A program made the translations under genes and the position numbers. Shown one piece after another: positions 1-64,000 of a DNA stretch of 64,000 bases (within the stretch, counting starts at the first letter, position 1; each line of letters opens with the position of its first letter). Source of the stretch: Sarea resinae (taxonomy: Eukaryota); the NCBI GenBank assembly GCA_026026165.1, contig JAPEUD010000011.1, positions 248,001 to 312,000 on the forward strand. The letters run 5' to 3'. The notes under the pieces are model-generated. The model made no database searches. It saw only the letters and a program-made list of their open reading frames with translations, and was not told where the DNA came from.

Positions 1-148
1 GGGCACGATGGAGCCTTCGGGCACCTGGTGGATGACCTTGGGGCCTGATTGCGAGGCGTGAGTTTTGTTGTGGCATATGGGAGCTCGAACCGTGGGACCA
101 CTGACCTTCCTTGGTGAGGAACTTGCTAAAGAAGATGGATTTGATCAT
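1..148 (-). CDS. NPR2: Nitrogen permease regulator 2 (GATOR1/SEACIT subunit), 5' end; runs off the window
   Basis: ATG at 148; exon 148-106, intron 105-45 (GTCAGT...CAG), exon 44-1 give MIKSIFFSKFLTKEGPKVIHQVPEGSIVP, the typical fungal Npr2 N-terminus. Not in the ORF track. Confidence 0.85.
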   Translation of the reverse strand, partial: MIKSIFFSKFLTKEGQWSHGSSSHMPQQNSRLAIRPQGHPPGARRLHRA

Positions 149-1111
149 TTTTTGTCAATGAAGAAAATCTACGCAGAGTGAAGCTGCTCGATCGAGATCT
201 TGCAAGCTGTCATGTCAATCGTGGGATTCAGTTCTGGTGATCGGTGATGCGGTGATGTCGCATGCGGCCGCGCATTAACATCGTTGTACTCCGATAGCCT
301 ATCCAGCTTGATCATGTGACCATGCCAAATTAGGCAATCAGAGCCAGAAGATATCGATCTGCTTCTGCTGCCCTTTTTTCGAGATTATGCAGCATAATTA
401 CGCATTCAATTGCCCTTTTCTAGCTCTGTCAAGGCTCTGTATTCTAGCTGTTTGGTAGGGTAGATTTATCAATGAGTAGCTATATAACCGAGCATCCAAA
501 CACCCAAAGATCGACCTGGTCTGTGCACACGATGGCCTGGAGCTGGCGTACGGAGTACTCCTACACCTATTTTGGCCAATTATACACACTCACAACTGCC
601 ATATGATTCACATTACGAGAGCACTTTATTGATATCGATTGCATTGGTATCGTCCACTAATAGCCGATGTGGATGGTCGCTACGGGGCAAATAAGCCGCT
701 AGAGATATCTGGTTCGAAGATCCTTGAGGGACTGCAAGAAAGGGGTAGTGACGTGATAGTTTAGATGGACATCTGCACAACTACGTTTGATTCAAGGGAT
801 TGCAAGATGAGGCTGCATTGAGCTTTATGAAGAGCTTTTTAACTAGTAGGAGACAACGGGAGATACTTGAAGAGACGACTATTGGTAGGAAGCTGATATC
901 AAGCAACCTAATTTCATCCCAAGCGTGGCCGAAGTCCAAGTGTATCTACCCGTCACACCGGTGAGCCACCTGCGCCACGCCCGAGTAGCGCCTCCAATCC
1001 GTAGCCCTCACACTAGATCTGTGTCCATTTTTCCTTCGTAATTCATTATTCTTGATGATCAAACCCGGCAGTAAGTCCGCAGTGGCAGACGATCGTGAAA
1101 AACTTGAAGCG

Positions 1112-3711
1112 TCACTCTTCAGTCTCGTCCCAGCCCTCCTGCTCCTTTTCGAGCAGAGTCTTCATGGCCAGCTGATCGAAAATGCTCTCATCCTTTCCGG
1201 GCACCTTTGTCAACCCAGGCTCGAAGACGGGGCCGATCGAGTCAATCCACTTCTTACGCCTCTCCATCAACTGCTTCGCAAAGTCTCCGATACCGGGCTT
1301 GCTGATACCAGGTCCGCCACCAACGTAGTGACTCCCGCCTCCCGCACCGCCAGGTCTCTTCGCATGCTTCTTGCCCTTGCCCAGAGTGCGAGTGCGCTTG
1401 AGATAGGCTTGTTGTACTTGGTTATCCAGGTCGTCGCGAATCGTGGTGTATTCTTGATGGGCCATGCGCTCTTTTGCCAGATCTTGGATGCGTGCCTTGC
1501 GAGCGCCGTTGACAATCATCTGTTTCTTGAGTTCCGATTGCAAGAAGCGGAGTCGGGCAGCAACATCGTCGTCGTAGTGTGCATCGTAGTCGGGCTCCTC
1601 GGGGCCAAGAAAACCCATGTGGCGAAGCTCGGCCTTGAGACGCTCGTCAACTTCCTTGTGGTCCATTTTGGTGGTTGGCACCTTCCAGCCTGGTTGGGTG
1701 GAATCCGGGATAAAGGCCGCTGGCGGAAGAGGCTCGGCCTTGTTGCCTTCACCAGGACCTTCAGCATCTCCAGTTCCAAAGCCGTTCATCAAAGCCTCTC
1801 CGTTGGCAGCACCATTCGCACTACCATTGGTCGACTTGTCGTCGTGCGCAGCATCGCGGCCTTCGAAGCGCAAGGTGGAGAGAAGACGGCTGAGAACAGG
1901 TCCGGCAGAAACTGCTTCCGATTCGGCCACTTCGTCGTTCATCTGTTCGATACCGCCACGAGGCTGATTCGCCGGAAATTTCTCGGGAGCCGTAGAAGAT
2001 CCATCCAAGGTAATTGAGCCGTCCGCCTCTGCCCATACTTCCGTGTAATGGCGTTTGCCGCGACGTGGTAGAAGGAAAGGTGTAGCCCGATCTCCCTAAA
2101 AGCAAATCAGTCGAGACTTTTGACGGATCAAAGCAACCTACCCTCTCCTTGAGGAATGCCATATCCTCTTCTGTCAAGGGACGGACATAGGGCTCGATGT
2201 AGGCAGCGAAAGTGTTCGCGCTAACTTGGTTGGTGGGCTTCGCATTGCTAAAGTCCTTATCCGGAGGATCTCCCGCGATCAGATCAGACAAATCATCGTG
2301 TGGATATGAGGTGACGGAATAAATCTCTTTGATTTCCTCCTCGCTCATCCCAGGCTTCACTTCACGGATATGATAAATGGTCGGGTCATCAAAGGTGGAT
2401 GGATCCGGACCGAATGTCTGATACTGCGGAATGGCTGGAGCAGGTGGGGGCTGACGCGAGTCGTCAGAACTGGACGACGGGGTCGGAGAGTTTGGCCTGG
2501 ACTCGACCACTTCGGGAGCAGCGGCGACGATTGGAGTTTGCGCTTGCGACGGCGGAGACAGCGAAGACGTGCTCGCCGAAGCGGCTTCGCGTTTGACTCG
2601 CGTCGGAGTCGCTGCATTGCTTCGCAAGGCTTTCCGCTGCTCGGGAGAACCAGACGTGTCTGGAGGAAGTTCTTGATTAGCACGTTGAGACCGAAGTCGC
2701 GAGCGCCCAGTTGATGTGCCACATTGAACAGCTTCGGCTGTGCGCCTCAATTCATCATTGAGAAGGTCGATAGCGCCAGGCGTACTGCGCTTCGGAACCT
2801 TATAAGGAGAGAACGGAGGCATGGTAGACCAAGTTGGTATGAGGACGCCCAAAAGAAAGTGGAATGGAAGGATGATGTGGTACAGGATCAGGATGTCAAG
2901 CACACACGAGCAATGTAGAGATGGACATGGTAGGCGCAAAGAAGTGAGCGTGCTCGACAGAAGATGACAGCGTGGTTACGCCAAAGGGAAAGAGTAGTAG
3001 AGACAGAAGTCGCTCTAGAGTCAGGAGGCGTGCTCCACCAGCACCGGCACGGAGACTCTAGTATCGCAAGGAAAACACCAGGCTAGACGTGGCATCTACG
3101 ATCCAAGACAACGCGTGCGATGGAAAGAGCACCAACGTACCTTTCATCTGCGTGTCCATTCCATCTTGCCTTGCGACCCCATGTGCTCCATGTGCAAGAG
3201 GCCTCTCTTCGTGAACCTTGCTCTTGTTGCGTCTCTTCAGCTTGCCTGCTTTTCTCACGGGTCCTTCCTCTTCCTCCTCAACTGCAGCAGCCTCTCGCCT
3301 CAGCTTCTCTCGTCTCTCTTCCATTTCACGGTCAGCTCTTTCTCTTTCACGATCTTGTTCCATGATTTCCTTTCTTCTCTTGGACAGCTCCCGCATTCCC
3401 TTGTCACAAGCCTGTCCTCTGACCTCGGCAAGCTGGGCGAGCGTCTTCAGATCGGCGGCTAGCGTTTCCAGATGCTTCGTGTCGGGGATTCCGTTGCCAC
3501 TGCCGTGACGCTCGAGAATGTCTTCGTATGAGATGTTGGATGGCACCATAAGACTGGAAATGGGAATCTCTAAGAAAGCTGAACTGGCGGGATTTGAGGC
3601 TGGAACATTGGTTCCCGGGCCCGTGCCTATGGAGCTGGGTGTCGTGTTGCGACTCCTAGACCGCCGGGCATCTCGGCCCTTGCCCTTGCCCTTCCCTCCT
3701 ACTGGAGGCAT
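1112..3711 (-). CDS. NGG1: SAGA/ADA HAT-module subunit Ngg1/Ada3
   Basis: Exons 3711-3141, 2659-2142 and 2095-1112 join in frame. [12 protein letters not shown]...[10 protein letters not shown] start; [62 protein letters not shown] and [12 protein letters not shown] motifs of the Ada3 domain. Confidence 0.93.
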
Positions 3712-5038
3712 GGTGAATGATTGGTGGCTCAGCAATGAATGGAGAGTGAAGTCTGCCCTGCAGAAGTTTGGCCGAAGCTGGAGTGTTTGCTTCAGATGGT
3801 GTCCAGATAGCAACCATGAGATGCGCGGGAGCGGGAAAATAGAGAATGGTCAATGGGTCAGTCAGTGGCAGAGGAGGTCAAGGTGTTCAGACGAGATATG
3901 GATAGGTTCAGCTACTGTATGCGGCCGGCGGACACCTTGGTGATGGGCATCCGTGGATCTCCAGGCACTTTCCCAATGGGCGATGGATGACAGATTACGA
4001 ACGGCACGGATCGTTATCTGATCGAAATGTGTCACGTGATTGGGAGCGTGGCCACAATATCATAAGTGCAGTGGACCTTGAACCCTCGCACTCTACGCTG
4101 CTCTCGCTCTATAGAGTAGATACGGTGGAGTCCCGTCTCTCCAGAGCAGAGGACACCATTCCGTCCCTCATTGTGGCTCCTCGGGGCTCCGCCTCCGCCT
4201 CTGCCTCCGCCATCCGTCATCCGCCATGTGTTCCGTCCGGTCTTGGCCATCGTGTCCATTCGGAGAGCGGAGTATGTAAGCGGTATAACTAAGCTTTCGC
4301 CAAGAGGCCGGAGAAGGGCCGGGCGAGCTTAGCGGCCGCATTTCCCTGCCCCCCAATACTGTACATACATTGGATACATCAGGCACTGCACGGAGTGACC
4401 ACTGGAAGGGTGACGGCGGGACTCTACCAAGTACCTCCACACCCGCCATCGTATTATTGTCATCCATCTCCTCCTCACATGCACTCCCAGCGAGGGCGGG
4501 GCAGTACGAGGGAAGGGGATAGTCGTCGTTCCGGATGCAATTGGAGGCCGGTGAATGATTGATGTTGACCGAGTATAGTAATTCTCATCACATATAGAAC
4601 AATGTAAACAACGGTCGAGGCCCCGATGTCATATTGTCCCACCTCCCACCTCCCGCCCACCACCCACAACAAGCCAATCTGCCGTACATGCGAGGTAGGC
4701 ATGTAGATGGGCCATGGCGGCACCGCCCACGATGGCTTCTTAGCTCTTCCTTCCCCCAAACAACATCCGAATCATCAAGGTGCAGTCTCTTCTACCATGA
4801 AGCTATAGATCTTCAGGCCCTGCTTGTCGCCGCCGTTCGCCATCGTCTGCTTCCTCGATTCCTCCGTTCTTCATTACGGCCAAGACGTATCTTCGTACCT
4901 GATCGGGATTCTTCGCACCGCCAAGGCGCGGCATCCCATCGTCGGGAAGTCATCATGGGTACGTGATCGACGCCAAGATTGACCGCCAAGGCGCGTCTTC
5001 ATCAAAGGTTGCACACACCGGACGGCGCTGACGTGCCC

Positions 5039-6956
5039 ATGATAGCTGCAAAGAGCATCAACTCCTATCCGATCGTGTTCCCCAACCCATTGACGCAGCC
5101 AAAGGGGTCGGCGGCTGGCTATCTGACGATCAAAAATGTACGGACCGGTCGGAAGCTCGTCATGTCCACGCTCTGCTGACACCACTTTGGATCTAGGATA
5201 GCCTCAGTATCTCGTCGAGCCAGGACTCGTCCGAGGTGGTAACGCTGTCGACAAACACCGATGGCGACGGCATCAAGGGCCTGCTCTACGTCCCCGATCT
5301 GGCCGCCTCGGATCCATGTCTCAATACCTCTGCACTGCCGGCGCACGTAACGCGACAAGCCAACCTTCCTAATAGCAACGTCGATCTGGTTGCCCTCGCG
5401 CCATGGATTTCTCCCGATTGCGTCCAGTCGTACCTGGCGTCGGCACGGGCAGACCCGATCAGGGCGTTCATCTTCTATCCGACCAACACCTCCGAACTCC
5501 CCGCGGCCAACGACCCATTATGGGACCTTTTCGACGGGGGCCAGTGGAAATCGAAAAATCCGTTCCCCGTGTATGCTATACCAGAGCTGGATGGGAAGGA
5601 TCTGATGAAGGATCTGTCCTTGTATTCGGGCAATATGAGCGATGTGCCCTTTGGCCATCAGCTGACGGAGATATATGACGCTCGTGATTATGTGCGGATG
5701 CTGGCGGCAATCGATACCGGTATGCTCACTTGTCCTCTACATGACGGCACGAGGCTAATTGTGCTATAGGGGGGCACCGAACCGTTCCTGGCTTTTGGGT
5801 CTTCATCCTCATCGTTGTTGCGATTCTGTTCGCCGTGTTCGGACTCACTTCGTGTGGAATGCACTATATACAGTATAAACGTCGCCAAACACTTCGACGA
5901 CGCATCACTCGCGGCGAGGTCGATCTGGAAGCTCTAGGGATCAAACGATTGACCGTTCCTCAACAGGTTCTTGATAAGCTACCTCTTTTCATCTACGCCG
6001 TGGATGAGGAACCGGAAGGGAATAGCTTCACACGTTCAAAATCCCCAACGACCGACGATTCACGAGGGGCGCGTTTCCATACCATTACAAAAAGGGTGTC
6101 CGATCTGACCCGCAACTCCGCTCCATCTCCATCCTCGACGCAGCCGCTGGCCGGCCAAGCCCACCCTCACATCGTCTCCGCAGGGTCTCCCCTGCCCCAC
6201 CTCCTCTACTCTCAACCGACCTGTCCCATCTGTCTCGATGACTTCGTCCCGCACGAGACCACCGTCCGCCAACTGCCCTGCAATCACATCTTCCATCCGG
6301 AATGCGTCGACGTCTTCCTGAAGGAAAACTCGAGTCTCTGTCCCATCTGCAAGAAGAGCGTGCTTCCGCGCGGCTACTGTCCCACGACCATCACGAACGT
6401 CATGGTGAGGCGCGAGATGATGGTCCGGCGGATGAGAGAGAGAGTCGTGGTTTCGGAGGCCGGGAATGACGTGCCATTCGGGGGCTTGTCGATGAGTCTC
6501 GTGAACGCACGAGCACGGATGCCGAGTTTCCAACATCAGTTCGGTCGAGCGGCCGGGTCGAGCACTGGCAGCGTGGGCGGTAGAGGGACCTCTAATACAC
6601 CGGGCCCCGTGTCAGACGCATCTACCCGTAGCGTCGTTGAGATGGGCGAAGCCGACTCCCTGCCAAGACCTCCCGACGCGGCTGTGACATCTCCTGCTGC
6701 TGCTGTTCCAGTCGCCGCTGTGCCTACGCCGCACACGGCAGGTAGGAGGGAATGGGCCCGGCAACGCGCGAACGCCCTTCTTGGGAGTTGGCGGACTGTG
6801 GAGGAAGAGGAGCGCGAGAGGGAAGCGAGATTACCCAAATGTGAGTACGCTCCTGTTTCAGTACGAGTATTGTGTTGGTGTTGGGAGAAAATGCTGACTT
6901 GAGTTTGCGGCTAAGGGCGAAAAGCCGTCGGCAGCATCTTCCCCGGGGTGCGGTAG
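5039..6956 (+). CDS. Single-pass membrane RING-H2 E3 ubiquitin ligase with PA-like luminal domain (start uncertain)
   Basis: Exons ~5039-5137, 5197-5719, 5770-6840 and 6916-6956 splice in frame; TM helix FWVFILIVVAILFAVFG; RING-H2 CPICLDDF...LPCNHIFHPECVDVFL...CPIC; ends WRKAVGSIFPGVR*. Confidence 0.85.
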
Positions 6957-7299
6957 CTTTAGCCTCTGTTTCTGTTCGGCCAAGTCACGCAGCGTACATG
7001 AAACTCGCATCTCTGTTCTCTTGCATTTCTCATGTCCGGTTCCATTTCTCGTGTTTTTCTTCCCAGGGATATACCACCACATATAACGCATTTCCTCTTA
7101 TTTTCTCCATTTCTTCTAATTTTCCTCATTTCCAACGGCGTCGGTGTAGCGACAGGTCTCAATTAGGTCAGATCTGGACAGGATAGGTCGCAAGGTGTAG
7201 TTGAGTTCTCTTATCTCGTGTAACAGGGCGCTCTCTCCATTTCCTTTTTTCAGCTTCTCCCTTCTCTCTTCTCTCTTCTCCGTTTTCCCTTCTACAACG

Positions 7300-8041
7300 A
7301 CAGCGACGGCGATGGCGACGGCGATGGCGACGGCGACGGTCACGAACGGCGACGGACAGCGGGTGGTGTCTGGTGTTCTATTCGGCCTCGTGGGGGTGGA
7401 TTGGTATTGCACGGCGATGGCGACGGCATCGGTGGGGGAGTCCAGGTCGGGGCCAGACAATGCCAGGCCAGGCCAGGCCAGGAAAGGAAAGGCAAGCAGT
7501 GAGTGAAAGGAGTGAAAGGAGTGAAAGGAGTGAAAGGAGTGCAACGTTGCAAAGAGGTACGATCTAGTACGATCTAGTACGGCACGACACATACGGCACG
7601 ACACATACGGCACGACACATACGGCACGTACAAGACACGGCATTGAATCGGACAATCTTAGTTTAAGATCCGATGGCATCAGGAAGTAGCAGGAGCATAA
7701 GCATAAGCATCAACTTAAGCAGTCGGATAGGACAGTCGGATAGGACGGTCAGATAGGACGGTCAGATAGGACGGTCGGATAGGACGGTCTAGGACGGTCT
7801 AGGATGGTCTAGGATCAGGATCGGGATAGTATAAGGATCGTATCGGATAGCATAAGGAGTATGATAGGATCCTGGATACTGGATATGGGATAGGGATACT
7901 GGTACGGGATACGGGATATATAGAAATATCCATGAAACTGATTCCTGATACTGATAATGATACCGTTCCAAGAAAACGAATTGACGTTCAGAAAAAAGGA
8001 AAAGACCAAAAGGAGGAGAGGAGAGGAGAGGAGAGGAGAGA
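7300..8041. repeat. Cluster of short tandem repeats between convergent genes
   Basis: (GGCGAC/GGCGAT)n, (GCCAG)n, (GAGTGAAAG)4, (ACGGCACGACACAT)3, (GTCGGATAGGAC)-like units and (GGAGA)n are visible directly. Confidence 0.9.
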
Positions 8042-8214
8042 AAGGCGTAATTAGCACGCTCGAGGAAGCCAGTCATTCAATCAGGCAGTCTGATCATTGA
8101 GTTTGATTCATCTTGCAGTACATTACATTACAGTACAATACATTATATCACACACCCCCCAGGCGTCCTTGATAGCAATCGAGAAGCAAAAAAAATAGAA
8201 TGAAAATGGGCGCG

Positions 8215-11200
8215 TTATAGCTCCAGCTCTTGGCCGTGTTCCAGCTCTTGGCTACCGCCATGTCTGTCAGCTTCATCATCATCTCTATCACGGCCGCTAC
8301 GTCCACGCTTACGATGCGTGTGCATACGCTGATGGGAACGGGCGGAGATGAGAGTCGTGCCGCCGTTGCCGTTGAGAGCGAACCAGTCGCCCCGGATCGC
8401 AGCATCGTAGGCTTCTTGACGGCGGATAGCGGAGTCGATATCGGGGCTGTCGCTGTCGTCGGGGTCGGCGTCGGCGCTGTTGGCGGCGTTGTTGGCGGCG
8501 GCATGTCTAGCAAGAGGAACATCGCTGGCCAGATGCGGATGAACTCGTTGCTCACGCGGCGTTGTGGTCTCAAAGCCGACAAGACCTCGGACACGGGAAA
8601 CAGAGTTGGATTCGTCACCATCACCACGGGCGACAGGTACAGAACAAAGCGCATTCTGCGACACCTCGGCGGACGAATAATCAAAGACGTCACTGACGTT
8701 GAGCCCGGAATGAGACCGCATATGCTCGATCCACGACGATTCGGAGCCAAAGTATTGGATGCGGTCGCTGCTGCAGCTCTGCCAAAGGCAACCATAGAGT
8801 TGAACGCCTTGTTGCGTAACGGCGATGTTGTGACTCGTGTTGATGTGGTGGGCGAGAGAGGCGAGAGAGGTGTGCGCGCTGGCGCAGTGCAGCCATTTGC
8901 ACTTGTAGGGCTCGTAGGGGTACTCTCTCGGTTTAGTCTGCGAGCAATTTCGACGGTTCGATGCGCCAGTGTTGTTCGATTCCGAACCAGCTTGGCCCGA
9001 TGATGAGACGGATTCCGTTTGGCATGCTGCATCTGCTGTTGTACGCCGTCTGCTCTCCTGGAGCGAATGCACCCTTGAAACCTTGCGGCTTGGTAAGGGT
9101 AGCCCATCTGCGGCCGCGAAAAGCAGACGAGGAGATTTCAAAGGTTGGTCGTTGCAGTCTGGCATGAGCCTTTTTCCCGTGGCCAGCTGTCCAACGGCCA
9201 AAGACGCATCCTCCTCCACTAGTGTTGTGTCCCCTTCTAGATATTCGTCTCCTTTCTCACTAGACTGGCTGCCAGAATTTTCATCGTATGAGATCGGAGA
9301 TGATTCAGCACTTTCATTTGCCCGAGTCTTGCGGCTCTTTAGCATTTCGATCATGGTGAGGTCGTGCCGAAAAATATTGGCGGAACAGAAACGGCCGAAC
9401 AACGCCCTCATACTCAGACCCTCGTGCCACTTCTCACGGTCTACAGTACAGGGGTAGATGTCCTTTGGATGAAAAGCTTCCACTAACAGGCAAAGCTCCT
9501 CATAAGACGAATGTCGGGAATATGGAAAGGTCTGCCTCTTGCATCAGTGACTGACATTCCAGGACTGTGCAATTGCTTACTATAGTTCGAGGCAGTTTCA
9601 AACGATCACCTCGAGACGGCAATACACGGCTACGAGAAGGAGCTATCTTGACTAATACCAAGTCTTCTTCTTTCTCTGCCAAATCATAAAGCAACTCAAG
9701 CAAGTTGTCCAGGGACATATCCTCGTTCTGCCAGGCCAAGGCGTCAATTGATAGGGATTTGTGCGATGAATTCCTGGCCTTGAAAAGAAGCGATTTCAGT
9801 CGATCAAGTGCGACAGGATCTAGGTCTTCGTCATCTTCTAGATCTCCGAACAGATTCATGAGCTGTTCAAAGGAACTATCGTCGCTGAGCTCGAGTTCAT
9901 GGTTTTGCTTCAGATCACCGACACCTCCCCCAGCCCCAACCTCTGGCATCTCGAGACCCTCTCCTAGACGATGGATGATGGGTGTTATGTATACAATGTC
10001 ATTGTTCTCTCTGCCTGAGCATGATGTACCCTTTTCGCAGCTGTGAAGGCGGGAATCTTGACTTTTTGTCAAACAGCCTGGTTGGAACCTGTTCCCGCAG
10101 ATAAAGCCCGAGAGAGCCGGCCCTTCTTGAGGAGCTACTCGGTCCTTCATGCTGAAAGTCAGGGAATTATAGAGGCGCATTTTGTAGTTGTCCACATGTA
10201 CCTGTAGAGTCAGAATATGTCAAACAAAAAGACTGATGGGACGCACTTGTGATTTCAGATGGGCCGAGAGAGCGACCCAGACGTCCTCGTACCCAAACGT
10301 CCACGCATTGAAGTGGAATACCATATCTGCCGGATACTGATCGACCTTTTCGAAGAGTTCCTTCAGACCTTCGGCTTTGGATGGAAATGAGCGATAAGGC
10401 TTCTGTGCTGTGGCGAACGTAGTATCAAGATATATCCTATCCAATCGGCGGCTCCCCATGGTATATGGTACTAGGATGGGATTCCGGACCACTGAGTTGA
10501 CCCACCAGCTTTCGGCTGAAAGAATCAGTGAGGCCCGTCAAAGAGTATTGGTAGCATACATCGGACATCTCCAGTATAGAGGATAGCTTTTCCATCACCC
10601 TCGATCAGGAACATGACAGCACCGACACAGTGATTTGCCTGTTAAAGCATCAGCATCAGCGTCATAGGGACGAAGTCTTCCGGCCTTGATACTAACATCA
10701 AAGAGCGTGACCTGAAGCTCATTTCCGGGCGCCAATTCAACGACCGTTGGGGTCTCCAGAGGGATGGTTTTCTGCAAACCAGTCAATCGATTGCCACAGA
10801 AGCAAGTCCATCAATTCATACCAAGAGTTTGTTCAGGTGCTTATAATGCTGTAGACGAGTCTCTAGAATGCCCTTGGCAAAATTCATACGATGTGGATAC
10901 TTTTCCAGACGCAAGAGTATCTAGCCATCTTGTCAGTACAAGCAGACGGAAATCAAGAAACTCACTTCTCTTGTAGCCGGTGAGCAGTATACAAAGGGAG
11001 ACTTGAGGGACTCCAGCCCTTGTAGATGATCACTGTGGACATGGCTCAGGAAACAAGCCCGTGGAGGCGGAAATCGAGGATTAGTGCGGAAGTAGTCGAC
11101 TGTCGACGTTAGAAGACAAATCTCATCTGACTTTCGACTCTGCTCACTCCTGATCTGAGGAAATTCTGAGATGCGAATTAGTCTTTTGATCGAATTCTCT

Positions 11201-11243
11201 TGGAAATGGACCCACCTTCTACAATCCCGTCAAATGTCGACAT
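8215..11243 (-). CDS. DCLRE1C: Artemis/SNM1C-like metallo-beta-lactamase/beta-CASP nuclease (multi-exon)
   Basis: Spliced N-terminus MSTFDGIVEEFPQIRIDYFR...ACFLSHVHSDHLQGLESL (HxHxDH motif); NHCVGAVMFLIEG, LYTGD, IYLDTTF, FHFNAWTFGYEDVW; last exon begins TFPYSRHSSYEEL...HPKDIYPCTVD and is open to 8215. Confidence 0.92.
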
Positions 11244-13705
11244 CAGTGCGGCGAGACGTTCACCATCACCACCACCACGGCGAGGACAAGACTTTCATCA
11301 TCGAGATGCTGCAGGACGGCGTCTTCCTCTCTTTGATTTATCATGCCACGTGAGCGTCGTCGGAGGCAGTACTTCATACACTGGGAATAGAGGAGGTGGC
11401 GTGGATCAAGGTATCAGACAGCATCTGCTGTTATCGATAAGTGTTCTGGACGATTCGGTTATTTCATCTGGCGTCTTCGCGTCGCTACACCCGCCACGCT
11501 CGCGAAGAGAACGCCCACTCATGTGACGTGGAGTGTCTGCCTTTGCTCCCACCTGCAATAGACAATACTGATATAAATTCCTCGTGGCGTACATCTGATT
11601 TATGCTATTGATCTAGCAGACTCTCGTGGAAGGCTGGCGACGGAGTTTCGTGTCGTATATCTCGAGTTTCGAGACTTACAAGTAGAACTATTCGCCCAGC
11701 CGATGCCAGCCAAGGAGTCCGGTATTCGATCGCGAATCAATTAGAGGTAATTCGCCATTGGCTCGAGAATCATTATACCTTTGAGACGTTTGACGATTTT
11801 TGTCGAAACTCGAGCTTGCTCATGACTGGCTCGAGCTTGGGGATCTTGGCATGAATCCATTGGATCCGATGTGAGGTACGAAGGACACTGCGTCAAGTAG
11901 ACTGTTACCGCAAAGATGGAAGCTATGATCTATGAGTAAGAGCCTCTTTGAAAGGAGGATTTTACGCTTCATGCTGATGGCAGTGCTTAGTCGATCAAGG
12001 AGGAGAAGCAGGTGGCTTGTCTCATTCATCGAGCAAGCTCCCGTACCGATGAAGAAGCCTCTGCAGTCTCGACTCTCGTCTGGTTGGCGAGATCAACACG
12101 ATGCGATACGCATTTGCAGATGCAATCATTCCATGCCCTGGATCCCTCCCGTCATCTGACTCTGCCATGGATTCCTTCCTTCGATCAGGCCTTGCCATGG
12201 CAGCATGCAGGTGGGCGCTCTCATTGGGCTCTCTCCCTGCAAGGCCACGGTCCCGTCCGCTCTGCAGTTCGCTTGCATCCGAGCCCACCTACTACATAGT
12301 AGTCTACGGTGTCGGACTCGGAGCAGTTGCTGATAGGCCTCGTGGACCTCGAAACACTTCCGCTGTCTCTCGACGCCCATCCTCAATCCGTGAGGGTGCG
12401 TGTCCAAGGTGCGTTGATTGTAGATGGTAGATGCAGCATGTGCAGGAAATGTAGTCTCTCGGCGGTGCATCGGCTATGGAAGAAGAAGCCTGATCTCGGT
12501 CAGGGCGCGTAGGATGGCCACTGTCGATGCCTCTTCCCTCTGTACATGGCATGTGGCTCGTCACTTTATCGGCCAGCGAGCAGCATGCAGTCTGACCAGG
12601 TGCAGGCGCATGAGATGCGAGGCCAAGCAAAACGCGACCACGGCAACCACTGGGTTCTAGTACTGGTCGGAAGAGGGCAGACATGTACGAAACACGCCGA
12701 ATGATCGTGTCTGACGGCCGCCATGGCCGACTCGTGATAGACGGCTCGCTTTCCCATGTCCAGCCATCTCAGCTCGACCCATCTGCCACCTGCCATCTTT
12801 TCAAAAGGACTGTCTTTCCCCTTGATCCCCCGAGGTCAAGTCGTCGTTCTTGTTGCTCTCGTCTGACCATTTGTGGTCGCTCGGAGAGAAGAGGAGCGGA
12901 GAGGGAGACCCTTTTTCGTCCGACCAAGTGACTCGACCACGATAAACATCCACCATCACGACCACAACCAACCATCTCCGAGGCCGTTGCCTCTTAGGGC
13001 TGCTCGCGTACCTGGGACTAAGACGAAACAAATCATCAACGAGAACGCCGTGACAACCTGAACGACTCTTGTTGCCTCGGACCCTTTTTCTCTCTCTCTT
13101 CCAAGATCGCCTCATCTAGACCCTTTTCGATCGGATCAGCCGCGAGAGATCCAACTACTTTCTGGTACGACGTCAAGACCAACAACCAAAAGACAGAGCA
13201 ACGAAGCCTCGAAGCCTCGAAGCCTCACTTTTGAACGTCCGACGACGACGAGTACTCGTAACTTTGTACTCGCAGTGCAACACTCGCCTCGACGGAGAAC
13301 CAGACTAATCTCACGACCGGCTCCATCCTTACCTTAGCTTGTCAAGGTAGCTCCTACGAGCCCGGAGCGGTTCACTTGACGCGCACTAGGCCACTGCACC
13401 CCCCAAAAAGAGAGCCCTCGCTTTTTCATTTCGTCTCCACCGCGTCAATTTCCATACAGACGGCGTAGCTAGCGGGTGATCGACGTGTCGTCGCTCCTCC
13501 TGGATGCACGCACCCACAACAGTTTGCATACTCGGATTCTTCCAGGGAGGATCGCGCCCTTGCTTGGCAACCTCACGCATCCCGTTCCTACAAGTGACAT
13601 TTCACAGCCCTCGCTGCACGCCATTCGCTCGACCAGCGCGTCCATAAAGTCATCATCTCCTCGAGCTTTCGTCACGTTCAGAGGCCGTCATCTATCACAG
13701 ACAGA

Positions 13706-14797
13706 ATGCACCGGCAAAAACCACTCACCCAGGTCGTCTACAACCATCTCTTCCCACATCCTCGACCCACGGACCCGGCATCCTTTGCCGTCCACCTGAG
13801 TCGAAATCTCATCCCCGAAGTGCGCATCGAGACTGCCACGTTTTACGGCACGCTCGATACCATCGAAGCCCGGTATCCAGGACTCGATTATTCCTATGGG
13901 CCCCATCGCATGCGGCTTGGTCGCTTCACCTGGCATCGGCGCCTTTTTCGAGCATTCGACGAGCTGCGCTTGACCGAATCGGAGATTGCAGCTCTCTGTC
14001 GCTGGGAAGGGACGAAATGGGCGCGGGAACGCTACGAGGCGGACGAAGGCATCAAGGTGCTCGACACCACGGGCGACGAGATTCCAGCGTGGATTGAACC
14101 CACGCGGAGGAATTCGCACAATCCTGCAGATCCAGCATGCCTCAGATCTGGATCCCGACCAATGCTCGAGCTCGACTCGGACCAGGAGCTCGACATTGTA
14201 GTGCGCCGTCTCGTTTCCGCCAGCCGCATCAGCCTCTTCCATCCCGATAGCAACGTGTCAGGACGGGATCTGAGCCCCGGGCGCGCCGTTCCTGTTACCC
14301 GCAATGGCAACAGCAGCAACAGCAATAGCGACAGCAACAACTACAGCAACAGCAACACCGCAGAATTACCTCCAAGCCCTCGCGCCGTTCCCCGAATGCG
14401 CCATCACCGCAGTACTAACAACAACACCGCACCGCGAGCTCAAAGTCTCGATCGTACCGTTCCTCGATCATACCATGCCACCGACGAGGAAAGCGAAGAC
14501 GAGATCGAAAGCGTCGGCGTCGACCTCAACCGACGTCTTTTGGCTGCCGCCGAGGCTCGAGAGCGCAACGGTCCCGACGCGGGCGTGGGTGTCGTCATGG
14601 ACGAGGAATGGGAGCAGTGGTTGAAGGAGGCTGCCGAGCGCGGGGCTCTTCCAGACCCGACGAGCGCTTTCAGAGCAGCGGGCAACCCCCTTTCATCTCT
14701 AGTTCCACCCATCCCATCTCTTCCGGCGTTGCCGGGTCGACAAAACATGTCTAGTCAGCCATCTCCTTCGAATGCCCCGACGGGCACGGCCATGTGA
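13706..14797 (+). CDS. Hypothetical protein: globular N-terminal half, disordered C-terminal half
   Basis: Intronless 363-aa ORF with protein-like composition (HLFPHPRPTDP...NLIPEVRIETATFYG...EARYPGLDY...HRMRLGRFTWHRRLFRAFDELRLT...CRWEGTKWARERYE); no recognised domain. Confidence 0.8.
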   Translation: MHRQKPLTQVVYNHLFPHPRPTDPASFAVHLSRNLIPEVRIETATFYGTLDTIEARYPGLDYSYGPHRMRLGRFTWHRRLFRAFDELRLTESEIAALCRWEGTKWARERYEADEGIKVLDTTGDEIPAWIEPTRRNSHNPADPACLRSGSRPMLELDSDQELDIVVRRLVSASRISLFHPDSNVSGRDLSPGRAVPVTRNGNSSNSNSDSNNYSNSNTAELPPSPRAVPRMRHHRSTNNNTAPRAQSLDRTVPRSYHATDEESEDEIESVGVDLNRRLLAAAEARERNGPDAGVGVVMDEEWEQWLKEAAERGALPDPTSAFRAAGNPLSSLVPPIPSLPALPGRQNMSSQPSPSNAPTGTAM

Positions 14798-15951
14798 CAA
14801 GACTCTTCTGTCCTTTTCTTTCCTTGGGCTCCTAGACGATTTCCTTTTTTTTCTTTTGCCAAATCCAAGCCCATTGCATTTTCTATTGGTATCATCATCG
14901 GAGCGGAGTCTGGTCCTTGGGTGATGGTCTCGTCCGATCTTTTTTGCTTGACCTAAATTGTTGCTTTGCTTTTGCTCGCTCTGCAGGACACAGAGATGGC
15001 ATTGGAGGGTAAGCGTGGCGTGGCGTATCTTGCTTCTCTTTGCTTTATCGTTCTCAATACCCCATTGTCCACTTTCCCTGCTGTTCGGCCATGGTCGTTC
15101 ACCGCATTTCCTCTCATCCTGCCGTCGAATCGTTTCCATACTTTTCATCTCTACGGATCTTGTTGAGGTACTGGTCTCGGGCACGACGTGGCCTGGCCTG
15201 GCGAATGATAGAGACAAGGCTAGACGAGACGGATGGGACGGATAGTCTATCCTCTGCTGAGAAACTCATATGGGAATGGTAGCGAGAAGGGCTGGACACG
15301 CATAGCCGTGCTGTGCTAGAATGAGATTGAGGGATTTTGCTTTTCCGAATAGAAAGAGGACTGACTGCTGGCTGGTTGGCTGTTTGGTTGGTTGAAAGGA
15401 ACTGGAAACGAGGCAGACTGTATATATATCTACGCAACGAATGAAGACAACCACAACAAATCAATGCAACAGGCAATCATGCGCTATCACCAGCACAGTT
15501 ACACTTTACTTATACTTATACTTACACTTCCCTTACACACTTACACTTACACTTCACATCCACATCCAAGTCCACATCCACTTACAATACTCTAACACTT
15601 ACGCTTCACAGCCACAGCCACGTCGACATACACATACCTGTACCCACATATAGCAACGGCGTGCGTGCCAGCCAGCTACAACTAACAAAGACGCCAACTC
15701 CGACATGACCCCTGAGAATTGCAAAACCATGGAATCGACTCCGGCGAACCTTGGCGCCTTTTTCTCTCCTCTCTCCTCTGTCCTCTGTCCTCTCTCCCTC
15801 TTTCTCCTTTTGCCTTGTTTGTCAGCTAGGGGAGGGGCCCAGCCCAGCCCAGTCCAGCCTCTTCTAGTCCAAGGCAAGTGAGTCTTCTGAGTCGAAACCC
15901 TTTTGAATATTCCAGTCTGTGGGGGGTTGGGGGGGGTGTTTGGCTGTTTCG

Positions 15952-16073
<122 letters not shown>

Positions 16074-16720
16074 CCTTCTATCCCCTTCCCACCCTCCTAT
16101 CTAGCAAGAAACGGACTAGAATGTATCCTAGCACATATCTCTCACCCTATTCCAGGATATCGAGGCCTTTGCTCGTTTGCCTGCTCATTTGCTCGTTTGC
16201 CTGCTCGTTTGCTCGTTTGCTCATTTGTCTCATTATTTATTCATCTCTTCATCTGTCTGCCTTTTTGTTTGTCTGTTGATTTATCCCGTCCGCTTATTTG
16301 CTCGTTTGCTTGCCCGTTCATCCGCTCATTCGTCTCTCTTTTATTCGTTTATAAGAAAGGCGCTCAAAACTCTTCTTGCTTCTACAGCGGCCGTGGGTTT
16401 TGGCTTGTGAGTCAACTAAGAAGAAAGGAGAGGGGGAGAGGATAGAGGGAGAGGAGAGGGGCCTTTTTGCGAAAATTGGGAAAGCGGGAGAAGGGGGGCG
16501 AGGGGTTGCATTTTCTTTTTCTTTTCTTTTTTTTTTCTTTCTTTCACGTCTTTTCGAGGGTAGAGAGGTGGAGAGGTGGAGAGGTGGACAGAGGTAGAGA
16601 GGAGTGGGGGTTGGGAGAGGAGAGGAGAGGCGCGGAGAGAGAAAGAGAGAGAGAAAGGAGCAGAATAGGACCGAGAAAGATGGCTGGAAGATCCAAGTCC
16701 CATCCACACATCGCCAACGA

Positions 16721-16797
16721 AAAAAAGAAAGAAAGAAAGAAAGAAACATTGTAAACAAACCAGACCCAGACCCAGACCCAGACCCAGACCCAGATCC
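16721..16797. repeat. (AAAG)n followed by (CAGACC)~6 microsatellites
   Basis: Directly visible. Confidence 0.9.
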
Positions 16798-17167
16798 GAC
16801 TCGATATGCTTCTATATTTTCAGAAAGAGGAGTCGGCGTCTGCGTCTCATGGATCGGATTCCGCGCATAATAGAGTGGTCTCGTATTCATCTTGCCTTGT
16901 CTCCTCTCTGAACGGGCTCCTTGGGGTTATATGTTTATGTTGTGTTTTGTTGTGTATGCTATATCTCAAGTCTGATCTCTGATATCTGATATCTCGTATC
17001 TTGAGAGCGGACAGCGCATGCGAGATCACCTCTAACCCATGCCATCCTATCCCAGCCCATCAAAACACCAAACCGCACCCCCTCCTTCCCCCTCCTTCCT
17101 TCTTCCCTCTCAAAAATCAGAAAAAGCCCGAACCCCCAAGGCAAAACCCAACACAGCACACCAAACA

Positions 17168-18603
17168 TCAATGATTCCTCGCAACGACCTCCCTCGCAAA
17201 CCCCGCGAAATCCAACCCGCGGTCCACATCGACCAGATCGGCCAGATTCGGCTGCGTGAACACGGCGATGGTATTCCGGGCGATTTTCCTGGCCCCAGAG
17301 TCTCGGTCCCCCGAGTCCCGCGGCCCCTTGACAAAGTGCGGGACGGCGCGAAACTTGCCGCGCGTGATGCGCTCGAGGGCCTCGCCCGTCTGGAAGCCGA
17401 GGCTGTCGCGCGGGATGGAGACTTTGACGACGGCGGAGGAGCGCGAGTGGATGTAGAGGCCTGAGGACGGGGAGGGGGAGGTGGGGAGTTCGGGGAGCGT
17501 GGGGAGCGTGGTGCCATGGGAAGGGAGAGGGAGGGAGGGCGGGTGGGCGGTCTCGTCGATGAAAAAGGCTGATGTTAGGCCTGTCAGGCAGCCGTGGTCG
17601 AGATGCGTGGCACACCAATCGTCATCGTCGTCGTTGGCGTCCTTTTTGTCTCCCTTTTCTTTCCCTTCTCCACTACTTGCCGGGGGGAAGTAATGCAGTA
17701 GCCTCGCCTTGGTCGTCAGACTGCCCTTGACCACGCCTTCGAGGAACCCGGCCCCGTCGGGCCCGCGCGCCTGCGGATACCCGTCTACCTTTTCACGCGC
17801 GTACCGGTCGCAGGCCCGCGCCACCAGCACCGCCGTGTCGATGATCAGCGTGACGAGCGCTTGGAAGGTGGTGCGGAAGCCGGGGAGGAGGCTGTCGGCG
17901 GGCCAGATGTTCGGGGCCGTGTATTCGGGGAAGTCGCCTAGCGATGACGGGGTGGAGCTTGGTGGAGCCGTGCTGGGGCTGGTGTAGGCCGGGGCAGAGG
18001 AGAGAGAGGCGTCTTTGTAAAAGGCGCAGTTGACGTAGTAGGACCCCTTGTGCGTGTCGTAGACGCCCGACTTGAGCGTCTCGCGCCCGTGCGACCAGCC
18101 CACGAGCCATTTCGCCTCGGGGCATTCGAGCTTGGCTGTGCGGCGAGTGTCAGCTGTGAACGAGTAGTGAAGGTAGACGAAAGAGGGCCAGAGAAGACTG
18201 GAGACGAGATGATGATGCAGGAGTACCCACCCAGTTCCTCGGCCGGTAGGTTCGCCAGATACGACGCATAACTCAGTAGTTTGGCGCGCAATTCCGCGAA
18301 TTGAGAGGGCAGGTCGCTGACGAGGAGGATGCCGAGCGAGGATGGCCCAAAGGCAGCTTCGAGGGTTGAGAAGGGGACTGTGCCTGCTGGTCGTCAGTAG
18401 GCGTTCATTACTGAGGTCCACATAGATGATCTTCATAGGGGCGCGTAGGATCAGGGGTGGAAGTCGTTGCGCCGGATCGCGGCGACCGGGCGGGGTTTAG
18501 GTCAGTGCAGTCGAGGCTTACCTGCGCGCAGATCTTCGAGCGAGACTGAGATGGCCTCTGCCTTGGTGGCCGATGTGGTGGTGACGCCATTGGAGGGAGC
18601 CAT
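17168..18603 (-). CDS. 2-oxoglutarate/Fe(II)-dependent oxygenase (IPNS/DIOX_N-like)
   Basis: Exons 18603-18522, 18383-18231 and 18135-17168. AFGPSSLGILLVSDLP, VGWSHGRETL, KGSYYVN, APNIWP, KARLLHYFP; Fe ligands WCATHLDHG (HxD) and AVPHFV; 2OG-binding RNT. Confidence 0.9.
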
Positions 18604-19019
18604 TGTGTCCGCCCTTCAGCGATTAATCGATGAAAGCGGGAGTGGGATAACGGAGGTGGAGAAATCGCGGGGCAGTCCGCCCTTTATCATGGATGGAAGC
18701 GGGGAGTCTGGCGTGTTTTGTTTTCTGCCGGACAGGACGCTCTAGGCGTTCGGGCATGGCCGCTCAGCTTCTGTGACAGGCATAGTTCGGAGCCCACCGC
18801 CTTGGCTTGCGGCGGTGGTGGCGGGGGAAGAGCTTCATTTCAACTCCAGTCGAGCGTTTTCTATCAGCCGCCCACGATCGACAAATCAATCATAAGCTGA
18901 GGCGATTCAGGGCGATGTATGTGCATCCTCAGGCCTCGGCGACAGTGGGCGCGCTTTGTGATCCTGATGGCCTGTGTCGTGTCGATGGTTCAATTGCAAC
19001 CGTCGCGGCCTTTGTATTG

Positions 19020-22000
19020 AATCGCCCACGGCCGGTAAATATTGAGTCTCGTTTGAATAATAAAGCCCCAATATTAGCGGATTTCCGCGACTCTCGGCGG
19101 CGTTCAGCGATTGTTTGCGACCCTGGTGGGCTGATGATGCTGTCGACGCTGGCGATGGCGGGATGGGGATGGTTGGTCTTTGTAATTCATGGCTCTGCTT
19201 CCCCATATTCCGCCCGCCACGACTCAATCGCCCGTGGTCGCTCGGGGCTGTAAATACAGACTCAAATTAAAGACATCTAGGCCATTAATATGCGACCCTC
19301 GGCGCCCCCGCGCGACCAGCAGCGATCAAACGCGTTGGTACTCCGTAGACGGTCCTGGAATGGTCTTGGTCGCTCATGACCGCCACTCAATCGCCCAGCG
19401 CCCATCGCCACAACTCCGACGCTCACAACCACCCCTGGTCGCTCAGCGCTGTCAATACAGAATTAGATCGTGTACATTCAGAGGAATCATTTGCGCCCCT
19501 CGGCACCCTCCCGCGACCAGCAGCGAGTCCGAGCGTCCTGGTGGTCGTGGTGATGCTAGGGGGTGCTAGCGAGTCGGGCGGGCAAAGGGGTAACTTATGA
19601 GATGGGCACGATGGCCACAACCCCCACGGCCACAGCCACCAACGGTCGCCCAAGGCTATAAATGTAGATTTGGATGAGGCGTATTCAGAGGAATCATCTG
19701 CGTCCTCGGCGGCCCCCCGCGCCCAGCAATTGTTGAGAGCGTGCAGTAGTTCTCGGGATCTAGCCGATTGAGGGGCGGCGATCTATGAATTACCGCCGGA
19801 TTTCGCTACCTCGTGTTGAATGACGACGCTCGCGTTCAACTCACGGTGAAATTCTTTCAAACTTGAAACTTGAAGTCGCGTCATATTTTCCTACAATGGA
19901 TTCAAATCTCAAAAGATTTCAGCGGTGGGTGGTTGGTCGCGGCCAGCGTCATTGTCGGAGTCCAATCCTGGTACATGGTCCACGGGCAATTAGACGTATC
20001 ATTCAAAGTACCACCTCTGATTTCTCTGCCCTTCTGTGATAATCATCCACGCTTTCGACCCCCAACGGTCCAAATGGGCCAAAATCAACGCCACAGGGTC
20101 GCGGGATGTAGATATGCTAGCCGCGTCGGTTTGAAGAGATTTGACCGGTTCTTTGGTCAACGCGTTCGTGCTTGGCGTTTTCGAGTCACAGTCAGATACT
20201 AGGGGGCTAGCGAATCTGGCCGTCTTTACTATCCACCGCGCCACGTCAACGCCCACGCCTGGAATCGCCCACGGTCACTTTAAGCTATAATTATAGATCT
20301 GGATTAGCTAGATTCAGGCGATTCATTCGCGACCACAGGCGCCTCCCCGCGACCAGCAGCGAGCGCACGCGTCCTGGTGATTGTGCTGCCCGCGGTGAAA
20401 CAAGGGGCCTAGCGGGCAGCAGGCTGGTAGGGTCCCTACAACTCAACGCGTGCAATATTCGCCGGTCACCCAGGGTTATAGATCTCGCATTCGATTAGAC
20501 ATATTCAGGGGAGTAGTTGGCGTCCTTGGCGGCCTCCCGCGCCCAGCAGCGAGCGCGCGCGTCCTGGTGGCCGCGGTGATTAGAGGGGCCTGGCGGGCAG
20601 GCTGGTAGGATCACCACAACTCAACGCCCTTTTCCGTCCATGGTCGCCCTGGGGTAAGGTTCTCGATCTGGATCAGGTAGATCTAGAGGAATCATTTGCC
20701 ACTATAGGCGGCCTTCCGCGACCAACAGCGACTGTACGCGTCCTGGTGGTAGTGGCGGTTTTAGGGGTCCTAGCGAGTCTGGGAATGGCCTTGATAACTC
20801 ATAGATCGCCGCTCAACGCCCGCAACCGCCCACCGTCAGAGAGGCTTTATATTATAGACTTGGATCATCTATATGCAGAGGAATCATTTGCGACCATCTG
20901 CGCCCCCCCGCGACCAACAGCTATTGAACGCGTCCTAGTGACTGTAGTACCTACCGTGACTCTAGGGGGCTAGCGAGTCTGGATTATGAGTTCCCACAAC
21001 TTTACGCGTGCAACGGCCCACGGTCGCCGAGGCTTGATATTATAGATCTGGATTATGCATATTTAGACCATCAATTTGCGCCTACCAGCGTTCCCCCGCG
21101 ACCAGCAGCGAGCGCACGCGGGGTGGTAATTGCAGTGACCGCGGTGAAAGGGGCTAGCGAATCTGGGAGTGGTCTTGGTGGTTGACTTATGAGATCCCAC
21201 AACTCAACGCGTGCAACGGCCCACGGTCGGAGAGGCTTGATTTTATAGATCTGGATTAGGTATACTTAGGGGAACTATCTGCGTCCTCGGCGGCCTCTCG
21301 CGCGCGGCCGCGAGCACACGCGTGGGTGGTTAGTGATCCTAGAGGGTCTGTGTTTATACTATCTCACAACGCCGCTTCAACGCCCGCACCCGCCCACGGT
21401 CAGTTTGGGCTATCATTGTAGATCTGGATCAGTTATATCTAGGGCAATCACCTGCGTGCTTGGCAGCCTCCCGCGACTAGCAGCGAGCGCACGCGTGGGT
21501 GGTTAGTGATACTCGGGGGCTTGCGAACTTGGCAGGCTTTATACCATCTCACAACGCCGCTTCGACGCCTGCACCCGCCCACGGTCAGTTTGGGCTATAA
21601 TTGTAGATCTGGATCAGTTATATCCAGGGCAATTACCTGCGTCCTTGGCAGCCTCCCACGACTAGCAGCGATCGGACGCGTTGGTGGTTAGTGATATTTC
21701 TCACAACGCCCCTTCAGCGCCTGGAGTCGCCCACGCCTGAGCTCGCTCACCGTTGCTTTGGGCTATAATTACAGCTATGGATTAGGTGGATTCAGAGGAT
21801 TCATTTGCCCCTATCAGCGTCCTCCTGCGACCAGTAGCGAGCGCACGCGTGGGTGTTTAGTGATTCTTAGGGAGGCTGGCGTCTCGGTAGGCGTTTATAC
21901 TATCTCACAGCGCCCCTTTGACGCCTGGAATCGCCCACGCCTGAGCTCGCCCACCGTTGCTTTGGGCTGTAATTCTAGACTTGGATCAATTATATTCAGG

Positions 22001-22470
22001 GCAATCACCCGCGTTCTTGGCAGCCTCCCGCGACCGGCAGCGAGCGCACGCGTGGGTGTATGGTGATGCCTCAGGGGGCTCGCGAGCGAGTCTGGCGGTC
22101 TCGGTAGGTGTTTATTATCTCGCAACGCCACCTCCACGCCCGCAACGGCCCACCGTTATTTTGGGCTACAATTCTAGGTGTGGATTAAACAGATGCAGAG
22201 CTATCATTTGCGACCCTCGGCGCGCCCCCGCGAGCAGCAGCGAGCGCACGCGTGGTGACGGTGGTAGTCCTGGCGAATCTAGGCGTTTATACTATCGCAA
22301 CGCCCTTCAGCGCCTGGAATCGCCCACGCGTGGACTCGCCCACGGTCAGTTTGGGCTATAATTACAGCTATGGATTAAACAGATGCAGAGCTGTCATTTG
22401 CGACCCTCGGCGCGCCCCCGCGAGCAGCAGCGAGCGCACGCGTGGCGACTGTGGTAGCCCTGGTGATCGT
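19020..22470. repeat. Degenerate head-to-tail array of ~15 units of ~170-205 bp, interrupted at ~19735-20190
   Basis: Core CCGCGACCAGCAGCGAGCGCACGCGT (with variants) at ~19311, 19511, 19717, 20347, 20537, 20716, 20908, 21096, 21298, 21471, 21656, 21825, 22028, 22228 and 22418, preceded by CGCCCACGGTC...GGGCTATAATT...AGATCTGGAT...ATCATTTGCG-like blocks. Confidence 0.93.
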
Positions 22471-22605
22471 CTGGGCTAAAGGTCCATCTGGTGAACTGCC
22501 GAATCTACTTGAGACAAAGCACAGACCACCACCACCGCCATCACCATCATCATCGAGTCTGCCGCGGCTACCAGCTCTGACTGCATCAACAGAAACAAAA
22601 TCAAC

Positions 22606-23478
22606 ATGGTCAAGCCCTTGACCTTCAAGGGCGACAAGCCGGCCAAGAAGCGCAAACGCGCGGCGGCCTCGACCTACGGCGACGGCCACGACGATAACCA
22701 TCACGACGACGACCGCCCCTCCAAAGCCTCGAAAGAAACCACCGCCCTCATATCAACCTCGCAACACAAAACCACAGACACGACCGCCGACGACGACAGC
22801 TGGGTGTCCGCCGACACGCCGACCGACATCACCGGCCCGATCATCCTCGTTCTACCGACTACGCCCCCGACCGCCCTGGCCTCGGACGCCAACGGCTCCA
22901 TCTTCGCCAGCGCGCTCGAGAACATCATCGACGGCGACCCGGCGACGGCGGAACCGCACGACGTGCGGCAGGTGTGGCGCGTGGCCGCGATCGCCGGCAC
23001 CGAGGGCCGCAGTCTCAAGGGCCACCACGGCCGCTACCTGGGCAGCGACAAGTTCGGGATCCTGAGCGCGACGCGCGAGGCCGTGTCGGCCGAAGAGTCG
23101 TTTGGCTTCATTCCGGCGCCGGGCCAGCCGGGGCTTTTTGGTATTCAGACGGCGCGGGAGACATTCTTGACCGTGTCCGGCGGCTCGGGCGATGGTGCCA
23201 AGGCGGCGGCGGAGTTGCGCGGCGATGCGGAGACGATCTCGTTCACGAGCGCGGTGCGTGTGCGCATGCAGGCGCGGTTCAAGCCGCGGCTGAAGGCGTC
23301 GCGGGAGGAGAAGGCGCGCGAGAAGATCTCGCGCAAGGAGCTCGAGGAGGTCGTCGGCCGGCGGCTGAGTGACGAGGAGGTGCGACGGCTCAAGAGGGCG
23401 AGGCGCGAGGGCGACTATCACGAGGTTATTCTTGATGTGCGGGTCAAGGGGAAGCATGATAAATTCGCCTCTTCGTGA
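22606..23478 (+). CDS. FRG1: FRG1-like protein (fascin-like fold, spliceosome-associated)
   Basis: Intronless 290 aa: MVKPLTFKGDKPAKKRKR, DDSWVSAD...DITGPIILVLP, AEPHDVRQVW, KGHHGRYLGSDKFGILSA, LRGDAETISF, RMQARFKP, LKRARREGDYHEVILDVRVKGKHDKFA. Confidence 0.93.
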   Translation: MVKPLTFKGDKPAKKRKRAAASTYGDGHDDNHHDDDRPSKASKETTALISTSQHKTTDTTADDDSWVSADTPTDITGPIILVLPTTPPTALASDANGSIFASALENIIDGDPATAEPHDVRQVWRVAAIAGTEGRSLKGHHGRYLGSDKFGILSATREAVSAEESFGFIPAPGQPGLFGIQTARETFLTVSGGSGDGAKAAAELRGDAETISFTSAVRVRMQARFKPRLKASREEKAREKISRKELEEVVGRRLSDEEVRRLKRARREGDYHEVILDVRVKGKHDKFASS

Positions 23479-24832
23479 TTGTCCTGTCGTCTTTCGTCCT
23501 ATCGTCTTTCGTCCTGTTGTCGCTTTCGTCTTTTCGTCTCACTGTCTGGCATATCCTCTCATCTCCTTCCGTCTCGCGCCACACTGTCTGCAACATATCC
23601 TCTTCTCTTCTCTCCTCTCAGCTGTGCGCTATTCTCTCGTCCCCTCACGCTCTCGCGCCTCTTTCATACACAGCTTCAATGGCAGTCTAGCTAAGAGAAC
23701 TACAATCACCAATTCAAACCCCTGATCTCCTCCCCCTCCCCCTTCCCTCCCCTCCCCTCCCTCCTCTCCTCTTTTATCTCCCCTCCTCCTCCTCCACTAT
23801 CATCCTTCTCTCGCCCTACTTTCTTACACTTCTCTCTCACACACACCCCCTCAACACGAATCTACCTTACATCAGCTAGAAGAAGAAGTAACCAGCAGAA
23901 CCACAATCACAATCACCAATTCAAAGACAGCTAGATCCTTAAACCTGCTTCTTAGACCTACTCCTTAGATCTCACGAGATACCGGACCTGCCGGACCCAC
24001 TAGACCGGTCTGTGTATCGTGTATTATATATTGTGTGTAGTGTGTAGTGCGTGTTGTATGTTGTATGTTATATATTGTGCTAGTCTGTGGCGCTGGCATT
24101 AACTACAGACGTCTTGTTGCTTGTATCGCCCCTTATTTTTATTCCCTCTTGAATGGATCTCGTCTCTGATTTTATTACTCCTATCACTCTTCTCACTCTT
24201 ATTGCCTCTGATTGAATCTCTGATTTGATCTCCCCTGATTCAATCTCCTCTGCTTTAAATCTCTAATTCTATCTCCCCTGATTCAATCGCCCCTGGTCTT
24301 GTCACATCTAATCTCGCCGCCCTGATTTCGTCTCTAGACCACTGATCTCATCTCCCTCGCCTCGCCTCTAATCCAATTGCCTTTATTACTGATTATCACT
24401 CCCCTGTCCCCCTTGTCAGTCAAAAAAAAAAGGCAGGCTATGGTTAAACTATTCAACTAATCAACAAATCCCTTGACCTACTGATTCTATTATCGACAAA
24501 AAGGGAACAGAAAAGGAAAAGGAAAAGGAAAAGGAAAAGGAAAAGGAAAAGGAGGTATCTATTAGGAGATTCGACTGACGCCCATCTAGCTACGCCCATC
24601 TAGCTACGCCTGCTACATTTATCTTTATCTCTATCTCTATTACTAGCACTATAAACTAGCGCTTACAGCTCTCTCCTTTCGATAAAACTAATCATTACAA
24701 GGAGTAGTAGATCTTTGTCGGTTACGATTTGAGATCTCTTATCTAGCCTAGGTCTTATTTATATAGAGAAAGAAAGGATATTAGGTCATCTATTACGCTG
24801 TAGATCTCTATTTAGCCTGTTTGGAAAAAGAA

Positions 24833-24840
<8 letters not shown>

Positions 24841-24863
<23 letters not shown>

Positions 24864-24969
24864 AGAAGAAGAAGAAGAAGAAGAAGAAGAAGAAGAAGAA
24901 GAAGAAGAAGAAGAAGAAGAAGAAGAAGAAGAAGAAGAAGAAGAAGAAGAAGAAGAAGAAGAAGAAGAA
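24841..24969. repeat. (GAA)~43 perfect trinucleotide microsatellite; (GGAAAA)n nearby at ~24510-24553
   Basis: Directly visible. Confidence 0.98.
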
Positions 24970-25804
24970 AGTAAACAAGGTCGTTGGTGATTAGCTTGAG
25001 AAGGATAGAGCGAGTGTGGTATTAGAAGTTTAGGGGGAGGGGGAGGAAGGGAGGGAGGAATATATGTAGGAGGGGTTGATTATAGAGCGAGAAAGAGGGT
25101 GTTAGGAGGGACTAGTGCGTTATCTTTCTTCTTCTTCTCTCTTTCCTCTCTCTTCTTTCTTTATTCTCCTATCTAGTCTTCTTTTATATCAACTCTTCTG
25201 TCCTGATTCAATCTACTAATCTGCTCTCTTGCCCGCTTTCTCAACCGCTTATTCCACTCTCTTGGTGTCTCGTGCAGCAAGTCTAGAATGTGCGTCATCT
25301 GTCTCTGATGAAAATATAGGCGTGTTGCGGTGGCGGGCTTGAGATGGTTCGGTGGTGTTGCTATGCAGAAAGTGCTGCTCTTGGCTCGACTCGGACCGCG
25401 CGAGGTGGTTGTGGGGGGTATGTGCTGCGTAATGAGTGGACGAGTGGTCAAGTTGGACGGTTGGACGGTTGGAATGCCGACGGGTAAGGGGCACGCTTTG
25501 TTTGCTGAGTAGGGAGGCTACCGCGGGCAGACGCAAAAGGGAAAGCGGAGGATTCTGAGATTCCTTTTATTTGCTGATCGTAGGAAGCATGGATGAGAAG
25601 AAATGTTGTGAGAGTGATATCTAAAAGCGAATGGATGAGTTATTTGGCTCGAGTGTCGACTTTTGACTGTGGCTGGCTTGGCCATTCCTCTGCTGTGATG
25701 TGCTTGGCTGGCTATATTCGGCTCCGTTCCTCGTACTCCTTACGACGGCCGATTTCGACGTTTGTGCCGACCACATATCTCATCATAGATCCTACTTGCT
25801 TGCC

Positions 25805-27017
25805 TCAAGATGCTGCGAGGTCGTAATTTTGATACACGCAACTGCATGAATCATCAGCGGCCTCGGGACTCAAATTGCCGAGGCGCGCGCCCACCGCCAC
25901 GCCGTTGGAGGCTTGGTAGCATTCTGGCACGGAGGCGCCGCCGGCGGAGAGTTGCTCGACCTGGGCGGCGTAGGGCCAGGGTTGGAATGCTTGCGGTGCC
26001 GACACTGCTGCTGGTGTTGCCGTCGATGACGATGAAGTAGTAGTAGCGTTTGAAGTGCTCGGCTTTTGTCTCGTGTATAGTCTGCCGCGGAGCGTGGTCT
26101 CGGGGTAGAAGCAGATACTCTGGGAATCGTCGTCGGTGAGCGGGGCGCTTGGGATCACGGTTTTATTCATCGAGATGGAAAAGGCGTAGTGCTCGGTGTC
26201 GAGGCCGCCGTCGAGCAACGTCAGGGGTACGTCGTGAAAGGAGGGCGCAAAGGGGTTGGCGGTCGAGGACATGGTGTAGTTTTGCGAGGTGGCATCGGCA
26301 GTGGTGCTGGGACTGATGATCCAGTCGTAGATGGCAGAGGAGGAAGACGGAGAGGCAGATGTGTAGGTTGAGTAGGGATAGCAGCGCCAGGTAGAGGGAT
26401 TAGAAGTGCAATTGGTCGTCATGGTCGCGAGATAGGTGCGGATGGCATATGAGCCCACTGGAAAGGATTGAGAGGATGGGATGGCAAAAGGCACCGAGGT
26501 AGATGATGCGGGCCGTTTCCTGTGGTCAAAGTCAGCCAGAGGAATAACAAAAGACTGAGAGCACCGACGATGCATGTTTCTTGCTCAAGCCCACAGCCAA
26601 TCCGACGACCAAAGCCCCGATTACGGCAATGGCCACGACGAGGAAAACACACAGTCTGCCCCAGCCACCTCGCCGGGCCGTGAAACCATGGCCGCTCTGC
26701 AATTCCGTCGCTTTCTCTTCTTTCGGCTTCAGGATCTCACCCGGATCACTATACGGCGGCGGCAATGCATCTTTACTCGACCAGTGCCACCAGCTGTCGG
26801 GACTGGGCAGGTTGCGGTGCTGGTACCGAAAGGGGGACTTCTCGGGGATTCCTGGGGTGGACGCCGACGGGTTTTGGTGCGACTCGTGTTCCAGGATGGG
26901 CTGAAGACGCGGCTCGCTGGAGATGCGGCGAATCTTGGAAGAGGGTCGACTGGGTGGGGCGAGTCGTCTGCTGTAGGGGTTGTAGGGATAGTGGGGCATG
27001 GGGGCACGAGAAGACAT
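25805..27017 (-). CDS. Type II single-pass membrane protein of unknown function, Cys-containing extracellular domain
   Basis: Exons 27017-26569 and 26519-25805 (49-nt intron GTCGGT...CTGAC...CAG). RRGGWGRL followed by TM segment VFLVVAIAVIGALVVGLAVGL, then FPVGSY, NCTSNPSTWRCYPY, WPYAAQVEQ and CSCVYQNY. Confidence 0.8.
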
Positions 27018-27991
27018 GATGCGACGTCAATGAGATATCAATGAATAGGAGGTATTGTTGACGATATATCTCGTACACACCCCGACAGAACAAGCACGAG
27101 AAAAGACGATGGAAAGACAGGAGCAGCAACGAGCAGGGCGGGCCTGATATATGTTTCACAAACGGACAGACAGGCGTGCCAGGAAAAGAACAAGAAAGAA
27201 AGAAAAGCAATGGACCGTCTTCGGCAGATTACCTGGGCTACTTCCCGTGGCCTTACAGCCTTGTTGGATGCTACTTTCAACCAACGTGGCTGCCATGTCC
27301 GAGCGTCAGCATGCTTATCGTCGAGGGCTGAGGCATCGAAGGCATCGAGTCTGGCCGTCAGTCCGTGGCCGCCATGCAGTCATGCAGCCATGCATTGATG
27401 ACAAGGCTGATTCCTTGATCCATGGGTCAAATCCATTGATGTGTATCTCTTACAAACTGTATCCTGTTCTGGCCCTTCCAAGCCAGCGACAAGCGAACCG
27501 TGTGGCCCTCGAGAAGGCTTTGTTCGTCGCGTTGAACTCTTTTGGTGTTGGGACATCAGCCATCAAGCCACCCGGTTGCTAGATTGGTGGCAGAAAGATG
27601 AACGTGGCGATGTGGCGGCGTCGATGGGCGAACTAAGACGACGCGGGAAAGTCGTCGACGGGCTAGACATGATCGGTCCCGGGGCCCCTGGACCTACAGA
27701 GTACCTACTACGGATTACATAAGGTAGTCGGATATTCGTATCTCTCACCTCGCTGCTGGCTTCCCACCGTGGAAGTGAGGTCAAGCAGAAAGAGACAGAG
27801 AAAGCGATAGGTAACAAGTACGACGCGACCGAGTCAGCCTGGGGGGGAGGCCTTCCATCTTTCATCTTCCATCTGCACAGTGAAGAGTGAGTGAGAGTAA
27901 AGTGAAGACGGGAGTGAGTGAATGGAATTATTCGTAATCCGTGCAGTAACCAGCTCAGTGCAGTCCGTCGGTGATCGCTGTGGTATCCCGT

Positions 27992-28036
27992 GATCACGTG
28001 ATCGCCGCACCAGCAGAATGCGTCCCAGTGACGTCA
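27992..28036. promoter_or_regulatory. Palindromic E-box (GATCACGTGATC) and CRE (TGACGTCA) upstream of Clr2
   Basis: 12-bp perfect palindrome at 27992-28003 and TGACGTCA at 28029-28036, about 200 bp before the ATG. Confidence 0.4.
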
Positions 28037-28231
28037 ACTATGACAGTCCTGGCACCCATCCTCTCTTCTTCAGACAGCAACTCTACCCGGACTCTCTCAC
28101 TCTCACACTCCCTCACTCTCACACCCAGCAACTCGACCCGAACTCGATCCTAAGCGATCCTAAGCGAGCCTCACATCATCTTCACCGTCAACACCAAAAC
28201 CACCTCGAAAGCGCCTTCGAGGCCATTCACG

Positions 28232-31200
28232 ATGCCGCCAAGGGTCGCGCCTCGACGCGTCGTGCCCGTCGGCCCCTATAGCGATGGCGATGCCACTCAT
28301 CGGCCTGCCGCCAACTCCAATTACAGCCTCTGCGATCCGCAGCTGTACCTGGACAAATTGGGCCAGAGATGGATGGAGGAGCAAAATGCGGCGGACCCGG
28401 GTAAGCCCCTTTTCGATCATCCAAATTGGGACGGTCGTCGCTCTTCGATTTGATCGCGATTGTGCAAGATGAAAAGACGACTATTTGGTCGGATAGCTTT
28501 TGTAATGGTGTAAAATGTGCAATTGTTTTGTTTATATCAGTATCTGCAAGTCTGTTCAAGAGGCGCACTTGCTCGCTTGATCTTTTCTGCTTCATCCATG
28601 ATACCACGCGGGGTGATGAAGATGGTTCACTCATCTTTGAGCCTACCTTGTGTACGGATGGCTATGAATAAGACCTAGATGATCCAGAAATTTCTTCACC
28701 TTCACCCCGTCACCCACAACCCCTTTTCTTCACTGCGCTTGTCGGTAAACAAACGACACTCTAACACACGTCTGCATCTCCAGGTGTCCTCTACTCTCTG
28801 GAACACTTGCCCGCAGGTTACGAAGTCTATGACCGACCACGCCCCAGCGATCCTAAACATGTAAGTATCATCACATTTCCTTTTACAACTCTACACCGTC
28901 ATCAACGTCATCAACGTCATCAACTTCCCTTGCCCGTCGTCATATCTCAAACCACCTAAAGTTGATTGTTTGACAACTCGAGTGGCACGCTTGCCTACTT
29001 CAGGCGCTCTGGCTGGGATATCAAATCCAACCCAGCACTCTTGAGCTCGGCAGCTAATAGAGAACAGCGAGACCGATATCTTTTCGGCCATCCCAACCGC
29101 AAGCCGTTTGACTCACCAAATCGCTTCTACCCTCACTTCAAGTTCTTGATGGAGCAAAACGGTAATGGTGGTGCCTGTGACTGTGTGAACTGCAACGCAA
29201 ACACCAGCAGCATGGGTATGTCCGAGCTCACTTCTGCCTGTTTGACACGTACTGAGTCGTCACAGCAAGCAAGAAAATCGTCGATCTTGGTATCGTCGAT
29301 GACGAAGGCACGCCCGCAATCTACGATGCGCTATGCACGAAGCTGGAGAAAGAAGGCAAAGTGGACGAGCCCATCGTCGAGAAGATGAGCATGGATTGGA
29401 GGGCCGAGCACCACCTTCTTCCCTACCTGTACAAAAAACTGGCGACCCAAGAGTCGTTCATCCCGCGCGTCGGTGAACTCGTCCTCTTTGTTGCCGACTT
29501 CCGGATCGGCGATCACGACGGCGAACTCGCCTTTGACCACGAGGCCCAAGAACACAGAGTCTACGACAAGAAGACAAAAGAGTTCATCGGCTATCCGATC
29601 TGGGCGGCGGGAACGGTGGGACAGGTCAACGTGGAGAAAGTGGTGCTCGCCGACTTGGTCGCGGAACAGCCAAAGGAGTACATCGTCTCGCTGTCGGGCT
29701 TCCGTGTCGAGTGCTTGCCCGATCCCAACTCCGACTACAAGGGGTTGTCGAAGCAGTACAAATACGTGCCGCTGCACCACATCCGGCCCTTTAATTTCTA
29801 CGCCGAGTACCTAAAGGGCACTCCGGAGGAAGAGTGGGACCTGACGATCAAGCATGCGTTGACGGTCATGGCCTCGTGGTCGCTGATCTCCAAATACCAC
29901 TTCAAAGGAGAGTGGCCGAATGCGACCGTCTCGTGCAAGGGCCTCTTTGTGGGAGCGGAGAATTATTTTGCCGGCGACTTTGTCCGCATGCTCCCGCGCG
30001 ACCCCGAATCGCATACCGTGCATGATATTCTTCGGATCCAGACCATCGAGTTCAAGTTTGTGCGTCTCGACCTGGACGGCAAGCCTCCTACCGAGACCGG
30101 AGAAACCCACAAGTTGCTCACACACGTTACGGGCCCGATGTACACCCTCGATGCCACTCGTGCCAAGGATCCAACTCTGCCGCCGCTGTCCGAGGAAGCG
30201 GCCAAGCATCTCTTGCCGCAGGGATACCACGCTTTCAGATGGTACCGCGCCAGCGACCCGGACAGAGTGCACATCGTATCCTACACGCAGATCCTGGGTC
30301 GTTGCTTCGAGCTCGATGCGCTGCATATCTGGTTCAGCCGCAAGGACGCCGGTGTTCTGAGCCTCGGACTGGACGGCGTACGCAAAGGCCGCATCTACTC
30401 TGCCGCGACGGACCAGCGTGTCGGCAAAGACCGCGACTGGTTCTGGGCCGAACATCGCGTCGAGGCTCTCGATATTGCGACGCTGAATGGCGCCGAGGTA
30501 GGCCGCTTCGACAAATCGCGCGACCCGGCGGTCTATAGGACGGCGATTAACGTCATCGACGGACTCGAGGAGCCCAATTACTTCCTGGTCAAACGCGATC
30601 CGTTCCCCAAGCCCGATCGCACCTTTACGGCCGTCAATAGCAGCTTGGTTGCCAGCGCCCAGCAGGACGACGACGACGAAGACGAGGAGATCCCGGACGC
30701 GCGTGACGGCAGAAACGGCAACGGCGACGAAGATGAGTTGGCCGCCACCGCTCCTCTTCAGCCCCGTCCTCTTCAGCCTCGTCCACCGCCAAAGCTGATG
30801 ACCGACGAGGAGACCCGAGTCGCGTCCCAGGCCGCCCACCAACTCTACAGCGAGCTATTCCCAAGTCGTGAGTCCCTTGCCAGCCAGGACGAGGCCGAAC
30901 GTGCACGCCGTGATGGTGCCTTTAGGGCTCGCCGCGGCTCCACGCCTCTTGTCCCGACCGGGTCTCGTGGCAGTACCGTCAAGAACACTCCCAGCAAAGA
31001 CGGCACCCCTGGCACTGCTCCCGCCCACGTCGCCCAGCCTGCCGGTCGTGCTGCGCCGGGGTTCATCGGCTCCCGATCCGACGTGATCCCGCATCGCGGT
31101 GGTCGCGTCATCGGCGACGATGGCTCCTCGTCAGAGAGCGACTTTGACGAGGAGAAATACGCCGCCAGCAAGGCCGCCGAGGCCGAGCGCCGTCGCGCAC

Positions 31201-31232
31201 GCGCACGGAAGCGTCTCGAATGGGACGAGTGA
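28232..31232 (+). CDS. clr2: Cryptic loci regulator 2 (Clr2, SHREC-type silencing protein)
   Basis: Spliced N-terminus: SDGD...YLDKLGQRWM / YSLEHLPAGYEVYDRPRPSDPKH / RDRYLFGHPNRKPFDSPNRFYPHFKFLM...CDCVNC. Main exon: DEPIVEKMSMDW, FIPRVGELVLF, WAAGTVGQ, SGFRVECLPDPN, SKQYKYVPLHHIRPF, GLFVGAE, WFWAEHRVEALDIATLNG. Confidence 0.88.
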
Positions 31233-32030
31233 TGGATGCTTGCATCTGCGCCTTGTCCATCGTCGTCGTTTCGCTCCCGCGGGCGGCAAAGTCTCGCTCT
31301 TTTTCTTTTCTTCCAAGGGTCTTTTTACTACTGCGACTACGGGACAGGGCTGGATGGAGTCGATACGTGCGTCCGTGCGTGCATGGGGTCTTGTCTGGAT
31401 GGAAATTTTAAAAAACACGGTTAGGAAAGGGCGAAATCTGGCATACTTCTGGCGTCGGCATGAGCATGAGCATGAGCATGTAAGCGGAAATTTACTTGGG
31501 CGTCTATCCTGTGAGCGATCTGGTCTGGTCTGGTCTGGTCTGGTCGTGCCACGTCATACTTTTTCTTTTCTTTCATGACGGCTGCGTCGGCTTAGGGTGG
31601 TCGGCCGGTTAGTATGGTAGGTAGTCAGCTAGCTTTTGCTGTCGGCTGTAGGCTGGAGGCTGGAGGCTGAGATATAAAAAATCACTTTCAAACCTCTCTG
31701 CCTCTACTGATTATGTGTAGCAGACTCTGGCGTGGAAGTGTACTGTCTAACTTTTCCTCCTTCATGCTTGGAGAGATGGAGATTCGATGGGGACAAGTTG
31801 CTGTTTCCCGACATTGCCGTGAGTAGTGATTGAATATTCGCTGTATATGAAAAAGAAAAAGACCGCCAAGTTCGAAGAGCAGGGGAATCTCCAGTTGCAT
31901 GCTGCACGCAATTCTGTTCTGCTACCCCAATGGACTCCGTCCGCCGCATTTCCCATCTCGATGCTTTGACCAAGAACCTCGGCTAGTATCTGATCCTCCA
32001 AGGTCCTGTGGAATCTTGGCTGCGTCTTGG

Positions 32031-32158
32031 TGTAATCCCCATGAACAACTGGTCTGGCGTATACCCTTGCATTCTCACAGCTCGACTGTTGATTGCATGA
32101 ACCACGTCTGGTAGCAACACATCCCATATTGTCCTACCAGTTGTTCATGGGGATTACA
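32031..32158. mobile_element. 128-bp element with 23-bp perfect terminal inverted repeats (MITE-like)
   Basis: TGTAATCCCCATGAACAACTGGT (32031-32053) and its exact reverse complement (32136-32158); no clear target-site duplication. Confidence 0.55.
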
Positions 32159-32671
32159 ACGCTTATCCGACGGTGGAGAGTACAAGACGTTTTCTGTCGG
32201 AAAGACATAGGTTTGGTTAGTTGGTTATTTAGTTACCTAAGTAGTTAATTGGTTAGTTGATGGAGTTTTTGTTTTCTTCATATCAGCTTCTTTAAAGTTC
32301 TATTAGCTTTTAATGTCGGACAACAAGCCAAAAAGGTAGCGCCCCCTTAAGGACTTGCTTGTAATTCGTCTACATATTGTATTCCGACATTTAATCTACT
32401 CTACCACTACTTATTCGGCCTTATTTAGGATAAAGAGATCACTTACTAATTTCTAGCTGGTTTCATCTGTGCGGGTGTAGCTGTAGCAGGGAATATGTTC
32501 TAGGAGTGTCTTAAAAGGTAGGAGAGCCGCTTGTTGGTGGTGTTGCCTGACCTTGGACTGGATTGATAGACTGGACTGTTTAATCGATGGACCGTTGCAC
32601 CGATCGACTATCAACTGCACTGGCCGGCCAAATAACATCGGAACAGTCGTCAGATGTCTCCAGCATTGAAT

Positions 32672-33894
32672 TTACCCCCGTGAATCCATCCAGAAGACTC
32701 GACCGAGCAGTTCGCGGGAGTATTTGGGGTCCGGGGGGGTCAATTTATTGCGGTGATTATAGCCAGGTATCACGCCCGGGTGAGATGTGTTCCTAATCGT
32801 ATCCCTCAGGATCCCAGGGACGTTTGGTCGCAGATTGTCGAAGAGTCGTCCGTTCTGCCATCCCACGTCGCTAACTGCAACGGTGGGATTTGCAGGACAC
32901 CTGCGAAATGATTTGCGGTCCCAAACCTTTTCCTCCGCCACGACTTTTCCATCCTTTGTCGGACCAAAATGGGTTCTTGGCCGATAAGAAGTCAAAGTAC
33001 TCGCTCAGTCTGAACCCTGAACCCCGAATCCAAAAAGGAGATTACCTCCTGAGGCATGACTCCTTGTTTGGCTATGTAGTGCATGTCGACGATTAGACGT
33101 GCCTGGCAGCGAGACAGATCGTCGGGGCACGACGGATGTTGGCATCCCTTATTTGTAGACCCTGTGCAGGGTATCCCCATACTGGCTGAGGAACTCTTCC
33201 AGCTGGTTAAGCCGTGCGTTCACTCTGGCTGGAGTGTCCGCAGTCGTGGGCTCCGAGTCAGTGAAACGAAGCCTAAAAAGCGCCGGTGTCTTTGCCGTGC
33301 GCGTTATATTGATCATCGCTGCCCTCGAGAGCACACGCCACGGCTGTTATAATTGGCTTAGTCTTCCACATCGCTGTTGGCTCCCTCGTCGAACTCTGTG
33401 GACAGCCTATAGACTCCTTCCAAAGTGATATCTTGTCCGTACGTGGGAATATCCTTATATAGACGATTAGCGAGCACGTCCAAAGCTTTATTGCTTCCGG
33501 CAATTTTGAACAGTTTGTCCTGCTGGCGGAGGCATGAGCAGGTAATACAAAAGCCCTCCACCTGTTGTCCCATTGCTGCTAATTGGCTTAATAAGTACTC
33601 GGACGCTTGAGATTGCATGTTGTATCTCTCGCCCTCGGGCAGCGTCCTCAAATGAGCCGCCAACTCGTCAACACTACCGAAAGTGCTCCCCCCAATGGTT
33701 GCCAGGAACGATCCGCCATATTGCCGTCGGGAAGATGTGAGTAATATGACGAGATGATGAGAGAAATTGAGGGCTTTGTACCGTGAGAGAGCTGAATCGG
33801 ACGTCTGTTGGGCTCTGTAGAGCCATAGCAAATCGATGACTGACGTCTCCAGCGATCCAGCCTCAACCCATTGTGCATTAGACTTTTGTCCCAC
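32672..33894 (-). pseudogene. Decayed unknown gene (TE-derived or cargo)
   Basis: Collinear protein-like ORF pieces 33894-33358, 33334-33149 and 32995-32672; the last two share a frame and are separated by stops. Confidence 0.35.
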
Positions 33895-35071
33895 CTAGGT
33901 GAAAAGCCAATGGACTGATTTACTTGGTTTACCTCTCTGTTGGTGCTGTGGCGGTAAGCCGTTATTACAAGAATCTAGGCGCCCGCTTTCAAAAAAACGT
34001 AGCGCCAGAATCGGCCCGGAACGACGGTCTCGGTCGGTGACCAGTGCAATGGGAAAACCCTATCCTTCTTTACATATCTGAGATGTCGGCCTGATCCTCA
34101 GATCCGTCGTCCTTCTGTCCCGGGATCAGTCTGACAGCCTAGGAGAACCGAAAGAACGGAGAAGGAAGCTCGACCTCGAATTTGTCTTGTGTTATAGCCC
34201 GTTCGAGCCGGAAGTCAGTCCAAGGGAGGTTTGCTAATGCTGCCATAGAAAAGGTAGTAAGGTCTGCCGCTCATAGAGAAATATGACGTGAACGAGCTCG
34301 GACTCGTTGGGGAATACGGGATAGCGTACGTTCTTCAGAGGTGTTGCTTCTGTTCTCTTTGCGCCGCTTTCCCGGTGAATTAGGGGGCTTGGCTATAACG
34401 TGCAATATCCTCATACTAAGTGTGAGCGGGCTAAAGGGTATAGCAGTCACGCTTGTGCAAGCCGTTTCCGTTCCCTCCTACAAATCTGCATGCGCTTAGT
34501 CGAAGGTGGTGGTGATAATGACCCTATCAAGGCCTTGTCGCCAGATTTGAGCTGCTAGTAGGAGAGGAAAACCTGTTGCTTGTATAACGGCTCCTATAAT
34601 AGCGTCCACTGCCTGATTGCTAGCGACTAGCAGGTCTGTACACTTACAATGAGATAAAACCTCTTCGATAGCATCACGTAGGGCGGCTTTAGCTCTAGGT
34701 GACGTGACTCCTAGGTGTAGGTAGGCGTCTGGCAGTTTTGCCTTTGTTAGCGCAATGGCTTCGGACATGAAAAAGGCTTTGACACAGTCTTTAAAATCGG
34801 AGTTTTCCCATAGCAGCTGCTCCAAGGCATGCTTGCTTTGAACCCTGAGGGCAGCGTTGTAAGGGGTCAGATATCGATTGGGGAAGCACTCTTCACTAGT
34901 GCTGATCACCTCTTCTTCGAGCTCGATTGGTGTTTCTCATTCTTCTTCTTTGGGGTACTCGGTTGGTTCCCAGTGCCCGCTTTGGCCCGACTAGTGCTGT
35001 TTTCCATCTCTTCAAGGCTAGTGAAACCTGGCGGAGTCTTTCCGGCTGCCACCATACCGTCCCACAAAACG

Positions 35072-35255
35072 ATTTGGACATTCCTTTCGACCAATCCCAC
35101 AGTGGATGGGTGCGAACCTGGAGCTCCGTAGTGCTTTATACCCTTTGATTCCCACAAGTCAACAATCTCTCCACCACAAAAGTGGGTTCCATTGTCGTTG
35201 TACAGTGCTTTGGGCCATCCAAACGATGGGACGATTCGGTCTTTCATGAATTGCT
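35072..35255 (-). mobile_element. Ty3/Gypsy-type integrase core (rve) fragment
   Basis: FMKDRIVPSFGWPKALYNDNGTHF...WESKGIKHYGAPGSHPSTVGLVERNVQIV matches the FGxPxxIxSDNG...PQxxGxxER second-Asp/Glu region of DDE integrases. Confidence 0.8.
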
Positions 35256-36246
35256 CAGTCACTCTCATGGTAGCCGCCCTTGCGGCAGCAGCCCGAGTCG
35301 TCCGTCCGTCCGTTGATGTCTGAGATAGACTGACGAGATGATGACGGTGATGATAAAGCACGCATGCGGTGTTGAATGATGACGGAGAGAATTGATGATG
35401 AAAGTGAGAAGATGTTCTGATGAGAAGATGTCCTGATGAGAAGACGGTCTGCTGAGAAGTCGTTCTGAAGGTGAGAAGTTCATTGATGAATGATCAAACA
35501 TGCTCGTTCCACATTCGGGGATGGCCAATACCGAATGGACCAGGGGATGCTTCTTGAGTCGACAGTCGACGAGCGGCCATTTGATCCCCAAAAGGAAAAG
35601 GACGACCGCGTAACGTCCGCGGGAGGTTTCCCAGTTGAGAGCCGACCAGCCACCTTGATCGAGAGTAAGAGGGAACACCATGTGATCGGTCAGACGACTG
35701 CCCTGAATGCGTGGAGGGTCAAACCACGAGCCACCATCGCCGAATAGCCTTTCGATATAGGGGGTCAGGTTGATGGTTTCACTGATCCTAGGTTTAGGCC
35801 GTGTAATAGTGCTGATACCTTGTCGACTTAGGTTTGTGTTCTATCCTATATCTTGTTAATTATGTCTGTCATGTCTTGTGTCCCAGGACAGGGGCTTACC
35901 TAGCCAGAGAGTCTTGACATCTTCGCTAGCAAAGTGGTTAACATTTGAGGAAATTAGAGCCATAACGTCGGTGAGAATAGGAAGAAACTAATCTTAGACA
36001 GTCCGAAAACTTATTTCCATCTCCTGTTCTGATCCCTAAGTTAGTTAACACATTGTCCGCATTTGCTCTTTCCAACACTCTAGGTCGAATGATTTGCTCA
36101 GACGACTCCCCTTGTCCAGAACGGACGACATCCTCTAAGTCCTTTTAGTAAGCTTCCTGTGCCTTGAGGTTCCAAGGGCTCGTGAAATGCGCATCTGGCT
36201 CCCTCAGTAATCCATTGCCGTGGATTATATGCAACAGGAGCACTGC

Positions 36247-37520
36247 TTAGAGTGTACAGAGGACTAGCTCATATAGCACACCTATCCTTTCAGGCCCCCA
36301 TGTCAGCAGACTTCTCAGAAAAGAGGTGAAGCGACCACGAAAAAGGGACGGGGATGGGGACGTGCAATCGCAAGTCGACTCTATCGGAACAAGCAGCCTA
36401 AATTGCAGAGCCATCAAAACTTCGTACTGCTGAGCGAGTAATAGAAAGAAAAGGTTGAAGGCCTGATGACTTAGCTCGAGCGTCTTCAAGACATCTTCTC
36501 GGCCTCTTTCACCCAGAAAACTAGCTCTCTAGCTTCTTTGGATTAGGAACTTGAACAATATGCAGTTCACTAAATACACCACGGCATCCCTGTACAGTCT
36601 GTAACCTGGCTCCGAAGATCACAACAGCCTCTCTCACACCTCATTTGAGATGTCTCAAACTCAATCGTGGTGTTTCCTCCCTTTCTGCATAGGTCGCTGA
36701 TTCTTCCACCCAGTCTCGGCCACTCTTTCATTCCTAGGATAACAAGTAACCTGATATGGAGGTAAGTGCTTTTCAAATCTTCTGATGCCTCTTCCTACAT
36801 TTGGCTCTTCGTTGTCGACTGTAGTATGCATCGCCTTTCCTCCGGTGTGATCTAATGGCGCTCGAAATGCACGACGAGAGTGGCTGGCCGTGACGTGCTG
36901 ATATGCTTGAAGAGCCCGAGGAGAGAAAGGGCAGGCCAACGTTTTCAGAGTAAATGTGGTATTCCCGCTTTTGCCGGACTAGCCGTTCCCTGAAGATCCA
37001 CCGCAGCTTTTTGTTCGTTCCAAGCAAGGCAAATATGTCCTTGTTTTCAGGCGCAAAGTCGACCTTGGCGGGCACGTCCTTGAGGTATCTGTCACAGATT
37101 TTCGCGATGATCTTAGTTAGCAACTGTACTAGCGTGATGCTATTAAATGACAAGTAAAAGCAAGGTAGAGAACTATATCTGTGAATTCTTATAGTTTGTG
37201 AGAGACTTGCTCCACAGCATTAATAGGACTCTACAGCATTAATAGGATAGGACTTGAGCTAAGTACACGTCCTGTTATAGATGACGTTAGAACTCTGCTT
37301 ATTAGATAAAGAAACATAAATATTGCTTACCTATCCTAGGCGACCTCGATTGGTACAGCTTTCGCGTCAAATACTATCTCGTTCTTCTGCCTAACATTGA
37401 AGCTGCTTGTCAGCGATTTCGATGATCTTGCTGGCCTTTTCAATCATCTTGTTGGCCTTATCCATCATCCCATCCGCTCGTCTCAACCGCTTGCCACGAG
37501 TTTTGGCTCTGGCGGCCTAG
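36247..37520 (-). pseudogene. Decayed unknown gene
   Basis: Fragmented protein-like stretches (GMMDKANKMIEKASKIIEIADKQL; IIAKICDRYLKDVPAKVDFAPENKDIFALLG; VLKTLELSHQAFNLFFLLL) broken by stops and frameshifts. Confidence 0.3.
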
Positions 37521-38470
37521 GATCTATATCATAGTAAAGCGATAAAACAGGGCAAAGAGACAGGTCGAGATATGACCTTTTCATAAGCGGGGAGACAAAT
37601 TGCGTCAAGCATGCCCAGATATTGTACAAGGCTATCATAGATCTGAAAACGTCTTTTGCAAAAAGTCCACGGAGAGAACGCCCTCAGCCGATTTTTTGGA
37701 CGGCAGATACCATCAGCAACCTTTTTCCTGCTCCCTCCCCAAGCCACTCGTTCAGCTGCATATCTCACAATTTCTTTTGATGATTTCTCTATGCAGTCAA
37801 AGGACGTCGCTCCGTCTTCCTCACGTCTTCTTCACGTCTACTCTGGGGGCTCGGCTTCAGTAGGCTCTATAAAAGAATAGCCGCAGTTAGAGGCGCGCCT
37901 GGATGCTTGAAGCTTCATGCACTTCTTTGGTTGCAAGGGAGCTGCGAGGTTGGGCGCTGTGAAGATTTGGGCGCTGTTATATATAATTCCTCTCCAGTGG
38001 CTCTAGTGTCGACATAATTATTCACTGCCTCTAGCATTCACTCCACCTAGTGAATATCATGTTCGGCGAGTGTTGAATACATTTCACAGGAGCAGTCATA
38101 TTAGCAAGAGCTGCAGTCGCTAGCACCAAGGTATATTGAGTCGATCTAGTCAGTGTCATGTTCTGCTGGAGTAAGATGACAACAATATTAGCTCGGCGGA
38201 GCAGCACGCACGGCAAGATAACATGGCGAAGATGACTCCGAGATTTTGAATGCTGCAATAAAACACCTTAATCATACAACCTAGAAACCCTCGTGTGAAA
38301 AGATTGATGCAGCCCGATCCCCAATTGTAACATATCTCCTTACGCAGAGTGGCAACCTTCCGAGAGAGGGCGTAGCGTGCGACGCAGGATATCGACGAAA
38401 ACTACCCATTCATCCAAACCGCTGACGGGGTCCTACCGAGACACAACGTTGAATTGACCTTTTCCGACGC

Positions 38471-39266
38471 TTACGATGCAAACTTCTTTGTGACCTTGGC
38501 GATGACTGAAGATATTGGTCAGCTTTTGACAGTTTCAAGGCTGACGGGAGAACGTACCGTGCAGAGCCACGACGCTGACGATGAAGCCCACGGAGAGCAT
38601 GAGTACCACAAAGGGATCGACTTTGAGCCCAGGAGATTCGTCGGTATACAGTCCTGTACGTTTCATTTCCTGTTAGCAATACACCGGGACTATTCAAACA
38701 GCCATCCATTGCCAGCCAATATGACCGACAGCCTCATCCATCTTATCGTCCCTCTAAACTGGCTCGCTCCTGATGCTCTGAAAAACAAGACGTACTCAAC
38801 ATCGTGCTGCTGCTTCCACCTGCACCCGCCGCTCTCGTGCTGCTCGGCCGTGCATTGCTCAGTTTGTCTGCCCTATCGGCGGCGGCTTTCCGGCGAATGG
38901 CAGTCTTTGGGCCACCAGGAGGAGTGGGAGATGATGGCCGCGCAGTGCTGGAACCGACCGAGGCAGGGGAATTGATGGGAGAACTAGATCGTGGAGAAGA
39001 CTAGGAGAGACGACAGCAATTAGCATTGGTACAGCTAGCGTACGTGGTACGTGATATGCGCAAGGTGCATCATCGAGGTTTGCGGAGATCAACACTGCCG
39101 GAGAATTCTTATACGTGAGAGGCCAAGAGGCAGATCCCTCTTCAAGAACTTGAAGCTGCTGCCTAGAACACCGATCGCTCTGAGATATAACAACACTCGC
39201 AGTCTCCTGTACCAAGGCTCAAAGAGCGATCGCACCGCGCGACAAGAAAAGACGGACACATACCAT
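38471..39266 (-). CDS. SBH1: Sec61 translocon beta subunit
   Basis: Exons 39266-39264 (ATG only), 39000-38796, 38653-38558 and 38505-38471 give MSSPRSSSP...[22 protein letters not shown]...[53 protein letters not shown]. Missed by the ORF track. Confidence 0.95.
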
Positions 39267-40452
39267 ATCTGCTATGAGTGTGGTAGAGTAACAACAAGTC
39301 TTTCGAGCAGCTGGAGAGGCAATGAAAGTCTCAAAGGAATGACAAGGTCGAATGGCTGAAAGTGTCCTGGAATACCTTGAGGATTAGGAGTTGAGGCCAC
39401 GATACTATTACCATAGTACTCCCGTCTACAGAGTACAGATACTGCCGTGTTGTTCCAGAAGCGACCTAGTTCGGCGCTAGCTACTTTCGGCTCACGAGGG
39501 GCAAACAGACATTATTCCCCATCATGAGAGTGCATCCTGGCACTACACGGACGATATGAGCAGATTGAGCTTGATGGATTTTTATTAGTTTACTGAAATG
39601 CCATGGACCGTTTAAAGGAAAGTACAGAGGAAAAAAACCAGGTTTCCTGGCCGCACTTGGAAGAAAGATGATAGCTGGCCACCTCGACGTTCAAAGGAGA
39701 TAAACTATCCACCCAACTTCAGTGCCAAGGTACAACGCGCCCAGATCTGGAAATTTAGACGACGGCAAAACTTGCAGAGCAGGACCTTGAAATTGACAAA
39801 GAGAGCCCACCAAGGTGAGCAGGTCAAGGAGCTGATACAGCCTGAACTCCGCTGTTGTAATGGCCGAGGCCAGGGATCCATGTGACTATCACGCAAAAAA
39901 GAAAGCCTGGGAAATTAATAACGTTCGTCCAGTATTGACGTAGTGGACGAGTTCCTACATCGAAAAAAAAAATAACGCCCAGGGAACAGAGACCAGAAGT
40001 CCAGTTCAACTTAGGCAGTTCTATTGTAGTGACCAAGGAAATCATACCGAAGAACCAATAGATTCCGGGGCCAGACTAGATGCAGCGTTCACTGCCATAG
40101 TACCTGTGACCTGAAAACTAAATCCGCGGCTAGAGGGAAGAATTGAGTGGCCTGATCCAGATCACACTGTACTATTGTCGTATCTAAGGGCGATTATCCA
40201 TGAGCGTGAACGTGCTTAAAACGAACACTGGGGAACCACCTAGGTTTAGACCGAAATATTATCAACCCTAAGGTCGAATAACGAGGATGATACTGTGCGA
40301 AGAACGAAATTCGGGCAATCCATGAGCCGTTAGCGTTATCATCGTGGTGTCCGAGGTCTGAAATAACGGTCAGCAAATAAAGACCGGAAAATCATCAAGG
40401 TCTTGATGTACCGTCATGTATCCGGGACAGAAGAGGCGAATATCGTTATCAA

Positions 40453-40457
40453 AGAAA

Positions 40458-40511
<54 letters not shown>

Positions 40512-40513
40512 AA
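40453..40513. repeat. (AAAG)n microsatellite
   Basis: Directly visible. Confidence 0.9.
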
Positions 40514-40636
40514 ACGTCTGAGAATGTGGTACTGTTCATCCGGGTTGTGGGATGGTAGTGCTCACTGCTACGGTAAAGAGAACTCCAGGTATCGAGCAAG
40601 TCATGGCCGTACCAGCACAGTCATGGTTCTGAAAAC

Positions 40637-42164
40637 TTAGGATGTGAGACCCAATTTGCCTCGAATGGACATGTATTGGACGACTTCTTCATCCGTGGGC
40701 CGTTTCTCTACTCCTTTGTAGCGGATGGGATCCTGATCTGGTAGACGATGAAGCTCAAATCGATGCATCGCAGTACTCTGATCAAGGACTTCGAAACCAA
40801 CGATGTTATAAAGGCCATCATACCTAATACCCTTTTGGGGCCGGTACAGATCTTTCGGCGGGAGATTAGATGTCCTCAGCACTCGAACTGGGTTGGCTCG
40901 TCGGTGAGTCTCTAGAAGGTGGCCGGTGCCAGCACTAGGTTTCCCTTCTGAGCCTGAAGTGCCGCAATAGAAAATGACCTCCCCTTCGTCTTCGTCTGCA
41001 TACCCTCCCGATGAGAGGATAATGGAGAAAGCTCCCTTCCCTTGCTGACCGCAGATACCTGCTTCTATCTCCCCGTGTGCGCCATCACGCATCGCGCAGA
41101 TTTGCATGGGCCACCACTGTCCGTTGACCAACCCATTCGCTCCGACAACATTGCAGGACACACGAGCCTCGTAATTCTTATCGAGCTTATGTCCAGTGCG
41201 TTTTGTAGCAGTCGCGGATCCGAGTCCTTGCTTATCTTTTGAGCCATATTTTGTCTCGGTAACGATGCCACGCAAGAGATGTGGATCGAAAACCCCTGAA
41301 AGCCATTTAGAATAGAGTGCAAGAGCGTCCGCTTTGATATCCCAAGGGAAATCCACAACATCGTCGCTGAGAATTAGCTCGAATCCCTGATTTTCATCGA
41401 GAACCTTTGACTTCTTGACAATAATAGGCGAGATAAAGTCAAAGAATTCCATCTTGTGGATTTTGGTTCGAGTTTCTGAAAAGAGTCGATTGCAATCACC
41501 TCCGTTTTGCTTCTCCTTCTGGCAATTCTTCACTAGAGTATTAAGGCCTTGGACCGAAATGAGATCTCCGCGATTGAATTTGGCTTTCGCGTCTACCTTT
41601 TGGTACCACTCTGCTCCTTTAGTAGTGACTCGAGAGTCAACTGATTGACTATGCCTTTGTTAAACCTTGTCTAAAACAGAGAAAGGAATGACTCTACCTG
41701 GTGTTCCACTGCAGCTTCGTGAGAGGCGCCTTCGTCCCTTTCTTGGCCGGCGCAAATGGACGTTTGACCGGGCGATCACTGAACGTTGAAGCTTCGGCAC
41801 TCGGAGAACGATCTGCACCTTTGCGCTTCTTGGCCGAACTCAAACCCGCATAAGGGTTCTGTTGCCCACTCTGCCCCTCACTGTCACCATTTGCACGGGG
41901 GATACCTTCGCTAGGGCTGAGCTCGCTGATAGACCGCGAAGTACCTGCGCCATCATCTTTGACTGGCTCGTCTTGATCGAGTTCCGCTGGGCTCTTCTCA
42001 ATGCGGCTCTCCTCACTCTGTTCAGTCTCTGCTTCATCCTGCAGATTTTCCGTCTTTTCCTGCTGCTTCTGCTCGCGCTCCGTGATAACCTGCTGGCAAG
42101 CCTCCTTCATTACCGCCTCGAACTTATCGGTAGTGAAGAAGCCAGATCTATTGCCAGCCTCCAT
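40637..42164 (-). CDS. SRA/YDG domain protein (~492 aa)
   Basis: Exons 42164-41698 and 41648-40637 join in frame (49-nt intron). GANGLVNGQWWPMQICAMRDGAHGEIEAGICG...AFSIILSSGGYADEDEGEVIFYCGT...PVRVLR...GIRYDGLYNIV is the SRA signature. Confidence 0.9.
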
Positions 42165-43107
42165 CTTGTCCTGGCCTGTCTGAGAAGAAGACAGAAGGCA
42201 GGGCCAGAGTGAGGCGTGACGGTGATGACAACAAAATCCTAGAATGAGATGCTGATGTGGAGATGAACTGGAGATGATGTGTGCGAGACTAGGTGAGGCG
42301 ACGACTAATTGAGGCGATCGAAAGAAAGATCATTCACCAAATTCCCGTCTGTGGCTCGGTTCCAATTGGTGAATAACGGAGCATAACAGAGGTTGATTCG
42401 TGTTCGCGATAAAAGTAAACACCGCGTAGGAGATTGTTGACTTCACCTTCAAGTACTCGGTAGGGTAGTCACTCCGAGTCTGTCGTACTACCTTTATCGC
42501 AACATTGAAGTGACCGGGACTCTATGCGTAGTGTAGATAGGGAAGCGCACCGAAACGAAGAGAGGTGATGCAATTGGTAGTCTGCTGGTGGAGGAGATGC
42601 TGTGTGGAAGGATGGTCGATAGGTATCATCGTCCCTCATTCACTCCTCCACTCTTCCCTCGACCGTCTCGCCTTCGTTGTCATCACCAGGACCATTCGCG
42701 GCCTTGGCTTTCTTCCTCGCGTCCCTCCTTTTGGCGTTCTTTTTGTCGAGATGCTACGAAATGTCCGACATAAACCCCGCGGAGATTGTGACTATGAGTA
42801 AACAAGACTCAGTCAGCAGCATCATCATCATTCTGATAGGTTATTTATACGATGATGATCTGCTCCTCCGACCCCGTATTTAATTTGAACTGTGCTGACG
42901 AAGCTAATTGACCTGCATCGGCGCCAATTGGCAGGGTTCAAGGCCATCTCCGCCTTGGATCCTTTTCGCTCTTTTTCACGATCTGTTGGATACACTGCGT
43001 CCAACGTCAACATCAATCTGTACCCTGAAATACTTATATTCCGCGTCTTCGCATCTCGGCTCTCGACTCAATGCTGACCTCTGCCGCTTCAAATCCAATC
43101 TTTCACG

Positions 43108-45074
43108 ATGTTGCATCTCCTACTTCGCCTGTGTTTCTTTGTTTTTCTCTCCAGGACCATCAATGCACAGCCTCATGTGACAATCGATCAGAGCAAAGTG
43201 ACATATCGTGGAACGGGTTCGGGCCCGATCGAACACTTTCACAATATCAAGTTCGCCCATGACACTTAAGGCGAGCGTCGATTTGCTCCTCCCGAGCCTT
43301 TTAGGCCTTCTGATACAATCATTGATGCTACCTCTCCAGGACCCGCTTGCCCTCAGCCTCAAGATGCTATGCCACCTTTTTTCTCCCAAGTCAAAGAAAT
43401 AAGTGAAGACTGCCTCCACCTACGGATTGCTCGGCCCGCAGCAAATCTCACCTCTGAGAGTAAGCTACCTGTCGTCGTGTGGCTTACTGGTGGTGGAGTA
43501 GTCAAAGGGTCCTCGACAGACCCTCATTTCGATCCCGAAAATTTGGCCAAATTGTCAATTTCCGATGGACAGCCCGTGATTTATGTGGCGCTCAACTATC
43601 GTCTGAGTATATTTGGCTTCGCACGTCTACCTATTCTCAAAAGTCAGAAATCTTTGAATGTTGGGATGCGAGATCAACGTATGGGTTTTCAATGGGTCAC
43701 AGATTATATTCAAGCATTTGGAGGTGATCCCGATCGTATCACCGCGTTTGGCTTGAGTGCTGGTGGAACTTTTATCTCTATTCATCCCATGGTGTACGGA
43801 GGTGAGAAGGGTTTACCTTTTCAACAAGCATGGATGATGTCTGGTCCGCCGGGTACAGCTTTGAACATGACAAGCAATGTTACCACCCTTCACACATCTG
43901 TTGTAGCGGACAAAGCTGGATGCGCAGGTTTGGCTGATAACAAAATGCTTGAATGTCTGCGGAACCTACCCATGCATGATCTTCTCGACGCTGCAATGGA
44001 ATATTCAAGAGCAAATCATCCTCCCAATGGTTTGTTCACCTTTATTCCTTCGGTAGATGACGACTTTTTCCCCAATTCCCAGTCGAATCTATTGCGTGCG
44101 GGTAAATTTGTCAAAGGCATGTTCACCATCCATATGTCAGACCAAGTTAACCTTCTAGGTGTCCGTATGATCCTTGGTTGGACTCAAGATGATGGTGCTG
44201 TCAATGCTGGTCCAGGGCATTTGATTCAAACCGAAGAAGATATGGTCGCCCCCATCAAGTCTTTCGCGCACGCTTTATCAAAAGATCAACTCTCGACTTT
44301 TTTTCCTTGTATTCCCCTCTCAATTTTGAAGAAGATGTCAAGAACTACGAGGCTCGCAAAAACCCCGAAGATCCCACCATTTCGGTTCATTTCTTTCGGC
44401 TTTCACGGATTTTGAGAGATTTGCTATTTACATGTTCCTCAATCAACTTTGGTCATCAGATGGTCAGGCATACACAATCATCTCTTGACCCCGATTTCAC
44501 CGGGGTGAGGCTTTACGATCTCAACCAGAGTGTTTTGACTCCACTTTGGAAAGCTGCGGGAATGTCGTATGTTGGAGTTTCTCACGGATCTGATACGAAT
44601 TATATCTTCAACGGAGTATTTCCCGAGGGTGAAATAGCCCAAGAAGATTTGGATTTGTCTGAGATGTTGACTAGAAGTCTCATCAACTTTGCTTATACTG
44701 GAGACCCGGATTCTCAGTCTTCCAGCGAATGGCCAGAGGCTTTTGAAAAGGTCGACAGCAGAAGAGACATGAAGCCTTCCAGTGTTAAAATTCAAGTCAT
44801 TGGAGGGACACTCGGTACGGGATCAGTAGATTTGACGGACTACGAAGATGGGGAAGCTCCGGACATCTCAGGTATCACCGGCCACGAGGAATATGAGACT
44901 GGTTTTGGCGACTATCTAAACTTAGAGAAGATGCAACAAATTGTGTCAGACGTTTTTCGGTTCAGGGCGATGGACTCTTCCACCTCCAGTGTTCGAAAGC
45001 AAAAGATTCAACACGAAGACCTATTTCGACGATGTGAATTTGTGGACAGTCTAGCTGAAACATTGGGGGTATGA
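43108..45074 (+). pseudogene. Secreted type-B carboxylesterase/lipase with a nonsense codon and a frameshift
   Basis: Signal-peptide start MLHLLLRLCFFVFLSRTINA; in-frame TAA at 43267-43269 within KFAHDT*GERRFAPPEP; SEDCLHL, NYRLSIFGF, FGGDPDRITAFGLSAG and VSHGSD motifs; frame change at the T7 run 44298-44304. Confidence 0.85.
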
Positions 45075-45670
45075 ACGTTGAATATGAATGTTGGGGTATG
45101 AAACATTGGGGGATATATTGCTCCGATCTAGCTCATTTCATATCTTTCTGGATTCCGTTGGATCCGCCAATCTCAATTGATGTGTGAGAATACCTTGATA
45201 GATAGTATGCCTTGGGTATCTTGGAGTCATTGTTTCTTACGGCTGAATGGGAGGAAACAACGGCATCCAAATGATTTGCAGTCTCTGCACGGATGCTGTC
45301 TGTATATCTTTAGGGCTTGCGCGCCTTGTAAATGTACCAGTTCGCCTTTATTCTACCTACCTTACTAACCACATCCTTTCCGGTACTAGTTCCGAGACGA
45401 CATGTCTTGTCCAGATGGAGATGCTTGAATATCGACACGCCCACCTCGGCGATAGTCAACGAATATGACGGTAGAGTAGCCCAAAAAACAACGGTTTGAA
45501 AGGAGGAATCCCATGTTGAATTTTCTGGGGCATGTCAGTCAGCTTCATATTGCACGTGACTACTGAGAGAGAGCACAGTACGAATGTCTGACATAGCCTG
45601 AACATTATCGTCGATGGTCAATGCTTCTCCGCACTTTTAGCCTTCCCTCATCTTCCTGATCAAAGCATAT

Positions 45671-47107
45671 ATGTCATGTCGGCTCCTCCGAGTTGCAGCG
45701 GTTGTCCAACGCGGAAGCTGTCGTCGCAGCTTCGGCTCTGTCACCGGGCAGCAGCTGCACCACCCCACGGCCTTGACGCAGAAGAGAGCGTCCACTGATA
45801 TTATTTCACGCCCGAGATGCTATGATCATCAACAATGCCGTCATATCGTGACCGATGTGCTGCCTGGTGTCCTGGTACCGCCGGCCGTCTTCACCGGCTT
45901 GGTCTTGACTTTATGGACTTACAAATGCCTGATGATGGTTGTGTTCCAGAATAAGATCATCTACATGCCAAGGTACGGTATCTTTATAATCCAATCGAGG
46001 TAGGGCATCATGTTCATTCGTGGCAAACAGTGTACCACCTTTCAGTCGTAGCGAAAGGCTTTCCGATTACGAGAGGGTCTGCAGACCCGTGACTTGGAGA
46101 GAAGAGAGAATACGTGCGGCGGATGGGACGGCGATAGCGCTATGTGTGGGTAGCATTGGAGCTGGACGCTCCGAAAGAAATCATCAGGATGAGAGCGCTG
46201 CGAGGGTCAGACATGTAGTGGTGCTATTCTTCCAAGGGTGAGCATTTTCCTACCTTGGCCATACGTATCATATAGCAATTGCTGATACATAAAGCTTAGC
46301 AACGCTTCATCTCTGCCTCTAAGGGTTCCCTTCTTATCAGACGTGCTGAAACAGCTGCACAAATCCCCTCCAGCTCCGACCCATGCACCAGTGAAATACA
46401 CTCTTGCCGCTCTGTCCTACCGTGGCTTCTGGACCTCTAAAGGACGAGCCACGCAACCCGGCATCGAGCTTGATGCGGCGGCGGCCTTAGAATGGGTCAA
46501 TCGTACCTACAATCCCATCGACAACACGGGCGAAGATGTCAGAGTTGTCATGTGGGGCCAAAGCATAGGCGCCGGAGTCGCCACAACAACTACGGCCCAA
46601 TATCTCCGCCGTCCCCACGAAGCCAGCTCGAGCGCCAGCTCAAACCCCGGCTCCGTCCTTCAAGCAAAGTCACCAGCAAGGAAAGCCAACTTCGACATCA
46701 GCGCTCTCATCCTCGAAACCCCCTTCACTAGCATCCGCAGCATGCTCGTCGCGCTCTACCCCCAAAAATGGCTCCCGTACCGCTACCTCTGGCCCTTTCT
46801 TCGCAGCTGGTGGGACAGCGAACGCGCCCTCCGTGAGATCGCTGCCGTTAGCTGTGATTCTGATCCGAAGCGAAGCCATCATAAGAAGCCAACGGTCCTC
46901 ATCCTCCAAGCCGGCCGCGACGAGATCGTTCCGCCAGAACAGGGCCCGGGGCTGGAATCACTGTGTCAAACTCTCGGCTTAGATGTCGAGAGGGTGGTTG
47001 TCGGCGGGGCGTTGCATACGGAGGTTCTAGCGCGAAGAGAGGGGCGAGATGGGGTCTGTGGGGTTTTGAGGCGTGTTGGGGAGGCGGCTGAGCAAGAGGA
47101 GGAGTAA
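45671..47107 (+). CDS. Alpha/beta hydrolase, ABHD13/Bem46-like
   Basis: Exons 45671-45972, 46031-46237 and 46300-47107. FQNKIIYMP, VVLFFQGNASSLP, SYRGFWTSKG, nucleophile WGQSIG, ILETPFTS, GRDEIVP and GALH. Confidence 0.88.
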
Positions 47108-47916
47108 GATCATAGCAGGTAGAGTAGATTGCACGGTAAAGACTGACGGCGGTATAGCAGGAGATCAGGTAAGCTCCATAAGACTACAGACCACTCTATC
47201 AGTTTAGCTACCATGTCTATCCAAATTTCAATTCTTTTTATCTGGTGAATCGGACGTATGTTGCCACGGTCATCAATGATAGTACGGTAGGCTAGACTAT
47301 GGCGAGTCTTGTGGTCTTCACAACAGAACGTCTCCTTTGTCCGTTCTGATCTGATAATGTAGGTAGGTAAGGTAAAGAAAACAGAGCTGCCACAGAGGAT
47401 CCGAATGGAGCGGTTTCGATATTCTATCAGAGGACGTCTCTTCCAGCTGTGCCGCCCGATTCCCGAAACCTGATTGGATATTCTGTAGACCTCCGGCTTG
47501 TCTCATACCTTATCTTAAACATCCGCCTCTTACCTCTAGCCTACCATATATATATCGAGCTGGCCTTACCGATGGGCGCACTGAGACTCCGGGCTCCATC
47601 CAGTTCTACCAATACAGCACTTCCCGTACGCGGAAGCGGTATCTACGACGGGCTAGTCCGAATTCCTGACTTCACGCGCAAGCTCGCCCAAGGTCACTAG
47701 CCTCGCGTGGTCAAATTCAGGCATTGATTGCACGGACGGAGATCAACGTAGAACGTCTGATCGCATAACAATTCATTTTTCTTTCTCCCTTGCTCACGAC
47801 CGAGGCACAAGTTACTTCGTTTTCTACTAGCTACCGCAGGACAGCGACGCCGGAGAGATGAAAAGACACAAAGCTTGCTTCCGTCATGCCAAACACACCC
47901 ACGTCACCCCAGCCCC

Positions 47917-48970
47917 CTAATAGAAAGTCGATGGTCTCTTGGCGGAAAACAACTTGGTTCCAGCGGTCTTGGCCACCCGGTGAGGAAGAGGGAATTTGAG
48001 GTCCTTGGAGAGGAGTTGCTTGAGGTAAGGGCGCTTGACGTCGTCGGTCTTCTCGATCTCAACGACCTTGAGGATCTAAAAGTAGCGTGTTAGAGCCGAC
48101 ATCAAAGCAAGAGTGCACGGTTGCAACATACGTGAATCGACCGGAAACGAGCACGATGCCTGGCGGCCATGTCTTGGTACATAGCCTCGACGGCTTCCGT
48201 CCGGGACATCTCACGGTACTCCTTGTACATGTTATGGGTACCGGAGCGGGAGTCGTAGCGGATCCAGATACCGAAGTTCTTGACCTTTTGGGGGTGCTTC
48301 TCGTGGATCTGAAAACGAGTGTTAGAGGTATGTTTTAAGAAGTGTGAAATGAATTGTGGATGCATACCACGTTCAACGAGACGATCTCGCCGTTCGCCTT
48401 CTTCACCTTCCGGAGCTTCATCAGGAAGTACCAGAAGCGCGACTTCGCAATGACCGTGTTGGCCGCGAAGATGCGCATCCGGTAAAGCTTCGGGTTGGGG
48501 TTGGCATCTGTGGGCAGATGACGCCCGATCACCTGGTATTCTTGGAGCCGACCTGAAGGAACCCACGAGTCAGCATTTCTTTGCCCACTGGATAATATGT
48601 AATAGCCGCAAAGCATCCCCCGACTTGATGGATTTCGGACACGACTGTCATCCGGAGGGCGGCCTAGATTTTCGGATTTCCTGTCGCCGAACTTTTCAAT
48701 CGAGGTGAGACAATGGAGTCCAGTTCGCGCCAGAGATCATTAACGCATAGCACACAGTCGAGGAAGGAGGATCCAGATGTCCTTTGCAGAGTCGCTTGGC
48801 TTTGAATCGAAGAGTCGGCCGGTTTGTTTGCATGCTTGGTGAGTCCGCCAAGTAATATTGTCGTTCTCCGCTCAATCATCGAAAGCGCTGGTTGTCGTTT
48901 TCGTGTCCGAATCCAATCCGATCGTTCCACCCAGGTGACTCAAATCAAAGAAAGAGAATTGCTTACCCAT
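47917..48970 (-). CDS. RPL20: 60S ribosomal protein eL20 (L20/L18a)
   Basis: ATG G then intron 48966-48553; [16 protein letters not shown]...[10 protein letters not shown]...AKSRFWYFL...[23 protein letters not shown]...FPLPHR...RPSTFY*; three introns. Confidence 0.97.
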
Positions 48971-49389
48971 CTGGTTCAAGTCAGTGATTGATTCTTTCAA
49001 TTGTATCAGCGTTGTGGACTTACTTTGAAAGATTGTCGCCGTGGATGTCGGATGTCGCGATTGTGGTATTGAAAGTTGAAGGCTCTCAGATTTGTGGGAT
49101 TCGCTTGACGCTAGCGTGACTGTGTGCCCTTTCGAAGCTTCCAACTCGCTAATTATGCGCTAGACTCAATTGGGGCGGTCGCTTCGGGAAGTTCCAGGCT
49201 TTGTCGCATCAACAATTGGAAGGCAGCAGCAGGAAGAAGTCAAGCACCGGATTCACGGACTCTTTAAACCCAAGGTAACAAAGGTAAATCATGCAGAAAT
49301 GAGCCTGATATCATAATCTTCACTTCTTCATGCCTCATGTCACGTCTTTCTGAGGTAGCTCTACATTGGTCTTGACCGTTGAGTGGAAC

Positions 49390-51062
49390 ATGGAGTCTAT
49401 CATTGCCAACTTCAGAAGAGCTCAGATCGAAAGAAATGGGCCTCTTTTGTCGACCACGATCAGTCCAATTCCACCCGAGTCGGATCCCAAGGCCCTGTTT
49501 CATTTCTACCATAGCTCCAACTCTGCCAGCGTGGACGCTGACATTCGATATGCCGTCCTCTACGACCAGTCACCCGGCCTCCACATCACCAAGATTGAGC
49601 GCCAAGGCTGGGTTGATGTCTATGTTGCCTACTGGAAAGCCGTGGGCGAAATCCTAGCTGCGGAGAAGAGCGGCTCCAATGCCGAGTGGAGCAAGGTGTA
49701 TGGAGCGTGGAAAGATGTGTCGAATGCCATCATCCGGGGGTATCTGAGCCACAAGTTCCAGGCCTGGACCGTCCCTTGTCTTTACGTCGCCGGGAAATAT
49801 CTGAGAGTGTTTGCGATCAAGGCAGACGAGCAGGCCGGTAAGAAGGGGGCTATCAATTTCACTGCAGGATTTCAAGATGACATCGCGGGTGACTTTGGTA
49901 AGAATGAGAAGCTGGAAGACGCGGCTCGGGTCATCAACAGGATCTTCACGTCGTGCATTAGTGATAGGTATGTAGTAATTTATTGCTTTGATTCCACATT
50001 ATATTGACCGACCATTGCGTTATAGGGCTCCGGTAGAAGATTCGAGGAAATGGGGTCTCTACTATACTGCAAACCTTTTGTTCAAAACGTACTTTAAGGT
50101 ATCTACCCTTGTTACTAGTCAAGCTATCATCATGACCAAATTAATGACCGGCCTTTGTTAGCTAAACTCCATTGGTCTCTCCAAAAACATCCTCCGAGCC
50201 ATAGAAGCTTCAAAATCGGACATGCCAGAGCTTGAATACTTTCCCGCCGCACATATCGTGACATTCAAATATTACGTCGGAGTCATCCACTTCCTAGAAG
50301 AAGACTACGCCAAGGTAAGATTTTGGTTTCGGATTGGTCACGGCAAAATGCTCATCGTTCCATTCGCGTCCAGGCAGAAGAAAGCTTAACACAAGCATGG
50401 AAGCTGTGCCACAAAGACGCACGTAAAAATAAAGAGTAAGGCCAACCCCTCGTCCAAACCGATCAGGAGTTTTCGCCGTTGATCACGTCCTCCAGACTGA
50501 TACTCACCTACCTGATCCCCTGCCATCTACTCACAACGCACACCCTCCCGACCCAACATCTCCTTTCCCCGTATCCCCGCCTCCAGGCTCTCTTCGGGCC
50601 CCTAAGTCGTTGCATCAAACACGGCGACCTCGCAGGTTTTGACACTGCCCTCGCAGCCGGTGAAGATGAATTCGTAAAACGCCGCATCTACCTGACGCTC
50701 GAGCGCGGCCGAGACATCGCGCTTCGAAATCTGCTGCGGAAGGTGTTTCTCGCGGGAGGCTTTGACCCGCCCAAGGAGGGCGAGGCGCCTGTTCGGCGCA
50801 CGAGAGTTCCAGTTGCCGAGTTTGTGGCGGCCGTAAGGCTGGGGAGCAAGATCCCTAATGAAAAAATAGATACGGATGAGGTGGAGTGCTTGGTGGCCAA
50901 CCTGATCTATAAAGTGGGTTTACTTCCATCTGGTACTTGCTCGCTAGGGGAACTTTGGCTGATATTGTCCTTTAGAACTTGATGAAGGGGTACATAGCGC
51001 GCGAGCGCAGCATCGTCGTGCTGAGCAAGGGTGGCACCGCGTTTCCAGGGACAGGCGTCTAA
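49390..51062 (+). CDS. CSN12: PCI-domain protein Csn12 (PCID2/Thp1 family)
   Basis: [104 protein letters not shown]...FPGTGV*; several short introns. Confidence 0.9.
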
Positions 51063-52319
51063 AGTTCGATATCTACCGTCCATACCCCCTTTCGACATTT
51101 TTACCACTCGGACGAATGACGACGACTAACGCAAAAGAGGCCACTTGCATATTACAGCGTCTAAAGTGAATGCCCCTATTTCAGTTACTACAAAGCTCAA
51201 CTCTTACGCCCTACGCCCTCGGCGCCGACGTCCCTTCCGACAATTCGGCTACTTGCAGCACCAACACAGCGGCGCAAAGAATCCGTCCGAAACCCCAAAG
51301 TACGAGTCCGTACCACAACGGCAAACTGCTTGGCCCCATACATCGTCTAAACCCATAGAGCTTCAAATACCACTCACCCCATCCACTAGTCATAACCAAA
51401 GGGGAAGGAGGCGGAAAAAGCACGTCCCTTCTCGCACATTTGACATCCTGTCTACAGCCTCACTCACTCACACACGTCGTATATCCTCAGGTGCCTCAGG
51501 TTCTCTGCTGCTTGTTTGCGGGCGCGCACACCGTCTAGTGCTGGCAGCTACGCCGGCTTTCTACACTCTCCGTGGAATATCATGTTAGAAGCGGAGAAAG
51601 AAAAGAGAGGCAGGCGCTGGCTGCGTAGCGTAGCGTATCGTAGCGTAGCTAGATAGATGTATCGTTCTCCTCCCTTGGCTGGCTCGCTCCCGTCGGGGTA
51701 GCTGCCTTTAACACAGAGAGACACACATATCGTCTGGCGTCTCTCTTACTCGCACTGTACTTTCTCTTATATCAAAGTCTGGCATCAGAGTCCGGTGTCT
51801 ATCCTCAGGCTGGGCATAGGTCAATCAATCAATCAATCAATCAATTCGAACAACTGAGTTCATCATCCAGATGTCACAAATCAACTAGTGGCCTCATCAC
51901 CTAACATAAGAAGAGCACGTACGACAATACTCGGTTTTGCCATATCCCTAAACCGTACAATTCAGACAGAGAGAGAGAGAAAGAGAGAGAGACTAGTGCA
52001 CATGGCAATATTCATTGAAGGAATTGACGCACAGGATATCGCGGATTCGGCTGAGCTGATCCGATCTAGTCTGCATTGTCGAATCAAGAATACAAATAAA
52101 GAGTGCTAGGATGATCACATCACGTAACAGAGGCACAAGAGAGGGAGACAAGGTAGGTAGGCTGATGCGAGCGGTATAGCTAGATGGGAATAGAGATGAA
52201 AACGTACAGGCCGAGGTATTTGCAGCGACGGGGGGAATGAGGGATGGAGTGAGTGTGAAAGCGGATTGGATGTTAGACGTGAGGAAGGGGGCAAAGCGAT
52301 GAATGAATGAGTCAATCAA

Positions 52320-53413
52320 TCAATCAATCCATCTCTGTTCCTGTTTCCCGTAGCCGATAACGTGGAGATCGACGTTCAGGGAGCGGAGCATCATGTCCAT
52401 GGTGAAGGTCTTTGATGGCAGGCAAGGGCGCTCCGTCGTCAGCCAGGGGTTCAAAATGAGGGATGCAAGCAGGGAGAGGAATATGAGGCATTTGGGATGG
52501 GGGAAATCGTGGGGGAATGAATAGTGGGACTCACTTCTCCATCCTCCGCTTCGTCTTTAGCAACAGCTGCGGCGTCAACCCTCTCACATCCCTCGGGATC
52601 GACGTCGTATTCCGCACGCAGCCTCTCTTTCTCCAGCTCGGCCTCCTTGTTGCCGGCTCCACCCCCACCGCCAGTATCATCAAAGCCCCATCCCCCGCCA
52701 CCCCCTCCTCGCCCATTGTCCCCAAAGGGATCTCTCTTCCTGGCCTCCATCTCCCTCCAACCCCTCACGCCGCCCATCCCCTCCACCCTAGCCCTGACCC
52801 CAACAAACAATTCTTCCGCCGCTGCGCGACTGACGCCCTTCCACTTGTCAATCAGAGCCTCGAGGTCGCGGTCGCTGCCGGTAGTGTGGATCGCGAGGGC
52901 GCGCGCCAGGGTATCTGTTTCTGATTCGAGCGCGGAGAGCTCGGCGCTTCGCTCGGACTGCCGCTGACGAAGGGCGCTCATTTGGGGGTCCTGAGTCCGT
53001 TTTGGAGAGGATGAGGGCTGCTCGGCTTTGGAGCCGGTAAGGAGCGGGTGGGAACGAAGAGGAGAGGATCGGGACTGTGAGGCTTTCAGTGGTATTTTTG
53101 CAGCGGCGGTGCCCGTGGGCAGCGTGGAAGAAGTACGATTGTGGCTAGGATTATGGAATCTCGTGGGCGTGTTGGTGCTGATGGGTGGACGTCTCCCTTC
53201 AGCTCTTGATGCGCTCTTGGCCTCATTGACGACGGACTCATGGCCATGGCCTTCATCGTCGCCGGCTACTTTTTCTGTTTCGTCAATGGTAGAAAGCTTC
53301 TGGGTCTTGGATCCGGTAGCGCCAGGCGTCTTGAGTGGAGACTTGAAGGGCTTCGAGAGCGTCCGAGACGCGTCTTCTATGCGGCGCCGTTTGGATGCCG
53401 GTGTTGATGACAT
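52320..53413 (-). CDS. sfr1: Swi5-dependent recombination mediator Sfr1/Mei5
   Basis: KRRR...LSKPFKSPLK N-terminus; LEALIDKWKGVSRAAAEELF...RVEGMGGVRGW; intron 52534-52410; last exon TFTMDMMLRSLNVDLHVIGYGKQEQRWID*. Confidence 0.85.
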
Positions 53414-53876
53414 GATTTCATCTTCTTTCGCTTGCAGATGGACTTCTTGTGTCAGCTTCCGTGGAGGATTAGTTCTGGAGAATCAATCGGCTGGAGCTCT
53501 TCTCTGCAACCATTTGCATACCTACAACAGGCAGCTGAGTACAGGTTGACAGGTTACGTTACTGCGTCATCCGCTGGATGAGATGAAGTTGGCTCGGTAG
53601 GTAGGAGGAAGGTATATTCGAAATGACTGCACTCGCTTGTAAGAATTGACCTCCAAGATGCAACTACAAGAACAAGCATGTCGGGCGAGAGAGTCGTCTG
53701 ACTCTCATACTTCTGTCATTTACAGCGTTCCTTTCTGACTCTATCGCAATCGTCAATGGTTCCCACGCCAATAAGGCCCCAGTCCAATCCCCTAAGACTC
53801 CAGACGAATGCTATGCTGCTCGCTCGCTGTAGACTACAATACCGCCCCATCACATTCAGAAAGATATTACAGAGAA

Positions 53877-56706
53877 TCAATGTCCTATGCCGCCTGCAAC
53901 CCACTGATTAAAGTCAGGGTCTCCCGGTTGGGGGAAGAACCCCCGATCTGCTTCTGGTTGCTGCGGCACAGGAGCCGCGCCGGCGACCCCCGCTTCCCCT
54001 TGTGCCTGTTGCTGCTGCTGCTGCTGCTGGATCTGCACAGCTCGTCGATGCTGTAATTGTCGCTGCTGTCGATAATATAAGAGAAAGGCCAACGAGGCCG
54101 CTAACGCTATGATGATCAAACTCTCCAGCATGCCCTCATCGATTTCGTCCTCATAGTAATCATCGCCACCCGGCATTTTGCTGTGCGTTTTCGGGGTCGT
54201 GAGATCGTCGTCCTCGTCCACTGTATCGCGGTAATATGGATGTTCATCGTCATCTTCCAGGAAACTCTGGACCCACTCACTAAAGGACCAATCTTTCTTT
54301 GGCTCTGGATCATCAGAAAAGTCAGCAAAGAAAATATTCTCATCTACCTGTCATATCGACGGAATATATCAAATCTGGATGATGGATATGATGTATATAT
54401 ATGTGAGTCCTACCTGGCTCAGAGTGAATGGAATTGACTTGCCCATTCGTGATGGTATTCCAGAAACTACGCGCTCTCAGCTTGAGCAGACTCAATTTCA
54501 CCGGCAGGTAAGCCTCGGGACTCGATTCAAGCGCCTGGTCATAGAAGCGTTTGGCCAGGTGAAAGTCTTGTTCGACGCCAATACCGTTCTCGTGCATCCA
54601 GCCCAGATTCCACAGAGCTTGGGCGCTTTGTTGGAACTCTGCAGCGGACTGATAGCACACTGCAGCCTTGTCGTGGTCGGCATCGGCGCCGAATCCATCG
54701 AGATAATAGTCGCCCATTTTGACCATGGAATCAATATTCGACTGCTTTGCTGAGCGAGTCCAGTGAATCAACGCAAGTCCGGCGTTTCGAAGGAATGACG
54801 GTCGGCTCATTTTATCAAAGAGCTGGAGCCAGTCAATCGAAAAGTATGACTTGTGCTCGTCCAGGATGTAGGCCACGTTCGCTTGCGCCGCCTCATAACC
54901 CTGTTCGGCAGCCATCAGATAGAGTACCAATGCAGTTTGAGAGTCCCCGTCTTCGTAGGCTTCATTTGCTTCCACAAAGGAAGAATGGAGTGCCTCGGCC
55001 TTCTCGGCGACGATCTTGTAGTATGCTGCGGCCATGCCACAAGACCTGTCTTTTCCAAGTCCTTGGTTGATGATCTCTGCAAGATAGTAAAAGGCTTCGA
55101 TATGCCCATGCCGCGCAGCCAACTCAAAATACCGAATAGCAGCGGTGAGATCTCCCTGATCCAGAAACAGTGTGCCAAGTCGAACTTGTGCAGATGGAAA
55201 ATCCTGATCTGCAGCAGCCTTGAAGTAGTCCGCCGCCCTAACAGCATCCTTCGGAACACCGTGGCCCTCCAGATACATCAGGCCAATGCCGTATTGAGAT
55301 AGGGCATCGCCGTTTTCGATGCCTCGCCTGAACCATAACATAGCTTTCTCAAAGTTCTCTTCCACACCTTCGCCACGTAATGACATTCTTCCTATATACC
55401 CAGCAGCTTTGGAAGCGAGCTTGTCGGTCCCCGGAGCTACGCCGCTGATGGCCCGGCCATCTTTGCCCCAATATCTTTTCGTGACGCGGGTGAAATACTT
55501 CCTAGCCATTTTTAAATTGCGGGTCAAGGCTCGAGACCCTTCATAGTGAAGTCTTCCCAGAGCAAAAGTGGCTTTCAGGTCCCCTTTCCTGGACATGAGA
55601 TCGAGATACTCCAAGACGTCGTCGAGCGAAGCATGACTTTCCGAATTCGGCCCTCCATGTCTGGCGTTGATTCCGGAGCTACTGACACTTGCCCCTTCTC
55701 CGTAAGTACCCCCCTCATCATCCGACAGTCGATATGCCTCCTTCACTAGCGTCTGGCCACCAGGAGGACCAGACCGAGAGAATTGTATTGCTTTGTCGGC
55801 GACTTTCCTATAGTAGTTCACCGCTTCCTCACAATTCCTTGGCGTGGCTATACCGGTATGGTATCGAAATGCTAATGCCATTTGAGATCGAGTGTCCCCA
55901 TTGTGCGCCGCAAACGTGTAGTATAAATTCGCTCTTGCCTGGTCTCTCTCCACAGCTCCGCCGATTCCCGTAGCGTAGATGAATCCAACCATATGCTGAG
56001 CTGAGCCATTGCCGGTCAGTGCAGCGAACTCTTCATATCGTCGAAAGGCTTCGGGATAGTTTCGCGGATGAGTATAGTTTCCGAAAAAGTTCATCTCAGC
56101 TAAGAGCCATGCCGCATCATCGTATCCGTTCAAGTACGCCAGTTCCAAAAGTTCAACAGCTTCAGAAAGAGGTTGGCTCAGGGCTGGGCTGTCACCCGTG
56201 GTATCAGAGGGTTCCTGTTGCGACGGTCCATTCATGAAGAGCAAGGTGAAGAGCCTTTTTGAGTAATAAAAACTCGTCTGGAGAAATCCAGATGGATGCT
56301 CTGTGCGCGCGCGTCGTATTCGGTGAGGTTCGATCGCTCGAAGTATGGACACTGCTTTGTCCAAAGCTGCGGCACCTGCATCGAGGTTATTAGAAAAGAA
56401 ATGATGCGCTGGAGGACCGCCTTGGACCAACCTTGGCCATGTTCTTCATCGATTTTGGATGCGAATCTGATCGGTGGAGCACCCGGATGCCGCTCCTCAC
56501 CAGCAAAGTTGTCTTTGAGATGGCTTGCTTGACGCTGGCTGCGCTCCGAGTCTTGCTCTTCTTGCGCGAGGCCAAAGCAAGACAGAAGAACAAAGACTTG
56601 ACATTGATGAGTCGCGTCAGCTTCTCGGAAACTATCATCAGTAGAGTCGCAAGGTAGACTACTCACGGGCCAAGAACGCAAGGAACTGTGGAAACGGTGA
56701 CCTCAT
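53877..56706 (-). CDS. HRD3: ERAD SEL1-repeat protein Hrd3/Sel1L
   Basis: Signal-peptide exons from ATG 56706; many SEL1 repeats (AQHMVGFIYATGIG, SQYGIGLMYLEGHGV, SMVKMGDYYLDG, ALWNLGWMHENGIGVEQDFHLAKRFYD); C-terminal TM segment LIIIALAASLAFLLYY and WVAGGIGH*. Confidence 0.93.
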
Positions 56707-57270
56707 GGTGATGGAGCACGATGGTAGCAAAGGAGCTGTAGAATGGTAATCCTATGGCTCATGTTAAAATTGCATTTCGTACAGTCCTCACCGGGGCGCA
56801 AATCAGCAATGAATTTACGCGGATCTGGGCGTCATTCTCAGCAGCGGTCCGGGACGATATGGAAGAGAGTTGAATCGTTTTAAGAAGCCAACTACCTACT
56901 ATGTAACGACGCCCTGTACCAAGTACGGATTAGGTGTTCGCTACGGGAGCTCTCCCACCCCCACACCGAGCTCACCGAGCTCACCGAGCATAGCTGGAGA
57001 GAATGGCACGCGAGCTACAATAAGTACTACCAGCTTGAGTAAACAACTGAAGCTATCCGTTTCTTTCCATAGCTGATGATTTATCGACCTCCTTTCTTTC
57101 TCAATTTCGGAAAATCACATTCGTTACGGGGAAAATAGGACAGCGAATATTGAACAGGGAACATTGGATGAGTCTAGTTGACTGCTCCGAGTACCAAGCA
57201 GTTTTGTTACTCAAATACCCGCCCAGGAAGGTAGGAGTGAATAAGTGGTTCTTGACGAAAGCCGCTGCGC

Positions 57271-58661
57271 TCAGTAAGGCTTATATCTTCCCTCTTTACC
57301 CTTGGATTCCTTCTTTCTCTTGGACTTCTTAGCATCTGCACCTGCACCTGGTTCGTTCGTTGGTATTGCTTGAAGACATTGTGCAGATGTCCATATGCGT
57401 ACTTTCCCATCCTCGCCACCAGTATAAATTCTTTGTGCCTGCCAGACATCAGTACATAAGCCTTCGGGCGATGGATAGATACCTACTTCATCGTCTATAC
57501 ATATTGATCGTACGATCTCCTCTCCGTGGCCCCCTGGAAGTCTCAATGCTCCTCCAATTTCAGATTGCCATTCGCCATCTAGCTTGAGTGGTATCAGATC
57601 TATTCGTCTCTCACTAGCAGTCAATTAGCATACGCAACACAAAAAGCCTTTGTCTGATTATTTCTTACCTAGTGTTGCCCACTCCGACCACCGGACCTGA
57701 GCTGCTTGAGAGTACATTAACAGCGTATTGGCAGCTCCAAATGTCCCTGACGTCCCCAAATCTGATTGGTTGAGGCTCTTCAACGCTCTCATCTGGGCTT
57801 GCCACTTGGTACACGGAGAGATTTTCGTCATGGCTGAGGGCAAAGATGCTCGTGGAGCCCAGGAAGCCGGCATGGTGAATCGAAGACCCATGGTTGATGA
57901 CCTGATGTAGGGCCTCCTCCTCGTCTGAAATAGCAGAGTTGTAGACGTTCACAAGGCCATCGGTGCTACCGGAGAGGAAAAAGGTTGGATCGTTAGGATG
58001 AAAACGTAGCTGGATTGTCTTAGCATGAATTTTCACTGGAAGCGCAGCGCATACCTCGGTCACATCGTCATTATGACTCTCCACGTATTGTAGCTGCGGG
58101 GTAACACCTGCTCTGATATCCCTATGCTGTCAGTCAGTAGATCGTGGAATGAGATAATTCGACGCTAGGATCAGACAAGCAGCGCACCATAAAGCTGTTA
58201 TTGCTTGGGGCTCCTCTCGATTCTGAGGTGTCAGCTCCGTCCCAGCCACAATTGCATTCCTGCTGGACGAACAATCTAGTGATAGAATGGCTCCTTGCTT
58301 TTCTAAGGCGAGAGGATTAGCATAGCAATGCGTGCTTCTGTTTGAGATACTGGCGATTACGTTTAGTGAGCGTCGTCACGTTGGTGCTTGTCCTGGTGTC
58401 CCAGATGCGCACCAGTCCATCCCTTCCAGCAGTGACAAGACTGGTGCCAGAGGCATCTAGAGACCTCAAGCAAGTGACACCCTCGTTAATGTTTTGGTAT
58501 GTTCCTCCAGGGATGAGTTTCAGCGATTCGCGGTCGAAGAGTCTCAGTGAGTCGTCTGATGAAATCGCAGCTAAACCATTGAAGAAGGGAAGAACAGAGT
58601 ACACATAGGAACCTGCCGGGAGAGAAAGATCAGACTCTTCAAGTAATCTTAAGTCGATCAT
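57271..58661 (-). CDS. WD40-repeat protein, WDR89-like
   Basis: AAISSDDSLRLFD, VTAGRDGLVRIWD, AGTEL, YVESHNDDVTEL, LSGSTDGLVNVY, GGHGEEIVRS, TGGEDGKVRIW and C-terminal RYKPY*; multi-exon. Confidence 0.85.
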
Positions 58662-58964
58662 TGTGGTGCTGTTCTAGTTGGCAAATGGATTCTGGTCCTT
58701 CGGATTGACTATATCATGAGGGACGGGAACCTCCGTGAATATTTAATGCGCGATGATGCCCGGGCGCCCACGCAGAACTACATACAGTATACGGTATGAC
58801 GTCTAAAAAGCCGAGGGCTTGCTTGAATTCTGTGGTCTCAGTCAAAACATCTTCTATGCTACCCAGAGGTCCATCGTTCCCGTCCAGTCAAACTCCATGC
58901 TTTGCCACCGGATTGCGCCTTATCAAATACTCCTTGTAATACGAGATCTTGCATACCCCAAAGC

Positions 58965-60408
58965 TCACAAATATACCTTCCTTGCCTCTCGGGGATGGCT
59001 TTCTCCGGGGCAATACGGGCATTTGAAACGACTACCCTTACTCAATCTCATGAGAGATTCTTGTGCGACGACATGACCACAAGGCATCATCATGGGTGGA
59101 TTCTGATCGGTCGTCTGCTCTTTTGATACCGGGCAGACAAAGATCGAGTGGAAATGGTAAGATGGCGGAAGGGGAATCTCAACCTAGATGCTATCAGTGC
59201 CTGAGGATCAAAAGGATCCATTACACATACCGGCAGTTCATTCTGGGTGGTCCATTCCGTCTTCTTCTCCTTCATGATGTTCTGCAATTTGAGCAGCGTT
59301 GGCAGCGCTATTGCACCCGCTGTGGCTGCGATATAGAGGGGCGAATCGGCAGAAAGCCCCAGAAGTGAGCAGAACTCTCGGGTGAAAGAGTCTGCAACTT
59401 CGTCCCAAGCAGAATCATTGTAGAAGATTTTGCGATAAGGAGACTGTTCCAGATTAGGTTGGTATGCCAGAGCCGCCACTAACTGCTGGATCTCATGGAG
59501 ATATCTGCCTTGGAAGCCCTTGAATTCTCGTCGAGCATACTCAAGGGCTTTCTGGGGTCCCTCTTGCGGTGTTCCGTCGGGTCCGCCCAAGAATAACCAG
59601 ACAAATTGCAATCTCCCCAACTCAAACTCCAGATCGCTGCCCCTGTCCTCGAGGTCCCGGCTGTTCGCTCTTGCCCACTCGATGGCTGGTCGCAGATTGC
59701 GCTCATTCCTTAGCTCATGTAATGTGTGGTACATATCGGCGAACTTTTGCTGCAGAGATTCTGATCTCAGCGAGTCAATCCCAAGCTGATCTTGTGCGGA
59801 CGCCTTGGCGGAACCAGTGGGCGACTCGGCCTGAGGAGGGCTGGCGGCGATTTCGTTGAGAAAGGTTGACGCTACAGAGAATTGTCCTTCCCGGAGTAGA
59901 TGCATTGCAATGGCTCGATTGATCAGGGTAGGATGAGATGACAGAGCATCATATTCGGTCGTGGGTAATGGCTTGTCCTTGAATTTCTATATTGTGAGTG
60001 GCGTTAGTAGTCTATCACTATACAATTCTGCACGTCGAATAGATATACCTTGTCCAACGCTTTGCCGTATTTCCCTAAGCCAGAATAGATTTCCTTAAGA
60101 TCATCGTTGATTTTATCGAACGACTGCTTGGCTGGAGTCTGCAATTTCGCAAGTGTTATTGCACTCGGACCTGAGGAAGGAGAAGTTGTTAGTGCTGCCA
60201 GCGCTGAGGGGCATCATTGTCTGCTAAGTTTCATCATGCCGGAAACGGGAATCTGTGTGCATCTCGCGGTATTGGGCGTGAGCGTACCAGTTTCTAAAGA
60301 AGCTCGCGCATTCACCAGGAGATCAATCGTCTTCTGCACATCATCGATACCCTTCGACAGATTACTCCTCTTCGAAAGCCTTTCATGCTCCTTCTGGAGC
60401 ACATCCAT
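58965..60408 (-). CDS. RMD5: GID/CTLH complex RING subunit Rmd5/Gid2
   Basis: LisH ([18 protein letters not shown]), CTLH (AIEWA...[12 protein letters not shown]), CRA ([17 protein letters not shown]), WTTQNELP and [13 protein letters not shown]...CGHV...FKCPYCP...VYL*. Confidence 0.93.
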
Positions 60409-61246
60409 CTTGGGCCAGATTCACTGTGTGTTCAGGGAAGAGGAGGCGCCGTGTATTGGGAGACAAAGCAGGACAATTCCGTGAACCACACCAAAGAAGT
60501 GCCAGCCAATGCACAGACCGTTCACGATATTCAGAGTCTCTCTCTTTGTGACAATGGGATCTGCAGGTGTTTCTGCGAGGGAGTCTGGGCTGGATATGTA
60601 TGTAGGAGCTAAAGCCGGAGGCGCTCGAGGAATGGGATACAACTACAGTACAGGATCCCAGAGAGCACTATCGGAGACCGTGACCCGCGATAACTGACTG
60701 GAGCGAGCACGAGAGCTTGCCGGATGATGGTGGATGATCCAATGTATCTGATCCGGAGCATCGCGGGCGGTCTGTGACCTTTACGGGGGGCCACACCGCC
60801 GCCTTGTGCGGGACCAGGTGTACTACGCAGCACATACCACTTGGTACGGCTGTCCAGAAGCCCCGGGTATCATCATCCATCGTCCACAGTCAACACCCGA
60901 CTCCATTCCATTTCATTGTCAATCGAATTCCCCCTGCCCTTTACGTTTGCTCTAGCTTCACTCGCCTTTCATGATGGAACTGGCTGAAGCTTGTCGGCGT
61001 TGGAAGAGCAGCTGATTCCCCTCGCATCATCTCGCAATTTGGTCCGGCTGAGCAAGAAGTCGGTCTCTTGCGACGAGGTCTCCCAATGTTTCACATGCTA
61101 GGATGCTGGTAACCTCGCGTGGATTGGGGCATTCGACGCCGTAGAATCCAGCATAGATCAGAAGATTGATAGACTGTCCTTGTCTTGCGTGGTCATCGCA
61201 CGGGCCGATCAGGAAGATTAGCTATTTGGGAACTGTGGGCGCGGCA

Positions 61247-64000
61247 ATGGAGTTGAATCCTTCACAGTACGGCGATTCGCGCAGCAACTCTTCTAGACAG
61301 CTTCGGCAGACACGGACGGCGACATCGGTACCGGGAGATTCAGAAGACGCTTACAGAACATACACTGCTCCCGCCCATATTTCAAACTATGGGGCCGAGG
61401 AAATTAAAGAGGCAACCGTTAAGCCGACTCATCAACGGTTTCTCTTCACGGACCAGGTAGCCCTGAGGTAATTTTTGGTTCTTTTGAACGAGAGCCCCCT
61501 ACTGATGAGCATCCTGTAGATATCTTGAAGAAGATTCTTCGACTACGGTGCTGGACCGTCGACGGCGGCTAGAGGGCTATCAGCTTTACATCGTGGAGCA
61601 ATGGGCATGCTCCCGGGTGCATCCGACGTTCGTCCTCACGACCTATACTGGTGATCCGAGTCACTCGGTGGTGGTGAGCGTCCTAAGCGTGCCGGCGGAT
61701 GAACGAACTTGGTCTCCTCGACTCAAAGTTTATTTCAAGGCAGTTTCACAGTACTACGCCCGCAGAAAAGAGACGCGGTTGGGTACTCTCCTGGTCACGA
61801 ATCTGAGCGGGTTTCCTTCGGCTTTAACCGTCATACCAGTCCCCGAAGGAGATGGCAGAAAGCATCGGGAAGACTTCTTTGTCAACGAGAATCTGAAGCG
61901 ACTGGGCTGCTCTGGTAGAGCTGGGTTGACCCTATCTCCGCCCACAGATGCGACGCAAGCAAAGTTTCATCAATTATATCGCACCAGTGATCGTATCCCG
62001 CTCTATCAAGCGGTCCTGGAAATGGTAAAGCTCTGCCAAGGCGCGCTCACGATCTTTGATAAGCTTGCTCCGGAGTACGTGGATGGGCTGCTTTGTGATA
62101 TCACAGAAGGGGCCATCAATGATTGGTGGACCGAAATCGGCACCGAGTTCTATAATGTTGAGCCGAGTGATGGGATTCTCGGGCCAACAACGGTCGCTGC
62201 GCTTTTGGGAATGCTCATGGGCGCTCGGAATCGGTTAAACGCGTTTGGTGCCCCTGTTGCAAAGGATGCTTTCGATCTCGAATGTCTGAAACGAGGGATT
62301 GCATATTTTCAAAAGGCGCAGAAACTGCCTCGCACCAGGCGATTGGATCGTCAAACGATTGACAAGCTGCACAGAGCCACAGCAAAGGCCGCAAGTGGGG
62401 ATGGATGGCAAGTGCCGAAGGCGGTAAAGTCCACCATGGCTGAACTGAGCGGGAAGGGCGGCGAGATGATGATGGAGATGGTGGGAGCTCGAGAGAAGGC
62501 GGGAATCGCAGATATCGAGACACTCGACATTGAGACTTTCGTCCAGCTGATCCATGGAGAGAGGGGCAAATGGCTATGGTATGGAAAGCCACGGAAGGGT
62601 GTCGCGAATGAGCCGTTTGGTCCAACAGCAGAAGACCGAATGGTGTTTGGTAAGGATGACCAAGGTGGATACATATGGTCTAGCAGGAAGAAGGAGAACA
62701 CTTCAGATGAACCTGGCTCTCGCAGGATTGAAGATGACAATGATACGGATATGAGACGACCATCCGATTCGCAAGGCAGTCTCGATAACATTGACCCAGA
62801 TCCCTATCGGAGAAAGCCTATGTTTCGAAGTGTGACCGGGCGGATGAGCGATGCTCGCAGCGGTTTTGGTCGTTTCAAGGATGCCATCAGCCGCTCCGGA
62901 ACTCGAGGGCATCAACGCGGCTCGAAATCCGACATGCGATCGCAAAGGTCAAACGACAGTCCGTTCTCATCAGCACAAGAGCAACAGAGCGATCTCAGTC
63001 TGTCTCCCACCAAATCCTATCAAAACTACAGTCAGAAGGAAATCAAAAGGTCGGAAGATGGATCATTGAAGCAACAGCCTATCACAACGAGCAATTACAG
63101 ACCGAGTCAAGACCGCGAATTGGAATATCCAGCAAACAGTGCAGTGTCAAAGTTGAAAAATCCCGATCTCTACGATTCTCAAAACAGTCTTGCCCTCACC
63201 GAAGGCAGCTTGAGACCAACTAGCAGCACCGCCAAGCCACCTCCCGTCGACGTCGAAGGCATTCAATCCACAGGAGGGAATCTGCCGGGTTCTAGTAGTC
63301 TCCCATCAGACCGCTCGGCTGCTCCTTCAGTTCACGACCCCGAGCCGGACGTCTCAGCCTCAAAGCCGCCCGCGGAGACGGCTGGTGGTGCTACCAGCCT
63401 CCTCCTCCGCCACACCCAGAGCGCGTCTTCCCTCGTACCGAAAACCGAACTAGCCAACAGAGCCATCGCCAAAGACGAAAACCGCTACCCGCGCCATCTC
63501 TCCTTCAGTATGGTCGAAGACGCGGTCCTCCCATGGACAGACATCTGCGCTCCTACTTCGGTAGATATCTCCGACCCCATTCAAGCCTATAACGCCCAAT
63601 CCTACCTCGCCACCACGGCCAACCGTACCGCCAACCGCATTCACCACCTCGAATCCAACATCGCTCCCTGGGTGGAATCCAAGCTGGCTGCCGTAGAGTC
63701 CCTCGACGCGTACGGTGCTCAGAAGCAGGAGGAACTGCACGCTCTGTATATGCAGCGTCTGGACGAATATCGGGCCCTCCAAGCTGGATCCGAGGATCTA
63801 ATAGCGGCGGAGAAGTCGCATCTCGAGGACGCGATCAAGGAGGTCGAGACGCTGGGTGCGAAGCTAGAGTACGAGCTCAGTAGTCTGGTGAGTAAGGTTG
63901 AGGACGTTGAAGATGGTGTCAGTGAGTTTGAGAAACAGGTCCTGCTCGTTGAAGCGAGGGCTAGGCACTTGGAGGATGAGGGCAAATCCAACTCTGAGGG
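61247..64000 (+). CDS. STB6: Sin3-binding protein Stb2/Stb6 family; runs off the window
   Basis: Exon 61247-61467, intron 61468-61519, then a frame that appears open to the window end: FLFTDQVALRYLEED...GYQLYIVEQWACSRVHPT...YTGD, LLVTNLSGFPS, VNENLKRLGCSGR, DGLLCD. Confidence 0.88.

Follow-up and report, generated by a model that had tools for sequence, protein, structure and literature searches.

The array described here lies in the shared upstream region of two divergently transcribed genes, within a 64-kb stretch of DNA that was analysed as a whole and is called the window below. The divergent intergenic region measures 4002 nt between the ATG of a clavaminate-synthase-like 2OG oxygenase (position 18603, minus strand) and the ATG of FRG1 (position 22606, plus strand), and the array fills ~3.4–3.6 kb of these 4.0 kb. 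Read on the minus strand, exon 1 of the oxygenase (18522–18603) starts with the ATG at 18603 and is followed by a GT...AG intron. Exon 2 aligns with residues 38–89 of PDB 9hdl, a 'clavaminate synthase-like protein', and the downstream part of the gene matches the same entry with an E-value of 1.6e-106. This match upholds the 2OG oxygenase assignment made in an earlier sequence-only reading of the region, though a Pfam search of the gene returned no match at E ≤ 0.01. The FRG1 assignment of the same reading is confirmed: the CDS (22606–23478, plus strand) is a single frame of 290 aa that matches Pfam PF06229 with an E-value of 6e-47, and 1357 homologues were found. The strong copies of the array begin 518 nt from the oxygenase ATG. 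At the opposite end, the FRG1 ATG is situated 162 nt past the last core end and ~130 nt past the last, truncated spacer; the distance that had been proposed was ~140 bp.

A search of the whole 64-kb window with an nhmmer unit profile detected 15 strong units, all on the plus strand (E 9e-49 to 1e-32), which matches the ~15 diverged units of ~190 bp previously reported between the oxygenase and FRG1, in the place claimed for them. The strong units run head to tail at 19121–19742 and 20183–22443, and their contiguity is broken by one 440-nt gap. No further copy was found on either strand of the window, where the next-best profile match has an E-value of 0.04. A fuzzy search of the window for the 26-nt core gave 14 copies, all on the plus strand between 19310 and 22443 and none outside. 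Once a degenerate core at 19717 is counted, the core-to-core spacings are 201, 206, 630, 190, 179, 192, 188, 202, 173, 185, 169, 203, 200 and 190 nt, which reproduces the earlier series. TRF assigns the array a period of 185, and this is the only long-period array within the window.

On the oxygenase side, the array opens with a relic unit (u00; 19019–19110, plus strand) that covers profile positions 80–170 and is strongly decayed, with several indels. The leftmost unit that had been placed near 19020 is therefore present, but as a weak relic only, with an E-value of 0.23 in the whole-window search and 0.003 in a search restricted to the flanks. Three old units follow on the plus strand, u01 (19120–19335), u02 (19336–19536) and u03 (19537–19742), with E-values of 7e-34, 1e-32 and 5e-38 for their profile matches within 19121–19742. 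The spacing of 630 nt is real and reflects the interruption behind u03 (19743–20182; 440 nt, GC 0.50), which contains one weak relic (20035–20084; nhmmer E 0.004 in a restricted search). No recognisable gene or element was found in this interruption, and its 111-aa frame has no Pfam match. The 12 contiguous units u04–u15 (20183–22443, plus strand; E 9e-49 to 2e-36) have periods of 169–203 nt. They are followed by an incomplete last unit that consists of the start of a spacer only (22444–22475, plus strand) and that lines up, as row u16 of the MAFFT alignment, with the beginnings of the u15 and u05 spacers. There are no profile matches past 22443, and the unique FRG1 leader follows 22475.

One of three listed public runs contains the stretch, and no RNA run is listed for it. 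The run with the stretch is probably the source sample and hence not an independent sample. In this run, a contig of 3956 nt spans positions 18278–22233 with 0 differences and 0 gaps, and no joints or indels are reported. The Logan graph is interrupted between 22233 and 22433, where u14 and u15 have an identical core. The depth in this run is 340.6 for the array contig and 314.9 and 391.4 for its flanks; these are per-contig figures and do not express copy number.

Each unit is composed of a length-fixed module and a spacer of 49–97 nt that varies by indels. The module is 119 or 120 nt long in 15 of 15 units, with borders that were picked after inspection of the alignment. As exemplified by u15 (22324–22443, plus strand), it contains a GC-rich block A of 25–26 nt, an AT-rich block of 49 nt and a CpG-rich core of 44–45 nt that ends in ACGCGT. 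Counted from the core end, an xGGTy anchor stands at −100/−101 in all 15 units, and a GGAT anchor stands at −71/−72 in all 12 units that have GGAT. The core has six CpGs and closes with ACGCGT in 11 of 15 units; 16 of the 21 ACGCGT sites of the whole window fall within the array. The ordered blocks ascribed to every unit by the sequence-only reading are real but mostly degenerate, with exact counts from 1 to 5. Within the array, CGCCCACGG and AGATCTGGAT each occur in five exact copies, TATAATT in four and ATCATTTGCG in three, while the full 26-mer core has one exact copy and 12 copies at ≤4 mismatches. TATAAT or TATAAA is intact at the homologous position in only five of 15 units, which argues against an amplified core promoter in which every unit would be a promoter. 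The array has a GC content of 0.57 that oscillates with a period of 190 nt, as indicated by an autocorrelation peak at lag 190 (r 0.52).

The identities between units range from 53 to 91% across the array and increase towards FRG1. The mean pairwise identity is ~59% for u01–u03, ~65% for u04–u09 and ~75% for u10–u15, and the relics to the left and in the gap are barely detectable; this gradient, together with the faint relics, indicates that some copies have lost the blocks. In the identity matrix, u01–u03 are 53–65% identical to the remaining units, and the six units nearest to FRG1 (u10–u15; 21324–22443) are the most alike, at 69–91%. Individual units are mosaic. In u13, block A differs from that of u12 at 1 of 33 sites, while the AT block (7–8 of 42 sites) and the core (4 of 44 sites) are closest to u10 and u11. 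Unit u15 has the same core as u14 (0 of 45 differences) but a block A nearest to those of u11 and u04. A 16-nt internal duplication is common to u04, u12, u13 and u15. Mosaic units and a shared duplication of this kind are what unequal exchange or conversion typically leaves behind in a tandem array.

Substitutions are unevenly distributed among sites. The HKY+G4 model is preferred over HKY by 25.5 lnL units with an alpha of 1.5, which corresponds to moderate among-site rate variation, and the slow sites are clustered (lag-1 autocorrelation 0.19, p 0.009) in CCCGCGACCAGCAGCGA and the ACGCGT of the CpG-rich core. In the youngest pair of units, the spacer (7 of 54 differences) and the module (9 of 119) have diverged to a similar degree. 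The module alignment contains only two 1-nt gap columns, equivalent to at most five one-nt indel events, versus 293 parsimony substitutions. This proportion of indels is low by the standard of an indel:substitution ratio of 1:8–1:20 but not clearly low by that of ~1:30 in yeast mutation-accumulation lines, and the scarcity of indels was not accepted as proof of selection.

The base composition of the array bears no RIP signature. TpA/ApT is 0.82 and (CpA+TpG)/(ApC+GpT) is 1.16, for which the usual index thresholds are 0.89 and 1.03, respectively. Transitions and transversions number 188 and 148, and C>T changes occur in all four contexts, CpA (18), CpC (13), CpG (14) and CpT (9).

Stop-to-stop frames within the array reach 138 aa, which qualifies the absence of a long ORF as first reported, but no single frame is maintained across the units. 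A coding repeat was rejected, since even the most open of the six frames is interrupted by stops in 7 of 15 units and the unit lengths are not multiples of 3. The 138-aa read-through frame (21945–22358) gave one match among 1.84 billion protein representatives, a cadherin/FN3 repeat protein with an E-value of 2.5e-4, which we regard as chance. The query frame itself is absent from that library, and the search therefore had little power.

The copies are thus arranged head to tail on one strand, are non-coding and have exchanged segments with one another, as expected of a tandem repeat. We consider the array to be, more likely than not, a lineage-specific minisatellite or low-copy satellite of a single locus, with a unit of ~190 nt, that was shaped by unequal exchange and decay and probably lacks a selected function. 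Euchromatic minisatellite arrays of 0.5–30 kb have already been described in fungi, according to the available part of the source (PMC8122249). The anatomy of the units, their mosaic make-up, the gradient of decay and the lack of any coding or RNA signal are directly visible, while we infer both the expansion mechanism and the lack of function. The array would have originated through repeated unequal exchange or replication slippage within the shared upstream region of the divergent gene pair, and it would evolve by birth and death, with turnover and homogenisation centred at the FRG1-proximal end. Segments would be swapped among units by recombination or conversion, and the older units on the oxygenase side would decay until they become unrecognisable. 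Effects on the neighbouring genes would then be a by-product and not a selected function: the two promoters would be set ~4 kb apart, a 190-nt AT/GC alternation would be imposed on the region, and the motifs of the founder segment (ACGCGT plus the CGCG-rich core, CGCCCACGG and TGGAT) would be multiplied.

Several observations run against the minisatellite reading. Decay is not uniform, the slow sites are clustered and the module length is fixed next to a spacer of variable length; a core with six CpGs has survived in repeated sequence without a RIP signature; and all units are oriented as FRG1, with the best-kept ones beside the FRG1 start. A selected binding platform would also show these features.

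An amplified cis-regulatory module is accordingly the foremost alternative, which we hold to be possible but distinctly less probable than not. Each 120-nt module would be a composite site (the CpG-rich core with ACGCGT/CGCG, CGCCCACGG and TGGAT) that, once multiplied in tandem, raises or tunes the transcription of FRG1 and/or the oxygenase, and the alternation of 49-nt AT-rich and ~140-nt GC-rich segments may in addition phase nucleosomes. The cis-regulatory or nucleosome-phasing role suggested by the sequence-only reading is consistent with the gain of 25.5 lnL units, with the invariant module and its anchors at fixed offsets, with the grouping of slow sites in the core and the concentration of ACGCGT at its end, with the GC period of 190 nt, and with the common orientation of the units, the best preserved of which adjoin FRG1. 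A precedent is provided by the five tandem 126-bp enhancer copies in the Penicillium digitatum CYP51 promoter, as given in the available part of PMC11122302. However, the blocks are lost from the old units and relics, an alpha of 1.5 is mild, and the youngest pair accumulates substitutions at a similar density in module and spacer. The TATA-like element is disrupted in most units, and the proposed hairpin does not covary (see below). The enrichment of motifs is a trivial consequence of common descent, and the few indels may reflect a low fungal indel:substitution ratio combined with a slippage-prone spacer. The unit of 190 nt also exceeds the nucleosome repeat lengths of filamentous fungi, which are ~155–175 nt. 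The available part of PMC4938642 contains no nucleosome-repeat-length number for filamentous fungi.

A more far-reaching version of the regulatory explanation, which appears doubtful to us, is that the 120-nt module is a selected protein-docking unit that was amplified ~15-fold into a copy-number-tunable activating and chromatin-phasing array for FRG1 and the 2OG oxygenase. With the ACGCGT/CGCG core, CGCCCACGG and TGGAT at fixed spacing, the array would correspond, for Pol II genes, to the enhancers of rDNA spacers. Being bound would then have spared it decay through RIP and methylation.

A derivation from a mobile element, either as its internal tandem repeat or as one of many arrays dispersed in the genome, is improbable. 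Satellites often originate from TE-internal repeats, as the available part of PMC7004042 states for plants, but the 64-kb window holds no other copy on either strand, the leaders of the host genes adjoin the array directly, and no TE frames or terminal repeats were found flanking it. Among the metagenome loci listed (at least 120 with the 18-nt core), each has one match, and the unit profile covers only the seeded 20–45 nt, which points to chance matches in unrelated contigs. The Rfam gathering scan found no rRNA in the 64-kb window, which argues against an rDNA spacer subrepeat.

The multi-copy ncRNA locus that had also been proposed, and likewise a locus of small RNAs, would require the units or the whole array to be transcribed into functional RNA, and we judge this very unlikely. 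The constant length of the 120-nt module would suit such a locus, as would the AT-rich TATA-like element that precedes the GC-rich core in some units, but the RNA searches offer no support. In an Rfam E-value scan of 18500–23000, the sole match was mir-9460 (E 8.9; 16.6 bits, where the gathering score is 85). Across the whole window, the gathering scan gave 0 matches, and ARAGORN detected 0 tRNA genes. The RNAalifold consensus reaches −6.3 kcal/mol on the plus strand, with compensatory change in 0 of 10 pairs, and −5.8 kcal/mol on the minus strand, with compensatory change in 3 of 15 pairs, so that compensatory pairs are essentially lacking. Reading of the array sequence revealed no T-run terminator, only TTTAT. 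C/D-box snoRNA and Pol III A-box motifs, as judged by eye, are not common across the units.

The hairpin-forming block that had been named as part of the unit is inconsistent across the units and pairs no better than shuffled sequence. The hairpin pairs in 87.8% of cells, and 439 of 500 shuffles do equally well; an alternative stem pairs in 64% of cells. DNA folding of six among the 15 units gave z ≤ −2.7 for two of them and values between −0.67 and +0.65 for the other four, which include the segment at 20646–20694, previously called the clearest example, with a z of −0.23. The 6-bp inverted repeat CTGGAT/ATTCAG is inherited and not covarying, and the hairpin was rejected as a defining feature.

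That the array is an artefact of assembly, or that its repeats were collapsed or expanded, is scarcely credible: tandem repeats misassemble easily and the Logan graph breaks where the cores of u14 and u15 are identical, but the public-run contig matches without a difference, so the array is not the artefact of one assembler even though the run is probably the source sample, and units that are 53–91% alike are each individually unique.

The array can be compared with several known classes of repeats. The rDNA intergenic spacers of Xenopus, Drosophila and plants contain subrepeats that comprise spacer promoters and enhancer repeats. Like the units described here, these subrepeats (60–300 nt) fill the spacer immediately before a promoter, all point the same way and vary in length. 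In contrast to rDNA spacers, the neighbours here are single-copy Pol II genes in a window without an rRNA gene, and the unit shows no sign of core-promoter duplication (TATA-like element in 5 of 15). Work by Vinces et al. from 2009 reportedly found unstable tandem repeats in yeast promoters, mostly with short AT-rich units and a quickly varying copy number. Those repeats and the array alike are located in promoters, where either could work by altering how nucleosomes are placed and how densely they occupy the DNA, whereas the present unit is 190 nt long, 57% GC and old. RIP-mutated tandem duplications occur in Neurospora and other Pezizomycotina. The array, too, consists of repeats within a Pezizomycotina genome, in which duplicates would be expected to undergo RIP, yet it lacks the RIP signature.

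Two further classes are comparable. The promoter enhancer repeats of filamentous ascomycetes (P. digitatum CYP51A; A. fumigatus cyp51A TR34/TR46) likewise multiply a unit of ~100–200 nt immediately upstream of a gene, and this feature of PdCYP51-type repeated enhancers is present here. They offer a possible mechanism, in which more binding sites would lead to more transcription. However, the CYP51A and cyp51A repeats are young, near-identical, present in 2–5 copies and experimentally raise expression under fungicide selection, whereas the array is made of 15 old, diverged units that have no sequence similarity to them and no known selective agent. Euchromatic minisatellites and low-copy satellites share with it the head-to-tail non-coding units, the few-kb euchromatic array, the mosaic units and the decayed edges, and the array appears to be species-specific, as they do. 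It differs from them in having ~15 copies at one locus, old units (53–91%) that were not homogenised, and a two-part unit whose module is fixed in length and whose spacer is prone to indels; the minisatellite units in the available part of PMC8122249 are ~15 nt long, compared with ~190 nt here. To call the array the best candidate for an undescribed system was an overstatement, in view of the fungal euchromatic arrays and promoter enhancer repeats already published (PMC8122249, PMC11122302).

The present value of the array is modest, as no phenotype is attached to it. That tandem repeats in promoters can be important in fungi is already known, fungicide-resistance promoters being one example. 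If the array is a binding platform, it would provide a natural copy-number series for upstream elements and for a 190-nt AT/GC alternation, with consequences for the transcription or phasing of the divergent gene pair; an array of docking units, if real, would belong to an ascomycete lineage that has been poorly sampled. Under the favoured minisatellite reading, in which the array is neutral, it would show that repeats whose units are as much as 91% alike can persist in Pezizomycotina with no RIP signature, and it would offer a small and clean case of an array that expands at one end, undergoes recombination and decays at its opposite end within gene-dense fungal DNA.

The array described by the sequence-only reading between the oxygenase and FRG1 genes is present, with core-to-core spacings that match those listed there, the degenerate core at 19717 included. 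A profile HMM, which was built from the aligned units and scored over the 64-kb window, recovers 15 units with E-values from 9e-49 to 1e-32, three at 19121–19742 and twelve at 20183–22443, all on the plus strand; the best match after these has an E-value of 0.04. A fuzzy search with the 26-nt core finds 14 copies at 19310–22443, every one on the plus strand, and none on the opposite strand or in the rest of the window. The direct-repeat search yields eight overlapping families with spacings of 173–207 nt. Tandem Repeats Finder reports only the youngest part (21246–21696; period 185, 83–93% matches) because the remaining units are too diverged, and it detects no further long-period array in the whole window. 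At ~19020, where a leftmost unit had been placed, there is something to be seen, which is only a weak relic (E 0.23 in the whole window and 0.003 in a flanks-only search); a candidate third relic at ~18865–18934 is not significant. The array is interrupted at 19743–20182 (440 nt, GC 0.50), where no gene or element was recognised. This gap, which contains an ACGCGT site at 20160 and a weak unit relic at 20035–20084 (E 0.004) comparable to that at ~19020, is either an insertion unrelated to the array or the remains of two heavily decayed units.

The identity of FRG1 (22606–23478) is confirmed by PF06229 (E 6e-47), with the ATG at 22606. The minus-strand oxygenase (17168–18603) matches the 'clavaminate synthase-like protein' of PDB 9hdl/9hdm at E 1.6e-106 over ~290 residues, and its read-through frames match no Pfam family at E≤0.01, which suggests that Pfam models this family poorly. 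Its exon 1 opens at a minus-strand ATG (18603), a GT...AG intron comes next, and at least one intron, at ~18394–18521, interrupts the gene. With starts on opposite strands, the two genes are divergent. Their start codons are 4002 nt apart, and the 15 recognisable units together with the 440-nt gap occupy 3.3 kb of this region (~3.6 kb with the relics and a truncated last unit), leaving ~130–160 nt to the FRG1 ATG and ~520 nt to the oxygenase ATG (~260–420 nt if measured from the relics). The best non-self homologues of FRG1, from lichen-forming and other Pezizomycotina including Hypocenomyce, Lasallia, Xylona and Neurospora, are only 58–71% identical, which indicates a Pezizomycotina lineage without a close relative among 5.8 billion clustered proteins. 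Human FRG1 is named from the FSHD region and lies near the D4Z4 macrosatellite; the tandem array beside the fungal gene is almost certainly a coincidence, the two having no link in sequence or structure. Two long intergenic microsatellites flank the gene pair, one on each side: a pure GA/TC-type dinucleotide repeat of 57.5 copies (15955–16069) and a pure (GAA)49 (24824–24969). The interval 15.6–25 kb is rich throughout in short CT/GA-type repeats.

Each unit is composed of a spacer and a module. The spacer (49–97 nt, GC 0.57) holds nearly all the variation in unit length and harbours short sub-repeats, among them a 16-nt duplication in u04, u12, u13 and u15 (u01–u03 lie left of the gap, and u15 is nearest FRG1). 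The module measures 119 or 120 nt in all 15 units and contains block A (25–26 nt, GC 0.70; ...ACGCC...CGCCCACGGTC), an AT-rich block that is always 49 nt long (GC 0.38) and includes a TATA-like element and TGGAT, and the core (44–45 nt, GC 0.73; ...GGCG..CC.CCCGCGACCAGCAGCGAGCGCACGCGT). The fixed spacing is upheld by an alignment-free check: xGGTy lies 100–101 nt ahead of the core end in every one of the 15 units, GGAT 71–72 nt ahead in all 12 units that carry it, and ACG 118–119 nt ahead in 13 of 15. The GC autocorrelation along 20183–22443 is best at a lag of 190 (r 0.52). The spacers of the young subfamily (u10–u15), and only these, carry the element TTTATAC(T/C)ATCTCACAACGCC (21362–21398, 21547–21583, 21699–21735, 21903–21939 and 22118–22154), which places a minus-strand canonical TATAAA ~60 nt from the plus-strand TATA-like element, back to back, and may be due to chance in AT-rich sequence.

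Pairwise unit identity ranges from 53 to 91% and averages ~75% for the six FRG1-proximal units, ~65% for the next six and ~59% for the three beyond the gap, to the left of which only barely recognisable relics are found. Block-by-block comparison revealed that the units are mosaics. Block A of u13 is closest to that of u12 (1 of 33 sites different) and its AT block and core to those of u10/u11; u15 carries the core of u14 unchanged (0 of 45 sites different), with a block A most like those of u11 and u04. The mosaicism and the gradient bear the signature of unequal exchange and conversion, one end of the array turning over most and the other decaying. The array is probably a lineage-specific, single-locus minisatellite or low-copy satellite without selected function. 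Minisatellite arrays of 0.5–30 kb have been published for fungal euchromatin (PMC8122249). A broad literature search for 190-nt promoter arrays in ascomycetes returned no match, which does not show that none has been described.

The main rival, an amplified gene-control or chromatin-phasing module, appears unlikely. Such a module would parallel the tandemly repeated promoter enhancers that occur in filamentous fungi, for example the 126-bp enhancer present in five copies in a Penicillium digitatum CYP51 promoter (PMC11122302). The units appear partly constrained. Over 143 well-aligned columns, a gamma model (alpha 1.5, tree length 3.5) gains 25.5 lnL units over equal rates, and site rates are clustered in space (lag-1 autocorrelation 0.19, p 0.009). 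Sites change most slowly in CCCGCGACCAGCAGCGA and ACGCGT, the latter closing the core in 11 of 15 units. ACGCGT is the core of the yeast MluI cell-cycle box; its enrichment in the array, which holds 16 of the 21 sites in the window, is due to common descent. The module has accumulated 293 parsimony substitutions versus only two 1-nt gap columns, but fungi normally show low indel-to-substitution ratios, and this counts against strong constraint, as does the mild alpha of 1.5. Between the youngest pair of units, the module (9/119) is as different as the spacer (7/54), the TATA-like element survives intact in just 5 of the 15 units, and the blocks have been lost from old units and relics, all of which argue against strong constraint. 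The module borders were chosen once the alignment had been seen, which weakens the constraint argument.

A TE-derived or dispersed family is improbable: TE frames, TE termini and a second copy are absent from the 64-kb window, in which nothing suggests a mobile-element origin. A metagenome scan with the core gave nothing related among the matches listed, and the array read-through frame gave nothing related against 1.84 billion proteins, both searches having little power. RIP mutation was rejected (TpA/ApT 0.82; (CpA+TpG)/(ApC+GpT) 1.16; transitions to transversions 188:148, with C>T not concentrated at CpA), as was membership of an rDNA unit by the Rfam gathering scan of the window.

An ncRNA locus is less probable again. 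The Rfam gathering scan of the whole window gave no match, no tRNAs were found, and an E-value scan of 18500–23000 gave one match at E 8.9, so the array is not a known RNA. Nor is it a structured RNA: the consensus of the ~190-nt unit folds at only −6.3 kcal/mol (plus strand) and −5.8 kcal/mol (minus strand), and compensatory changes are seen in 0 of the 10 pairs predicted on the plus strand and 3 of the 15 on the minus strand. The hairpin proposed by the sequence-only reading is not a family feature. Its strongest candidate, the stem CTGGAT/ATTCAG, is paired in 87.8% of cells, a figure matched by 439 of 500 column shuffles; for an alternative stem the share is 64%. Of the 15 AT-rich blocks, 6 were folded as DNA: two had z at or below −2.7 and four fell between −0.67 and +0.65, among them the one that the sequence-only reading called clearest. 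A coding array was also rejected, with stops in 7 of 15 units in the best of six frames and unit lengths that are not multiples of three.

An assembly artefact is scarcely credible, and a 3956-nt contig from Logan, the independent assembly of a public run probably made from the source sample, covers 18278–22233 with zero differences. Four short contigs of this run carry adapter-like transposase-library sequence on their loose ends (22431–22900), so adapter remnants survive in them; these are relevant to read-level artefacts near 22.4–22.9 kb, not to the array itself.

The TE-derived, ncRNA and artefact readings are less likely than either the minisatellite or the amplified module. As a minisatellite, the array would have originated, and would turn over, by unequal exchange within the divergent promoter region.
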